A stretch of 56,591 nucleotides of DNA, from NCBI GenBank assembly GCA_023246225.1, contig JAHFIV010000003.1:1-56591 (forward strand), written 5' to 3'. Numbering within the stretch: position 1 is the first letter of the stretch; the number at the start of each line of letters is the position of its first letter. The notes under the pieces were generated by a model, which worked only from the letters and a program-made list of their open reading frames with translations, ran no database searches and was not told the DNA's origin. Made by a program: the position numbers and the translations under genes. The DNA is from a bacterium. GTDB taxonomy: Bacteria > Patescibacteriota > Patescibacteriia > SG8-24. Of the stretch, positions 1 through 56,591 are shown one piece after another.

Positions 1-8
1 TCAATCAC

Positions 9-689
<681 letters not shown>

Positions 690-696
690 GTTCGTA

Positions 697-2418
697 TTAT
701 TTTGTCGTAGAACCAAGAACAACATCATCACCATCAGCGAGACCAAGAAGCACCTCTGCGTACTCGTTGTCTTCAACGCCGACTTTCACATCGATCTCCA
801 TCAGCTTACCGCCCACCAATTTTTGTACGTACGCGCGGTTCTGTTGTTGCTTCAGTGCGCGAAGCGGCAATCGCAACACGTCGGTTCGTCGTGCGGTTTC
901 AATCGCAAGATTTGCAGTCATACCCGAACGAAGACGCTCATCTTCATTATCGAACACTATTTTTGTTTCATAAAAAATCACGCCTTCTACCACTTTTTCA
1001 GAAGGATTGATAAACGCCACCTTGCCGGTCCACACTTGTTCAGGCGCAAACGCGTCGAGCGTAATCCGCACCGGTTGACCGACCGCAACGCCAGCGATGT
1101 CAACCTCTGAAACGTTCGTAACGATTTCGAATTTTCCTTTTCCGTTCATCGTCACCGCAACAGTGCCCGGTTGCACCGTTTCCCCAACCTCGATCGGCAC
1201 CTCTGTAATCACCCCATCGATCGGCGCAACGATCACCCGTTTTATGTAATCGATCTCCAGACCGGTGAGCGCCGCAACCGCAGATGCGACTTGCGCACGC
1301 TGACTGGCAATCACCTCTGGCCGATTGCCACCTTTCTTTAAATTCAAATCTGCCCGCCCCTGTGAAAGTGCTTTTTCATTTGTATCCACAGCAAAGGTCG
1401 CGCTCGAGAGCGCAGCGATCGCACTTTGCAATGTAATCTGTGACGCCGTCACATCGGCAGCATTTATTTTTGTTTGAAGGTCTAAACTCTGTTTGTCTAC
1501 GCTAAGTGTCTGCATCGCAGCATTTATATTTGAAAGTGCGGTGCTCACATTCTGCTGGTACGTCGCAAGTGTCGTTGCAGATACTCCGCTCGCATAGCTG
1601 AGCACGTCACGAGAAGCTTCAAGATGTTTTTTGATGCCACCTAGATCAGCGATCGCTGGGGCGTATGCCTGTAATGCAGCATCGCTATTTGCCGAAATCT
1701 TCACTGAAGAAACAATATTTGAAAGATCGTTCAGTTTAGTCCTTGCATCAACACGTGTGGACGTCGCGGCAATTTCCGCAGATTGATTGATCGTCCCGAA
1801 GGTCAAAAAATCGTTTGTGGTAAATATCCCACTCGTGAGACGAGACATCGCATCGGAAGCTGCGGTTGATGCGTTATCATAATCAAGAAGAAATGTCGCA
1901 AGTTTTCCACTTATCTGCGTATCTGCTTTTGCGATCGCGTTCGCGTTATTGATCTGCGCATTCGCAAGCGCTTTTTCTGCATCAGATTTCGCAGCGATCG
2001 AGGCGTCGCGTTTGGATGTCGCTGTCGCAAGTGCCGTTTCTGCGAGTGCAAGCTCCTGCGAAGTCGAGCCAGCAAGGAGTTCGTCAAGTCTTGCTTGCGC
2101 AGAAGCGATCACCGCTCGTTGTGACGCGATTTTTGCGCCAACATCACTCGCATTCAATGCAACGAGCACGTCTCCTGCTTTTACCTGCTGACCTTCGATC
2201 ACACTGACCTTCACAATCTTCCCAGACACCTCTGGTTGCAACGCGATTTTTTTGAACGGCGCAATCGAACCTGTGACCGATACCTGGTGCACAACGTCTC
2301 CTTTTGAAATATTCGCTGTTTCGTAGGTGGTTTTCGGACGAGTGACTTTATAGATACCACCGATGACCACCACCGCAGCGATGATCCCTCCGATCAACAA
2401 TTTTTTACTTCGTTTCAT
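697..2418 (-). CDS. Efflux periplasmic adaptor / membrane fusion protein (MacA/HlyD-like) with long coiled coil
   Basis: N-terminal TM; lipoyl halves (SGKIVKVSVIEGQQVKAGD, APIDGVIT...GETVQPG); VSEVDIAGVAVGQ barrel; adjacent to the ABC ATPase. Confidence 0.88.
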   Translation of the reverse strand: MKRSKKLLIGGIIAAVVVIGGIYKVTRPKTTYETANISKGDVVHQVSVTGSIAPFKKIALQPEVSGKIVKVSVIEGQQVKAGDVLVALNASDVGAKIASQRAVIASAQARLDELLAGSTSQELALAETALATATSKRDASIAAKSDAEKALANAQINNANAIAKADTQISGKLATFLLDYDNASTAASDAMSRLTSGIFTTNDFLTFGTINQSAEIAATSTRVDARTKLNDLSNIVSSVKISANSDAALQAYAPAIADLGGIKKHLEASRDVLSYASGVSATTLATYQQNVSTALSNINAAMQTLSVDKQSLDLQTKINAADVTASQITLQSAIAALSSATFAVDTNEKALSQGRADLNLKKGGNRPEVIASQRAQVASAVAALTGLEIDYIKRVIVAPIDGVITEVPIEVGETVQPGTVAVTMNGKGKFEIVTNVSEVDIAGVAVGQPVRITLDAFAPEQVWTGKVAFINPSEKVVEGVIFYETKIVFDNEDERLRSGMTANLAIETARRTDVLRLPLRALKQQQNRAYVQKLVGGKLMEIDVKVGVEDNEYAEVLLGLADGDDVVLGSTTK

Positions 2419-2429
2419 ATTTAAAAAAT

Positions 2430-2891
2430 TTATTCGCAAAGAGAATCACTCTCGGGAGCGAACGCGACGTGCAGTTTCCGTGCAGCGCGCACGAGTATTT
2501 TTCTTTCGCTCTCAGTAAATTCTTTCAACGCGCTCTTTATTTTTCCGAGCGCGGCACGGCGCGCTTGCCACTCAAGCTTCGTGCCGTCTTTGGTGAGTAC
2601 AAGCATGTGCTCCCGACGATTCGTTGGGTTCACTTTTCTGGTGACCAATTTCTTTTCGAGAAGTACGTCGATCGATCGGCTGACCGCAGCCTCAGTGAGT
2701 CCGCGCGCGCCCGCGATCGCTTTCTGCGTGGTACCTGATCGTTTCGCAAGCACACGCAAAATAAAAAATTGTGAAAACGTAAGATCGAATCGTTCGGCGA
2801 GCAAACGGTCAACGCTTCGATCCATCGCGAACACCGCCTTATGCAGGGCGATAACAAACGGTTCAACGTAGTCTTGCTGTACGAGTGGCAT
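2430..2891 (-). CDS. MarR family transcriptional regulator
   Basis: LTFSQFFIL...AAVSRSIDVLLEKKLVTR...NRR...LTKDG winged-helix pattern; precedes efflux genes. Confidence 0.9.
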   Translation of the reverse strand: MPLVQQDYVEPFVIALHKAVFAMDRSVDRLLAERFDLTFSQFFILRVLAKRSGTTQKAIAGARGLTEAAVSRSIDVLLEKKLVTRKVNPTNRREHMLVLTKDGTKLEWQARRAALGKIKSALKEFTESERKILVRAARKLHVAFAPESDSLCE

Positions 2892-2912
2892 AAATACTCC
2901 ACCACCTTACAT

Positions 2913-2942
2913 CAATGATGGTTAACATGTCAACTATCATTG
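2913..2942. promoter_or_regulatory. Near-perfect 30-bp palindrome (probable MarR operator) overlapping the -35 TTGACA of the marR promoter
   Basis: CAATGATGGTTAACATGTCAACTATCATTG, 26/30 self-complementary; minus strand reads TTGACA-N18-TAAGGT. Confidence 0.65.
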
Positions 2943-4019
2943 CAGATGAGCGGCGTTCTTCTCGCAGCCACGATGAATGATTTTCTCTCTCATCGTATGA
3001 GAAAGTGCCGAGGCTCGGCAATGACAAGTGAGACCGAGATACGATGGGAGATTCTTTTCGTCCACCTTTCGTAACATGCGTCGTTTTGTTGTTGTTCGAA
3101 GAATACGAAAATTCGGAAAACAGATGTACCCAAGAAAATCAACGCCCCGGTGGTACCGTTTTAAGATGATCTTTTTCGGATGGAGAGAAAGACGGAGGCG
3201 GGTTTCAAGAAATTCCCCTATAACAGGGAGCAGCTTCTCTAAGAACGCGCGATCGTGGTGGAGCAAAACAAAATCATCGCAATACCGCACATACTGTCGC
3301 ATAACGATATAATGCTTCACGAACTGATCGAGTTCATTCAAATACACATTCGCAAAAAGCTGCGAGGTGAGGTTGCCGAGAGGAAACCCTCCATCAGAAA
3401 AACTTCTTACGACATCAGCGATAAGTTCCAGCGTTTTCTGGTCGTGGATGGTCCGACCGATTATTGAGAGCAAAATTTCCTGATCGACCGAGGCAAAAAA
3501 TTTCGCGATATCGAGCTTAAGTACCCAAACCGTTTTCGTATTATTTCTCGAAAGTTTCCACGCCATCCTCGAAAAACGATCGACCGCACGATGAGTCCCC
3601 TTTCTCTTACGACATGACCATGAATCAAAAATGAATTGCCGCTCAAAGAAAGGCTCGATGACGCGGACGATAGCATGGTGAAGTAAACGATCCGCCACTG
3701 AGGCCTTATGTATCTGGCGACGTTTTGGATCGTGCACAACAAAAGCTTCGTAACTCCCATGCTGATACGTGCCGCCACGAAGTTGGTCATAAAGCTTGAA
3801 GATGTTATCTTCAAGTTTCAATGCAAACTCCTGCATGTCACGTCGTCTCATTTTTCCTCGCTGGAACTCATTCCATGCCGCAAACAAATTCTCTAATGAA
3901 ATAATCCGTTCAAAAATTGTTTTATGAATACTCTGACCCCCCCCGATGCAACTTTGTCCCTTCCGATTTTCCATACTTTCTATGGCTTTCTCCGCCGGCT
4001 TGCGGTAGTACTGGACCAT
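2937..4019 (-). CDS. DGR reverse transcriptase
   Basis: DPKRRQI, DRLLHHA, KGTHRA, LKLDIAKFF, GFPLGNLTSQLFANVYL (DGR-type SQ motif), YVRYCDD, GVDFLGY; true start may be ATG 3974. Confidence 0.95.
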   Translation of the reverse strand: MVQYYRKPAEKAIESMENRKGQSCIGGGQSIHKTIFERIISLENLFAAWNEFQRGKMRRRDMQEFALKLEDNIFKLYDQLRGGTYQHGSYEAFVVHDPKRRQIHKASVADRLLHHAIVRVIEPFFERQFIFDSWSCRKRKGTHRAVDRFSRMAWKLSRNNTKTVWVLKLDIAKFFASVDQEILLSIIGRTIHDQKTLELIADVVRSFSDGGFPLGNLTSQLFANVYLNELDQFVKHYIVMRQYVRYCDDFVLLHHDRAFLEKLLPVIGEFLETRLRLSLHPKKIILKRYHRGVDFLGYICFPNFRILRTTTKRRMLRKVDEKNLPSYLGLTCHCRASALSHTMREKIIHRGCEKNAAHLQ

Positions 4020-4313
4020 GTTCCCAAAAAATCACGCTACACTCTCGGCGCAAAGATTGATACCACGTCACTCGACGTTTTCTAACTCATCCTCAGAGCC
4101 AACCAGGCACGTGGTGAACAACGTCTCGCATTGCTCCACGAAACAAGCGTCGCGCTCGATCTTCTCAAAATCCTCATCCGCCTCGCAAAAGACACGAAAT
4201 CGCTCTCAGAAACACACTACATCTTGCTCCAAGAACCGCTCCAGAAAACCGGAAAAATGCTCGGCGGATGGATAAAAAATCCAGAGGCTTCACGAACAAA
4301 GAATCCCGCGTGA
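3924..4313 (+). pseudogene. avd: DGR accessory variability determinant (Avd/bAvd-like four-helix bundle) with in-frame TAA at 4083-4085
   Basis: Manual translation from ATG 3924: MNTLTPPDATLSLPIFHTFYGFLRRLAVVLDHVPKKSRYTLGAKIDTTSLDVF*LILRAN...LDLLKILIRLAKD...GKMLGGWIK; PKxxRYTLG and GKMLGGW are Avd-like motifs. Confidence 0.85.
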
Positions 4314-4327
4314 ATGCGGGTTCTTTG
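4297..4327. other. Stem-loop just 3' of TR in the minus-strand RNA, overlapping the avd stop codon
   Basis: CAAAGAA-T-CCCGC-GTGAAT-GCGGG-TTCTTTG. Confidence 0.6.
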
Positions 4328-4333
4328 CGAGAG

Positions 4334-4444
4334 ACGATCGAGAGGACGGAAACCGATGTTCTCGTTCCGGTTGTCGGCGTCGTTCCAGTTGACGTTCGAG
4401 AGACCACCGTTGTCCGAGTTCCCACCGTAGAGACGGTTCCGGCT
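4334..4444 (-). repeat. DGR template repeat (TR), 111 bp
   Basis: Reads SRNRLYGGNSDNGGLSNVNWNDADNRNENIGFRPLDR; 9 AAC codons and 26 adenines, none in codon position 3; ungapped match to VR1 and VR2. Confidence 0.96.
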
Positions 4445-4681
4445 CCCTTGCGCGTCATGCCATCTGCGGCAGCACGATTTCATCACCGTTTCCGGCGTAG
4501 TCATCGTTGTATAAGTATGTGGCGACGTATCTTTTGTGCGCGTCGTCTCACACGACGCGCCCGCGCAAGCATCACGCACATCGTTTCTCTTAAAAATGGC
4601 GAACCGGATGTCCGTAGACCCAGTTTCATTAGCCAAAAAAATTCTATCGCCCAAAGGTCCAAAGGTCAAAGGCCAAAGAAC

Positions 4682-7498
4682 CTATTTTTTTGAAGAGAAA
4701 CGACCGAGAGGACGGAAACCGATGCGCTCGTAACGGTCGCCGGCGTCGCGCCAGTCGACGCCCGAGAGACCACCGAAGACCGAGTACCCACCGCAGAGAC
4801 GGCTCCGGCTGTCATATACGTCTTCAAACCACTCATACGTATCGGTGTTTCCCCATTCGGGATACAACGCATTGCCAAGATAATTGTTGTCAATCGCTCG
4901 CGGCAAATGAAACGCCTCGACTGGAATGCCGATCGCATGAGCAAGAGCACTTCGAAGCGCCGGTTGCTCCAAATCTTGAGGACTCAAATTAAAACGCGAA
5001 CCAGGAATTTTGTAATTCTGAACGAACTGTCTATTTCGAAAATCTGCAAGTACAGGTTCAAAAATATCATCAGTATATCGTTGATCGCCATTTTGATACT
5101 GTGGCTTACGGCGTGTATCTACAAGAAGCCATGCGCCAGAAAGTTTGGCAGCGTCAGGTGGAAGTTTCCCCGTCTTTATCGCGTCAAAAAACTCAATCCC
5201 GTATTGCTCTCCAGGAGTAAATTTTTTACCGGGTTTATTTTTCCAACCAGGAAAATTGCTGTCTTCCTTCATTTCTACCGCGGGCACAAAATGCAACTCA
5301 AACCCTTTTTCTTTCCATTCTTTATACTTTTCTGGAGTGGCCTCTGGAGGGAGTGGTGGCACTTCGATCTCTGCGCCAAAAAACTTTTTAATCGTTTCGC
5401 GCTCGCGGTTTATGAGTTCGCGGAATTCTCCTCGGGATTCATGGCCTTCGATACGACGCCGTGCTTCAGGCGGTAGTTTCCCCATGTCAAGCCCATCGAG
5501 AATCGCTTGAGGATCCACGGCCTCCCATGCAAGAAATTGCTCCACGGAAACCAAACGAGTTTTCTCCTTGCGTGCATCCTCCGAATGCACGACGAACTCC
5601 CCTGCGTCAGTGCGTCCAAGCACACGCCAACGCTTCGCCTGTGCACCAGAACCCTCGATACGACTCGCGTCGACCGGCGCTTCCGCGGTCCCCTCGATTG
5701 TATACTTCACGCTTTTCCCTTTAATCACCGCATTACCGTCGGTGATTTTCGGGGTGATCAATTCCTCATAGCGAACACGCGGAGAAAAAAGTCCGATTTC
5801 GCGAGGAGTAAGGACATGGAACTCTGCTTCGGGCTTTTTCTCTCGCGCATCTACCTTTTTGCCAAGCAAGTTAAAATGACCAAAAAAATCTCGCACAAGT
5901 TCGGCATCCGCTTGTGTAATGTCAGCTTCTGCAAGTTTTGCCTCTATTTTTTCTACGAGAAGCTCTTCGAGCGAACCGGTGTATCCTTCCTCAGCAGCAC
6001 GATGAAGCCAGCCGAGGACGACGCCTGGATCCAGCACAAACTTTGCAAGAAATTGCGCCTCTCCCCTATCCTTCAGCACGGTTTCTTGACGAGAAAGACT
6101 CTTGTAGAGCTCCGACAATCCACTCGCGAATCGCCAAACCGCGCCGCCTTTTTTCGGATCCTCATCGAGTTCCCGAATTTTCTTTTTGCCCTCGACACGA
6201 TATTTCCACGCAGGTGAAAGTTCGTCGGTTGCAAAACGAAGACGACGATTCTTGTCCATGAGCGCAGCGAGCATCGCTTCGTAAAGTTCAGGGTTGTTTT
6301 CGCTCTGTTCGGGATAAGGAACGGTCACCGCAGCACCAAATTCTCTTCTCACCGCTACATCGATCGGTTCACGGTCATATCGATCAGAGGATGGGTTACC
6401 GGCCGCCACAAAAAGATAGTTGGGCTGCACATACTGCTCGCCGATGAGCGGAAGGCTCACTTTGTGCCCTGGACGAACACCGGAAACCGTTTTAATGATT
6501 TCCATCTGCACTGCACGCTCGCGTTCATTGAACTCGTCATCAAAATATAAGCCGCCTTGATGACGCGGCTTAACGTCTGCACTCGTTTCTTTGCCGGTCA
6601 GCGCCTGTGCGAGCGCTTTAAAATCAAGTTGAGTCACCATCCCCTCGCCCACACCCTGCTTCACGAGAGAATCTTGCAACCGCGTCGATGGACCACCTTG
6701 CGCCCTGAACGGTTCCATGCCCGTGAGAGACTTCGCGGTCGCCCGCACAAGTGTCGACTTACCTGTCCCCGACTCGCCAAGGAGAAGTACCGGGCGACCG
6801 GTAAGTGCGACGGTTTCGATCTGCTCGAGTATGTCACGACGGCTCGGAAGCCACATGAATCCCTGTGACTCAAATTCAGCGCTGTACCCGGACACGCGCT
6901 CATAGGAAGCCTGGGCAGCGAGGAGAGGAAATTCTGCAAGCATCTCCGTCATATCCCTACGCGCCTTGGGTAACTCGCGAGTAATCTTTTGATACGCAAA
7001 CTTATCCATCTCGCTCACCCGACCGCCCCGCTGTTCGAAGAGTCGACGGCTCGCTGCGTCAAAATCCTCCTCGAGACCACGAACATGCTCACGCAGCGCG
7101 CGAAATTTCTCATAGCTCCCGTTCATCAATTTTTTCTCCTCAGCGTGTCGATCGATTTCAGCAAGGTACGTCGCCTTGGTCTCCGGATCGTTGTACAGCG
7201 AGAGGAAAAACCCTAGTTTCTGATTATCTTTTTCTTCATTTTCGGCGAGGTTCTCTTTGCTCCCCGCATGCGCAACATCGGATTTCACTTCTTGAAACAT
7301 GCTCCACAACATTTCTGCGCGGTGTGCTGGCGAAAGAAAGTCTGCGGGAGTGGCGGCTGATTCTTTCCCCGGAACGATATGACGCTGTTCCAAAAAGAAA
7401 CCGATCGGATCAGCAGCAAGCTCATCTCTGTGCTCGACCATGTGGCCAAGTCCTTTTTCGGATTGTTCACTAGACGATCTCTGTTCAGACATACTCAT
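4682..7498 (-). CDS. DGR target 1: MoxR/AAA_5-type AAA+ ATPase fused to a C-terminal variable (probable CLec-fold) domain
   Basis: Walker A GESGTGKS, Walker B YFDDEFN, sensor-1 AAGNP, DVAVRREF; ends in VR1 (GFRP motif); start trimmed to MSMSEQ. Confidence 0.9.
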   Translation of the reverse strand: MSMSEQRSSSEQSEKGLGHMVEHRDELAADPIGFFLEQRHIVPGKESAATPADFLSPAHRAEMLWSMFQEVKSDVAHAGSKENLAENEEKDNQKLGFFLSLYNDPETKATYLAEIDRHAEEKKLMNGSYEKFRALREHVRGLEEDFDAASRRLFEQRGGRVSEMDKFAYQKITRELPKARRDMTEMLAEFPLLAAQASYERVSGYSAEFESQGFMWLPSRRDILEQIETVALTGRPVLLLGESGTGKSTLVRATAKSLTGMEPFRAQGGPSTRLQDSLVKQGVGEGMVTQLDFKALAQALTGKETSADVKPRHQGGLYFDDEFNERERAVQMEIIKTVSGVRPGHKVSLPLIGEQYVQPNYLFVAAGNPSSDRYDREPIDVAVRREFGAAVTVPYPEQSENNPELYEAMLAALMDKNRRLRFATDELSPAWKYRVEGKKKIRELDEDPKKGGAVWRFASGLSELYKSLSRQETVLKDRGEAQFLAKFVLDPGVVLGWLHRAAEEGYTGSLEELLVEKIEAKLAEADITQADAELVRDFFGHFNLLGKKVDAREKKPEAEFHVLTPREIGLFSPRVRYEELITPKITDGNAVIKGKSVKYTIEGTAEAPVDASRIEGSGAQAKRWRVLGRTDAGEFVVHSEDARKEKTRLVSVEQFLAWEAVDPQAILDGLDMGKLPPEARRRIEGHESRGEFRELINRERETIKKFFGAEIEVPPLPPEATPEKYKEWKEKGFELHFVPAVEMKEDSNFPGWKNKPGKKFTPGEQYGIEFFDAIKTGKLPPDAAKLSGAWLLVDTRRKPQYQNGDQRYTDDIFEPVLADFRNRQFVQNYKIPGSRFNLSPQDLEQPALRSALAHAIGIPVEAFHLPRAIDNNYLGNALYPEWGNTDTYEWFEDVYDSRSRLCGGYSVFGGLSGVDWRDAGDRYERIGFRPLGRFSSKK
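4700..4810 (-). repeat. DGR variable repeat VR1
   Basis: 18 mismatches to TR over 111 nt, 17 at TR adenines. Confidence 0.96.
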
Positions 7499-7554
7499 GC
7501 TTGAAGTACGAAATTTGATCGGACCAAAGGTCAAAAGACCGAAGGCCAAAGAAC

Positions 7555-8538
7555 CTATTTTTTTGAAGAGAAACGACCGAGAGGACGGAAACCGACGTCC
7601 TCGTGCCGGCCGGCGGCGCCGACCCAGTAGACGTACGAGAGACCACCGCCGTCCGAGTTCCCACCGTAGAGACGGTCCCGGCTATCGGCTGTTTTGTCTT
7701 TGAGCCATTCAAGAGTGGTGGTGTTTCCCCATTCAGGCATATGCATGTGCATGAGGAGACTGTTTTCAATTGCGTAGGGAAGGTCGAGGTCTTTGACGTT
7801 CACGCCTAAGGACGCAGCAAGCGCGGTCTGTACCTCTGGCTTTTCAAAATCAGAGCCGCGGATGCCGAAACGGGACTTGGGGTTGGGAACAGCATCGTAG
7901 GGCTCAATGACGGGGTTTGCTCCTCTGCGGAGCGTCTCAAGCGCTTTGCCGATCACCTCATCGTTTGGATATATTTGTGCGCCATTGTCATAGTTCGGTT
8001 TTTGCCTGGTATCGACAAGCATCCATCCCCCAGGGAGTTCGCTGTGGATTTCTTCAGGACCTTTTTCTGGTTTCTTCGTCCATCCAGGGAGCTCTTTCCA
8101 CTTTTTTTTGCCATCTGGGCCGGTTTCACTGAGAACAACGGGGGGAAGATAGTGGAGTTCAAACCCTTTTTCTTTCCATTCCTTGTACTTTTCTGGAGTG
8201 ATCTCTTGTGGGAGTGGCGGAATTTCGATCTCTTTGCCGAAAAGGGTTTTGAGTGCTTCTTGCTCGCGATTGATGAGTTCACGGAATTCAGGACCGGTCT
8301 CCGCAGCCTCCTTCACTTCGATCATCCCCTTCATTTCATCGACCAGGTTCTTAAAACGAAGCTCCTCGGCGGGGGTCGAGGCGCGACTTATGATTTTATC
8401 GCGAAGTGTGGCGATTTCTTCGGCACGCTTCGTGAGTGCAACGGTTTCATCAGCCGACCAGTCGAGTGGAACTGAGGGCTCCGTCGACGGCACCATTCTC
8501 GCTGGCTCCCGCGTCGGTTGTCCTTCGGGATGTGGCAT
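7555..8538 (-). CDS. DGR target 2: stand-alone variable domain protein, paralogous to the C-terminus of target 1
   Basis: Shares EFRELINRE...PPLPxExTPEKYKEWKEKGFELH, DTRxKPxYxNGxQxY, PEWGNT and GFRPLGRFSSKK with target 1; ends in VR2. Confidence 0.9.
   Translation of the reverse strand: MPHPEGQPTREPARMVPSTEPSVPLDWSADETVALTKRAEEIATLRDKIISRASTPAEELRFKNLVDEMKGMIEVKEAAETGPEFRELINREQEALKTLFGKEIEIPPLPQEITPEKYKEWKEKGFELHYLPPVVLSETGPDGKKKWKELPGWTKKPEKGPEEIHSELPGGWMLVDTRQKPNYDNGAQIYPNDEVIGKALETLRRGANPVIEPYDAVPNPKSRFGIRGSDFEKPEVQTALAASLGVNVKDLDLPYAIENSLLMHMHMPEWGNTTTLEWLKDKTADSRDRLYGGNSDGGGLSYVYWVGAAGRHEDVGFRPLGRFSSKK
7573..7683 (-). repeat. DGR variable repeat VR2
   Basis: 15 mismatches to TR over 111 nt, all at TR adenines. 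Confidence 0.96.
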
Positions 8539-8539
8539 A

Positions 8540-11122
8540 TTATTTTTTCTTCGGTTTTCCTTTCACGCGCGCAGGGTAGAGCGCCTGAAAAACCGCGATG
8601 GTATCCGCAGCGACCGCAGGTGCGAGTGTACCGAGTGTTTCGATAACAGAAGCGTTGGGAGCATAGATCGCTTTGATCGGCTTCGCCGCGGCGGTCATAC
8701 CATAACCGTACACAACGGTACCAGCTTCACGAAGCTCTCGCAAAGCGGTTTTCGTTGCCGAAGGATTATTCGAACCACCGTCGAGGAACGCCGCAACGAA
8801 CGCGATCGGTGGCTGTTCGCCTGGTTTATGCTGCGTTTTATCCCAAACCCCACGCTCGCTCAAAATCTTTGTCTTGATCTCCGCGAGCGCCGCATGATCT
8901 GGCGTGCCGCCACCCGCGGTGCGCATAAGGGCTTGGTACAGCGCGAACTGTTCTTTTGGTCCCCATGTTCCCGCAAGCGGAAGGTCGGTCGAGACGTCGC
9001 CGTGGATACTGGTAAGCTGAATACGAATAGGGAGCGGAGCGGTGAGACGACCCTGCGACTGCCGAGAAAGAAACGCGCACTGCATGAGCGAATCCACATA
9101 GACCATCACGGCGTCACGTTGGAGATCGGCTTTGACACGGCCGGACTCGGGGTCGATTTCAGACATGGAACCAGAGAGGTCGGCCATCAGATAGACATCG
9201 ATGCCACCGAAAAGTTTTTGTCTTTTTTCGCGCGTACGGATGCGCTCAAAGCCAGACACATCACGCTCGCCAGCCTTGTGGTCGATCATTGCGAGCGCGG
9301 GATCGGTAAGTTCGTCGCCTTCGCTCATTCTGACCGGTCCTTGGTACTCACGCTTTTCTCCTTTACGACTCTGGACAAGCTGACGCCACGCCGCGATCAG
9401 TTTTTGCTGAATGCGCTCTCCTTTTTCGTCTTTCATTTCGCGCACGCGCTGAAACATCTCGCGAACTTCTTTCGCTTGCTGTTCCGAGCAACCGGCTTCG
9501 CGCGCGAACGTTTCGGTGACGCGTGCTTCGCTTGTCTTATTTTCTTCGCGCGCATTGTCTTCGGATCGCTCAAGAGATTCGATCAATTCTTCAAGATCCT
9601 CATCGCTCATGATCTCCGCTTCTTGTTCGCCATAGTCCCCCTCACCGGCAGGTTCTTGTTCTTCGTCCGGCCGTTCTTCGTCGAGCGTTGGGTCGTCCTT
9701 CGGTGTCGCGTCAGGATGGAACCATTGTCCAGTATCAGCATCATACACTTCGAGCCAGGCGTGACCGGTACCGCTCGTCATCATCGCCTTCTCAGCCGAC
9801 GCAGCCTTTTTGACATAATGACCGGTCGCGAGACGGCACGGAATGCCCGCTTTCCGAAGTACCGCCGCACCGACAGTGTTCGCCACATCGCAATCGGCTT
9901 TCTTCTCTTGCCAAATGCGTTCGAAGTATGCCGCAGGGTCCGCACGATAGACTGCGTTCATGCTGCTGTCGTTCGAGTAGTCCAAATGCTCACGCACGAC
10001 TTTGAGAAGAAATCTTGCGCGGCCGGCGGCAGAAAGTTTTGTCGCCGCAAGCTCGGTAATTTTTTGTTCGAGCTCAGTAGGGAGACGCGCAGCGATTTTT
10101 TTATCAATTTCCGTTGGCGGCATTTGCGGTGGTGTGCCTTCCTCGCGTTTTCCTATATTGAGACTATAACTAAAAACTCCATCGGCATCGATTTGGAGAT
10201 GAACGTTACCGTTGCCGTCTTCGGTGAGATGGATAGCGTCCGGTGGTGCCGAGGTTTGGAGGGTTCGCGTGTTCACGCTCCAGCCATACGGAACTGGGAT
10301 CGCAATCTTCTGCCGACCACGCACTCTTCCTGTAAGGAGTCGAGAAGAAAGTGTCTCGATTTCCTGCTCGACGAGCGGTTTCTCAACAGTCGGCGCCTTT
10401 TTCCATTTCAGCTCTGCCTCGTCCCATTCGCTGTACAAATTTTGTCGAAAATAACCACCATGAAAAGGAGTGACGGTAAAGTAGGCCTTTGATTCGCCTT
10501 TTTCTTTTTCTTTGGAGAGCTCATCCATCGACGGCGCAAACTCGTCGGTTTCTGGAGGAGGGAGGGAGTCGTCCTGCGGTGCAGGAACGGATTCTTGTTG
10601 TTCTGCATCCGTTTGTTCGGGTTGTTCTGTAGATTCTTTTTGCGCTTCTTCTTCGGGTTCGGGTGGGGATACATCCTGATCGGCGAGCCATTCAACCATT
10701 GAAGAAAGGTGATTTTTCCAAATGTCCACCTTCGTTGCAAATGGCACGTCGTGGGAGGTGAGCAGCTCAAGCGCATTCGCCGGCCCTTCGCTTGTAGCGA
10801 TTGTTTTGAGTCCCTCGAGAAAATCATGCGCCACTGGATCGGCATCGACAGCGGGCACAGCGTTCGGAGTTTCAAGAGCAGCGGCAACTGCGCGAAGAAA
10901 CGCATCAACTCGCGGCAAACCGGTCTCTTTCATTTTTGGCGGCTTGCCGAGCATCGCCGACTCCACAAGTTCACGAAACGGTTTTGGCACCTCCTTTTTC
11001 CATGTCCGATACGCCATCGCCTGTTCGCGGGTATGTATCGCAAAAGCCGGCCTCTCTTGCTCAGAAGTTTCGCGATGCTCCAGCGAAGGCTCGGGCGGTG
11101 ATGTTGGTGAACGATTCGGCAT
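8540..11122 (-). CDS. Transglutaminase-like domain plus C-terminal vWA domain protein
   Basis: Cys-His-Asp triad motifs ADCDVAN, GHAWLEVY, WFHPDATP; MIDAS motifs DLSGSM, GGGTPD, FLDGG; start trimmed to MPNRSP because the longer ORF overlaps dusB. Confidence 0.85.
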   Translation of the reverse strand: MPNRSPTSPPEPSLEHRETSEQERPAFAIHTREQAMAYRTWKKEVPKPFRELVESAMLGKPPKMKETGLPRVDAFLRAVAAALETPNAVPAVDADPVAHDFLEGLKTIATSEGPANALELLTSHDVPFATKVDIWKNHLSSMVEWLADQDVSPPEPEEEAQKESTEQPEQTDAEQQESVPAPQDDSLPPPETDEFAPSMDELSKEKEKGESKAYFTVTPFHGGYFRQNLYSEWDEAELKWKKAPTVEKPLVEQEIETLSSRLLTGRVRGRQKIAIPVPYGWSVNTRTLQTSAPPDAIHLTEDGNGNVHLQIDADGVFSYSLNIGKREEGTPPQMPPTEIDKKIAARLPTELEQKITELAATKLSAAGRARFLLKVVREHLDYSNDSSMNAVYRADPAAYFERIWQEKKADCDVANTVGAAVLRKAGIPCRLATGHYVKKAASAEKAMMTSGTGHAWLEVYDADTGQWFHPDATPKDDPTLDEERPDEEQEPAGEGDYGEQEAEIMSDEDLEELIESLERSEDNAREENKTSEARVTETFAREAGCSEQQAKEVREMFQRVREMKDEKGERIQQKLIAAWRQLVQSRKGEKREYQGPVRMSEGDELTDPALAMIDHKAGERDVSGFERIRTREKRQKLFGGIDVYLMADLSGSMSEIDPESGRVKADLQRDAVMVYVDSLMQCAFLSRQSQGRLTAPLPIRIQLTSIHGDVSTDLPLAGTWGPKEQFALYQALMRTAGGGTPDHAALAEIKTKILSERGVWDKTQHKPGEQPPIAFVAAFLDGGSNNPSATKTALRELREAGTVVYGYGMTAAAKPIKAIYAPNASVIETLGTLAPAVAADTIAVFQALYPARVKGKPKKK

Positions 11123-11248
11123 AAATACCTCGGGGACCTCTGCGAAAGTATGGCAGAGTTGCGCGGTTATTTCAAAAAACCATTCCCGGTTGACCGCGCG
11201 GCTGTTTTTGGATAGTATTCTCCAGTTATGAACCCATAGTGAGTTTCT

Positions 11249-12205
11249 ATGTTCCGCTGGTCCGACCTCGAAAACCCGATCGTTGCGCTTTCGCCGATGG
11301 CCGATATGACGGACTCGGCGTTTTGTCGTCTCACGAAGCACATCGGTGCGCCTGTCGTATTTCGCGAAATGATCAGCGCAGAGGGACTCATACACGGAAG
11401 TGAAAAATCGTTTCGCATGGGCGCGTTTCATGCAGAAGAGCGCCCGCTGATCCAGCAATTATTCGGCGCAGATCCGAAAAGTATGGCGGACGCCGTAAAG
11501 ATGATCGATGATGCGTATCATCCTGACGGCTTCGATGTGAACATGGGGTGCCCGGTGTACAAAATCACGTCGAACTTTAACGGGGCTGCGCTGATGAAAG
11601 ACGCCGCGCTCGCGACAAAAATTATCCGTGCGATGAAATCTGCGACACCGTCCCCTGTGTCGGTGAAACTTCGCCTTGGATGGTCGCGACCCGACGAAGT
11701 GCTTGAGTTTATTAAAGTCGTAGAGAGCGCCGGTGCAGACCTCGTGACAATCCATGGAAGAACAAAAGAGCAAGGATATTCCGGCGTCGCAGATTGGGAG
11801 ATGATCGGTCGTGCAAAAGCGCGCGCGTCGATCCCCGTGCTCGCGAACGGCGACATTCACACTCCCGAGGCCGCAGTGAAAGCGCTCGCCGTTTCTGGTT
11901 GCGACGGCGTACTGATCGCACGCGGCGCGCTCGGCAATCCGTGGATCTTCACACAAATGCACGCAGCGCTCCGTGGTGCACCGTGGACCGTACCGACGCT
12001 TGCGGAACGGATCGCGGTCGTGCGCGAACATGCGCGTCTGCACGTGACGCAATACGAGGAGCATCACGATCTCACCACATTCCGCAAACACCTCACGTGG
12101 TATTTCAAAGGAATCCCCGGCGCAAAAGCGCACCGTGATCGATTAGTAAAAGTCACGACGCTCGAAGAGCTCGACGTCATTCTTGATGAGCTCAGAAGTT
12201 CCTAA
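11249..12205 (+). CDS. dusB: tRNA-dihydrouridine synthase
   Basis: LSPMAD, QLFG, DVNMGCP, VSVKLRLG, TIHGRT, ANGDI, ARGALGNPW. Confidence 0.92.
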   Translation: MFRWSDLENPIVALSPMADMTDSAFCRLTKHIGAPVVFREMISAEGLIHGSEKSFRMGAFHAEERPLIQQLFGADPKSMADAVKMIDDAYHPDGFDVNMGCPVYKITSNFNGAALMKDAALATKIIRAMKSATPSPVSVKLRLGWSRPDEVLEFIKVVESAGADLVTIHGRTKEQGYSGVADWEMIGRAKARASIPVLANGDIHTPEAAVKALAVSGCDGVLIARGALGNPWIFTQMHAALRGAPWTVPTLAERIAVVREHARLHVTQYEEHHDLTTFRKHLTWYFKGIPGAKAHRDRLVKVTTLEELDVILDELRSS

Positions 12206-12240
12206 AAGAATTTTTAATACACACACCATAGTCGCACTAT

Positions 12241-12271
12241 AAAAAACGACCTGTCTGCAAAGACAGGTCGT
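12241..12271 (-). terminator. Intrinsic terminator
   Basis: 11-bp stem ACGACCTGTCT/AGACAGGTCGT with U-tract on the minus strand; between convergent genes. Confidence 0.75.
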
Positions 12272-12300
12272 AGGATGAAGCGCGCCACACGGCGCGTTAT

Positions 12301-12888
12301 TTATTTTTCGTGCGGGATCGTCACGCTCAGTTCGAGAACCCCCATGACGACGTTACATTCTCTGTCTGACTCTGGAGGCCAGTCTCCGCTCATAAAGACC
12401 CAGAGACGATGGTTCCTCGGCGATAATACCCGTGTCGATCGTACGTATCGTGACATCGAGGTGTCACGATACCGCACTACTGCGCGACCAAGGCTTTGAT
12501 CGATCGACATCTCATCGATCACCATAAGCGCCGCCAGATGTTCTCTGAAGAATTCGATAAAATCGCTCATGGTGGCGGCAAGGTCGTCCCAAGAGACACG
12601 ATTAATCTGCAAGGTTATGCGCCCATCGAGCTCCGCGTTATGAAACGCGAGCATATCGGAACTATCAAGACTGGTATCGATAACCCATCCCGGCGGAGCT
12701 CTGAACTCGATTCCCCCGAAACTAACCCTCTCACCATCCTCCCTCTTCGCTCCGGGCAGAACGGTCGGTGCGGAGCTGGACGCTGCCACCGGTGGTATCT
12801 CAACCACGATCGGCGCCACCACCACTGACGGCTCCCTCACGCAACCAAGAAACATCGCAACAACAACGAGAATAACGAACTTTCTCAT
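12301..12888 (-). CDS. Putative lipoprotein
   Basis: MRKFVILVVVAMFLGC lipobox-like signal; FRAPPGW motif. Confidence 0.7.
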   Translation of the reverse strand: MRKFVILVVVAMFLGCVREPSVVVAPIVVEIPPVAASSSAPTVLPGAKREDGERVSFGGIEFRAPPGWVIDTSLDSSDMLAFHNAELDGRITLQINRVSWDDLAATMSDFIEFFREHLAALMVIDEMSIDQSLGRAVVRYRDTSMSRYVRSTRVLSPRNHRLWVFMSGDWPPESDRECNVVMGVLELSVTIPHEK

Positions 12889-12914
12889 CACGACTCTCTT
12901 TCTTCGTTCAGACA

Positions 12915-13490
12915 CTATCGTGGCGTTTCGATCATCATCACTCGCACACTCGATGCAAATTCCGACATGATACGATTGCAATCGTTTCGCACCACAAGCA
13001 CTTCACCAGGCCATTCTCCACGCAACGTGACGACTATCTGTGGATGCGCTCGCGGGAAAAACACAAAGACTTGTCGTTCACGCTCGCATTGATTCCCGAT
13101 GCAGTACCACCGTGCCATCTGCCGACGAGAGAAAGCGTCCCAACGCTGCAGCGGACTCGCGTCCCCGCGCGAGGCGATCTCCTCTTGCATTTCTCTCTCA
13201 ACGTTCTTGCTCACCGCATCGACATCAACCTGATCGACAAACTCCTCCATTCGCAAGGAGATGACCGCATCGAGAACGGTCGAATGGACTTCTGTCGCAT
13301 CTTCCTTCGCGTTGAAACGTGCGCTCCAACCTTTGGGAGTGGTGAAATCGAGATAGAATGTCGTGCGTGGCGAACTGGGCACAACCGGCATTGCGGGCAG
13401 CGAAGCGATCGCTGCGGGAGTCACGACCGGCCGCTGCTCATGAGAACAGCCGAGAAATACCGCGACTACACAAACGATGAAATTTCGCAT
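12915..13490 (-). CDS. Putative lipoprotein, paralog of the downstream gene
   Basis: MRNFIVCVVAVFLGC; FTTPKGW; LRGEWP...CNRIM parallels MSGDWP...CNVVM. Confidence 0.7.
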   Translation of the reverse strand: MRNFIVCVVAVFLGCSHEQRPVVTPAAIASLPAMPVVPSSPRTTFYLDFTTPKGWSARFNAKEDATEVHSTVLDAVISLRMEEFVDQVDVDAVSKNVEREMQEEIASRGDASPLQRWDAFSRRQMARWYCIGNQCERERQVFVFFPRAHPQIVVTLRGEWPGEVLVVRNDCNRIMSEFASSVRVMMIETPR

Positions 13491-13599
13491 AGTGAACCTC
13501 GTTTCTCTGGGAAAAGAACTTACTGCAACATAAGCATATTTTTATGCTGAATGTCAATGGTGCGCAGCGTCGTGCTATTTGCTATGATAAAGAAAGACT

Positions 13600-14796
13600 A
13601 TGGCTGCAAAACGGTCCATGCAATCGCAAGGAAAACCATTACCGAAATGGAACTTTTTTGCGCATCCCCATTCACTCAACCAACAAATAGCGATCGGTGC
13701 AGGTATTTTGACAGTGGTCACCGTGGTGGGGTATCTCGCCCATGGACAAAACATTACCACACCGCAATCGACGTTCGCTTCTTCGTACAGCAAGGCCGCG
13801 AGTCGCGATAAAGAACGGTATGCGCAGCTCGCAACACTGAGCGAAGCGCTCGATGCATATAAAAAAGAAACAAAAGAATATCCTGCATCACTCACCGCGC
13901 TCGCACCAACATACCTGCACGAAATTCCGAAAGATCCTTCCACGGGACAACAGTTCGGCTATCAAGGTGATGCGACAAAATTCACGGTGAAATTCGGGCT
14001 TGAGCAAGGAACCACCACTCTGCCCGCCGGCGAACACACACTTTCTGAAAAAGGATTCGACTCGCCAGCACCAACCTCAAAAGAAATTTCAAAAACTGAA
14101 AATGCAGCGACCACCGTCACAATCCCCACAGTTCCGACAAGTCCTGTGACCACAACACATTCTGTATCAGACGCCGAAGCCCCACCACAACAAAAAAAAT
14201 CCCCAACACCGCTCGTGGTTGATTCTGATAATGATGGCCTGTCAGATGCACTAGAGATACAAATCGGCACAGATCCGCACTCACCAAATATTCTTTCGAG
14301 CACACAGCTCGCCTACCAAAATACTTCACCACCGAGTGCTGCACCGTCTGACGCATCACCTGCTGGACCATCGTCTACTACAACTACCGCCACCGCTTCT
14401 GCACCTTTAAAATCACTGCAAAAATCTTTAGGCTTTCTCGATACGCTCTCTAAAATTGTCGAGGAAAATTTTCAGCCGCTTCCTCAAAAAAACGACGCTG
14501 TGCTGAACCCTGAAATACCCACGAAAGAAAAAACGACAACAGCTCCTCCACATAAAATCTCCGCAGAACTTGCAACCGCAGCAACAACGATCAACATCAA
14601 CACCCCGGAGATGAATCAGATGAAAACGGAGGTTGTGCAAACCACACAGTCACCGGAACTCGGGCAAGCGGTAAAAAATTTCTGGTCGCTACTCCAAGAA
14701 AAAATTGGGCAATTTTCAAAAACAATAATTCTCCAATTTGTCACGCTTCTTCGAACGGTGTGGAATATATTGGTGGCGCTCGTCACTGCAAAATAA
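13600..14796 (+). CDS. Membrane-anchored protein with pseudopilin GspG-like segment, Ca-binding-like DxDxDG motif and Pro/Thr-rich linkers
   Basis: N-terminal TM; ALDAYKKETKEYPASLTALAPTYLHEIPKDP; DSDNDGLSDALEIQIGTDP. Confidence 0.65.
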   Translation: MAAKRSMQSQGKPLPKWNFFAHPHSLNQQIAIGAGILTVVTVVGYLAHGQNITTPQSTFASSYSKAASRDKERYAQLATLSEALDAYKKETKEYPASLTALAPTYLHEIPKDPSTGQQFGYQGDATKFTVKFGLEQGTTTLPAGEHTLSEKGFDSPAPTSKEISKTENAATTVTIPTVPTSPVTTTHSVSDAEAPPQQKKSPTPLVVDSDNDGLSDALEIQIGTDPHSPNILSSTQLAYQNTSPPSAAPSDASPAGPSSTTTTATASAPLKSLQKSLGFLDTLSKIVEENFQPLPQKNDAVLNPEIPTKEKTTTAPPHKISAELATAATTININTPEMNQMKTEVVQTTQSPELGQAVKNFWSLLQEKIGQFSKTIILQFVTLLRTVWNILVALVTAK

Positions 14797-14798
14797 TT

Positions 14799-15281
14799 AT
14801 GATTGAAAACGAACGATCGTTTCTTGTTGCAAAAATACCACCGTTCGATGACACAAAAATAAAAAATATCGAACAACACTACCTCACTGAGGGCAAAGAA
14901 CCGTTACGACTTCGCCGCGCAGATCGAACGTTTGAACTCACAAAAAAATTGACGATCGATCCCACTGATCCGTCACGAAAAGACGAGCTCACCATTCCAC
15001 TCTCTGAAGAACAGTACAACCGTCTAGTGACGCTTTCGGTGCGATCTCTTACAAAACGACGTCACCTCATCCCTCTTGTGAACGGTCTCACTGCTGAACT
15101 CGACGTATTTCTCGGTCCGCTCGAAGGATTCGTAAAAGTCGAAGTGGAATTTCCAAATGAAGATGCACGAAGCGCGTTCACTCCCCCGGAATGGTTTGGA
15201 AAAGATATCTCTCAAGAAAAATGGTCATCAAATTCCTGGCTCGCCGGAAAATCATTCGCTGATGTACGACAGTATTTATAA
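14799..15281 (+). CDS. CYTH domain protein
   Basis: MIENERSFLV, IEQHYL, LRLR, KRRH, ELDVF, VEVEF, PEWFGKD. Confidence 0.88.
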   Translation: MIENERSFLVAKIPPFDDTKIKNIEQHYLTEGKEPLRLRRADRTFELTKKLTIDPTDPSRKDELTIPLSEEQYNRLVTLSVRSLTKRRHLIPLVNGLTAELDVFLGPLEGFVKVEVEFPNEDARSAFTPPEWFGKDISQEKWSSNSWLAGKSFADVRQYL

Positions 15282-15308
15282 AAGATGGCCGCGGTGAGCG
15301 GCCATCTT

Positions 15309-16346
15309 TTATTCAGCGTGCTCGAGATAATGCCGAAACTCTTTTTTATATATATCGAGAAGCGCCATGAGCACAGCGAGAGTGAGTGGCCCCAAAATGA
15401 ATCCCGAAAATCCGTAGAACTCAAAGCCGCCCAAAATGGACAACAGTACCAGCAGTGGGTGGATGTTCGTTTTGCTCTGTACTAATTTTGGCTGCAAAAA
15501 ATTATCGACCGTTCCAATCACCGCTGTAGCAACAACAGCAAGTCCAACAGCAGCACTAAGATGCCCCGCAAAAAAAAGATACGCAATCGCAGGCACAAGA
15601 ACGATAGCGGATCCAAAGATCGGAATAAATGCAGCGAACCCAGTCATCGTTCCCCAAAACAATGGTGCAGGAACACCAAAAATCCAAAAGAAAATACCGG
15701 TCAGCATTCCTTTAAGAATACTGACGATCAATATTCCATTCATCACCGCACTCACTGCGGTAATAATGCGTGTAAACACCAACTCATCGTGTTCGTCACC
15801 AAGAGGCGAGAGTGCTTTGAGACTCGTTTTCACACGGGCGCCATCTTTAAGAAGATAGTACGCCGAAATAACGACTACAACGAGACCAACAAAAACGTTC
15901 ACGAGGTTTGAGAAAAACTTAAAAAGATTTTTTGAAAGCGCTTCTGCAATTGACTGAACGATTCGCACACCTTCATCCAGCATCGCGGGAATTTGTGCAT
16001 GCATCGTGGGTGGGAGAACGGTGCGCAAAAGACGAGAAAGAGTTTCGCTGTCGATGTGCCCTTTGATGTTGGAAAATAAACCAAGCAGTTCTGTCGAAAG
16101 CGAAGCGATAAAAAATGCGAGCGGTAAAAGCACCGCCGTTGCTATCAGAATGATCGTCAAAAATGCAGAAGCGGTGTCAGACTTGAGGATGCGATACAAA
16201 CGATGATAGATCGGGCGAGAAATGATAGCGAGCACTCCCCCGAATGCAAGCAGGGTAAGATACGGCCAAAAAACCATGAGCGTCAACGCAAGGCTTAAAG
16301 CCAAAAAGATAAGAAAAAAATAGACCTGAAATTTTTTGTAACTCAT
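15309..16346 (-). CDS. AI-2E family transporter
   Basis: Multi-TM; YLLKDG, FIPIFG, DNFLQP, IHPLLVLLSILGG...GFILGP. Confidence 0.9.
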   Translation of the reverse strand: MSYKKFQVYFFLIFLALSLALTLMVFWPYLTLLAFGGVLAIISRPIYHRLYRILKSDTASAFLTIILIATAVLLPLAFFIASLSTELLGLFSNIKGHIDSETLSRLLRTVLPPTMHAQIPAMLDEGVRIVQSIAEALSKNLFKFFSNLVNVFVGLVVVVISAYYLLKDGARVKTSLKALSPLGDEHDELVFTRIITAVSAVMNGILIVSILKGMLTGIFFWIFGVPAPLFWGTMTGFAAFIPIFGSAIVLVPAIAYLFFAGHLSAAVGLAVVATAVIGTVDNFLQPKLVQSKTNIHPLLVLLSILGGFEFYGFSGFILGPLTLAVLMALLDIYKKEFRHYLEHAE

Positions 16347-16374
16347 GATGAACTAAGTATAGCAAAAAATCGGC

Positions 16375-17145
16375 TCACTGTCTATGACGAAAAATGGTGG
16401 CGACAATTCCGAGAACCACCGCCACAACTAAAAGTATCACGAGGCCGTACCCGAAAAATACAGTAAGCGCGCTCGCAATCTGCACGGACCATACTCTCAA
16501 AATAAATGTGTGCGCTGGTGCGAAGTGAAAAATAACCCACTGCGCAGCGAGAAGCATCGCTCCAAAAAATGCCACCCCTTCCAAGGCGTGAATCAAATCT
16601 GTTCGTGATGGCGCAACATGTGCAGAGATCGAGAATAGCAGGTACAAAAATACGTAGCTCTTCCACGACGATAGGTTGATGACGCTCATGATAGAAAAAG
16701 CAAAACGTCCGTATTCTTTTAAAGCGCGGAGGCACACATCGATAAATCCGGCTGGTGTTCCTGCAAAAGAAAACGCAATCCGCGCTGTCGAGGGAAGAAA
16801 AATATGTACTAATAAAAAAATCACCGCAGCACCACCAAAAAAAGGTGCTCCAGCAACGATCGTTCGGCGAATCGCACTTTTTGGTCGATCATGTGCAACG
16901 TATCCAAGCACCATCTCATTCCCCTCTTGCTGCGGCGAAAAAAATTTCACCTGATGAATTTTTGTGCGAGTAAGTATGCATCCGATGACGTGTGAACACT
17001 CATGCACAACAACTCCCGGCCACATGAGCAAAAGATACAAAAATTTTCCAAAAAAACGATAGGCTGTCCGATTAACAATGCTTCCTACAAACGAAAGTAG
17101 GAACATCTGCACGAATACTGGCGCAAACACGAGGAGGATGTCCAT
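16375..17145 (-). CDS. M50-like membrane metallopeptidase
   Basis: PGVVVHECSH (HExxH), LGYV, AGAP, APSRTD; multiple TMs. Confidence 0.75.
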   Translation of the reverse strand: MDILLVFAPVFVQMFLLSFVGSIVNRTAYRFFGKFLYLLLMWPGVVVHECSHVIGCILTRTKIHQVKFFSPQQEGNEMVLGYVAHDRPKSAIRRTIVAGAPFFGGAAVIFLLVHIFLPSTARIAFSFAGTPAGFIDVCLRALKEYGRFAFSIMSVINLSSWKSYVFLYLLFSISAHVAPSRTDLIHALEGVAFFGAMLLAAQWVIFHFAPAHTFILRVWSVQIASALTVFFGYGLVILLVVAVVLGIVATIFRHRQ

Positions 17146-17242
17146 GCAAACACGGGTCTAAAACCTATCCGGAGGCTCCCTTGACAAAGCTGTTGCGGAC
17201 GATATCTCACTGACGGTACCATAAAAGTGGAGGACCTGTTCT

Positions 17243-17683
17243 ATGTCAATAGGAAAGTATGTAAAATACACCCTTATATTGTTATATCTGGCGCAGCTTA
17301 TAGTGGTTTTTCATGAACAGCTGGCCCGCTTTTATAGGAGCGCACTTCAGACGATGCACCGTGAAACCGCTGCACAGGAAGAAAAAGGATGGTCAGGAAC
17401 GTTTGTTACTCTTCTTATTCCCGCACCAGTACAAACCATACACACACTCGCCTCATCACGAACTGAAATATTGACCACAGACGCTACACACCACAACGAG
17501 CCAGAGTATCATCAAGATGATAGTCGTCATGATCGCACGCGAAAACAGAAAAAACCGATGCGATACGAGTTCCTCCTTTTAAATCTGTTCCCGATGCTCC
17601 GTGTTCATCGCGCCGCACCGTCGACAAGCGAAGCGCGTGAAAACGTGCGCTGTGATGCGTTTAGACTCGCGCACGTCGCGTAA
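17243..17683 (+). CDS. Hypothetical protein (uncertain)
   Basis: GGAGG upstream of the ATG, TTGACA at 17181 and a hydrophobic N-terminus; no recognisable motif. Confidence 0.35.
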   Translation: MSIGKYVKYTLILLYLAQLIVVFHEQLARFYRSALQTMHRETAAQEEKGWSGTFVTLLIPAPVQTIHTLASSRTEILTTDATHHNEPEYHQDDSRHDRTRKQKKPMRYEFLLLNLFPMLRVHRAAPSTSEARENVRCDAFRLAHVA

Positions 17684-17701
17684 AATGCAGCCATACTCTT
17701 T

Positions 17702-17860
17702 TGTCATCTTGAACTTGATTCAGGACCAAGAAATGTAAAAAAGACCAAACGAAAATCGTTTGGTCTTTTTTACTGGATTCCGGGTCACGGCCCGGAATGA
17801 CAAAAGAGGAGGCCGGAATGACAATAAATGACTGGGTCCTGAATCAAGTTCAGGATGACA
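17702..17860. repeat. REP/REPIN-like palindromic element, copy 1
   Basis: GGATTCCGGGTCACGGCCCGGAATGAC plus AAGACCAAACG-N-CGTTTGGTCTT, enclosed by TGTCATCTTGAACTTGATTCAGGA inverted ends. Confidence 0.85.
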
Positions 17861-17869
17861 ACAAAAAAT

Positions 17870-18853
17870 TTAATCAGCAAAACTTTCCGTAATCATGAGC
17901 CCGTACGGTGGCGCGCTCTGAATGCCGATACCGATCTTTGTGAATTCTTTTGAGAGAATATTTGCACGGTGACCCGGACTTTGCATGAGTGCGCTATGTC
18001 CTTCTGATACACCAGGAGCGAGCGCAATATTTTCACCGAACAATTGAAAGGGATACCTCGCCACGTCGGCTCGATCAACCGGCGATCTTCCTTCTGGCGT
18101 GATGTGAGAAAAATATCCTCGCGTCAACATGTCTGCAGAATGTTTGCGGCTGATGTCAGAAAGTTTTTCGTCCCAAATAAGCGCCGCAAGTCCATTCGCT
18201 ATTCTCTCCGCATTCGTAAATGCAAACAGGCGCTGCTCATCCTTGTTTGAAATAGTGAAGGCCGTAGTTTTAAATGGCAGGGCGATCGATTCAACGTTCT
18301 CCTCTGCCACCTTCCCCTCTTTGATGTCTGTCGGAAGCATTTCTTTAAAGAACGTTCCAAAATGCGCAGTGAGCGTTCGATCGAGCACTTCAGTCGCGGA
18401 ACGGAGCGCAAGTCCGGAATGCGATGCGACGACATCAGTTTTGAGTGCGGGTGGAATCGGTGAGGAAAGAACAAAAGTAAAAAGAACAAACAAAACAAAC
18501 AAGCCGTACGCTGCCCCAGGAATCACTCCGAAAAAATGATTGACGTTTGACGCACGGAACCGTTCTGGAACACGGTAATGCAACCACGGCTCCACAAAAG
18601 CAAACAAATATTTAACAACAACGCAGAGGATAACGAACACGAATGATTTCGCAAGCGGAGAGCCGAGGTGCGTATGTTGCACCAAAAAACGCGAAAGTAT
18701 CGGCGACAATGCGAGCGCAAGAATCAACGAAGCGATAAGACTGATCGTTTCGATGAGGAGCATGAACAAACCACGTCGCCACCCATCGTAAACGTACCAG
18801 AGAAGTATGGCGAACGAAGCGACGTCAATAAATGTTGATCCGAAGATTCCCAT
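17870..18853 (-). CDS. CvpA (colicin V production) family protein fused to a CAP/SCP domain
   Basis: GWRRG TM region; NAER, HSADMLTRGYFSH, GENIA, LMQSPGHRANIL, IGIG. Confidence 0.85.
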   Translation of the reverse strand: MGIFGSTFIDVASFAILLWYVYDGWRRGLFMLLIETISLIASLILALALSPILSRFLVQHTHLGSPLAKSFVFVILCVVVKYLFAFVEPWLHYRVPERFRASNVNHFFGVIPGAAYGLFVLFVLFTFVLSSPIPPALKTDVVASHSGLALRSATEVLDRTLTAHFGTFFKEMLPTDIKEGKVAEENVESIALPFKTTAFTISNKDEQRLFAFTNAERIANGLAALIWDEKLSDISRKHSADMLTRGYFSHITPEGRSPVDRADVARYPFQLFGENIALAPGVSEGHSALMQSPGHRANILSKEFTKIGIGIQSAPPYGLMITESFAD

Positions 18854-18856
18854 ATT

Positions 18857-20125
18857 TTAGTGATGGTGCGGACTAACCTCCGCGGAATGCACCGTACGCG
18901 TGGCAAAATGCCGAGCTGCGATCAACGTTGAAATCGGTACCGCGAGAATTAAACAAATACTGCCGACGAGCGTACGCGTAACCTCCTCGGCGATCACTTG
19001 GCCGTTCGCAATAAACCAAAGCGGCTGACTGTTGTGCGCAGAAAATAACATAAACAGTGGAAGCGAGGCGCCCGCATACGCGAGAAACAACGTATTCGTA
19101 AGCGATGCGATATGTTCTCTTCCGACGGAAATGCCGCGGCGATATAGTTCGCGAAACCCGAGATTAGGGTTTGCTGCTTTCAATTCTTCAATCACTGCAA
19201 CTTGCGCAGTGGTGACATCATCGAGAATACCGAGCACGCCGATCAAAATGCCCCCAAGGAGCAATCCCTTGAGATCGATCTCTGCGAATCCCCCTCCTTG
19301 AAGAAAATACGCAGATTCACTACCGAGTCCGGTCAATTGCGCGCCGTTCACAAAAAGAAGTTCAACAACAACAGAAATCACGAGTGTCAGAAGCGTACTC
19401 GCCACCGCGATCGTCGTGCGTCTGTTGAATCCATGCGCGAGATATAAAGAAAAAAGCGCGGCGGCAAACGTTGCAATGAGCATCGTGACAAACGCGGGTC
19501 CGCCGGACATCACACGCGGTACCGCCCACGCGACGATAATAAGTACCGTCATTGCGAGTCCAAAAATCGAAGTGAATCCGCGCCATCCACCAAAAAAAAT
19601 CGTCGCAGCAAGAAACGCGGCGATCATCCACCATATCGCGGGTACACGATAACGATCGGCGATGTGATACGTGGCTTTGCCTTCGACATCTGTCGTTTTT
19701 ACGATCGCAATTTGATCACCAGGCGCAAGCTTTGCATCTTTAAGTACCGTATCGAGATCGTTATCTTCGATCTGCACTTCTTTTCCTTTCTCGGAGCCAC
19801 CAGTAATACGTGCGGTGTACGTACGAAAATGCACGTTCGTTCCCGCGTCACCCACATCTTTCGTGACGTCCTTTTCTAGTGAAATAATTCGACCGTGTAA
19901 AAAAACATCCGGCGGTAAATCTTTCACCACCGCAACTCCTGCTGCATCGAGTTTTGCTTTGCTTGTCTGCGTATCAAACTGCTCGCTCGCAGACTTTAAC
20001 TCGGTGAGATTTTTATTGAGATTGCTGTCGACTTCCGTAGTAGCGAGTACGGGTATGGCAAAAAAACCTAAGCACACGATTGAGAAGAGGACGCCAAAGA
20101 ATCTCTGTTTCTGCCTTATGGCCAT
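18857..20125 (-). CDS. YibE/F family membrane protein
   Basis: IGVLGILDDVT, VGREHIASLTNTLFLAYAGASLP, EEVTRTLVGSI. Confidence 0.9.
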   Translation of the reverse strand: MAIRQKQRFFGVLFSIVCLGFFAIPVLATTEVDSNLNKNLTELKSASEQFDTQTSKAKLDAAGVAVVKDLPPDVFLHGRIISLEKDVTKDVGDAGTNVHFRTYTARITGGSEKGKEVQIEDNDLDTVLKDAKLAPGDQIAIVKTTDVEGKATYHIADRYRVPAIWWMIAAFLAATIFFGGWRGFTSIFGLAMTVLIIVAWAVPRVMSGGPAFVTMLIATFAAALFSLYLAHGFNRRTTIAVASTLLTLVISVVVELLFVNGAQLTGLGSESAYFLQGGGFAEIDLKGLLLGGILIGVLGILDDVTTAQVAVIEELKAANPNLGFRELYRRGISVGREHIASLTNTLFLAYAGASLPLFMLFSAHNSQPLWFIANGQVIAEEVTRTLVGSICLILAVPISTLIAARHFATRTVHSAEVSPHHH

Positions 20126-20179
20126 ATAAAGGCATGATACCGCATTCAGAGAAGGAAACGAAAAACTCCGATCTTACCT

Positions 20180-20305
20180 TGTCATTCCGGCCTCCGAGCC
20201 GGAATCTAGAAAATACAAAGACCAAACGAATCATGTTTGGTCTTTTTTTACGTTCTGGATTCCGGGTCACGGCCCGGAATGACAAAGAGGGGGTCCGGGA
20301 TGACA
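20180..20305. repeat. REP/REPIN-like palindromic element, copy 2
   Basis: GTCATTCCGGCCTCCGAGCCGGAATC ... GGATTCCGGGTCACGGCCCGGAATGAC. Confidence 0.88.
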
Positions 20306-20311
20306 AACGCA

Positions 20312-21349
20312 TTACTGCAAAACGATGTGTTCCCAAGGAAACTCGTCTCTTCCAAAATGTCCGTACGCAGCGGTTTGTCGATAGATCGGACGACGAAGCG
20401 ACAACCGTTCCGAGATCGCACGCGGTCGAAAATCAAAATGCTGTTTCAAATATGGCGTGAGATCTTTTCCATCGCCCGCTGTCGCACGAAGCATCACCGG
20501 TTCCTCGCGACCGATCGCATACGCAACTGACACCAAACAATTTTTTGCAAAACCGTTCGCCACAATATTTTTTGCAGCGAACCGTGCCATGTACGACGCA
20601 GAGCGATCAACTTTCGTAGGATCTTTTCCAGAAAATGCGCCGCCGCCGTGCGGAATCAATCCACCATACGTGTCGACCATCAGCTTGCGCCCCGTGAGTC
20701 CGGTGTCTGCAGAAAACCCACCGCGCACAAACGCGCCGGTCGGATTCACGAGCACCTGTACGTCTTCAAGATCGTACACGGTCGCGGAGATCAAATGCTT
20801 CACGAGCAGTTTACGCATCTCCGTGATCGCCATGTCTTCACGATGCTGACAAGAAATCAAAAGCGTGGTGACACGACCGCGGTCCATCGTCACCTGCGTT
20901 TTACCGTCAGGACGAAGCCAAGAAAATTCCGGATGATTGCGTCGAAGATTCGTGAGACCGAACGCAAGACGATTTGCGTACACAACTGGCTGCGGCAAAA
21001 ATTCCGGCGTCTCGATGGTGGCGTACCCGTACATGATCCCCTGATCCCCCGCTCCACCATGATCCACACCGATTGCGATGTCTGGCGACTGCTCTTCGAT
21101 GTTCGTAAACACCTCGAGATCGTCGTGATATCCGATTTCCTTATACACCCGCTGCGCGATCAGTGCGGGATCGATCTCTGCGGTCGAGGTCACCTCGCCG
21201 CCGATCATCAATGCACCGTGCGATCCGAAAACCTCAACCGCCACGCGACTTGCAGGGTCATGTGTGAGATACGCGTCCAAAATTGCATCAGCGATTTGAT
21301 CGCAGACTTTATCCGGATGCCCTTCGGTGACAGATTCAACGGTTTTCAT
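20312..21349 (-). CDS. metK: S-adenosylmethionine synthetase
   Basis: ESVTEGHPDK, GAGDQG, GGGAFSGKD, AAYGHFG. Confidence 0.97.
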   Translation of the reverse strand: MKTVESVTEGHPDKVCDQIADAILDAYLTHDPASRVAVEVFGSHGALMIGGEVTSTAEIDPALIAQRVYKEIGYHDDLEVFTNIEEQSPDIAIGVDHGGAGDQGIMYGYATIETPEFLPQPVVYANRLAFGLTNLRRNHPEFSWLRPDGKTQVTMDRGRVTTLLISCQHREDMAITEMRKLLVKHLISATVYDLEDVQVLVNPTGAFVRGGFSADTGLTGRKLMVDTYGGLIPHGGGAFSGKDPTKVDRSASYMARFAAKNIVANGFAKNCLVSVAYAIGREEPVMLRATAGDGKDLTPYLKQHFDFRPRAISERLSLRRPIYRQTAAYGHFGRDEFPWEHIVLQ

Positions 21350-21420
21350 AGAGGAATGCTCTCACGAGGATGATAGGCAAACTTAACTTATCCCCTCTAT
21401 TTCCGCAAGAAAATTGCCGG

Positions 21421-21448
21421 TTGACATTAGAAAGATCGCTGTTAGGAT
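21421..21448 (+). promoter_or_regulatory. Sigma70-like promoter
   Basis: TTGACA-N16-TAGGAT with TGn extension; SD AGAGGAG before ATG 21519. Confidence 0.55.
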
Positions 21449-21518
21449 AGAGGTATCTCAAGATAGCACAGGGCCGTCACGAGGTAAGGCTCATTGCCAA
21501 CCCAGAGGAGTAATAGTC

Positions 21519-23636
21519 ATGGTACCCACAAAGCACGAGAGAGACGACGTCTGCCGCATCGGCATGATGTCTCGCATCGACTACGGCAGCGACGGGTTCC
21601 GACTGGGCTACGTCGAACTCGCGAAGACCGACTTCCAGAAGGAAGACGTGCACTTCGTCATCCTCGCCGGCGGCCTCGTCTCCGCAAGAGACGTCCGCAA
21701 AAACGAAGCGCGTTTCAAGCGCGAGGAGCGGGAGCTCAAGAAGCAGATCCGCGAGCTCACGAAGCGTCTCAATGACGACGAGGACGACGATCTCCGCACG
21801 GAGCTCGACACCGCAGCCGATTCGCTCGAGCAGGTGCAGAAGAAGATCGCGGCGTATCGCCCCGAGGCGATCGCGGCGCGGCTTGCAAAGCTGCTGCCCG
21901 TGTTCGCGAACGCGAAGGGTGATGCGCTGAAGCTCCACATCGTCGTGAGTCCCGTCTACGACGGCGCTCTCGGCGAGGAGGCGGCACAGCTGCTCACGAC
22001 TCTGCGTACGGACATCCGGGCGTACAAGCCGGGAAGCGACGAATTCCACCTCCGACAAGCGAAGAAGCGCCTCGAGGTGCTCACCCCCACGGTTTCTCCG
22101 TGGCGCGGTGATCACGCCTCGACCGGCGTGCAGCGCGTGCTCAAGGACGCAAGCAACATCCGCACCGCGCGGTCACCCGATCTGCAGGTGACGGGATGCT
22201 TCGGCGTCACGCTCACCAAGCCAGAAGGTGCGAATCCGCGTCCGTGGCTGTCGCTCCCCGTGCTGCACAAGCTGCAGGGAGTGCGCGTCTCCGAGAGCCA
22301 GATCGGCGTCCGCGTGATCGAGATCTACGCAGATCAGATCAACCCCGTCGTCCGCACGTACTCCTACAAGGATTACGTGGCGAAGGAGCAGACGTACATC
22401 GAGCTGCCGCGCGATGCTTCGCCGACCAAAAAGCGAATCATCAAAGCGATCAGCAACGGCGGCGAAATGTCGCTCAGCATGCTCGTCCAGAACACCGGTC
22501 TCACACGAGACGTCGCGGAGCGTACCGCGATGTCGCTCGTCAGCAAGACCGGCAGACTCCGGAAGGGCTGGCCTGGCCTGGTGTTCTACCCGGACAGCCA
22601 TCGCTGGGACTTCGACCCGCGCTGGAAGCAGACCAAGCTCCGCTTCCCGCCCCTGAACGGCAACGTGGTCGTGGAGAGCCTCGTCGCTGACGGATGCCTC
22701 CACGCAGGATCGGTGCAAACCGACTACAAACACTTCATCGAGGAGATGCCACGCGTGGTTCTCGCGACCGGTGCAAACTGGATCGTGCACGCAGGCGACC
22801 TGATCGAAGGTCTCAAGCACGACCTCGTGCTCCGTGGCGAAGTGTTCGGCGGTCTGAACTGCACCACGCAGGAACGACTCGCAGGAGAGATGATCGCGAA
22901 GGTCACCTGTACGGTGTTCGAAAAGCGATTCCCCCCCACGCTCGCTGCGCGGCTCACCGAGACGAAGGGTGCTCTACTCTCCGACGCTGCGCTCGCGAAG
23001 TGTGTCGAGGAGTCGCTCCCGACGAACGTGCTGATCCCCGGTAACCACGACGAGTGGGTACTCGGGTACGGCAGCGAGCCGCTCGTGACGCTAGCCAGCA
23101 CCGCAGCCGACCGGATCACCTCGAGCATCGAGGACATGCTGATCGAAGCGGGTCTGTGCCTCATGAAGGTTCGCGAGATCGTGAAGCGCAAAATCCTCGT
23201 ACTCCCGAACTTCGGCAGGTTCAGCATGCCGTCGGGTATCCGAGTGAGCGTGCAGCACCCGCACATGGGGAACACCACCACCGAGAGCATTCGCCTTCAG
23301 GGGATGCTGCGCGTGGCGGCGAGCCACAAGAGCACGCCCGGTTGCCAGGTGGTGATCGGTGCGAACTTCCACACCGGCCTCCACATGGAGGTGTACGATC
23401 CGGCGCTTGGACCGCGTGTCGGGCTCCAGCTCGGCACCGGCAAGCACGGCACGGACTTCGAAATCCGGAAGCTGAAGATCGTCGATCACGGTTTCGCCCA
23501 CCTCACCATCCGCTCGGTGGATGGTCGCGTGGTCGGATCAGAAGTCGCGTTCTACGGCAACGATCCGGCAAAGGCCGACCTGCTCGATCCGAAGGACATC
23601 TACAACGGTGTCCTGAAGAAGTACAACCTCGGGTAA
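21519..23636 (+). CDS. Calcineurin-like metallophosphoesterase with a degenerate N-terminal copy, coiled coil and possible HTH
   Basis: C-terminal CLHAGS, HAGDLIEG, PGNHD, QHPH, NFH; N-terminal IGMMSRIDYGS and ILAGGLV echo the first two motifs. Confidence 0.7.
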   Translation: MVPTKHERDDVCRIGMMSRIDYGSDGFRLGYVELAKTDFQKEDVHFVILAGGLVSARDVRKNEARFKREERELKKQIRELTKRLNDDEDDDLRTELDTAADSLEQVQKKIAAYRPEAIAARLAKLLPVFANAKGDALKLHIVVSPVYDGALGEEAAQLLTTLRTDIRAYKPGSDEFHLRQAKKRLEVLTPTVSPWRGDHASTGVQRVLKDASNIRTARSPDLQVTGCFGVTLTKPEGANPRPWLSLPVLHKLQGVRVSESQIGVRVIEIYADQINPVVRTYSYKDYVAKEQTYIELPRDASPTKKRIIKAISNGGEMSLSMLVQNTGLTRDVAERTAMSLVSKTGRLRKGWPGLVFYPDSHRWDFDPRWKQTKLRFPPLNGNVVVESLVADGCLHAGSVQTDYKHFIEEMPRVVLATGANWIVHAGDLIEGLKHDLVLRGEVFGGLNCTTQERLAGEMIAKVTCTVFEKRFPPTLAARLTETKGALLSDAALAKCVEESLPTNVLIPGNHDEWVLGYGSEPLVTLASTAADRITSSIEDMLIEAGLCLMKVREIVKRKILVLPNFGRFSMPSGIRVSVQHPHMGNTTTESIRLQGMLRVAASHKSTPGCQVVIGANFHTGLHMEVYDPALGPRVGLQLGTGKHGTDFEIRKLKIVDHGFAHLTIRSVDGRVVGSEVAFYGNDPAKADLLDPKDIYNGVLKKYNLG

Positions 23637-23648
23637 TCACCCGCTCTG

Positions 23649-23678
23649 CCCCGCACCTATTCTTGGTGCGGGGTTTTT
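23649..23678 (+). terminator. Intrinsic terminator
   Basis: CCCCGCACC-N7-GGTGCGGGG followed by TTTTT. Confidence 0.8.
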
Positions 23679-23692
23679 CATTGACCACCTTT

Positions 23693-23851
23693 ATCATCCC
23701 GGGCCGTGAGCCGGGACCCAGGCATTTTTTGTCATTCCGGCCTCTCTTTTGTCATTCCGGCCTCCGAGCCGGAATCCAGAATCGTAAAGCCAAACGATTT
23801 CCGTTTAGCCTTTTTTATTTTTCTAGATTCCGGATCAAGTCCGGAATGACA
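23693..23851. repeat. REP/REPIN-like palindromic element, copy 3
   Basis: GTCATTCCGGCCTCCGAGCCGGAATCC ... GATTCCGGATCAAGTCCGGAATGAC. Confidence 0.85.
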
Positions 23852-23945
23852 GAAAAAAGAAAGCAGAGGCGAAGCTGCATTGACCGAAAAAGATTTTCCT
23901 GCTGGAATGCAGAGGTTCCCAAAGGTCTTTTTAAAGGAGTACACG

Positions 23946-24971
23946 ATGCGATATTTTAGTCTTGCTGCGCTCGCCGCAGTTTCTCTCGCGGCGGCGTGGC
24001 CGAGTTGTGCCGGAGCAACGAAGAGCTCATCGGTCGCGCAGTCGCAAAACACGCCAGCGCCGACTGCGACTCGTGTGCACGACACGATACCGATGATCGT
24101 TTTCGACTCTCCGTACGAACAACGAGCACAGGTGTACCGCGGGCAGCTCCACGCGCACACGACGAACTCCGACGGTACGCAGTCGCCCGCAGCGGTGATG
24201 ACCGCGTATCGCGCAGCTGGTTACGACTTCGTAGCGATCACCGATCACAACGTGCACACCTCGGATCCGAAAGTCTCCGGCGTGCTGTTCATTCCCGGCG
24301 TCGAAAACGATCACGGATGTCAGCATGAAAACCGAATCGATGTGGGTTCGATCGCGCCAGGCGCACGAGTGTCGCAAGACGTGATCGATCGCGCAAGAAG
24401 CGAAGGATCGTTTGTGCAGATCAATCATCCGGACTGGCCAGGCTCGTATCCAAAAAATCCGTGCTGGTCAGACAAAGCACTTCTCGCACTGCACGATTAC
24501 GACGCGGTCGAAGTATGGAACGCAAGCGATGACGATACGAACAACAACGCGGAAATTCGCATCGACACACTGCTCTCCGAAGGGCGTCGCACGTTTCTCA
24601 CCGCAGTCGATGACTGTCACGACGTGCGCGCTGCATACTGCATGACGTCGTCGGTGTACGTGTTTGCAAACGCGCTCTCGAAGAGCGAGGTGATGACCGG
24701 TTTGCGGCAAGGAAACTTCTACGCAAGCTCGGGCGCACTGATCTCGGAGATCCTCGTAGATCGTGGTGTGATCACCGTCACTGTGCCAACGCCATCGCAG
24801 ATCGAGTTCATCGCAAACTGTGGAAGGGTGGTAAAAAATGCACCGAACGTTCTCGGTGCAAACTACGCAGCGAACGGGAGTGAAAAAACCATTCGCATGC
24901 GAGTGACCGCACCAAATCGGCGGAGAGCGTGGACGAATCCGCTATACGTCGTCACAAAACAAACGCAGTAA
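23946..24971 (+). CDS. Secreted PHP-domain metallohydrolase (CehA/McbA-like)
   Basis: Signal peptide; GQLHAHTTNSDG, GYDFVAITDHN, PGVE, INHP, VEVWN, VDDCH; SD AAGGAG. Confidence 0.85.
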   Translation: MRYFSLAALAAVSLAAAWPSCAGATKSSSVAQSQNTPAPTATRVHDTIPMIVFDSPYEQRAQVYRGQLHAHTTNSDGTQSPAAVMTAYRAAGYDFVAITDHNVHTSDPKVSGVLFIPGVENDHGCQHENRIDVGSIAPGARVSQDVIDRARSEGSFVQINHPDWPGSYPKNPCWSDKALLALHDYDAVEVWNASDDDTNNNAEIRIDTLLSEGRRTFLTAVDDCHDVRAAYCMTSSVYVFANALSKSEVMTGLRQGNFYASSGALISEILVDRGVITVTVPTPSQIEFIANCGRVVKNAPNVLGANYAANGSEKTIRMRVTAPNRRRAWTNPLYVVTKQTQ

Positions 24972-25033
24972 TATTGGTCCGATTCTTCTTGAGTCGGACT
25001 TTTTAATGAAGAAAAGTAGTATACTAATAAAGT

Positions 25034-25603
25034 ATGCCCGCAAAATTCCTAAGCAGCTCTATCCGTGCAGCAGACATCCCCAAAAGCAACAAACCACAGA
25101 TCGCGATGGTGGGGCGTTCTAATGTGGGAAAATCCTCGCTCATCAACCATCTCGGAGGCACAAAAAATCTTGCACGTACCAGTGCAAAGGCGGGTCTCAC
25201 GCAAACGATTAACGTCTACGACTTCGATCGTTTCCATCTCGTGGACTTGCCGGGGTACGGATTCTCGCGCGCGCAAAGATCGCAAGGTCGCGGATTCGAA
25301 GAAATGATCTCTGCATACCTCTCAGATTCTGCACTCCTCGTACTCGTGCTGCTAATCATCGACAGTCGCCTCGGATTCACAGAGAGCGACCGCCACGCAC
25401 TCGATCAATTAAAAAACGGTGGCGTTCCGTTTGTCGTGATATTCAATAAGGTCGACAAACTTTCCAAGTCGGCGATGACGGTCGCGTTACGTAATCTCCA
25501 AGCAGAGTTTGGTGATGTGCGTTTTATCCCTCACTCGATCGATGGTGCACTCGGCGAAATTCGCGACGCCATTGAAAAAGCGACGCGACAACCGCGAGTA
25601 TGA
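25034..25603 (+). CDS. engB: Ribosome biogenesis GTPase YihA/YsxC
   Basis: GRSNVGKSSLIN, DLPGYG, NKVDK. Confidence 0.93.
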   Translation: MPAKFLSSSIRAADIPKSNKPQIAMVGRSNVGKSSLINHLGGTKNLARTSAKAGLTQTINVYDFDRFHLVDLPGYGFSRAQRSQGRGFEEMISAYLSDSALLVLVLLIIDSRLGFTESDRHALDQLKNGGVPFVVIFNKVDKLSKSAMTVALRNLQAEFGDVRFIPHSIDGALGEIRDAIEKATRQPRV

Positions 25604-27783
25604 AAAAAATATTGAAACTGTTCATAGCAATTTTGCTTCTGCTCCCGAGCGCGGCTGCGGCGCAAGATGTGTTGCCCGGTTTCAATCCAAACATTCTCAT
25701 TCCCGACACCGCGTTCAATGATACAAAAACATTCGGTGGACCGGAAGGCATTCAGCGATTTCTTGAAATAAAAGGAAGCGTGCTGGCGAACACCTCACCC
25801 GATTTTTTAGCGAAGCTCGCTGAGCCGAATAATACCGCACTCAAAACTTCGCTCGGCGACCCTGAACCGAACCTCGGCCGGCTACGCACAGCAGCGGAAC
25901 TTATTTGGGATGCCTCGCAAGCGAGCGGATTAAATCCGCAAGTCATTCTTGTCACACTGAACAAAGAACAAGGGCTGATCGGCAATACGATCGCGCCCGA
26001 TCGTCTCGGACGCGCACTAAACCATGCAATGGGATTCGATTGTCCTGATGGGAGTAGTTGTGGAAACTTATTCCCCGGTTTTTACTACCAACTTTTCGGT
26101 AACGCCGACACAGAAGGAAACCGATATCTCGGCGCAACGAAATCGTTAATGAAATCGTTTACCACTCCTGGTGGAAGAGGACCGACGATTGCTGGTGCTC
26201 CAGCAAAAGTTGGTCAGGATGTGACGCTTGGGAATACACTTGGTGATTTCAATGGAATTTTCCTGCAACAAATCGTCACTCTCGGTAACCGCGCAACCGC
26301 AGCGCTCTACCGCTACACTCCGCACGTATTTAATGGCAACTATAATTTCTGGAAATTTTTTACCTCTTGGTTCCGCTATCCAAACGGTACGATTTTAGTC
26401 TCAACATTTGATCGCACCTATTTTATTATCGAAGATGGAGAACGACAGCGTCTCCCCTTCTTCGTCGCTGATATTCGCAAGCTCGATCTCAAGGCAGCGA
26501 TCACCGCATCACCAACAGAACTCGACAGTTACCCCGTTGGTCCTACCTACGGCCCACCAGATAACACTGTCGTACAGGCGAGTGATGCGCAATTCGTCTT
26601 TCTTGATGGGATCATGCATCCGGTAACACATTTTGTTTTGAAACAGCGCGCGCTCGATCACGCAACGATTCTACCGCTCTCTGATGCAGATAGCGGGCTA
26701 TTCGTACCAGGATTCCAACTCACCCCGAGCGATGGAACCGTACTCCGAGGGATCAGCAATCCAAAAACGTATCGTGTACATAACGGCATCCTCCAGCAGT
26801 ACAGCGCGTTTACTTTTGCGCAGCGTGGCGCGGCAAAAATTTTACAAAAAATTCCTGACGAAGAAATCGCGCTCTATCCAAAGAATGGATATGTTCCACC
26901 TCTCGACGGCACCGTCGTGCGCAGCGCGACAAGCGAAGGCGCATATCTCGTAAGTCAGGAGCGACGATTACCGCTCACTCCAGAACTATTTAAAAATCGT
27001 GGCTACACCGCAAAAAGCGTGGTGATGTTCACAAGCAACGAAGAACTCGCTTCGCTCCCACTCGGTCCATCAGCAACCCCCGCAGAAGGAACATACTTCT
27101 CTTATGGCAATGCGCGCGAGATGTTCGTATTTAAGGACGGCGCAAAACATCCGATATCACCGTTCGTTGCAAAAAATCGTGGCATCAAAGCAGACTATGT
27201 CTTCGAGTCGAGTATCGCAAACTTCTGGCCTGACGGCATCGCGCTTCCTCCACACGACGGCACGCTCCTAAAAAGTGATTCAGCATCGAGTGCATACATC
27301 GTGATCGGTGGTCAACTTCGACCGCTCACCATGGAGATGTTTCGGCACCACGCCTTCAGTTTCAAAAATGTACTAACGATGCCCGACGAAGATTTCAGCG
27401 CGCTCGCGAAGGGCGGCTTCGCGCCACCCGCAGAGAATACGTATTTCTCTACCGCAAAATCTGGTGGAAAATTTTACGTGTATCAAAATGGCATGAAGCG
27501 ATACATCGCTCCGTTTGTTGCAACCCAAAGAGGAATGACGCCGGATTTCGTGTTTACTGGAGGAATCGAGGCTGATTGGGCGGACGGCGTCGCTGTCACA
27601 CCTCGAAATGGCACGCTCCTAAAAAGCAATTCCTCTTCGACAATATATGTGGTGGTAAACAACGAACTACGACCGCTCTCGCCGACCGCCTTCAAAAATC
27701 ATGGCTACGCCATAAAAAATGTAAAAGTATTACCCGATTCGGACGTTGACGTTCTTCCTCACGGTGCACTGATCGCTAAATAA
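25600..27783 (+). CDS. Secreted protein: putative lysozyme-like N-terminal domain plus tandem C-terminal repeats
   Basis: Signal peptide; LNPQVILVTLNKEQGL, AMGFDCPD, TAALYRYTPH; repeated PxDGTLL...YxV..G..RP units. Confidence 0.65.
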   Translation: MKKILKLFIAILLLLPSAAAAQDVLPGFNPNILIPDTAFNDTKTFGGPEGIQRFLEIKGSVLANTSPDFLAKLAEPNNTALKTSLGDPEPNLGRLRTAAELIWDASQASGLNPQVILVTLNKEQGLIGNTIAPDRLGRALNHAMGFDCPDGSSCGNLFPGFYYQLFGNADTEGNRYLGATKSLMKSFTTPGGRGPTIAGAPAKVGQDVTLGNTLGDFNGIFLQQIVTLGNRATAALYRYTPHVFNGNYNFWKFFTSWFRYPNGTILVSTFDRTYFIIEDGERQRLPFFVADIRKLDLKAAITASPTELDSYPVGPTYGPPDNTVVQASDAQFVFLDGIMHPVTHFVLKQRALDHATILPLSDADSGLFVPGFQLTPSDGTVLRGISNPKTYRVHNGILQQYSAFTFAQRGAAKILQKIPDEEIALYPKNGYVPPLDGTVVRSATSEGAYLVSQERRLPLTPELFKNRGYTAKSVVMFTSNEELASLPLGPSATPAEGTYFSYGNAREMFVFKDGAKHPISPFVAKNRGIKADYVFESSIANFWPDGIALPPHDGTLLKSDSASSAYIVIGGQLRPLTMEMFRHHAFSFKNVLTMPDEDFSALAKGGFAPPAENTYFSTAKSGGKFYVYQNGMKRYIAPFVATQRGMTPDFVFTGGIEADWADGVAVTPRNGTLLKSNSSSTIYVVVNNELRPLSPTAFKNHGYAIKNVKVLPDSDVDVLPHGALIAK

Positions 27784-27822
27784 AAGAGGTGTAAAGGTGT
27801 AAAGATAAAAAGGTTCATTTAT

Positions 27823-28033
27823 TGTCATTCCGACCCCGCCTCTGTCATTCCGGGTTTCTTCTTTGTCATTCCGGCCTCCGAGCCGGAATCTAGAAAAATA
27901 AAAGAGACCAAACGATTTCCGTTTGGCCTTTTTTTACGTTCTGGATTCCGGGTCACGGCCCGGAATGACAAAACAATGACTGGGTTCCGGCTCGGAGGCC
28001 GGAATGACAACAGAAGAGGAGGTAGGAATGACA
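27823..28033. repeat. REP/REPIN-like palindromic element, copy 4
   Basis: Several GTCATTCCG / CGGAATGAC units around the same core; between convergent genes. Confidence 0.88.
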
Positions 28034-28059
28034 CTATGCGTTGGGGTGACTACCTCTCC

Positions 28060-30195
28060 CTATACCTCACGTAAAAAAGATTTCTTCTTCAACTCGCTGT
28101 TTACTTTTTTCATCCTCCCTTTCATCCCTGCAAATGGATCTTGCGGTACGTCGTCAGCCATCACACCCACCTCAACCCCATCGTCTTCATAAAAATCTCC
28201 GGAATCAGCGTCATCGGTGACCCGCGAGTTTCTAAAACTACTGAATCCCCAGCCACTTTTTTCAACGAGACCAAGGTCGAGATGCTTCGCGTTCGCTTCC
28301 TCCAAAAAAAGTGAGGGTTGTTCGATACCGAACGCCTCACGCCCAACCGCAGCAGGCCAACAAAGATACAAATTTCTCTTTGCGCGCGTTACCGCGACAT
28401 AAAATAATCTTCGCTCTTCTTCCAATCCCCCATCTTCAATGGCAGCTTTACGATTAGGAAAGCTGGAATTCGTCAGATGTAACAAAAACACCGTATCCCA
28501 CTCCAAACCTTTCGCCTGATGAATAGTAGAGAGCACAACTTTTGGCATCTGACGCTGCATCGCTTTGCTTCGCGGAGTCTTGAACGTTGCATCATCAAGT
28601 GAAACATCTGCGAGAAGATCGGCAGCGCGTTCATAATTTTCAGCGAACGTCGCGAGCTGCTCCACATCCTCAAGACGCTCACGCCAATTTGGAAACTGAT
28701 TTTCAAGATATTCAACGTACGATGACTTAAGCACCGCTTTCACCAGCTCCGCTGGTTTTTCTCCAGCGCCATGCATTTTTTCGAGCGTGGCACGCAAATC
28801 CTTCCAACCACGCGCCGCTCGCGCACCGAGTCTTTGCTCGACCGGGGAAAGAATCGCACTTGCAATCGATCCCGCTTCACGCATCATGCTAAAAATTTTT
28901 GCTGCCATAACTTCCCCGATCCCCTGCTGCAGTGTCAGCACACGAAGCCACGCCGCTTCATCTTGAAAATTCGCCGCGATGCGAAGAAAGCACACCGCAT
29001 CTTTCACATGCGCACGCTCAAAAAATTTCACACCGCCACGATAATCATACTCGAGTCCGCGTTTCATGAGCTCAAACTCAAGCGCTTGCGAATGAAACGC
29101 GGCGCGAAAAAGCACCGCAATTTCACGCGGAGCGATACCTTCATCGATAATCTTTTCGATACGCATCGCCACAAACGCCGCCTCCTGCGCCGCAGAACCG
29201 GTCGGGACCACGGCAGGCTTCACACCGGACGGTTTTACACTACGGAGCTCTTTCGAAAACTGCTCAACATTTTTATTAATGACATCATTCGCGAGCGCAA
29301 GAATTTCTGGCGTCGAACGATAATTCGTTTCTAATTTAAAAATACGTGCACCGGGATAGTGTTTAGGAAAATCAAGAATGTTTCGCACATCAGCTGCGCG
29401 AAACGAGTAGATACTTTGCGCGTCGTCACCGACGACGAGCACGTTCCGTGATGATCCCGCAAGCAAACGCACAAGAGACGCCTGGAGAGGATTCGTATCT
29501 TGATACTCATCAACAAGCACATACTGAAAACGTCCGGAAATTTTTTCTCGCACCGTGACATCGTTCACAAGAAGATGGTGGAGTCGCACAAGAAGGTCAT
29601 CAAAGTCCATCGCGTTCGCCTTCCGTTTTTTTGCATCATATCCATCGATTACGCGACGGATGTCCGGAAGGAGTGGTACAAATTTTGGATGCTTGATCGC
29701 CACCGCTTCATCTAATGGGATCATCGCGTTCGCTGTATAACTTTGCAACTCTTTTATCACACCAGGCGACGGAAAGCGCTTGCCTTCCTGCAGTAGTCCG
29801 AGCTCACGCGTCGTCGCTTTCACTAAATCGCGCGCGTCTTCTTCATCAAGAATAGAAAAACTAGCGTCATATCCAACATGCGTTGCAAAGGCGCGCAAAA
29901 AACGGTTAGCGATCGAATGAAACGTGCCACCACACACTCCTGGGGTACCGCCGAGAAATTTTGAACCGATGAGTTCGCTGATGCGGGACATCATCTCTCC
30001 CGCAGCCTTGTTCGTAAATGTGAGCAAAAGTATCCGCTCCGACGAAACACCGCTTCCAATCAAATGAGCGACGCGGTGCACAATGGTGCGAGTTTTTCCT
30101 GAACCCGCACCCGCAAGGACAACGCAAGGACCGTCGCCGTGTTCGACGACGTCACGCTGCTCTGCATTAAGGCCGGCAAGATAGGGACTTTCCAT
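28060..30195 (-). CDS. UvrD/PcrA/Rep family SF1 DNA helicase
   Basis: AGAGSGKT, LTFTNKAA, VDEYQD, VGDDAQSIY, NYRST, TIHQAKGLEW, EERRLFYVAVTRA. Confidence 0.95.
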   Translation of the reverse strand: MESPYLAGLNAEQRDVVEHGDGPCVVLAGAGSGKTRTIVHRVAHLIGSGVSSERILLLTFTNKAAGEMMSRISELIGSKFLGGTPGVCGGTFHSIANRFLRAFATHVGYDASFSILDEEDARDLVKATTRELGLLQEGKRFPSPGVIKELQSYTANAMIPLDEAVAIKHPKFVPLLPDIRRVIDGYDAKKRKANAMDFDDLLVRLHHLLVNDVTVREKISGRFQYVLVDEYQDTNPLQASLVRLLAGSSRNVLVVGDDAQSIYSFRAADVRNILDFPKHYPGARIFKLETNYRSTPEILALANDVINKNVEQFSKELRSVKPSGVKPAVVPTGSAAQEAAFVAMRIEKIIDEGIAPREIAVLFRAAFHSQALEFELMKRGLEYDYRGGVKFFERAHVKDAVCFLRIAANFQDEAAWLRVLTLQQGIGEVMAAKIFSMMREAGSIASAILSPVEQRLGARAARGWKDLRATLEKMHGAGEKPAELVKAVLKSSYVEYLENQFPNWRERLEDVEQLATFAENYERAADLLADVSLDDATFKTPRSKAMQRQMPKVVLSTIHQAKGLEWDTVFLLHLTNSSFPNRKAAIEDGGLEEERRLFYVAVTRAKRNLYLCWPAAVGREAFGIEQPSLFLEEANAKHLDLGLVEKSGWGFSSFRNSRVTDDADSGDFYEDDGVEVGVMADDVPQDPFAGMKGRMKKVNSELKKKSFLREV

Positions 30196-30198
30196 AAG

Positions 30199-30361
30199 GG
30201 AACCTCTGAAAAACTATATTCCGAAGCGGGAAACGAGATATTTTTTCTGTCCCGCTTTGATGACGCGCCGCAGGCGATGCAGAGCATCGTCGAGGACGCG
30301 GCGTCAAAGCGGGCGGGAAAAATAGCCGTTTTCCGCCGGAAGAGAGTTTTGAGGAGGTTCC
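30199..30361. repeat. About 163-bp palindromic MITE-like element (family B), copy 1
   Basis: Ends GGAACCTC...GAGGTTCC; aligns along its length with 39657-39817. Confidence 0.85.
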
Positions 30362-30404
30362 TAAGCAATAGAGAGCGTACTACGACGGATAAAAAAGGAC
30401 AAAA

Positions 30405-31253
30405 TTATTGCAAGCTGTTGCTGTATGCCTTATGCACACCATCAAAATACACACCAAACGCCGACGCACAACGAGAAGAGAGCTCTTTACCAAACCCCTC
30501 CTTGTCACAGCCCATAGTACCAACTTCTTTTAATATCGATGCTCTCGCCACACCGTTCTTTGATGCAAGCTCGCACACGCTTTTTTCTACGGTATCTGCA
30601 TCACACATATGTACATCTTTATTTACCGCCGCAAGAAAAGTCATACACTGATGCGCCCCGTCAACACTCGACGTACAGTACCCTTCGTCGTTAGACATCA
30701 CCGCACGCATCAAATAACACAGATCTCTGAACCTCCCACGACGATCTGCGTCTCCTTCTTTTAATACATCGTTCAACATATACGCATCACATTCCGCATC
30801 GTTCTTTTTTGTGGTTCGTAGCGTCACTGACCCATTGCTTTTTTGCCACTCGCTCACACACCGCTCATTAGCTCGGGCGTTGTAGTGATACACAACGCCG
30901 CAAGCGTTCATCGACCAAGTAAACCTCGATGGTTTTGCGATAACCGATAGGACCACACCCACATACGCGATAATACCAAGGAAACCGAGTACAAAAAATT
31001 TCTTGTTACGTGGAGGATGTATCGGGTGTCTTCGTGCAAGAAAAAAAGTATCCACTACAAAAACAAGAGAGGTCGCTAAAGAACCTTGCGGAAAAAAAAT
31101 AACGATGACTGACAATGTGATAAGTGCAAACACCAAACGCGTGTACGCCTCCACTACGAGATACGCGCTACCAGGAAGAACACCGTTCCCTGCCGCGAGC
31201 GCGAACGGGACCAACCAACGATAGAGAAAGGTTCGCAAAGAAAAATTACGCAT
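30405..31253 (-). CDS. Hypothetical membrane protein with Cys-rich C-terminal repeats
   Basis: N-terminal TMs, then regularly spaced Cys (DLCY, GYC, QCM, HMC, SVC); start trimmed to avoid mltG overlap. Confidence 0.65.
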   Translation of the reverse strand: MRNFSLRTFLYRWLVPFALAAGNGVLPGSAYLVVEAYTRLVFALITLSVIVIFFPQGSLATSLVFVVDTFFLARRHPIHPPRNKKFFVLGFLGIIAYVGVVLSVIAKPSRFTWSMNACGVVYHYNARANERCVSEWQKSNGSVTLRTTKKNDAECDAYMLNDVLKEGDADRRGRFRDLCYLMRAVMSNDEGYCTSSVDGAHQCMTFLAAVNKDVHMCDADTVEKSVCELASKNGVARASILKEVGTMGCDKEGFGKELSSRCASAFGVYFDGVHKAYSNSLQ

Positions 31254-31254
31254 A

Positions 31255-32298
31255 TCATCGTAGATACCGTGCTTTGTTCCGAATATGCTCATCAAATGTT
31301 GATGCATAACGCACAGCACCGTCTTTATCAGTGAGAAAAAACCAATAATTGTTCGGCTCAGGGTCGATTGCGGCACGAACCGAAGAGAGGCTGGGGTTAT
31401 CGATCGGACCGAGAGGCAGTCCAGGATACTTATAGGTGTTGTACCGCGAAACATTTTTTGTATCCTGGAGAAGCACGGACGCATGATCTTTGCCGGTCAC
31501 ATAATTTACCGTGGAGTCAGCCTGAAGCGCCATCCCCCTCGCAAGGCGACGCCAAAAAATATCGGCAACTTTTCGTTTGTCTTCATCACCACGCACTTCT
31601 TTCTCGATAACGCTCGCCATCGTCACTACTTGATACATCGAGTGACTATGCACAGCGAACTCCGCACGTAACTCTGGTGTAATTTTTCGATCAAAATTCG
31701 TAAGAAGAGTTTTTACTAACTCCTCCGCCGTTGCATCTTTAAAAATGCGATAGGTGTCAGGAAAAAGATATCCTTCGAGGCTGACGTAGGATGGTTTTTC
31801 TTTAAGAAACAAAAATGTGTTGGAAAAATCATCAGGTTTCGGTGCAGTTGCTGCGGACAGCGTGCGATGATCGGTTGCGGGGAGTCCTGTCACTTCATAA
31901 AAACGATTCGCTTGCGCGTATCCTGCGGCTTCGAGTGCTTTTTTAATATCTCGTAAATCCCATCCTTCAATAATCTTCAGTGTAAATTCACTCGCGCGTA
32001 CGCCACCCGAAGAAAGTCGAATGATAATTTCTTCGTACGAATTTACATCGGCAAGTGTGTACGTGCCTGGCTGAAGATGCGTTGCGAGACCGCTCGTCTT
32101 TAAAGCAATTTTAAACAACAAACGACTCCTCACAAAACCGCGCAACACGAGGCGGTCGATGATCTTCTGGGCTGAGTCGCTCGACTCCACTACAAATGTC
32201 GCGTCTGACGGTGTGCCCGGTGTACCAAAATACAGTGCGGTCCACGCGAGCGCTGCGACCACAAGAATACTTACTATAATGAAGGATGACCTGCGCAT
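31255..32298 (-). CDS. mltG: Endolytic transglycosylase MltG (YceG)
   Basis: LEGYLFPDTY, ASVIEKE, LQADST, YNTYKYPGLPLGPIDNP. Confidence 0.95.
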   Translation of the reverse strand: MRRSSFIIVSILVVAALAWTALYFGTPGTPSDATFVVESSDSAQKIIDRLVLRGFVRSRLLFKIALKTSGLATHLQPGTYTLADVNSYEEIIIRLSSGGVRASEFTLKIIEGWDLRDIKKALEAAGYAQANRFYEVTGLPATDHRTLSAATAPKPDDFSNTFLFLKEKPSYVSLEGYLFPDTYRIFKDATAEELVKTLLTNFDRKITPELRAEFAVHSHSMYQVVTMASVIEKEVRGDEDKRKVADIFWRRLARGMALQADSTVNYVTGKDHASVLLQDTKNVSRYNTYKYPGLPLGPIDNPSLSSVRAAIDPEPNNYWFFLTDKDGAVRYASTFDEHIRNKARYLR

Positions 32299-33395
32299 TA
32301 TAAATATTTTTGAAGTTTTCGATCGCGCTCCATCGTACTAACAATTTTTTTCACATCTTGCGCGCGATCACGCGGACACACCAGTATCGCGTCTTCGGTT
32401 TCGATGATGATCATGTCACGAACGCCGGCAGTCGCCACAAGTTTTCCAGAAAAACTATAGATAAGATTTCCACCAGAGTCGACGCCTACATGCGCACCTT
32501 TCACTACATCAGTTTCTGGATCATCTGCGAGGATATCACGCACCGCGCGCCAATGACCGACGTCTGCCCAACCGAAATCTGCGGGGATTACAAAAAGTTT
32601 CTCTTCCTTTTCAAGAATACCATAATCGATACTTACAGAAGGTAGCCGTGCAAACAGCGCGCGTCGCGTCGGGGCCATGTTTCGTTTCGTGAGTAACGGT
32701 GCAAGATCGCGAAATGTCGCCGCATGCACTGGAAGATGCGTGTCGTACAATGAAAGAAAGTGCCGCACTGAACCGACGATCAAGGTGGGGTTCCAAAGAT
32801 AGCTCCCGTCGGTACAATATCTCTCCGCGGTCATGAGATCCGGTTTTTCGACGAAGCGCGCGACATCGAACGCGTCGTAGCGTTTGCCATCTTCAGTCAC
32901 TTCGAGTTTCGGCGTACCGATGCGAATATATCCATATCCTGTTTCAGGATACGTGGGGGTGATGCCCACAAGAGCGACGTGGTCAGGTGTCGCCGCGACC
33001 GCCGCGGCGACAGCACGAAGTGTGCGAAGATATTCGGTCGTATCGCGCACGTACGCATCAGAATTTACCGTCACAAACAACGCGTGCGGATCACGCTGTG
33101 CGATGTGTAACAATGCGTAGCCGATCGCAGCAGCGGTATCTCGGCGTTCGGGTTCAACGATAAAATTTTCTGCCGGCAGTGACGGCACCTGCGCACGGAT
33201 GAGGTCGCGCTGCGACTGCGCCGTTGCGATGTAGATGTCTTTTGCGGCAAATCCTTTGCGAATCCGCGCATACGTCGCGCGAAGCAAGGTCATCTCACCG
33301 ATAATCGGCAGCGCCTGCTTCGGTGTGTGCTGCCGCGATACCGGCCACAAGCGCGTTCCGCCACCACCAGCAAGAATGATCGCTTTTATTTTCAT
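32298..33395 (-). CDS. manC: Mannose-1-phosphate guanylyltransferase
   Basis: ILAGGGGTRLWPVSR..PKQ, EPERRDTA, PETGYGYI, FVEKP, SIDYGILEK, GWADVGHW. Confidence 0.9.
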   Translation of the reverse strand: MKIKAIILAGGGGTRLWPVSRQHTPKQALPIIGEMTLLRATYARIRKGFAAKDIYIATAQSQRDLIRAQVPSLPAENFIVEPERRDTAAAIGYALLHIAQRDPHALFVTVNSDAYVRDTTEYLRTLRAVAAAVAATPDHVALVGITPTYPETGYGYIRIGTPKLEVTEDGKRYDAFDVARFVEKPDLMTAERYCTDGSYLWNPTLIVGSVRHFLSLYDTHLPVHAATFRDLAPLLTKRNMAPTRRALFARLPSVSIDYGILEKEEKLFVIPADFGWADVGHWRAVRDILADDPETDVVKGAHVGVDSGGNLIYSFSGKLVATAGVRDMIIIETEDAILVCPRDRAQDVKKIVSTMERDRKLQKYL

Positions 33396-33982
33396 AATCG
33401 TTTCCTCTTGATGAACCACGCAGTAAAAAATTCCACATCATGCAACAAGATGCCAAAATACTGTACAACGATCGCCCAAAATAATCCGACAAAAATTCCG
33501 ATGATCACATCGAGTGGGTAATGCACACCGACATACACACGCCCGAGCGCAACGGCAGCCGCGCACACAAGCAAAACGAGACCGAAAGGAAGATCAACAA
33601 ATAAAATTGAAAAAGCGAGCGCAAATGCAACAGAAGAATGACTTGATGGAAAAGCGTGGGCTGATAACGGGGCGGGTATCAAACGATGTACGTCGAGCAG
33701 CGCGACAAACGGACGCGGACGAAAAAGAAAAAGGCTGAACACCCAATTACCGATAAAAGCGAGTGTACCAGCGAGCACCGCGCGAAAATCCGCAGCTTCA
33801 AGAATCGCGGCGAAATCGCGCGATTCCGGTCGCCGCATAACGATGAAAACGCGAGCGAACACCGCAACAAACATCACAAGAATCAGATACCGCGCGCAAA
33901 AAATACCCACGGCATCGATCGCAGGATATTTCCCCGCTACATTGTTCAGACGTCGAAACGCCTCGGCATCAAAACGGATCAT
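33392..33982 (-). CDS. PAP2 family phosphatase (undecaprenyl-diphosphatase-like)
   Basis: RPRP, FPSSH, GRVYVGVHYPLD. Confidence 0.9.
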   Translation of the reverse strand: MIRFDAEAFRRLNNVAGKYPAIDAVGIFCARYLILVMFVAVFARVFIVMRRPESRDFAAILEAADFRAVLAGTLAFIGNWVFSLFLFRPRPFVALLDVHRLIPAPLSAHAFPSSHSSVAFALAFSILFVDLPFGLVLLVCAAAVALGRVYVGVHYPLDVIIGIFVGLFWAIVVQYFGILLHDVEFFTAWFIKRKRL

Positions 33983-34022
33983 AGAGAGATTCTGAACAGG
34001 CTCTTAGTGTACCATTCTTCTT

Positions 34023-34652
34023 TTATTTTGGGGCGCGGGTCTTCTCTGAAAAATCGCACCACTTGGCAACCGGACACATCCAACACTTCGGAACACGCCC
34101 ACAAATTTCTCGACCAAACGGAACCATCACTTTGTTGATACGTATCCAATGACGCTTAGGGATGCGCGCACGAAGCGCACGTTCTGTTTTTTCTGGTGTG
34201 TTCTCCTTCGTCCATCCAAGACGGTTTGCGATACGAAACACATGCGTGTCAACAGCGATCGCCGGAATACCGAATGCGTACGCGAGTACGCACGATGCAG
34301 TTTTTCTTCCGACCGCAGGCAATGCGACAAGCGCGTCCATATCTTTCGGCACGCGACCTTTATATTGCGTCGTGAGCATCTTTGCGAGCGCGACGATATT
34401 TCGTGCCTTGCTGCGATACAAACCTATCGTGTTTAAAAGACGCGCGACATCGGCTTCACGAGCGCGAGAGAGTGCTGCGGGAGTTTGGTATGCGGTGATC
34501 ACGCGACGAAACGCTGGCTCTGTTTGTGTATCGCGCGTACGCGCAGAGAGCGCAGTAAACAAGAGCACCTTCCACGGAGTCGCTTTTGCTGCCTCTGCAG
34601 GTTCCCGGTAACGACGCGTGAGCACACGCATGATTTCATCTGCATGCAGCAT
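34023..34652 (-). CDS. nth: Endonuclease III
   Basis: HhH LPAVGRKTA, VDTHV, C-terminal Cys cluster ICGRVPKCWMCP...C. Confidence 0.93.
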   Translation of the reverse strand: MLHADEIMRVLTRRYREPAEAAKATPWKVLLFTALSARTRDTQTEPAFRRVITAYQTPAALSRAREADVARLLNTIGLYRSKARNIVALAKMLTTQYKGRVPKDMDALVALPAVGRKTASCVLAYAFGIPAIAVDTHVFRIANRLGWTKENTPEKTERALRARIPKRHWIRINKVMVPFGREICGRVPKCWMCPVAKWCDFSEKTRAPK

Positions 34653-34675
34653 ACAAGAAAACTTTGGACATTAGA

Positions 34676-34706
34676 GAACCTCTAGAAAACTATGTTCCAG
34701 AGGTTC
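34676..34706. repeat. Internally deleted remnant of family B element (ends only)
   Basis: GAACCTCTAGAAAACTATGTTCCAGAGGTTC. Confidence 0.6.
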
Positions 34707-34707
34707 C

Positions 34708-36291
34708 TTAGATGAGCGAGCCACCGGTCATCTCGTCTGGCTGCGGAACACCGAGAATTTTGAGAATCGTTGGCGTAGTATCAGCGAGCATGCCAACAGG
34801 AGACATGAGCGATAGATCACCGAGCGGTGCGTCGCCGGATGGCGCGGCCTGCCCACGCCACTGCTCACCGATCACCAAAAATGGCACCGCGTTCGTACTG
34901 TGTTCTTTATCGAGCACGCCAGTCTGAAGATTGAGCACCTCTTCACCGTTGCCGTGATCCGCAGTGACAACCACCACTCCTCCGAGCGGCAACGCTGTCG
35001 AAACAATTTTTCCGAGAGAAGTATCGACTATTTCTGCGGCGCGCTTCGTCGCGTCAAAATTTCCGGTATGACCGACCATGTCAGCGTTCGCGAAATTCAC
35101 GATGATTACGTCGTATTTCCCCGCTTGTATCTCCTTCACGATGCGCTCAGTAATTTTTGGTGTCGACATCTCCGGCGCTTGATCGTACGACGATACGCGC
35201 GGTGATGGAATAATCACGCGCTCCTCGCCCGGATATTCTTCCTCGCGCATGCCGTTCAAGAAAAAAGTTACGTGCGCGTATTTTTCTGTCTCCGCAATGT
35301 GCAGTTGCGTAAGTCCTGCGTCAGACAACACCTTCGCAAGACAGGTCGAAATCATTTCCGGAGGGAATGCGACCTTTGTAGGGAGACCGCGTTCATACTC
35401 TGTCATGGTAGTGAACGACAGATCCTTCATGAACGTCCGCGGAAAATTCTTGAACTCTGGCAAACAAAAAGCGGAGGAAATCTGACGCGATCGATCTGGA
35501 CGAAAATTTGCAAACACCACTGCGTCGCCATCCTTGATTGGACCACTCGCTTTTCCATCCTTAGTGATCACCACAGGCTCAAATTCTTCGTCGTACACTT
35601 TTTTTGCGTATGACGCTTCGATCGCAGCAAGTGGATCATCAAACGTGGGAACACCTTCAGCGCCGATCATTGCGTGGTACGCCTTCTCCACGCGATCCCA
35701 ACGATTGTCGCGGTCCATCGCATAAAATCGTCCAGAGATCGAGCCCACTCGACCGACGCCAACCTGTCCCATCTTTGCAACCAAATTTTTTACGAAATCA
35801 ATACCAGTATTGTAGATCGTGTCACGACCATCAAGAATCACATGCACAACAACATCGCGCAGTCCCTGTTGACTTGCGAAATCGAGCAAGGCGGAAATGT
35901 GTTCATCTGAACCGTGTACGTTTCCTGGACTGACAATACCAAGAATGTGAAAGGTGGAATTTTTTTTCTTGACGTGCGTGGCAGCATCAAGAAACGCCTG
36001 GTTCTTCAAAAATTCTCCCGATTGAATCGCAAGATTGATGCGCGGAAACGATTGGTAGAAAATTTTTCCTGCACCGATCGTCAGATGCCCGACTTCAGAA
36101 TTACCCATCTCACCCCACGACAATCCGACCGCTTCGCCGGATGCACGAACGGTGACTGTCGGAAACGTCGTGACGAGCTCATCAAAAACAGGAGTACTCG
36201 CTGCAGCGAGAGGATTTCCCTCTCCCGACGGAGCGACACCCCATCCATCAAGAATAACGAGCACGAGCGGTTTCGGGCGCGATGCGGACAT
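34708..36291 (-). CDS. gpmI: 2,3-bisphosphoglycerate-independent phosphoglycerate mutase
   Basis: LDGWG, MGNSEVGH, YAMDRD, AETEKYAHVTFF, DMVGHTG, TADHGN. Confidence 0.97.
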   Translation of the reverse strand: MSASRPKPLVLVILDGWGVAPSGEGNPLAAASTPVFDELVTTFPTVTVRASGEAVGLSWGEMGNSEVGHLTIGAGKIFYQSFPRINLAIQSGEFLKNQAFLDAATHVKKKNSTFHILGIVSPGNVHGSDEHISALLDFASQQGLRDVVVHVILDGRDTIYNTGIDFVKNLVAKMGQVGVGRVGSISGRFYAMDRDNRWDRVEKAYHAMIGAEGVPTFDDPLAAIEASYAKKVYDEEFEPVVITKDGKASGPIKDGDAVVFANFRPDRSRQISSAFCLPEFKNFPRTFMKDLSFTTMTEYERGLPTKVAFPPEMISTCLAKVLSDAGLTQLHIAETEKYAHVTFFLNGMREEEYPGEERVIIPSPRVSSYDQAPEMSTPKITERIVKEIQAGKYDVIIVNFANADMVGHTGNFDATKRAAEIVDTSLGKIVSTALPLGGVVVVTADHGNGEEVLNLQTGVLDKEHSTNAVPFLVIGEQWRGQAAPSGDAPLGDLSLMSPVGMLADTTPTILKILGVPQPDEMTGGSLI

Positions 36292-36324
36292 ATTTGCGTT
36301 ACGCTACCATATCCTCTGCGCACT

Positions 36325-37584
36325 TTACAGAGAAACCTCGTCCTCAATCTCCATGAGACGATTGTATTTTGCCAACCGTTCACCACGCGAAAACGAACCG
36401 GTTTTGATGAACTCTGCTCGCACTGCGACCGCAACGTCAGCGATGAACGCGTCGGGAGTTTCTCCTGACCGATGTGAAATCGCGACCTTGTACCCGTGCT
36501 TCTGCGCAAGAAAAATCGCATCCATCGTTTCCGAAAGTGAACCGATCTGATTGTTTTTAATGAGAATCGCGTTCCCAACATGACGTGAAATCCCCTGCTC
36601 CAGACGACGAACGTTCGTCACAAACAAATCATCGCCAACGAGCGTCAACTTCTTTCCCAATTTTTTTGTGAGTGTCTCCCAATTATCCCAATCATCCTCT
36701 GCGAGCCCGTCCTCGATCGACATGATCGGATATTTTTTCAACCACTTTTCGTACATGAGGATCATCCCCGCCGCATCGAGCGATTTTCCGTCCACTTTCA
36801 TCACATACCGGCGCTTTTTTGCATCGTAAAACTCCGACGCGGCGATGTCCGCACCAAGCGCAACCTCTTTTCCTGGAGCATAGCCGGCTTCTTCGATCGC
36901 ATCGAGAATGAAATCAAACGCTTTTTCATTTTGTGCAAGCTTCGGTGCATACCCACCTTCGTCACCGACAGTGGTCGCAAACCCCTCTTTCTTAAGAATT
37001 TTTCCAAGCGCATGAAAAATTTCGCTCCCCGCACGAACTCGTTCGCGCATCGTCTTCAGTCGTGGAATCACCATCGTCTCCTGTATATCAAGAGAAAAAT
37101 TCGCGTGCGCGCCACCGTTTAACACGTTCACCATCGGAAGTGGCATCGGATAATCCGTACCTTTGATACCGAACGTTGTGCGAAGCGACTTGTAGAGCGG
37201 TACACCACTCGCAACCGCCGAAGTTCGCGCTGCAGCGAGCGACACGCCGAGTATCGCGTTCGCACCGAGTTTGGATTTGTTTTCTGTGCCATCGATATGG
37301 AGCATCGCTTCGTCGATTCTGCGCTGCTGCGACACTTCCATGCCTCGCATTTTTTTTGCGAGCACGTTGTTAACGTTCGCTACTGCCTTGAGTACACCAT
37401 TTCCACCATAACGATTCGGATCAGCGTCGCGAAGTTCAAGCGCCTCATGTGAACCGGTCGATGCGCCGGACGGTACCGATGCCTTTGCCGAAAAACCACC
37501 TTCAACGGTCACCTTTACTTCTACAGTCGGATTACCACGGGAATCCAGAATCTCTCGCGCTTTAATTTCGGTAATTTTTGGCAT
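36325..37584 (-). CDS. eno: Enolase
   Basis: DSRGNPTVE, VPSGASTG, GDEGG, GDDLFVTN, SHRSGET. Confidence 0.98.
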   Translation of the reverse strand: MPKITEIKAREILDSRGNPTVEVKVTVEGGFSAKASVPSGASTGSHEALELRDADPNRYGGNGVLKAVANVNNVLAKKMRGMEVSQQRRIDEAMLHIDGTENKSKLGANAILGVSLAAARTSAVASGVPLYKSLRTTFGIKGTDYPMPLPMVNVLNGGAHANFSLDIQETMVIPRLKTMRERVRAGSEIFHALGKILKKEGFATTVGDEGGYAPKLAQNEKAFDFILDAIEEAGYAPGKEVALGADIAASEFYDAKKRRYVMKVDGKSLDAAGMILMYEKWLKKYPIMSIEDGLAEDDWDNWETLTKKLGKKLTLVGDDLFVTNVRRLEQGISRHVGNAILIKNNQIGSLSETMDAIFLAQKHGYKVAISHRSGETPDAFIADVAVAVRAEFIKTGSFSRGERLAKYNRLMEIEDEVSL

Positions 37585-37621
37585 AGAAAAACAGTACTAA
37601 CGGGACTTATCTGCATCTCAA

Positions 37622-38452
37622 CTATTCAATCTCGTAGGTCAAGTTCACGGTAACGATGATCTCATTGCTCCCTGGCGCGATACTCGGCGCAGGCGCAGCG
37701 TCTGCCGCCATGCTGCCCATACCTCCTTTTCCGTAAAAAATCGGCGGCGGCATCGTTCCGCCTTGTGATTCATCGAACGAAATCACGCGACGCAACTTCA
37801 CATCTGCAACTGTCGCAAGTGCCTTCGCTTTTTCTTTTGCATTTTTCAACGCCTTGGCGCGCGCTTCTTCTTTTAACTTCTCCGGATCATCAACCGTGAA
37901 CTGAATCCCACCGATTTGATTCGTGCCGAGCGCTCCCGCCTTGCCGAGAATGTCACCGACCTTATCAAGATTGCGAATCTTTACGTGCACAGTCTGCGCG
38001 ACGGTGTAACTGCGCAGCGTCTGCTTGCCGTCGTTCCAGTTGTAATTCGGATACACGTTGTAGGCGGTCGTTTGAATATCGTTCTTGTCGACGTTCGCGC
38101 CTTTCAACTGCTCGACCAACTGATTCATGATCCGCGTGTTCTCTTTTTGTGCCTCGGCGACAGTGGATTTTTCAATGGTTGTACCGAGATCAACTCCCGC
38201 AACATCAGGAATACCGATAACTTTTCCTTCACCAGACACCGTGATCACGTTACGCTCGATCGGTACGCCGATAAAATTATACTGACGCGCTTCGTTTCGC
38301 GCCTTGAATCCGAGCCACGCAGTGAGCGCGAGAAGCGCGAGACACATGCAGATCAATTTTGCCTTCTTTCGCTCGTGCCAATCGTTCATGCCAGTGCTCG
38401 GTTCACGTTGCTCACCGCAACATCCACTTTTTTCGTTGTGCATATCATGCAT
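37622..38452 (-). CDS. SIMPL (DUF541) domain protein
   Basis: ITVSGEGKV..PD, DIQT, ALKNAKEKA, VTVNLTY. Confidence 0.88.
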   Translation of the reverse strand: MHDMHNEKSGCCGEQREPSTGMNDWHERKKAKLICMCLALLALTAWLGFKARNEARQYNFIGVPIERNVITVSGEGKVIGIPDVAGVDLGTTIEKSTVAEAQKENTRIMNQLVEQLKGANVDKNDIQTTAYNVYPNYNWNDGKQTLRSYTVAQTVHVKIRNLDKVGDILGKAGALGTNQIGGIQFTVDDPEKLKEEARAKALKNAKEKAKALATVADVKLRRVISFDESQGGTMPPPIFYGKGGMGSMAADAAPAPSIAPGSNEIIVTVNLTYEIE

Positions 38453-38461
38453 AAAAACAAA

Positions 38462-39646
38462 TTATTTTTTTAAAACTTTAACGCCGGGTAATGTTTCTCC
38501 CGCAAGGAACTCGAGCATCGCGCCGCCGCCAGAAGATACGTGGTCCACAAACTGCGCCATCCCCGTTCGCTCCAAACATTGCACCGTTTCTCCCCCACCG
38601 ACCACACCGAACGCTTCCCCCGAAGACCGCGCGGCGATCACCCGTCCGAGCGCGAGAGAACCGTGGCTAAATTTTTTCACCTCGAACAATCCGACCGGTC
38701 CGTTCCACACTATCGTTTTCGCTTTTTTTAAAATGGTAGACCAAGCACGGATCGTTTCGACTCCCACATCGATGATAAATTCATCACGCCGTACTTCTTT
38801 TGGTTTCCGCACGATCGGCTGCGCGCGATCATCAAGTCGCTTCGCGGTGAGTACATCGATCGGGATCAGTACGTTCTTTTTTTTGAGAAAACGTTTTGCA
38901 ATTTTCACCTCTGCTGCTGTAACCGTGGAGCGTCCGGTTTGAAATCCTTTCGCGCGTAAAAATGCATTCGCCATTCCTCCACCAACCAAAACAGTGCTTG
39001 CCAACTTTTGCATGCGCTCGATCACCGGAAGTTTGTCGGCAACCTTTGCGCCACCGAGCAGCACCACGAACGGCCGCTTCGGACGCTGTAACAATTTACT
39101 GAGTTGTGTCACCTCTGTTTCCATGAGAAATCCAGCGACAGAAGGGAGAAATGCAGCGATACTGGTGATCGATGCATGATCGCGGTGCGCGTCAGCGAAC
39201 GCGTCGTCGACATACAGGTCGCCAAGAGATGCAAGCCGTCGTGCAAAACCTGCGTCATTCATTTTTTCTCCTTTGTAAAAACGAATGTTCTCCAACATCG
39301 CGATGCCGCCGTCTTTCAACGGGGAAAGTGCGCGTTCCACTTTTCCTACTTGTTCAAGATTCTCTTTTACAAACAGCACGTTCTCGCCGAGTCCTTTCGC
39401 AAGATAATTCGCAACCGGCGCAAGAGAAAATTTTTTTTCACGTCCTTCGGGTCGACCGAGATGCGCAACGATGATCGTTTTTGCTCCGCTCTTTCGTAAA
39501 AAATCGATCGTGGGAAGCGCGGCGAGAATACGTGAATCGGCGTCGCTCTTCACCTTTCCGTGAGCGATCGGCACGTTAAAATCCACGCGTAAAAGCACCC
39601 GTTTCCCCCGCAAATTCTTCTGCATTTTCAGCGTCTTTAGCGACAT
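38462..39646 (-). CDS. pgk: Phosphoglycerate kinase
   Basis: RVDFNVP, HLGRP, LENIRF, GGAKV, WNGPVG, GGGAMLE; start trimmed to MSLKTL. Confidence 0.97.
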   Translation of the reverse strand: MSLKTLKMQKNLRGKRVLLRVDFNVPIAHGKVKSDADSRILAALPTIDFLRKSGAKTIIVAHLGRPEGREKKFSLAPVANYLAKGLGENVLFVKENLEQVGKVERALSPLKDGGIAMLENIRFYKGEKMNDAGFARRLASLGDLYVDDAFADAHRDHASITSIAAFLPSVAGFLMETEVTQLSKLLQRPKRPFVVLLGGAKVADKLPVIERMQKLASTVLVGGGMANAFLRAKGFQTGRSTVTAAEVKIAKRFLKKKNVLIPIDVLTAKRLDDRAQPIVRKPKEVRRDEFIIDVGVETIRAWSTILKKAKTIVWNGPVGLFEVKKFSHGSLALGRVIAARSSGEAFGVVGGGETVQCLERTGMAQFVDHVSSGGGAMLEFLAGETLPGVKVLKK

Positions 39647-39656
39647 ATGATGCTTA

Positions 39657-39817
39657 GGAACCTCTGGAAAATTATATTCCAAACGGGAAACGAGATATTT
39701 TTTCTGCACGCTTCGATGAAGCGCCACAAGCGATGTGGAGCATCGCTGAGGACGCGGCGTCGGAGCGTGCGGGAAAAATAGCCATTTTCCGTTGGAAGAG
39801 AATTTTCCAGAGGTTCC
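39657..39817. repeat. About 161-bp palindromic MITE-like element (family B), copy 2
   Basis: GGAACCTCTGGAAAATT...AATTTTCCAGAGGTTCC terminal inverted repeats. Confidence 0.87.
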
Positions 39818-39980
39818 ATGGAGCAGTATACCACAAAAAACCGAAGCAAACCGGTCATTTTTGCATCATTTGCCGACTACTCTTGACAAAAAACGCCAAT
39901 TCGAGTATGTTGTTCCAGAACAAGATCGCGCCGCGTTTGGCACGATCACCCCAACCCCGAGAGAAGAAGGAGACCGACCC

Positions 39981-40241
39981 ATGGGAGGCTCGAGCTACGA
40001 CACGGACGCAAACGAGAAAGTCAAGAACAACACCGGCGGCGACGCGAAGGCGGGCAGCACCGAGACCATCGTGACGCCCGCGAGCGACACGGCGGCGAAC
40101 GACGACGGAACCAAGACCGGCGGCGGCCCGGCGAACACCAACGACGCGACCCAGACCGGCGGCGCCCCCGTGCCGAAGCCCACCGACAAGGGCTCGGTCG
40201 CCAGCGTCACGCCGGAGGACGACCCGCCCGAAGCGGCCTAA
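39981..40241 (+). CDS. Small acidic low-complexity protein (86 aa)
   Basis: TTGACA-N17-TATGTT (39883-39911), SD AAGGAG, strong C/G-ending codon bias, terminator at 40268-40307. Confidence 0.65.
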   Translation: MGGSSYDTDANEKVKNNTGGDAKAGSTETIVTPASDTAANDDGTKTGGGPANTNDATQTGGAPVPKPTDKGSVASVTPEDDPPEAA

Positions 40242-40267
40242 CCCACAACCGCACCGGCGGCTACAAT

Positions 40268-40307
40268 GACTCCCCCTCGAGAGCTTCTCGAGCGGGAGTC
40301 TTTTTTA
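40268..40307 (+). terminator. Intrinsic terminator
   Basis: GACTCCC-CTCGAGA...TCTCGAG-GGGAGTC followed by a T-tract. Confidence 0.75.
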
Positions 40308-40328
40308 TCGAGCCGCAGTACATTCTTT

Positions 40329-40459
40329 TGTCATTCCGGCCACCTCTTTTTTTGTCATTCCGGGCCGTGACCCGGAATCCACAAAATAAAAAGACCAAAC
40401 GAGAAATCGTTTGGTCTTTTTTTACGTTTCTGGATTCCGGGTCACGGCCCGGAATGACA
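40329..40459. repeat. REP/REPIN-like palindromic element, copy 5
   Basis: GTCATTCCGGGCCGTGACCCGGAATCC and its exact inverse flank AAGACCAAACG-N-CGTTTGGTCTT. Confidence 0.88.
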
Positions 40460-40463
40460 ATAC

Positions 40464-41777
40464 CTAATCATTCCGCGTATACAACACTGTCCCCCGCCAC
40501 CACAACCGCACCGCGGTCCACGGGGGAAGAATGCCCAGGAAATACATCAACGTCGCTGCTTCGTGTAAAAACCACGCAACACTTCCTTTGAACTTGCGTC
40601 CGAAAGCGGTCGCGACCGCGTACTTTCCACCGAGCGGAACGACCGCGGGAAATTTCGGGAAACGAAATGCGACCGCGTCACCGCCAGAGACGCGCGACAA
40701 AACACTCTTGCCTGAAGTCTCCCCCATCGCAATCGCTGCCTGCGCGAGCCACGGCACCGGCTGCTTCGTCGAAGGATCGATGAGAAGCGCGGAATCACCG
40801 ATGACGTACACGTTTTGTTTGTTCGGCGCTTCGAGCGTCGGACCGACCTCCACACGAAACCCGCGCGCATCGAGCGACAGGCCGAGTGCTTCGAGCGAGG
40901 ACGACCCACGAATCCCACCGCACCAAAGAACGAGATCTGCGTCCAACACTTTTTCTCCCTCTTTTTGAAAATCACAGAGCAACTGATCGGTCGTTTCGCC
41001 CGGTTTGCATGCACGCGGCACGATCGTGACGTGTCCGAGCGCAACTTTTTTTACCGCGCTATCCAAATGCAAATGCACACCGAGGCGCATCAATCGTTCA
41101 CGCGCAAAATCCGAAAGCTCCGCACCCATCGCACCGAGCACGCGCGGCGACGCCTCAACAACCGTGATGTGAAAATCACCGACTTTCAGATGCCCCTTCA
41201 CCATGTGCTTACGAAGCAACATCGTGAGCTCGCAAGCGAGTTCGATTCCTGTGGCACCACCGCCACCGATCACAATGTTCAGCGTCTCACGCTTCCCCAT
41301 CTCCTTCATGTGCAGCATGTCGTGCACACGCTGGCGCACACGATCGGCATCATGCACAGTTTTGAGAATCAATGCATGTTCTTTCATGCCTTCGATGCCA
41401 AAATAATTTACCTCTGCACCGAGCGCAACGATCAGATCATCGAATCGCACGGGCGACATCACACCAAGTTGCACTTCGCGACGCTCCCAATCGATACCGA
41501 CCACGTGATCGTGCACGAAATCGACGCCCCATTGAGAAAAAAGTGACGCGCAATCGACCGTCACACCGGTGTGCAACAACTTCGCTGTACCAAGATTTTC
41601 GTGCTCAACAAAACCGCTCGCCGCTTCATACAAGAGCGGTGTAAAAACATGCACCGACGAACGGTCGATTACGGTCACCTGCACACCGTCACGATGCGCA
41701 GCGGCGATAGTACGCGCAGCGGCGATGCCACCGAATCCAGCACCGAGAATCACGACGGAATGTTTTTTGGTAGACAT
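40464..41777 (-). CDS. Type II NADH dehydrogenase-like FAD-dependent oxidoreductase
   Basis: GAGFGG, PLLYE, GGGATGIELA, VYVIGD, AQAA. Confidence 0.88.
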   Translation of the reverse strand: MSTKKHSVVILGAGFGGIAAARTIAAAHRDGVQVTVIDRSSVHVFTPLLYEAASGFVEHENLGTAKLLHTGVTVDCASLFSQWGVDFVHDHVVGIDWERREVQLGVMSPVRFDDLIVALGAEVNYFGIEGMKEHALILKTVHDADRVRQRVHDMLHMKEMGKRETLNIVIGGGGATGIELACELTMLLRKHMVKGHLKVGDFHITVVEASPRVLGAMGAELSDFARERLMRLGVHLHLDSAVKKVALGHVTIVPRACKPGETTDQLLCDFQKEGEKVLDADLVLWCGGIRGSSSLEALGLSLDARGFRVEVGPTLEAPNKQNVYVIGDSALLIDPSTKQPVPWLAQAAIAMGETSGKSVLSRVSGGDAVAFRFPKFPAVVPLGGKYAVATAFGRKFKGSVAWFLHEAATLMYFLGILPPWTAVRLWWRGTVLYTRND

Positions 41778-41785
41778 AGAGGCTC

Positions 41786-42679
41786 TTAGTAGATGACGTG
41801 CAGAAATGAAATCTCCGGCGGCTGAAACAACCGTGCGCGCGGACCGGACTCGCCGACTCCCGGAGTGATGAACAAAGTGATCGCACCCACAGAAAACGCT
41901 CCACGATCATAGTGATTGCCGAGTTTAGTCGGAATGCGCGGTACCGGACCGATGAGCGGTAGTCGTATCTGGCCACCGTGCGTGTGTCCCGCAATCACGA
42001 GTGGGACGTCATGTACCTCGGCTTGTTGTTCTGCGTCGGGATTATGCACGAAAAGAATAGGAATTTCGTTTGCATGCACTTCAGCGAGCGCTTTTTGCAT
42101 ATCAGGCTTGCCGTACTGAATGTCATCGAGACCGACGATGCGAAATGTCTGGCCATTTTTTTCGATCGGCACCGAACGATTGACGAGCGTTTGCACACCG
42201 TACGAACCCAACGCCTTTCGTACATCGACCGCTCCTGCGCGATAATCCCAGTTGCCGAGCGCTGCGTATGCACCGAGCGTGGAGCGAAGATCGCGCAGCG
42301 GTGGGAAAGCAGCGGTCCCCGCGATCGTTGTCGCGAGATCACCTGCGAGGAGCACTGCATCAGGATGGAGTGCGTTGATCCGATCGACAACTTTTCGCGT
42401 CCATTCAAGATGGCGGTATTTTCCGAGATGCAAATCTGAAATCACCGCGAGGTCGAGCGATCGTCCGGTGGCCTGTGAGCCCGCAGCGCGGAGATCGACC
42501 GAGTATTCCTTCACCACAAGCGATCGCGGTGCGATGAAACTCCCGTACGCCACAACCACCCACACAATCCCCGCGATAAAATGCAGCGGTCCCCATCCGT
42601 TTTTTCGCGTCACCACAAACCACACCGGCACCGCGCCGATCACGAACGCAATGACGAGATCAAAAACAAATTCGTACAT
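41786..42679 (-). CDS. Membrane-anchored metallophosphoesterase (YkuE-like)
   Basis: SDLHLG, AGDL, GNWD, HNPD, GHTHGGQ. Confidence 0.9.
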   Translation of the reverse strand: MYEFVFDLVIAFVIGAVPVWFVVTRKNGWGPLHFIAGIVWVVVAYGSFIAPRSLVVKEYSVDLRAAGSQATGRSLDLAVISDLHLGKYRHLEWTRKVVDRINALHPDAVLLAGDLATTIAGTAAFPPLRDLRSTLGAYAALGNWDYRAGAVDVRKALGSYGVQTLVNRSVPIEKNGQTFRIVGLDDIQYGKPDMQKALAEVHANEIPILFVHNPDAEQQAEVHDVPLVIAGHTHGGQIRLPLIGPVPRIPTKLGNHYDRGAFSVGAITLFITPGVGESGPRARLFQPPEISFLHVIY

Positions 42680-42695
42680 GAAAAAATTGAACGTC

Positions 42696-43718
42696 CTACC
42701 TCAGAGAGCGACCAACGAGCGATGCCATCTCTCCAAGGCGACACGAATACCCCCATTCATTGTCGTACCAAGCGATAACTTTCACAAAATCACCATCAAC
42801 TACTTTTGTGAGTTCAAGATCGACGATCGACGATCGCATGTCGCCCTTGAAATCCGACGACACGAGCGGTTCTTCGGTCACGCCGAGGATTCCTTTCCAT
42901 CGTGCGCTCTTCGCTGCTTTTTTAAACACCGCATTGACCTCTTCGACCGTTGTTTTTTTCTTGAGAAGAAACGTGAAGTCAGAAAGTGACACGACCGGAA
43001 CCGGCACACGGAGCGCGATGCCGTCGAATAATCCCTTGAGTTCAGGGATCGTTTCAGTTACTGCGATCGCCGCACCGGTCGATGTCGGAATAATGTTCGC
43101 CGCGGCCGCGCGCGCACGACGGAGATCGTTCGACTTCCCTCCCGGTGGTGGACCGTCCACCAAATTTTGCTCCGCAGTGTACCCGTGCGTGGTCGTCATG
43201 AGCGCTTTCTTCACCCCGAACGTCTCATGCATAATCGCTGCAACCGGCGCGATGCAGTTCGTGGTGCACGATGCGTTGTTGATGATCTTCGGTTTGCCCG
43301 CACCTGTCGGATTCACGCCGAGCACGTGCGTCGGCACGTTGCCGCCTTTCGCCGGCGCAGAAATAATCACGCGCTTTGCGCCCGCAGTGATGTGCTGTCC
43401 CGCACCGACCGCGTCCGTAAATCTGCCGGTGCACTCAAGCACCACGTCGATCTTTTCTTTTTTCCACGGCAACTGCGTTGGATCTTTTTCTGCATACACG
43501 CGAATTTTTTTCCCATCGACTATGATGTGATGCTCATCATAACTCACCTCGTGATCGTACGTGCCAAAATTTGTGTCGTGTTTTAAAAGATACGCGAGCG
43601 CCTTGATGTCCGTGAGATCGTTCACGGCGACAAACTCCAAATCTTTCAACCGACCGAACGATGCGCGAAAAGTGATGCGACCGATGCGACCAAAACCGTT
43701 AATGGCGATGCGTGTCAT
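42696..43718 (-). CDS. gap: Glyceraldehyde-3-phosphate dehydrogenase type I
   Basis: INGFGRIGR, ASCTTNC, WYDNEWGY. Confidence 0.98.
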   Translation of the reverse strand: MTRIAINGFGRIGRITFRASFGRLKDLEFVAVNDLTDIKALAYLLKHDTNFGTYDHEVSYDEHHIIVDGKKIRVYAEKDPTQLPWKKEKIDVVLECTGRFTDAVGAGQHITAGAKRVIISAPAKGGNVPTHVLGVNPTGAGKPKIINNASCTTNCIAPVAAIMHETFGVKKALMTTTHGYTAEQNLVDGPPPGGKSNDLRRARAAAANIIPTSTGAAIAVTETIPELKGLFDGIALRVPVPVVSLSDFTFLLKKKTTVEEVNAVFKKAAKSARWKGILGVTEEPLVSSDFKGDMRSSIVDLELTKVVDGDFVKVIAWYDNEWGYSCRLGEMASLVGRSLR

Positions 43719-43793
43719 ACAGGCAATGAGGTGAGTTTATGTACAAAAAGTATAACAAAAAACGGACGCAAATGCATGCGTCCGTGTCGTCGT

Positions 43794-44312
43794 TTACTCG
43801 GTTGCTGCCGGCCGGTACTTCCACAACCGGTGCTTCTGCCAGAACTCCACGAACACCTCGTAGGTGAAGCCGCTGCAATCGTCCTCCTTGAGAGAGAAGA
43901 CGTCGACCCACTCGGCCTTTCCCTCATCGATGTCACCCGCGGTGATGTCGGTCGTGGTCGTGGCGCACTCCCAGATGTGCGCGAACACCTGGTACGCTTG
44001 ACGCTCCGGATCGAAGTAGAAGAACGCCTCCTTCACACCAAGGTAGTCGCCCGGCTCGACCGTGAGACCGGTCTCCTCGAGCACCTCACGCTGCAACGTC
44101 TCGAGCAGCTTCTCTCCGCGATGAGTGCCGCCGCCAGGCAACGAGAACAGACCGTTGTACTTGCCGCGGATGAGGAGGATCTCTCCCTTTTCGAAGCGGC
44201 AGATCACCGCGTACGCACCCGGACGAAGCCGGAGATCCGATCGCTTGACCAGCCTCTGATCCCCGATCACGGTGAGGCACGAAACTTCTCCGTCTTCCTT
44301 TCCTGTGGACAT
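43794..44312 (-). CDS. NUDIX hydrolase
   Basis: PGGGTHRGE...LQREVLEETGL Nudix box; SD AAGGAGG; own terminator at 43757-43785. Confidence 0.88.
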   Translation of the reverse strand: MSTGKEDGEVSCLTVIGDQRLVKRSDLRLRPGAYAVICRFEKGEILLIRGKYNGLFSLPGGGTHRGEKLLETLQREVLEETGLTVEPGDYLGVKEAFFYFDPERQAYQVFAHIWECATTTTDITAGDIDEGKAEWVDVFSLKEDDCSGFTYEVFVEFWQKHRLWKYRPAATE

Positions 44313-44369
44313 GCGGTCCTCCTTTTGTACGAGATCGCACACGGACCATGACGAAAGGCCAGGGAAATG

Positions 44370-45032
44370 TCAAGCGGCATCCTTTCCTTCCCACTCCGCA
44401 AAAAACTTTTCAAGAAACTGCTCCATATACACGTGACGTTCCTCCGCGATCGCGCGGCCCGTCTTGGTTTGCATGCGATCCTTGAGCAACAATAATTTTT
44501 CGTAAAAATGATTAACGGTCGTTCCTTTGCTCGTTTTATATTTTGTAAAATTTGCATGCATCTCCGGCGGGACGTTCGGATCATACATCACCCGATTCGC
44601 GTGACCACCGTACGCGAACGCACGCGCGATCCCGATCGCGCCGAGCGCCTCGAGACGATCGGCGTCTTGCACCACTTTTCCTTCGAGCGTACGCATCGTC
44701 GTCACGACACCCGCTCCTTTAAATGAAATGTCGGTAACGATCTCCGCAACGCGATCGATCGTCTCCGCATCCGCATCGAGACTTTCGAGCCACTCACGTG
44801 CTTTGCGTGGGCCGACCGCGTCATCACCATCATGAAATTTCCAATCAGCAACGTCATGAAGCAGCGCCCCGAGTCGCGTCACGTACGGATCCGCACTTTC
44901 ACGTGCGCCGATTGTTGCGGCGAGATTCGCCACACGATAAATGTGCCACCAATCATGTCCCGATCCCTCACCTTCGAGGAGCGAACGAACGTATTTCTCG
45001 GTCTGTTCGAGAATTTCAGGATTATTTTGCAT
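44370..45032 (-). CDS. HD domain phosphohydrolase (YedJ-like)
   Basis: GHDWWH, LLHDV, VQDADRLEALGAIGIAR, NHFYEKLL. Confidence 0.92.
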   Translation of the reverse strand: MQNNPEILEQTEKYVRSLLEGEGSGHDWWHIYRVANLAATIGARESADPYVTRLGALLHDVADWKFHDGDDAVGPRKAREWLESLDADAETIDRVAEIVTDISFKGAGVVTTMRTLEGKVVQDADRLEALGAIGIARAFAYGGHANRVMYDPNVPPEMHANFTKYKTSKGTTVNHFYEKLLLLKDRMQTKTGRAIAEERHVYMEQFLEKFFAEWEGKDAA

Positions 45033-45131
45033 ACGGGCGGAGTATACCAAAACTCCCAAGATGCGCTTGCGGATAAAGCGAAACCCCCGTCCGCGAGCGC
45101 GGTACGGGGGTTTGATGATGGCGACGCGGAG

Positions 45132-45449
45132 TTACGTCGACTTTCGCCGAAGCGAGCAACCCGTGGCCGAGTTCTTGTATGCGGGGTTCTTCTCGAACGC
45201 GTTGCGCAGATCGATGAGGGTGAACCCTTTGCTGAGCTGCAGCGTGATGAAGTCGCGAGCGGCTTCGAGCACCGCCATGCTTTCGACGTCGGCTGAGGAG
45301 TGCGCGATACCCACCTCTACGACGTCTCCCATGAGCATCACAACGAGAGAGAACTCATCGCACGTACCCGGATCGATGTACGCCGCGACGAAACGAAGGC
45401 TGTTGCCCTCCGTATCGACCAGAATCCAGTCTTTCGCACCTTCGGCCAT
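45132..45449 (-). CDS. Hypothetical protein
   Basis: TTGACA-N17-TATTGT (45517-45489), SD AAGGAG, terminator at 45081-45113. Confidence 0.65.
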   Translation of the reverse strand: MAEGAKDWILVDTEGNSLRFVAAYIDPGTCDEFSLVVMLMGDVVEVGIAHSSADVESMAVLEAARDFITLQLSKGFTLIDLRNAFEKNPAYKNSATGCSLRRKST

Positions 45450-45560
45450 GACGAATCTCCTTGTTCTGTCCCACAATCAGGACAGAAAACAATACTAAAT
45501 ATTTCGTAAAATGTCAAGCCACGTCGCTCGCGAGCGACGTGGCAAGCCTCGCATCCGCAT

Positions 45561-45688
45561 TGTCATTCCGGCCCCCGAGCCGGAATCCAGAAAAATAAAA
45601 AAGACCAGACGAACATCGTTTGGTCTTTTTTTACGTTCTGGATTCCGGGTCACGGCCCGGAATGACAGAGGAGGAGGCCGGAATGACA
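45561..45688. repeat. REP/REPIN-like palindromic element, copy 6
   Basis: Same core as the other copies; just downstream of tsf. Confidence 0.88.
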
Positions 45689-45700
45689 AGGAAAATATCC

Positions 45701-46294
45701 TTATTCTCCGAGCGCAAACCGACTGAACCGCTTGATCTGCACATTCTCCCCCGTCTTCGCGATCATCTCTTTCAGCAACTCTTCAACTGTTTTGTCTTCA
45801 TCTTTGATGAACGCCTGGTTGAGCAAGCATACCTCAGAAAAATACTTTTCCATTTTTCCGGATGCGATCTTCTCGATCACTTCTTTCGGCTTCGAAGATC
45901 CTTCAAACTCCGCCATCGCGAGTTCTTTTTCTTTTTCAAGCACTTCAGAAGGAATCTGATCAGAGCTCACATACAACGGATTCGTTGCGGAGACTTGGAG
46001 CGCAACTTCATGCACGAACTGTTTGAACTGTTCGGTGCGCGCAACGAAATCGGTTTCGCACAGCACCTCGACAAGTACACCGACGCGACCCGCGCCATGA
46101 ATGTACGAGTCAACCAATCCTTCTTTCGTTGCACGCTCGCCCTTGCTGCCCGCCTTCGCAATACCTTTCTTGCGAAGTTCTTCGGCGGCTTTTTGCATGT
46201 CGCCCCCAGCCTCTTCGAGCGCTTTTTTGCAATCAACGATCCCCGCGCCGGTCATTGCGCGAAGTTCTGCGACCGTTTTGGAATCGATAACCAT
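45701..46294 (-). CDS. tsf: Elongation factor Ts (short form)
   Basis: LRAMTGAGIVDCKKAL, CETDFVA; follows rpsB. Confidence 0.96.
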   Translation of the reverse strand: MVIDSKTVAELRAMTGAGIVDCKKALEEAGGDMQKAAEELRKKGIAKAGSKGERATKEGLVDSYIHGAGRVGVLVEVLCETDFVARTEQFKQFVHEVALQVSATNPLYVSSDQIPSEVLEKEKELAMAEFEGSSKPKEVIEKIASGKMEKYFSEVCLLNQAFIKDEDKTVEELLKEMIAKTGENVQIKRFSRFALGE

Positions 46295-46329
46295 AGAATG
46301 TACGAAGTACTTTTTTAATCACTACTCAG

Positions 46330-47088
46330 CTACACGCCGACAGGAGCGTCTGTAGCCACAGCTTTCAACTTCTCCTTGTCGATATCGATCGATTTCTGCG
46401 CGCGAATCGTACGACCTTCTTTCACCGCTTCTGCAACGAGCTTCGTCATCAACTCGATCGTCTTCACCGCGTCGTCGTTCGATGGGATCGGGTACGCAAC
46501 GAGATCAGGGTTCACGTTCGTATCAACGAGCGCGACGATCGGAATTTTTCGCGTCTGCGCTTCAGCGACTGCGGTTTTTTCTTTCATGATGTCGATGATG
46601 AACAGCGCATCTGGTGGACGAACAACGTCTTTAATACCACCAACTTTGTTCTCAAGATCCGCGATCTCTTTTGCAAAATTCGACTGTTCTTTTTTGGTGT
46701 ACTTCGCAAGCGCACCCGAAGCCTGCTTCGCTTTGAGATCGTTGTAATGACGCACGAGGTTCATCACCTCACCGTAGTTCGTGAGTGTCCCACCGAGCCA
46801 ACGACCGGCGATGTACGGCGCACTACAATCGATCGCATATTTTTTGACGATCTCGCGTGCTTGGCGCTTGGTGCCAAGAAAAAGGATCACACCGCCACGT
46901 GCGGTGGTGTCACGCACGAAATCGAGCGCTTCTTTCAATTTTATCTGCGTCTTTTCGAGATCGACGATGTGAATCCCGTTGCGCGCACCAAAAACGTATT
47001 CTTTCATCTTAGGATTCCACTTGGATTCGCGATGTCCGAAGTGCACGCCGGCCTGGAGCAACTCCAAAAGTGAGGGAACTTGTGGCAT
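46330..47088 (-). CDS. rpsB: 30S ribosomal protein S2
   Basis: AGVHFGH, WNPKM, RWLGGTLTN, DTN, PSNDDA; start trimmed to MPQVPSL. Confidence 0.97.
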   Translation of the reverse strand: MPQVPSLLELLQAGVHFGHRESKWNPKMKEYVFGARNGIHIVDLEKTQIKLKEALDFVRDTTARGGVILFLGTKRQAREIVKKYAIDCSAPYIAGRWLGGTLTNYGEVMNLVRHYNDLKAKQASGALAKYTKKEQSNFAKEIADLENKVGGIKDVVRPPDALFIIDIMKEKTAVAEAQTRKIPIVALVDTNVNPDLVAYPIPSNDDAVKTIELMTKLVAEAVKEGRTIRAQKSIDIDKEKLKAVATDAPVGV

Positions 47089-47197
47089 ATAGAAATAAAA
47101 AAATGATTCCTTAGACCTCTGCGACGCAAGCGCACGAACCCCTTTCTGTTGAGAGGGGCAGGATCGTCCGCCAAATACGCGACGCATGTGGGATTAA
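47089..47197 (-). ncRNA. Possible structured rpsB 5' leader (t44-like)
   Basis: Position, plus CCCCT...AGGGG stem and CAGAGG near the 3' end; no covariance model was run. Confidence 0.3.
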
Positions 47198-47362
47198 GAA
47201 CCTCTAATAAGTTTCTCTTTACCGATCGGCTGCCTGAGGATTTTTCGTCACAAACGGGAGCAGATGCCGAAGGAGTAGCAGAGCTACTTCGAGTGCATCT
47301 GAAACCGTTTGTGACGGAAAATCAGCGGCAGACGAGTCGGGAGAGAAACTTATTAGAGGTTC
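47198..47362. repeat. About 165-bp palindromic MITE-like element (family B, divergent copy 3)
   Basis: Perfect 21-bp TIR GAACCTCTAATAAGTTTCTCT; central GTAGCAGAGCTAC hairpin resembles GATGCAGAGCATC in copy 1. Confidence 0.8.
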
Positions 47363-47372
47363 AACTGGCGGT

Positions 47373-47401
47373 ACTCTACAGTCCACCGAGAAAAAAAGCA
47401 A
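47373..47401 (-). promoter_or_regulatory. Probable rpsB-tsf promoter
   Basis: TTGCTT-N17-TAGAGT on the minus strand. Confidence 0.5.
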
Positions 47402-47441
47402 GGCCCGCACAGTATAGTGCGGGCCAGCAACAGTAGCGAGA

Positions 47442-47993
47442 TCAGTCGTGGAACGGCGGAAAAACCCGATGGCGATCGTACCGCGGGACGATGTCGGGGT
47501 AGGCGACGACGCGGATCATGTCGCCATCGACGGTCACGTCGCGCGGATCGATGCCGACCTCAGCAAGGAAACGAGGCTCATGAACGATGGCGCTCCGGAT
47601 CGCCGACGACCGGCCCTTGGTCTTGGGAGAGATGATGAACTCGAGGGCGTTCTTTCTCTTCCTATAGAACAGGACGTCACACGGCGCGATGTTCTGCAGA
47701 AGCGCTGCGAGTCGCTTGCGAATGCGGTTCGTCGGCGTCCCTATGACTCCGTACCTGGCGAGAGGGCGACACACGAACGCAGCGTCACCGCGCAAACCGT
47801 TTTCGATCTGATCACCACACGTGACGATCACCTCTGTGGCTTCGAAGATCGGGCGAGCGATGCGTTCTCGCGTCGCCGCGACATCAGATCGCACATGACC
47901 ATAATGCGGACTGAAGTGTGGGCGATCACCCCACACCCAATCCACCAAAGACACGAATGCGCAGTCCGAACCGGCCATCTCTTGCTGCAACAT
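47442..47993 (-). CDS. Hypothetical protein
   Basis: TTGACT-N17-TAGGTT (48091-48063), SD AGGAGGT, terminator at 47391-47425. Confidence 0.6.
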   Translation of the reverse strand: MLQQEMAGSDCAFVSLVDWVWGDRPHFSPHYGHVRSDVAATRERIARPIFEATEVIVTCGDQIENGLRGDAAFVCRPLARYGVIGTPTNRIRKRLAALLQNIAPCDVLFYRKRKNALEFIISPKTKGRSSAIRSAIVHEPRFLAEVGIDPRDVTVDGDMIRVVAYPDIVPRYDRHRVFPPFHD

Positions 47994-48159
47994 CGCACAC
48001 CTCCTGTATCGAGTGAAAAACCATCGTCGCTCGCCCTGCCAATCAAAGTACAGCGACCAAACAACCTACCATAAATGTTGGCGCGAGTCAAGAATGAAAT
48101 CCCAGAAAAAAAGCAAGCCCCGCACCGTGATGGTGCAGGGCCTTTATGGAGTTGCGCGG

Positions 48160-48444
48160 TTACGCCGCGCGCGGATCCTCCTCGCGGACGGGCACCGCGA
48201 TGTAGGTCTGCTCGCCGCAGATCTCGATGTTGCGCAGGTCGATGCCGAGCTCCTGCATGAGCTCGGTGTCGCCGCTGATGGCGGTCTTGACGTGCAGCAG
48301 GTTCTTCTGCCACTGCGGCACGACCACGATGCGCAGCGTGCCGCCGACCGTGCCGTCACAGCTGATCTTGCATGCCTTGCAGTTGTCGACCGACTGCAGG
48401 AGCGCTCCGAGTCTGTTGACCACGCTGAAACCTGTCTGTCTCAT
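48160..48444 (-). CDS. Hypothetical protein
   Basis: TTGACA-N17-TAGCCT (48512-48484), SD AAGGAG, terminator at 48105-48141. Confidence 0.65.
   Translation of the reverse strand: MRQTGFSVVNRLGALLQSVDNCKACKISCDGTVGGTLRIVVVPQWQKNLLHVKTAISGDTELMQELGIDLRNIEICGEQTYIAVPVREEDPRAA

Positions 48445-56591: not shown

Follow-up and report, generated by a model that had tools for sequence, protein, structure and literature searches.

A two-target diversity-generating retroelement in a Patescibacteria genome and a possible slippage switch in its avd gene

The locus described here lies in a window of 56,591 nucleotides (the whole stretch of DNA that was analysed, contig JAHFIV010000003.1 of assembly GCA_023246225.1) and raises the question of whether a reverse transcriptase (RT) gene, an accessory gene (avd), three related repeats and two large open reading frames make up a working diversity-generating retroelement (DGR), and what part is played by a simple-sequence repeat (SSR) that lies where avd and the RT gene meet. 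The region is very probably a chromosomal DGR with the 'B3' layout typical of CPR, in which one template repeat (TR) serves two separately rewritten targets. Along the minus strand come target 2 and its variable repeat VR2, target 1 and its VR1, TR, the inverted avd (plus strand) and RT, with the B3 core TR-(avd)-RT formed by TR at 4444-4329 (-), avd at 3924-4313 (+) and RT at 4019-2937 (-). The initial annotation held that DGRs are common in this phylum, and RT relatives (E ≤ 1e-20) were indeed present in 107 of 401 sampled genomes. The layout recurs in relatives, TR lying directly against the end of avd, and avd and RT facing each other head-to-head, in 28/29 phylum loci, in 69/80 metagenome loci (nine of the remaining 11 having no upstream sequence) and in 8/10 genome loci from an order search and a contig scan. 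The element is a further example of a well-described DGR class, its layout, two targets and AAA/P-loop targets having been published already; in one survey the B3 architecture with avd on the reverse strand makes up 90% of CPR DGRs, two-target DGRs make up 13% of DGRs, and P-loop/Midasin-type targets are known in the CPR set as category g1 / UVR4 (Wu et al., 2018, PMC5758913).

The identity of the element is carried by the repeats. TR occupies 4329..4444 on the minus strand, with a mutagenised part at about 4357-4444 and an invariant IMH*-like 3′ block at 4329-4356, VR1 (4695..4810, minus strand, 84% identity to TR) forms the last codons of target 1, and VR2 (7568..7683, minus strand, 86% identity) forms the last 39 codons of target 2. 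Both VRs are in frame at the 3′ ends of their target ORFs and stop four codons before the stop codon. The best ungapped matches of TR 4334-4444 were at 4700 (93/111) and 7573 (96/111), the next offsets reaching only 46/111. Recounting reproduced exactly the mismatch numbers first given for these alignments, with 18 between TR and VR1 (4700-4810), 17 of them at TR adenines, and 15 between TR and VR2 (7573-7683), all 15 at TR adenines. Given 26 adenines among the 111 bases of TR, this bias has a one-sided Fisher p of 1.1e-12 for VR1 and 5.7e-12 for VR2. The sole non-adenine change in VR1, G4367 to T, is silent (CGG to CGT). All 26 TR adenines fall at codon positions 1-2 (positions 1/2/3 = 11/15/0), in the codons AAC (nine times), GAC (three times), TAC, ATC, GAG, GAT and AGC, as had been claimed. 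The earlier view that the two VRs carry largely different substitutions also held, with five of the 26 adenine sites unchanged in both, six altered in VR1 only, four in VR2 only, and those altered in both going to different bases at nine sites and to the same base at two. Almost all differences of the VRs from TR are at adenines, and the VRs are also unlike one another, from which it follows that each target underwent at least one rewriting of its own. Adenine-biased TR/VR pairs also occur in relatives (L034 19/19, L035 15/16, L036 16/17, L009 18/20, L033 14/16, L039 17/19).

The TR/VR homology extends to about 4329/4326, beyond the edge at 4334 used for the counts. Within the 28-nt block 4329-4356 both VRs differ from TR at the same two sites, A4338/G and C4333/T, so that the 3′ boundary of mutagenesis appears to carry an IMH in the VRs and a slightly different IMH* in TR. 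The change of A4338 to G, identical in both VRs, is better read as an IMH/IMH* difference than as mutagenesis, and with this site reassigned the adenine counts become 16/17 for VR1 and 14/14 for VR2. A search for remote VRs, which the initial annotation had proposed, was made with TR against the whole 1.12 Mb, 72-contig assembly and found none, returning TR, VR2 and VR1 with six other matches of 14-21 nt at E ≥ 0.75. No GC-rich inverted repeat follows the VRs in 7470-7580 or between 4561 and 4700. Such a repeat lies downstream of the VR in only 34% of DGRs in the survey, and is therefore not a defining feature (Wu et al., 2018, PMC5758913). A hairpin at 4297..4327, with 10-nt arms that are 90% complementary, spans the avd stop codon and the TR 3′ end; the region is terminator-like on both strands at 4305-4320, and hairpins at the homologous site are frequent in relatives (z < -2 in 46% of 96 loci). 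Between the target 1 stop and TR there is a promoter-like site on the minus strand at 4641..4669 (TTGACC, 17 nt, TAGAAT; 10/12 matches in a consensus scan), a candidate TR promoter by pattern match alone, with one site found and 0.7 expected in shuffles.

The RT gene (2937..4019, minus strand) encodes 360 aa from Met1 (4019), with an alternative Met16 at 3974, and matches RVT_1 at 9e-21. The DGR-type motif noted at the outset is present as PLGNLTSQ, together with Y246-C-D248-D249, and residues P213, G215, N216, T218, S219, Q220, Y246, D248 and D249 are invariant in nine relatives. The closest solved RT is PDB chain 8ub7_A (328 aa, E 3.3e-45), labelled in the database 'Reverse transcriptase' only, which we take to be the Bordetella phage BPP-1 DGR RT (bRT); retron-type and group II RTs match at 1.7e-20. 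The motif and the closest solved chain support the assignment of a predicted DGR-clade RT. The likeness of VRs and TR might instead come from ordinary divergence of paralogues or from gene conversion with no retroelement involved, or the RT might be of group II intron or retron type, and the two targets are indeed paralogues with 47% identity over 270 aa. Such readings were tested and ruled out by the adenine bias and the RT matches, and are left with next to no probability: TR adenines account for 32 of the 33 mismatches (p about 1e-12 per VR), a non-coding TR copy adjoins RT and avd, and the RT is 25 orders of magnitude closer to 8ub7_A than to group II or retron-type RTs.

By analogy with the family, TR would be transcribed and copied into cDNA by the RT with Avd, with misreading of template adenines, and the cDNA would then take the place of VR1 or VR2, a step in which the invariant 3′ block (the IMH of the VRs and the IMH* of TR) would act as guide. 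Only codon positions 1-2 of about 17 codons would vary, and with change confined to adenines at these positions the ligand-binding face of an FGE/C-type-lectin-like domain would be randomised with no stop codon able to arise. The evidence for this domain comes from target 2 (7555..8538, minus strand), a protein of 327 aa with an N-terminal helical hairpin and a C-terminal variable domain. Target 2 matched no Pfam or NCBIfam family, had 0 matches among PDB sequences at E ≤ 1, and had 25 homologues, none with a Pfam domain and the named ones being hypothetical proteins of Patescibacteria/Uhrbacteria. In a structural search with an AF2 model (pLDDT 76, VR loops below 50), residues ~106/124-323 aligned only with proteins of the FGE/C-type-lectin fold, including TvpA (2y3c, Z 5.9 over 162 residues), PorK (Z 6.3 over 163) and FGEs (Z 5.1-5.4). 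Every match of at least 140 aligned residues had this fold, albeit at weak scores (Foldseek E 0.013-0.56, Z 5-6.3), a structural Z under 8 being able to reflect merely a common arrangement. The weak matches suggest that the VR-bearing domain may have an FGE/C-type-lectin-like fold.

Target 1 (4682..7549, minus strand) is an ORF of 955 aa from a TTG at 7549, with a likely ATG start at 7498, and combines an AAA+ ATPase with a variable domain. Residues 253-402 match Pfam AAA_5 (28.4 bits, cut-off 22), the bpMoxR match (E 0.0099) remaining below its cut-off, and residues 701-955 share 47% identity with residues 77-327 of target 2. The variable domain is fused to an AAA+ ATPase, possibly MoxR/midasin-like, in target 1 and stands almost alone in target 2. 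Gene 8540-11458, the upstream neighbour, encodes a transglutaminase core and matches vWA weakly (E 0.073).

The published CPR-type B3 DGRs match this element in how TR, the inverted avd and RT are ordered and oriented, in VRs at gene 3′ ends, in an AAC-rich TR, in more than one target and in a P-loop/Midasin-type AAA target (Wu et al., 2018, PMC5758913). The present copy differs by the nonsense codon in its avd. With the Bordetella phage BPP-1 DGR (mtd, avd, TR, brt) the element shares adenine-specific mutagenesis, an IMH/IMH*-like 3′ block and an Avd partner, but here avd sits in reverse orientation between TR and RT, the hairpin comes after TR and not after the VRs, and the targets are not a phage tail fibre but two chromosomal proteins in which inspection by eye shows no signal peptide. 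CPR-type DGRs were reportedly treated by Paul and colleagues in Nat Microbiol in 2017. The FGE-type targets such as TvpA of Treponema denticola resemble the present ones, on the model, in having their variable residues in the last ~37 codons of an FGE-like domain; they differ in their N-terminal partner domains, and the present domain has no sequence match to solved structures (E ≤ 1) and no Pfam FGE-sulfatase match. The vWA-MoxR ternary conflict systems combine a MoxR/midasin AAA+ ATPase, a hypervariable FGS-like domain and an adjoining DGR, a set that the present locus may share, the FGS domain usually being fused to the vWA protein and the systems being found mainly in multicellular bacteria (Kaur, Burroughs, Iyer and Aravind, 2020, eLife, PMC7159879). 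In contrast, the putative FGS-like domain here forms part of the ATPase protein, the CPR genome measures 1.1 Mb, and the vWA match is only that at E 0.073.

The initial annotation had called this DGR complete, which was not borne out: it had overlooked avd (3924..4313, plus strand), which lies antisense between TR and RT and carries an in-frame TAA at 4083-4085 (codon 54). Read through this stop, avd matches Pfam bAvd PF22296 (9.2e-16, 58.7 bits, cut-off 40), and its C-terminal piece matches NCBIfam DivGenRetAVD (4.8e-11). In a hand alignment of translations the stop falls opposite a Glu encoded by the intact avd of a second DGR in the same genome. This second DGR is split over two contig ends (C17/C20), and its avd shares 37% identity with the present one over 84 residues. 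TAA is a normal stop in this genome, terminating gene 8540-11458, and recoding was ruled out as TAA, TAG and TGA all close long ORFs in the window. In its assembled form this cassette thus encodes no intact Avd, and its completeness is doubtful. A 2013 paper by Alayyoubi and colleagues is said to describe Avd in its title as an essential DGR protein. About 29% of DGRs in the survey have no accessory gene at all, so that a broken avd weakens the claim of activity and not the identity as a DGR (Wu et al., 2018, PMC5758913). At about even odds, this copy is either inactive now or relies on Avd made by the second DGR.

A stricter reading, to which we give somewhat less than an even chance, is that the cassette is a dead relic in which the avd nonsense codon ended mutagenesis for good, with the VR differences recording past activity only. 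The in-frame TAA in a genome that uses TAA as a stop fits this reading, as does the one non-adenine change in VR1 (G4367 to T), expected with time since the last homing, and decayed relatives exist, L039 retaining only RT residues 123-350 and avd residues 65-118. Set against it, RT, TR, the two VRs and the reading frames of the two targets show no disruption, a single non-adenine change having accumulated in 226 VR bases, Avd might be provided in trans by the second DGR, whose avd is intact, and the TAA may be a minority allele or an error, an X1 contig that starts at 4070 carrying one unlisted difference. The region was found in four groundwater DNA runs of one study, where contigs, from which rare variants are dropped, listed no variants at VR adenine sites and break at the repeats between VR and flank (4693-4698 and 7566-7571); no RNA run was listed as containing the region. 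One further contig (X2) joins 4667-4724 to 7693-7755 with 95 unmatched letters between them, and may come from a strain with another VR.

The 5′ end of avd contains a C8 homopolymer (G8 on the RT strand) at 3937..3944, covering avd codons 5-7 and falling, on the RT side, within the open frame that precedes the conserved RT core. The tract is in frame with the avd ATG at 3924 and with RT Met16 (3974), and is one of five G/C runs of at least 8 in the 1.12 Mb genome, three of which are intergenic (C2:8216, C21:2455 and C25:24808). At the homologous avd site a repeat was present in 79 of 103 related loci, as poly-C of 7-14, (GA)n, (GT)n, (CT)n or (CAAT)n, with a density at this site in the metagenome set of 6.4 per kb vs 0.028 per kb in the flanks and with homopolymer lengths peaking at 9-10 (40/65). 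The upstream ATG is in frame in 22/79 repeat loci vs 22/24 loci with no repeat, and as assembled avd is out of frame with it in the other 57/79. Lengths also differ between close relatives, L077 having G10 and L090 G9 where their flanks are identical over 300 nt (a G9 tract is found in both L083 and L100), and the overlapping contig ends of the second DGR read C9 and C10; such pairs are few and in both cases assembly error is possible. An X1 contig covering 2900-4027 spans the C8 unchanged with no indel listed there, as contig data with rare variants dropped. An avd start downstream of the tract was rejected as a general rule, with a start codon within 24 nt in only 26/52 metagenome loci, as was poly-C serving merely to encode proline, the site being able to carry (GA)n, (GT)n, (CT)n or (CAAT)n instead. 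A two-colour poly-G sequencing artefact is unlikely, the tracts being internal with unique flanks and found in many assemblies, including genomes of 1-10 contigs.

In Haemophilus, Neisseria and Campylobacter, SSR contingency loci carry poly-G/C tracts, (CAAT)n in lic1 and (TA)n between hifA and hifB. The avd site resembles these loci in that a repeat prone to slippage lies in the 5′ part of the coding region just past the start codon, either a G/C run of 7-14 or a repeat with a di- or tetranucleotide unit, its length varying among relatives and many alleles being out of frame. It differs in that the candidate gated gene encodes an accessory protein of a mutator retroelement and not a surface antigen. 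We give an even chance to the proposal that the avd repeat is a slippage switch gating production of Avd, and hence mutagenesis, in CPR B3-type DGRs. Avd would then be the product of a contingency gene with a hypermutable repeat just after its start codon, where the 5′ ends of avd and RT overlap antisense, and slipped-strand mispairing would flip avd in and out of frame, such that targeted hypermutation would be a heritable, stochastic on/off trait, off in most cells. In this window the C8 would read 'on', with avd silenced by the separate nonsense codon. An abstract-level literature search found, among the matches listed, no earlier description of a repeat in a DGR avd, and the sections consulted of Wu et al. 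(2018, PMC5758913) make no mention of an avd 5′ repeat or of the overlap of avd and RT starts.

Two other readings of the repeat have to be weighed, both of which we hold to be unlikely. The repeat at the avd/RT junction could be a spacer or non-B-DNA element in overlapping divergent promoters or in the RT leader, tuning transcription of RT, avd or both. Poly-G, GA, GT and ATTG repeats, which are all the types seen here, can form non-B DNA, in relatives 5-47 nt separate the tract from the RT start codon downstream, a recurrent TTAGAAG-like motif comes after the tract on the RT strand, and frames near random relative to the upstream ATG (22/79) are what a non-coding tract would also give. Such a non-coding role accords poorly with the relatives that have no repeat, where the ATG is in frame in 22/24, and with L107, whose interrupted tract ACC CCA CCA CCC CCG reads TPPPP in frame with its ATG. 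Moreover, 26/79 repeat loci have no ATG, GTG or TTG in the avd frame upstream of the tract or within 24 nt downstream of it, so that Avd cannot begin after the tract there. Alternatively, out-of-frame tracts could be corrected by RNA polymerase stutter (C9-C11) or by slippage of tRNA-Pro on CCC-C in a poly-proline stall, a suggestion we rate just as improbable, along with its consequence that Avd would be low and constant whatever the DNA length and would undergo no heritable switching. The homopolymer peak at 9-10 (40/65) is close to the length of the transcription hybrid, and the tract does encode PPP. However, 14/79 loci have di- or tetranucleotide repeats, which favours DNA slippage over stutter of ribosome or polymerase, and no one shift dominates, the counts for an open upstream ATG being 38 one too long, 29 one too short and 22 in frame, where one locus can count twice.

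The element is a clean example of a single TR shared by two paralogous targets, of which one is an AAA+ ATPase. If the slippage switch is real, a repeat gating the essential Avd would provide, for many CPR DGRs, a simple answer to how their rate of mutagenesis is set in nature. Many 'frameshifted' avd genes in assemblies would then represent the off phase and not decay, and annotation practice would have to change, as 57 of the 79 repeat loci would at present be called truncated or broken avd.

The diversity-generating retroelement (DGR) carries its two targets on the minus strand, target 2 (8538-7555, 327 aa) and target 1 (7549-4682, 955 aa, with a probable ATG at 7498), together with the template repeat (TR, 4444-4329) and the reverse transcriptase (RT, 4019-2937). 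Between TR and RT, avd lies on the plus strand (3924-4313), with a hairpin at 4297-4327 that covers the avd stop and the 3′ end of TR and is terminator-like on both strands. Relatives frequently have a hairpin at the corresponding position (z < -2 in 46% of 96 loci), and a search for an inverted repeat 3′ of variable repeats VR1 or VR2 found none. A gene for a MarR-family regulator (2430-2891, minus strand; MarR_2 4.2e-12) is located directly downstream of RT on the same strand.

In an ungapped scan, TR 4334-4444 was identical to 4700-4810 (VR1) at 93/111 positions and to 7573-7683 (VR2) at 96/111, a unique placement with the next-best offsets reaching only 46/111. Read on the coding minus strand, 17/18 mismatches in VR1 and 15/15 in VR2 fall at TR adenines, which make up 26 of the 111 bases (Fisher p = 1.1e-12 and 5.7e-12, respectively), confirming the alignment and adenine-specific mutagenesis proposed in the initial annotation; the sole exception, G4367 to T in VR1, is silent. 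The adenines are distributed 11/15/0 over codon positions 1, 2 and 3 (AAC x9, GAC x3, TAC, ATC, GAG, GAT and AGC), in keeping with their reported restriction to the first two. Nine are changed to different bases in the two VRs and two to the same base, with six changed in VR1 only, four in VR2 only and five in neither; the two VRs were therefore written separately, as had been proposed. The homology extends to about 4329, and in the invariant 3′ block TR departs from both VRs at the same two sites, A4338/G and C4333/T. Judged by sequence the block conforms to an IMH*/IMH pair (in TR and VR, respectively), such that one mismatch originally counted as adenine-directed is better assigned there. 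The suggested search for remote VRs, run on the whole genome assembly (1.12 Mb, 72 contigs), returned only TR, VR2 and VR1.

The RT matches RVT_1 at 9e-21, and its PLGNLTSQ and YCDD motifs occupy sites that do not vary among nine relatives. Its closest solved structure is chain 8ub7_A (328 aa, 'Reverse transcriptase'; 3.3e-45), which we take to be the Bordetella phage DGR RT, with retron-type and group II RTs following at 1.7e-20, bearing out the DGR-type motif noted earlier. The same layout is found at 8/10 genome loci (order search and genome contig scan), 69/80 metagenome loci (nine of the other 11 lacking upstream sequence) and 28/29 loci of a phylum-wide sample, in which 107/401 genomes encode RT relatives at E ≤ 1e-20, and the relatives have adenine-biased TR/VR pairs of their own. 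Wu et al. (2018; PMC5758913) assign 90% of their CPR set to architecture B3, defined as TR-(avd)-RT with a reverse-strand avd, and report two-target DGRs as 13% of DGRs. Given this precedent and the shared layout and adenine-biased pairs of the relatives, the DGR belongs to an already known kind and is ordinary for CPR bacteria, in agreement with the earlier view that the class is not new.

For many RT relatives in the phylum-wide sample the match is split in two near query residue 208-210, inside a single open frame of 360-430 aa, pointing to an insertion that separates RT motifs in a sub-clade. A decayed locus in a relative's genome (L039, G028:C63, about 8545-10020) retains only RT residues 123-350 and avd residues 65-118, as if the head-to-head junction had been lost by deletion, and still has a TR/VR pair with 17/19 adenine-type mismatches. 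A more distant DGR in an Anaerolineales MAG (L010, 5128-6917; RT 38% identical) has VR, RT, avd and TR on one strand and 18/18 mismatches at adenine.

An AAA_5 domain was identified in target 1 (28.4 bits against a cut-off of 22), along with weak MoxR-type signals; CPR targets with P-loop/Midasin AAA domains form category g1/UVR4 of Wu et al. (2018; PMC5758913). The C-terminal 255 residues of target 1 share 47% identity with target 2, for which no family match and no PDB sequence match were found and whose 25 homologues include none with a Pfam domain, the few named being hypothetical proteins of Patescibacteria/Uhrbacteria. An AF2 model of target 2 built from the homologue alignment (pLDDT 76, VR loops below 50) gave weak Foldseek matches (E 0.013-0.56) to SenA, EgtB, FGEs and the DGR target TvpA, while a second structural aligner returned TvpA (Z 5.9, 162 residues), PorK (Z 6.3, 163 residues) and FGEs (Z 5.1-5.4); the modelled variable domain is thus likely to adopt an FGE/C-type-lectin-like fold. 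The gene upstream of the targets (11458-8540) encodes a transglutaminase core (1.3e-13) with a vWA hint (E 0.073). Kaur et al. (2020; PMC7159879) described vWA-MoxR conflict systems whose FGS domains are diversified by DGRs, and this neighbourhood resembles them, except that in those systems it is usually the vWA protein that bears the FGS domain.

For 8017-8173, in the middle of target 2, all four public groundwater runs, available as contigs only, contain a second contig of 157-158 nt with 12 differences from the window, of which three are at coding-strand A; not being adenine-specific, these represent strain or paralogue variation rather than DGR output. In X2, a public groundwater DNA run, a 248-nt contig joins 4667-4724 (target 1 3′ flank) to 7693-7755 (target 2 body), with the VR replaced by 95 unmatched letters and the flanks differing at 8-9 positions, possibly from a co-occurring strain with a different VR.

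The initial annotation was right in kind, a two-target DGR, but in calling it complete had overlooked avd, which is interrupted by a single in-frame TAA (4083-4085). Read through this codon, avd exceeds the Pfam bAvd cut-off (9.2e-16), and its C-terminal part hits NCBIfam DivGenRetAVD (4.8e-11). The stops used are TAA in a neighbouring gene, TAG in both targets and TGA in RT and avd; since TAA is an ordinary stop in this genome, avd is broken as assembled. In groundwater run X1, contigs end at 4027 and restart at 4070, inside avd just ahead of the TAA, the restarting contig having one difference from the window.

The same genome contains a second DGR of this layout, divided between two contig ends (C20:1-1600 and C17:1-1062), with an intact avd (C20 3-380), TR (C20 388-509), a VR (C20 885-1006) within a 238-aa ORF showing 11/12 mismatches at coding-strand adenines, and, at the start of C17, an RT 50% identical to the first. 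The contig ends overlap by ~41 nt over a homopolymer, for which one end gives C9 and the other C10. The second avd is 37% identical to the first over 84 residues, with a Glu at the position of the TAA in a hand alignment, and its predicted product is the only candidate to supply function in trans. With the first copy combining a repeat tract that reads 'on', an intact RT and one non-adenine change in its VRs with a nonsense codon in avd, the chances are roughly even that the cassette is now silent or that it is served by the second Avd or a stop-free allele.

The tract in question is a C8 run (3937-3944, avd codons 5-7), in frame with the avd ATG at 3924 and with the RT frame from Met16. The genome has just five loci with a G/C run of at least 8 nt: the avd/RT junctions (between the head-to-head gene starts) of the two DGRs, and three sites within an intergenic repeat. 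The latter (C2:8216-8224, C21:2455-2462 and C25:24808-24815), in repeat copies with GTCATTCC-type words, are usable as internal controls for homopolymer stutter.

A single-pipeline survey of 119 loci, the second DGR not being counted, left 103 usable after removal of 14 without an adjacent divergent avd (mostly for want of upstream sequence) and two with masked bases. A non-A/T repeat was present at the junction in 79/103, these loci being related rather than independent and including two near-duplicate pairs. Homopolymers account for 65/79 (7 nt in 6, 8 in 6, 9 in 20, 10 in 20, 11 in 10, 12 in 2 and 14 in 1), the others on the RT strand being 10 (GA)n, 2 (GT)n, 1 (CT)n and 1 (ATTG)n. Across the metagenome set, repeats number 6.4 per kb at the junction and 0.028 per kb over 322 kb of flanking sequence. 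Tract-length differences between otherwise identical sequences are few, namely L077 (G10) versus L090 (G9), with 150-nt flanks identical on each side, and the C17/C20 ends; loci L083 and L100 are both G9. Locus L146 has (CT)38, 76 nt, at its junction (about 1397-1472), and L137 (about 1347-1461), left out of the counts, has G17 and C51 runs beside masked bases.

Of the 24 repeat-less loci, 22 have an upstream ATG that shares the reading frame of the avd body, whereas this holds for only 22/79 repeat loci (Fisher p = 2e-8). By virtual frame, an open upstream ATG was found at 38 repeat loci with the tract one base too long and 29 with it one too short, some loci counting in more than one frame. 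Consensus errors of assemblies could explain single loci and are unlikely overall, with 72% of loci out of frame, including genomes of 1-10 contigs. At 26/79 the avd frame offers no ATG, GTG or TTG, whether upstream as far as the first stop or in the 24 nt after the tract, such that Avd cannot simply begin after the tract there. An interrupted tract at L107, ACC CCA CCA CCC CCG, encodes TPPPP in frame with the ATG. A conserved His codon, a few codons into RT, has the avd ATG as its complement in several relatives, and avd and RT thus overlap head to head.

The tract might instead be a promoter spacer or non-B-DNA element, in keeping with its position upstream of the RT start, at a distance of 5-47 nt, and with the TTAGAAG-like motif that comes after it, or out-of-frame tracts might be corrected by transcriptional or ribosomal slippage on C9-C11 or PPP. 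DNA slippage shifting avd in and out of frame, which would be a contingency switch on Avd and hence on mutagenesis, is the reading that covers homopolymer, dinucleotide and tetranucleotide repeats alike, and we consider it about equally probable to be right or wrong. Literature searches, covering listed titles and abstracts, found no description of such a repeat in avd. The clade-wide avd repeat is the part worth following up; slippage there would toggle a protein needed by the RT, and so mutagenesis.

Follow-up and report, generated by a model that had tools for sequence, protein, structure and literature searches.

Diversity-generating retroelements (DGRs) are abundant in CPR/Patescibacteria according to published surveys, and the locus described here raises the question of what a diversified ATPase of such an element works with and to what end. 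The window, a 56,591-nt stretch of contig JAHFIV010000003.1, comes from a groundwater CPR bacterium with a genome of 1.12 Mb. It contains a cassette whose minus-strand order is the gene for a protein combining transglutaminase-like (TGL) and vWA domains, the gene for a stand-alone variable protein (VP2), a MoxR-type AAA+ ATPase gene, a template repeat (TR), an inverted Avd-like gene, and a reverse transcriptase (RT) gene.

Organization and Genomic Setting of the Locus

A preliminary description of this DNA had reported three tightly packed minus-strand genes separated by gaps of 1 and 56 nt and encoding proteins with no evident transmembrane (TM) helix, and these statements were borne out by ORF reading and a hydropathy scan. 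A single base (8539) lies between the TAA of the TGL-vWA gene (8540..11122, minus strand) and the ATG of the gene for VP2 (7555..8538, minus strand; 327 aa), and 56 nt separate VP2 from the ATG at 7498 of the ATPase gene (4682..7498, minus strand; 938 aa). The TGL-vWA protein has 860 aa when read from the ATG at 11122; the alternative TTG start of its ORF (extending to 11458) would run into the divergent Dus gene (11249-12205). VP2 would have 313 aa if read from Met15, where its 313-aa database twin begins, and the 936-aa database twin of the ATPase starts two codons further downstream. The maxima of 19-residue Kyte-Doolittle means for the three proteins are 1.03, 0.88, and 1.45, none of which reaches TM level in this crude test, and judging from their sequences all three look cytoplasmic.

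The neighbors of the cassette are housekeeping genes (Dus, MarR, HlyD-like, and ABC ATPase), and there is no defence island. Against both the PADLOC 2.0 models and NCBIfam, the ATPase drew nothing beyond P-loop-level matches, and VP2 and the TGL-vWA protein drew no match; PADLOC contains no model for any of the three. A promoter scan returned 5 sites against 5.3 expected and hence carries no evidential weight.

Two Paralogous Domains Rewritten by a Retroelement

The TR (4285..4447, minus strand, with VR homology stopping near 4334), VR1 (4695..4810, minus strand, in the ATPase gene), and VR2 (7568..7683, minus strand, in the VP2 gene) are the sole copies in the 1.12-Mb genome. Over a core of ~110 nt, VR1 differs from the TR at 18 sites, 17 of which are TR adenines, and VR2 differs at 15, all 15 of them at TR adenines, so that the DGR diversification first proposed for both genes is upheld; adenine-biased TR/VR mismatches were also found in 13 of 17 related loci. 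The TR contains nine AAC codons and 16 variable codons. Two paralogous domains have thus had ~16 codons of their C-terminal tip altered by the RT/TR pair. A stem-loop lies directly 3′ of the TR (4290..4345, minus strand; dG -12.5 kcal/mol, z -4.1, with 0 of 200 shuffles equally stable), and the regions 3′ of the VRs hold no hairpin or cruciform beyond that seen in shuffles (z -0.7 and +0.6).

The RT gene (2937..4019, minus strand), of the DGR/group-II-like type, matches RVT_1 (9e-21) and a PADLOC RT model (8e-51); since its ORF runs into the Avd-like gene, translation probably begins downstream of 4019. RT orthologs stand beside the ATPase gene in 15 of 18 loci, and the RTs adjoining the ATPase in related loci are 36-60% identical. 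The Avd-like accessory gene lies on the opposite, plus strand (3924..4313); its C-terminal piece matches bAvd (PF22296, 2.7e-7), and frame reading places an in-frame TAA at 4083-4085, which suggests that the element in the window may no longer be active. An intact reverse-strand counterpart is present in 14 related loci. The VR population was checked in four DNA runs of one study, and in their assembled contigs, which break at TR/VR repeats and lose rare variants, VR1 was without differences in runs X1, X2, and X4 and VR2 in X1 and X3. One 248-nt contig of run X2 joins VR-flank-like sequence and carries 8-9 differences per ~60 nt; it probably derives from a relative.

The ATPase and VP2 had been described as bearing the same variable domain, and the two are indeed paralogs, the C-terminal domain of the ATPase (4685..5431, minus strand; residues ~690-938; repeat family D2) being 52% identical to VP2. 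There are 64 stand-alone homologs of VP2, all unnamed, and one of this type (P0201) has a TAT-signal Pfam match. VP2 has no Pfam family, 16 variable-domain members gave nothing relevant in Pfam, and a variable-domain profile search against the PDB returned chance-level matches only. The matches listed by Foldseek (pdb, viral) and VIA wide searches with the whole 938-aa model were all taken up by the AAA+ domain. Among the eight rows listed by a structural search of the ESM Atlas, the five with a Pfam family all belong to PF03781 (TM 0.40-0.49, below the tool’s bar), a weak to moderate hint that the variable domain may have a CLec/FGE-sulfatase-like fold.

The MoxR-Type Motor and the TGL-vWA Protein

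The AAA+ module of the ATPase (5864..6847, minus strand; residues ~218-545) carries Walker A GESGTGKS, Walker B DDEFN, sensor-1 Asn368, and Arg385. It matches Pfam AAA_5 at 28.4 bits (cut-off 22), and Midasin is the best PDB sequence match of the protein, while the closest solved relatives of its predicted structure by Foldseek are of the CbbQ, NorQ-NorD, and Rea1/Mdn1 type. The MoxR-type AAA+ identity originally assigned is thus supported by fold search together with the Walker motifs, sensor 1, and the Arg finger, and by its predicted fold the presumed AAA-CLec-type target of the window is a MoxR-type motor.

In the TGL-vWA protein (AF2 model, pLDDT 74), a helical N-domain is followed by a beta-sandwich, a transglutaminase-like core, an acidic linker, a helical stalk, and a vWA domain with MIDAS. 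The papain-fold core (9713..10078, minus strand; residues ~349-470; Cys411/His454/Asp471) matches Pfam Transglut_core (1e-13), and its best fold match by Foldseek is TgpA (6g4h, 4e-10). The vWA domain (8573..9232, minus strand; residues ~631-850; MIDAS D648-x-S650-x-S652 plus D781) is assigned on motifs, PDB profile search, and fold, with Foldseek matches to the NorD vWA (9qhd_G, 1.4e-8) and the Rea1 MIDAS domain (6qtb, TMt 0.72); Pfam VWA gave no match in this protein at E 0.01. Both domain calls of the preliminary description accordingly stand, a TgpA-like core and by fold a MIDAS-bearing vWA, as does its claim of an intact C-H-D triad and MIDAS, since all 11 of the orthologs aligned keep C411, H454, D471, D648, S650, S652, and D781 unchanged. 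When the ATPase (residues 1-560) and the TGL-vWA protein (residues 500-860) were modelled together as a monomer pair, the score was 0.00, an uncontrolled value that speaks neither for nor against contact; a monomer pair may be the wrong setup for a ring.

Conservation of the Gene Pair

Co-occurrence of the two genes in other genomes was one point on which the initial proposal had been staked, and it is found. The ATPase-centred search places a TGL-vWA gene in 15 of 18 related loci, the other three ending on that side, and in the TGL-vWA-centred search all 15 metagenome loci whose flanks are long carry both the ATPase and the RT, counts that overstate independence because the loci are kin and some metagenome loci are duplicate-like (L058/L076, L091/L097, L114/L115). 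The linkage is kept through several gene orders at 27-35% identity; ATPase and TGL-vWA gene are co-inherited in divergent lineages. In ORF clustering of 19 loci, the only families present in more than seven were the ATPase/variable protein, TGL-vWA, RT, and Avd, and all other clusters were shadow ORFs on the strand opposite to them. In the neighborhood of G308, a full-length TGL-vWA homolog at 28% identity, there is no ATPase or RT gene, and a repeat-protein gene comes after it instead, which counts against the reading proposed below.

Several candidates were set aside. Four loci (L019-L022, E 4e-7 to 6e-5) match the ATPase core only, with no TGL-vWA or RT gene nearby, and were taken for unrelated AAA+ proteins, and five partial TGL-vWA profile matches (G095, G117, G014, G086, and G088; E 4e-13 to 4.5e-28) cover one domain only and were taken for generic vWA or TGase proteins. 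The Gammaproteobacteria and Methylomirabilis record labels of some loci are distrusted, as L015 equals G274:C20, assigned to the window’s own phylum, in length and match coordinates.

Proposed Mechanism and Alternative Readings

We lean, if only slightly, toward regarding the cassette as a CPR-type DGR that diversifies the sensors of a soluble MoxR-vWA-transglutaminase machine, which would be an anticipatory intracellular recognition-and-destruction system. By analogy with NorQ-NorD, CbbQ-CbbO, and Rea1, and with the MoxR-vWA-YebA operon, the ATPase would form a hexameric ring showing six variable ligand-binding domains; the vWA of the partner might dock on this ring, or its MIDAS ion grip an acidic residue of the bound ligand, and ATP-driven remodelling could then bring the captured ligand before the Cys-His-Asp site, where it would be cleaved or transamidated. 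Since the three proteins look cytoplasmic, the likeliest ligands would be invading proteins such as phage proteins. The defence role is one that we purely infer, and its main alternative is the handling of host-derived or self proteins. Possible but rather doubtful is the more far-reaching proposal that CPR AAA-CLec proteins are the receptor-motor of an anticipatory, antibody-like intracellular immunity, in which six diversified domains would capture the invader and a MIDAS-docked TGL-vWA protein would destroy or cross-link it. The preliminary description, which had hypervariable domains selecting phage or host proteins for processing by the ATPase ring and papain-like domain, is as a whole partly supported.

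The same machine could have no part in defence and act, as a chaperone or protease of adaptable range, on host-derived or self proteins or on symbiosis-linked imported material; MoxR-vWA pairs are typically maturation or remodelling chaperones, and the DGR would only widen the client range. CbbQ and NorQ-NorD, the closest solved relatives, are enzyme-maturation chaperones, as their PDB entry titles indicate, the 1.12-Mb genome is typical of dependent CPR bacteria, and the housekeeping flanks and empty PADLOC result are in keeping with such a role. We nevertheless think it unlikely, as a client that stays fixed would hardly call for a hypervarying binding site, the module has a patchy distribution (the ATPase part is matched in 7 of the 401 genomes sampled from the phylum), as expected of an accessory conflict or interaction system, and the published DGR-MoxR-vWA systems have been interpreted as conflict systems (Kaur et al., 2020, PMC7159879; Dore et al., 2024, PMC10907252).

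The remaining readings question the partnership or the location. Synteny might reflect no physical contact, the TGL-vWA gene being a passenger of the DGR cassette or serving the retroelement and not the ATPase, and it is true that in the TGL-vWA-centred set (n = 80) the RT is linked as tightly as the ATPase (45 versus 42 loci) and that in 15 of the 16 RT-only loci (all but L083) the RT lies directly upstream of the TGL-vWA gene. This is made improbable by two loci (L014 and L018) that keep the ATPase and TGL-vWA genes with the RT decayed or missing, which also indicates that diversification is not obligatory, and by the persistence of the linkage through changing gene order; to our knowledge, moreover, well-studied DGRs require no TGL-vWA-like protein. 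MoxR-type ATPases are characteristically paired with vWA proteins (PMC3495828; PMC7159879; PDB NorQ-NorD). More improbable still is a site of action outside the cell or at host-cell contact, reached through an export route invisible in sequence, with the variable domains mediating attachment, as has frequently been suggested for the targets of CPR DGRs. In its favor are the episymbiotic life of CPR bacteria, the classical function of DGR targets in surface binding, and the TAT-signal match of the stand-alone homolog P0201. Phage Mtd is a surface-binding target of this kind (PMC7159879). Against such an extracellular role, the crude hydropathy test shows no signal- or TM-like segment in any of the three proteins, the ATPase requires cytoplasmic ATP, and all solved MoxR-type ring relatives are cytoplasmic.

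Significance

The CPR AAA-CLec target gains a first concrete candidate partner, a TGL-vWA protein with intact catalytic residues that is nearly always co-encoded. Two published lines supply a mechanistic frame, one on degradation by MoxR-vWA-TGL systems and one on MoxR-vWA sensors diversified by DGRs, and the question of function can now be tested with three soluble-looking proteins suited to heterologous expression. DGR-coupled NTPase conflict systems, hitherto tied to multicellular bacteria, would extend to minimal-genome episymbionts, in an architecture set apart from the published ones by its fusion of sensor and motor. If the immune reading is true, some of the smallest genomes known would encode adaptive recognition joined directly to an effector driven by ATP.

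Comparison With Known Systems

The statement in the preliminary description that AAA-containing DGR targets had been noted in CPR is matched by print (Wu et al., 2018, PMC5758913; PMC10907252). The former source describes ‘UVR4’/Midasin-like targets, and the latter, citing Paul 2017, names the AAA-CLec fusion as the commonest DGR-target architecture in CPR. These targets resemble that of the window in having an N-terminal AAA domain (midasin/AAA_5-like) with a C-terminal variable region and in the position of Avd between TR and RT, but the published passages cited here give domain make-up only, with no linked TGL-vWA gene, MoxR assignment, or mechanism. No description of a TGL-vWA partner for them was found in print; Paul 2017 and supplements, outside the scope of the search, may hold one.

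A second relative is the operon of MoxR, vWA, and a YebA/TgpA-like transglutaminase (Zhang and Aravind, 2012, PMC3495828), for which it was proposed that vWA recruits, MoxR unwinds, and the TGL enzyme cleaves, a logic that can be transferred to the window. The likeness lies in the linkage of a MoxR AAA+ protein, a vWA domain, and a TGL enzyme with an intact triad. There, however, the TGL enzyme is an 8-TM membrane protein, the genes are three separate ones (sometimes with MoxR and vWA fused), and the cited text presents no DGR, whereas in the window TGL and vWA are fused in a soluble-looking protein, whose maximal 19-residue hydropathy of 1.45 points to no TM-like segment, and the MoxR protein bears the hypervariable domain.

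DGR-associated MoxR-vWA (VMAP) ternary conflict systems have been described from cyanobacteria, gammaproteobacteria, and other multicellular bacteria (PMC7159879; PMC10907252). They share with the window a DGR that diversifies a domain (C-type-lectin/FGS-type there, and possibly so here) within a MoxR-vWA-peptidase system, which has been read as sensor, transducer, and effector. In the published systems the vWA component or a distinct target protein carries the variable domain, and a third protein, VMAP, bears the peptidase, in most cases trypsin or caspase and seldom TGL. In the window, in contrast, the variable domain is on the ATPase and the peptidase-like domain on the vWA protein; the VRs lie in the ATPase and the free protein only, with none in the vWA protein, and ORF clustering alone, over the 19 loci, gave no further conserved protein as a third component. 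The hosts differ likewise, a small-genome CPR bacterium as against multicellular bacteria.

NorQ-NorD, CbbQ-CbbO, and Rea1/Mdn1, solved MoxR-type rings with vWA/MIDAS partners, are the best structural matches of both proteins, but are dedicated chaperones with fixed clients and have neither a variable domain nor a TGL domain. Separate publications have thus already covered AAA-CLec targets of CPR, operons of MoxR, vWA, and transglutaminase, and conflict systems in which MoxR-vWA is linked to a DGR, and what appears to be new, within the literature searched, is the combination at this locus of a variable domain on the motor with a peptidase fused to vWA.

Gene Organization and the Diversity-Generating Retroelement

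The module occupies the 3–11 kb stretch of the window, on the minus strand. Upstream of the reverse transcriptase (RT) ORF (2937–4019), the template repeat (TR; 4285–4447) and the gene for the 938-aa MoxR-type ATPase (4682–7498) lie the genes for the 327-aa stand-alone variable protein VP2 (7555–8538) and the 860-aa transglutaminase-like/vWA protein TGL-vWA (8540–11122). The spacing given in the preliminary description, 1 base between the TGL-vWA and VP2 genes and 56 bases ahead of the ATPase ATG, was confirmed. Three in-register copies of the repeat are present, with no others in the genome (1.12 Mb, 72 contigs). Over a core of ~110 nt, the variable repeat ending the ATPase gene (VR1) carries 18 differences from TR, 17 of them at TR adenines, and that ending the VP2 gene (VR2) carries 15, all (15/15) at TR adenines. 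The element is a diversity-generating retroelement (DGR) with two targets, and its TR, with 9 AAC codons and 16 variable codons, would allow ~6e14 protein variants. The variable domain is indeed common to both targets, as previously proposed, with 52% identity between VP2 and the C-terminal ~250 residues of the ATPase. Adenine-targeted mutagenesis has altered the tip of each of these paralogous domains.

An Avd-like gene missed in the preliminary description (3924–4313, plus strand) lies opposite the RT and target genes and overlaps the 5′ end of the RT ORF. It contains an in-frame TAA at 4083–4085; in 14 related loci, an Avd-like ORF in the same reverse orientation is uninterrupted. The window's gene spans a break in the public contigs (4027–4070). 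Directly 3′ of TR is a stable stem-loop (4290–4345, minus strand; dG −12.5, z −4.1), and no comparable structure was found 3′ of VR1 or VR2. The ATPase and VP2 genes share ~45 nt of conserved sequence beyond their VR stop codons. A promoter-like TTGACC-17-TAGAAT is located between the ATPase stop codon and TR (4641–4669, minus strand) and a terminator-like hairpin at 4602–4625; overall, the promoter scan returned sites no more frequently than in shuffled sequence. Outside the VR, a 157-nt stretch of the VP2 gene (8017–8173) exists as two alleles with 12 differences, which coexist in contigs from three public DNA runs (X1, X2, and X4), while those from a fourth run of the same study (X3) show the variant form only; this could represent a strain variant or a paralog. 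A 398-aa protein (13600–14796, plus strand) gave a weak match to a pilin-like family (T2SSG) at its N terminus, contains a bacterial TSP3 repeat, and showed no conservation in the related loci.

The Three Proteins

The ATPase has the MoxR fold with intact motifs. Its TGL-vWA partner matches the Pfam transglutaminase core, in keeping with its earlier identification, and both the catalytic triad (Cys411, His454, Asp471) and the MIDAS residues (D648, S650, S652, D781) are intact and invariant in 11 orthologs. When a structure model of TGL-vWA (pLDDT 74) was compared with known folds, the TgpA periplasmic domain ranked first (4e-10), followed by vWA domains, including NorD in NorQ-NorD complexes (1.4e-8); TMt was 0.72 against the Rea1 MIDAS domain and 0.79 against the anthrax toxin receptor vWA. 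Residues ~480–505, which link the TGL core to the stalk, are disordered and strongly acidic and include a conserved EGDFGEQEAE motif; this linker may serve as an internal MIDAS ligand or as a pore substrate.

The variable domain gave no match in Pfam and PDB sequence searches, and none of its 64 stand-alone relatives is named. In a structural search of the ESM Atlas, the three nearest clusters were without a family, and the five of the eight matches listed that have one were all FGE-sulfatase, at TM 0.40–0.49, under the tool's bar. In agreement with the earlier claim, a crude test detected no hydrophobic stretch resembling a TM segment or a signal in any of the three proteins.

Co-inheritance of the ATPase and TGL-vWA

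Co-occurrence had been named beforehand as a test capable of refuting the module, and was assessed both from the ATPase and from TGL-vWA. The ATPase-centered set comprised 22 loci, of which 18 were counted; L019–L022 were rejected as relatives, being marginal AAA matches without either partner. A TGL-vWA ortholog was found in 15 of the 18, as expected from the preliminary description, and in the other three the ATPase lies at or close to the contig start. RT was present in 15 and a reverse-strand Avd-like ORF in 14. ORF clustering found no further gene family common to more than 7 of 19 loci, opposite-strand shadows apart. Among 401 sampled genomes of the window's phylum, seven matched the ATPase part, all with a TGL-vWA(-like) match on the same contig within ~4 kb; the variable domain alone was matched in ~15 more. 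From the TGL-vWA side, 80 of 116 loci were kept, with ATPase in 42, RT in 45, and either in 58. Both were present in all 15 loci having at least 6 kb upstream and at least 4 kb downstream, and the 22 loci lacking both are each limited to ≤1,338 bases on one side. Gene order varies among lineages, with TG ahead of AAA in 30 loci and the order AAA-RT-TG in 12. Across 55 pairs, the identities of one protein rise and fall with those of the other (r 0.96, Mantel 0/2000), showing co-inheritance, although kin are not independent. In 13 of the 17 related loci checked, the ATPase gene or the variable-protein gene has a 3′ end that differs from a template of its own specifically at adenines. The metagenome loci include at least three apparent duplicate pairs. 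The taxonomic labels carried by several of the related loci are doubtful, since L015, labeled Gammaproteobacteria, shares hit coordinates with a locus of the window's own phylum (L035, G274:C20).

Some loci run counter to a strict rule. Genome G308 encodes a full-length TGL-vWA homolog (L029, G308:C1, 229–3766; 892 aa; Pfam Transglut_core and a weak VWA match) with no ATPase or RT nearby, and a 284-aa protein with five ~40-residue repeats downstream. L014 and L018 still have both the ATPase gene and that for TGL-vWA, with RT reduced to a 91-residue remnant in the former and absent within 10 kb in the latter; no TR was found in either. The variable domain also differs in its arrangement. In the window's two closest relatives, the ATPase (P0002 and P0003, from L001 and L002) carries two tandem variable domains; in the window, by contrast, one is fused and one free. 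ATPase and variable protein are separate ORFs in L010–L013 and L016–L018, and several loci have one to three additional free variable proteins. Since just 11 of the 80 loci in the TGL-vWA-centered set have a variable domain of the window's type, whereas the ATPase and TGL-vWA are constant, the constant core consists of motor and TGL-vWA, and the variable domain is an exchangeable, putative sensor.

Proposed Mechanism

Beyond mutagenesis, motifs and folds, and tight co-inheritance, the mechanism is drawn from solved and predicted relatives. By analogy, the module most likely works as follows: the ATPase would assemble into a ring, onto which the vWA domain would dock, unless it instead holds an acidic residue of the ligand; a captured protein would be remodeled by ATP hydrolysis and then cleaved or transamidated at the TGL site. 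As the three proteins appear to be cytoplasmic, their ligands would probably be intracellular. Our favored guess is phage proteins, the main rival being that the clients are host-derived or self proteins.

Comparison with Known Systems

The three constituent elements are, in the portions of the literature consulted, already in print: CPR DGR targets matching the Midasin AAA domain (PMC5758913), a strict MoxR-vWA-TGL gene triad (PMC3495828), and DGRs diversifying FGS/CLec domains within MoxR-vWA ternary systems (PMC7159879; PMC10907252). A full-text literature search did not find the specific arrangement. As the elements are in print and an earlier mention in Paul 2017 or in supplementary files is possible, the module is not regarded as a categorically new system. 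Relative to the systems as described in the cited portions, the sensor here is on the motor, a single soluble protein combines TGL and vWA, a third component resembling VMAP is lacking, and the host is a CPR bacterium. The widespread MoxR-vWA-YebA operon has the same proposed logic (PMC3495828), to which a DGR-made sensor is added here, as has likewise been proposed for MoxR-vWA conflict systems (PMC7159879; PMC10907252).
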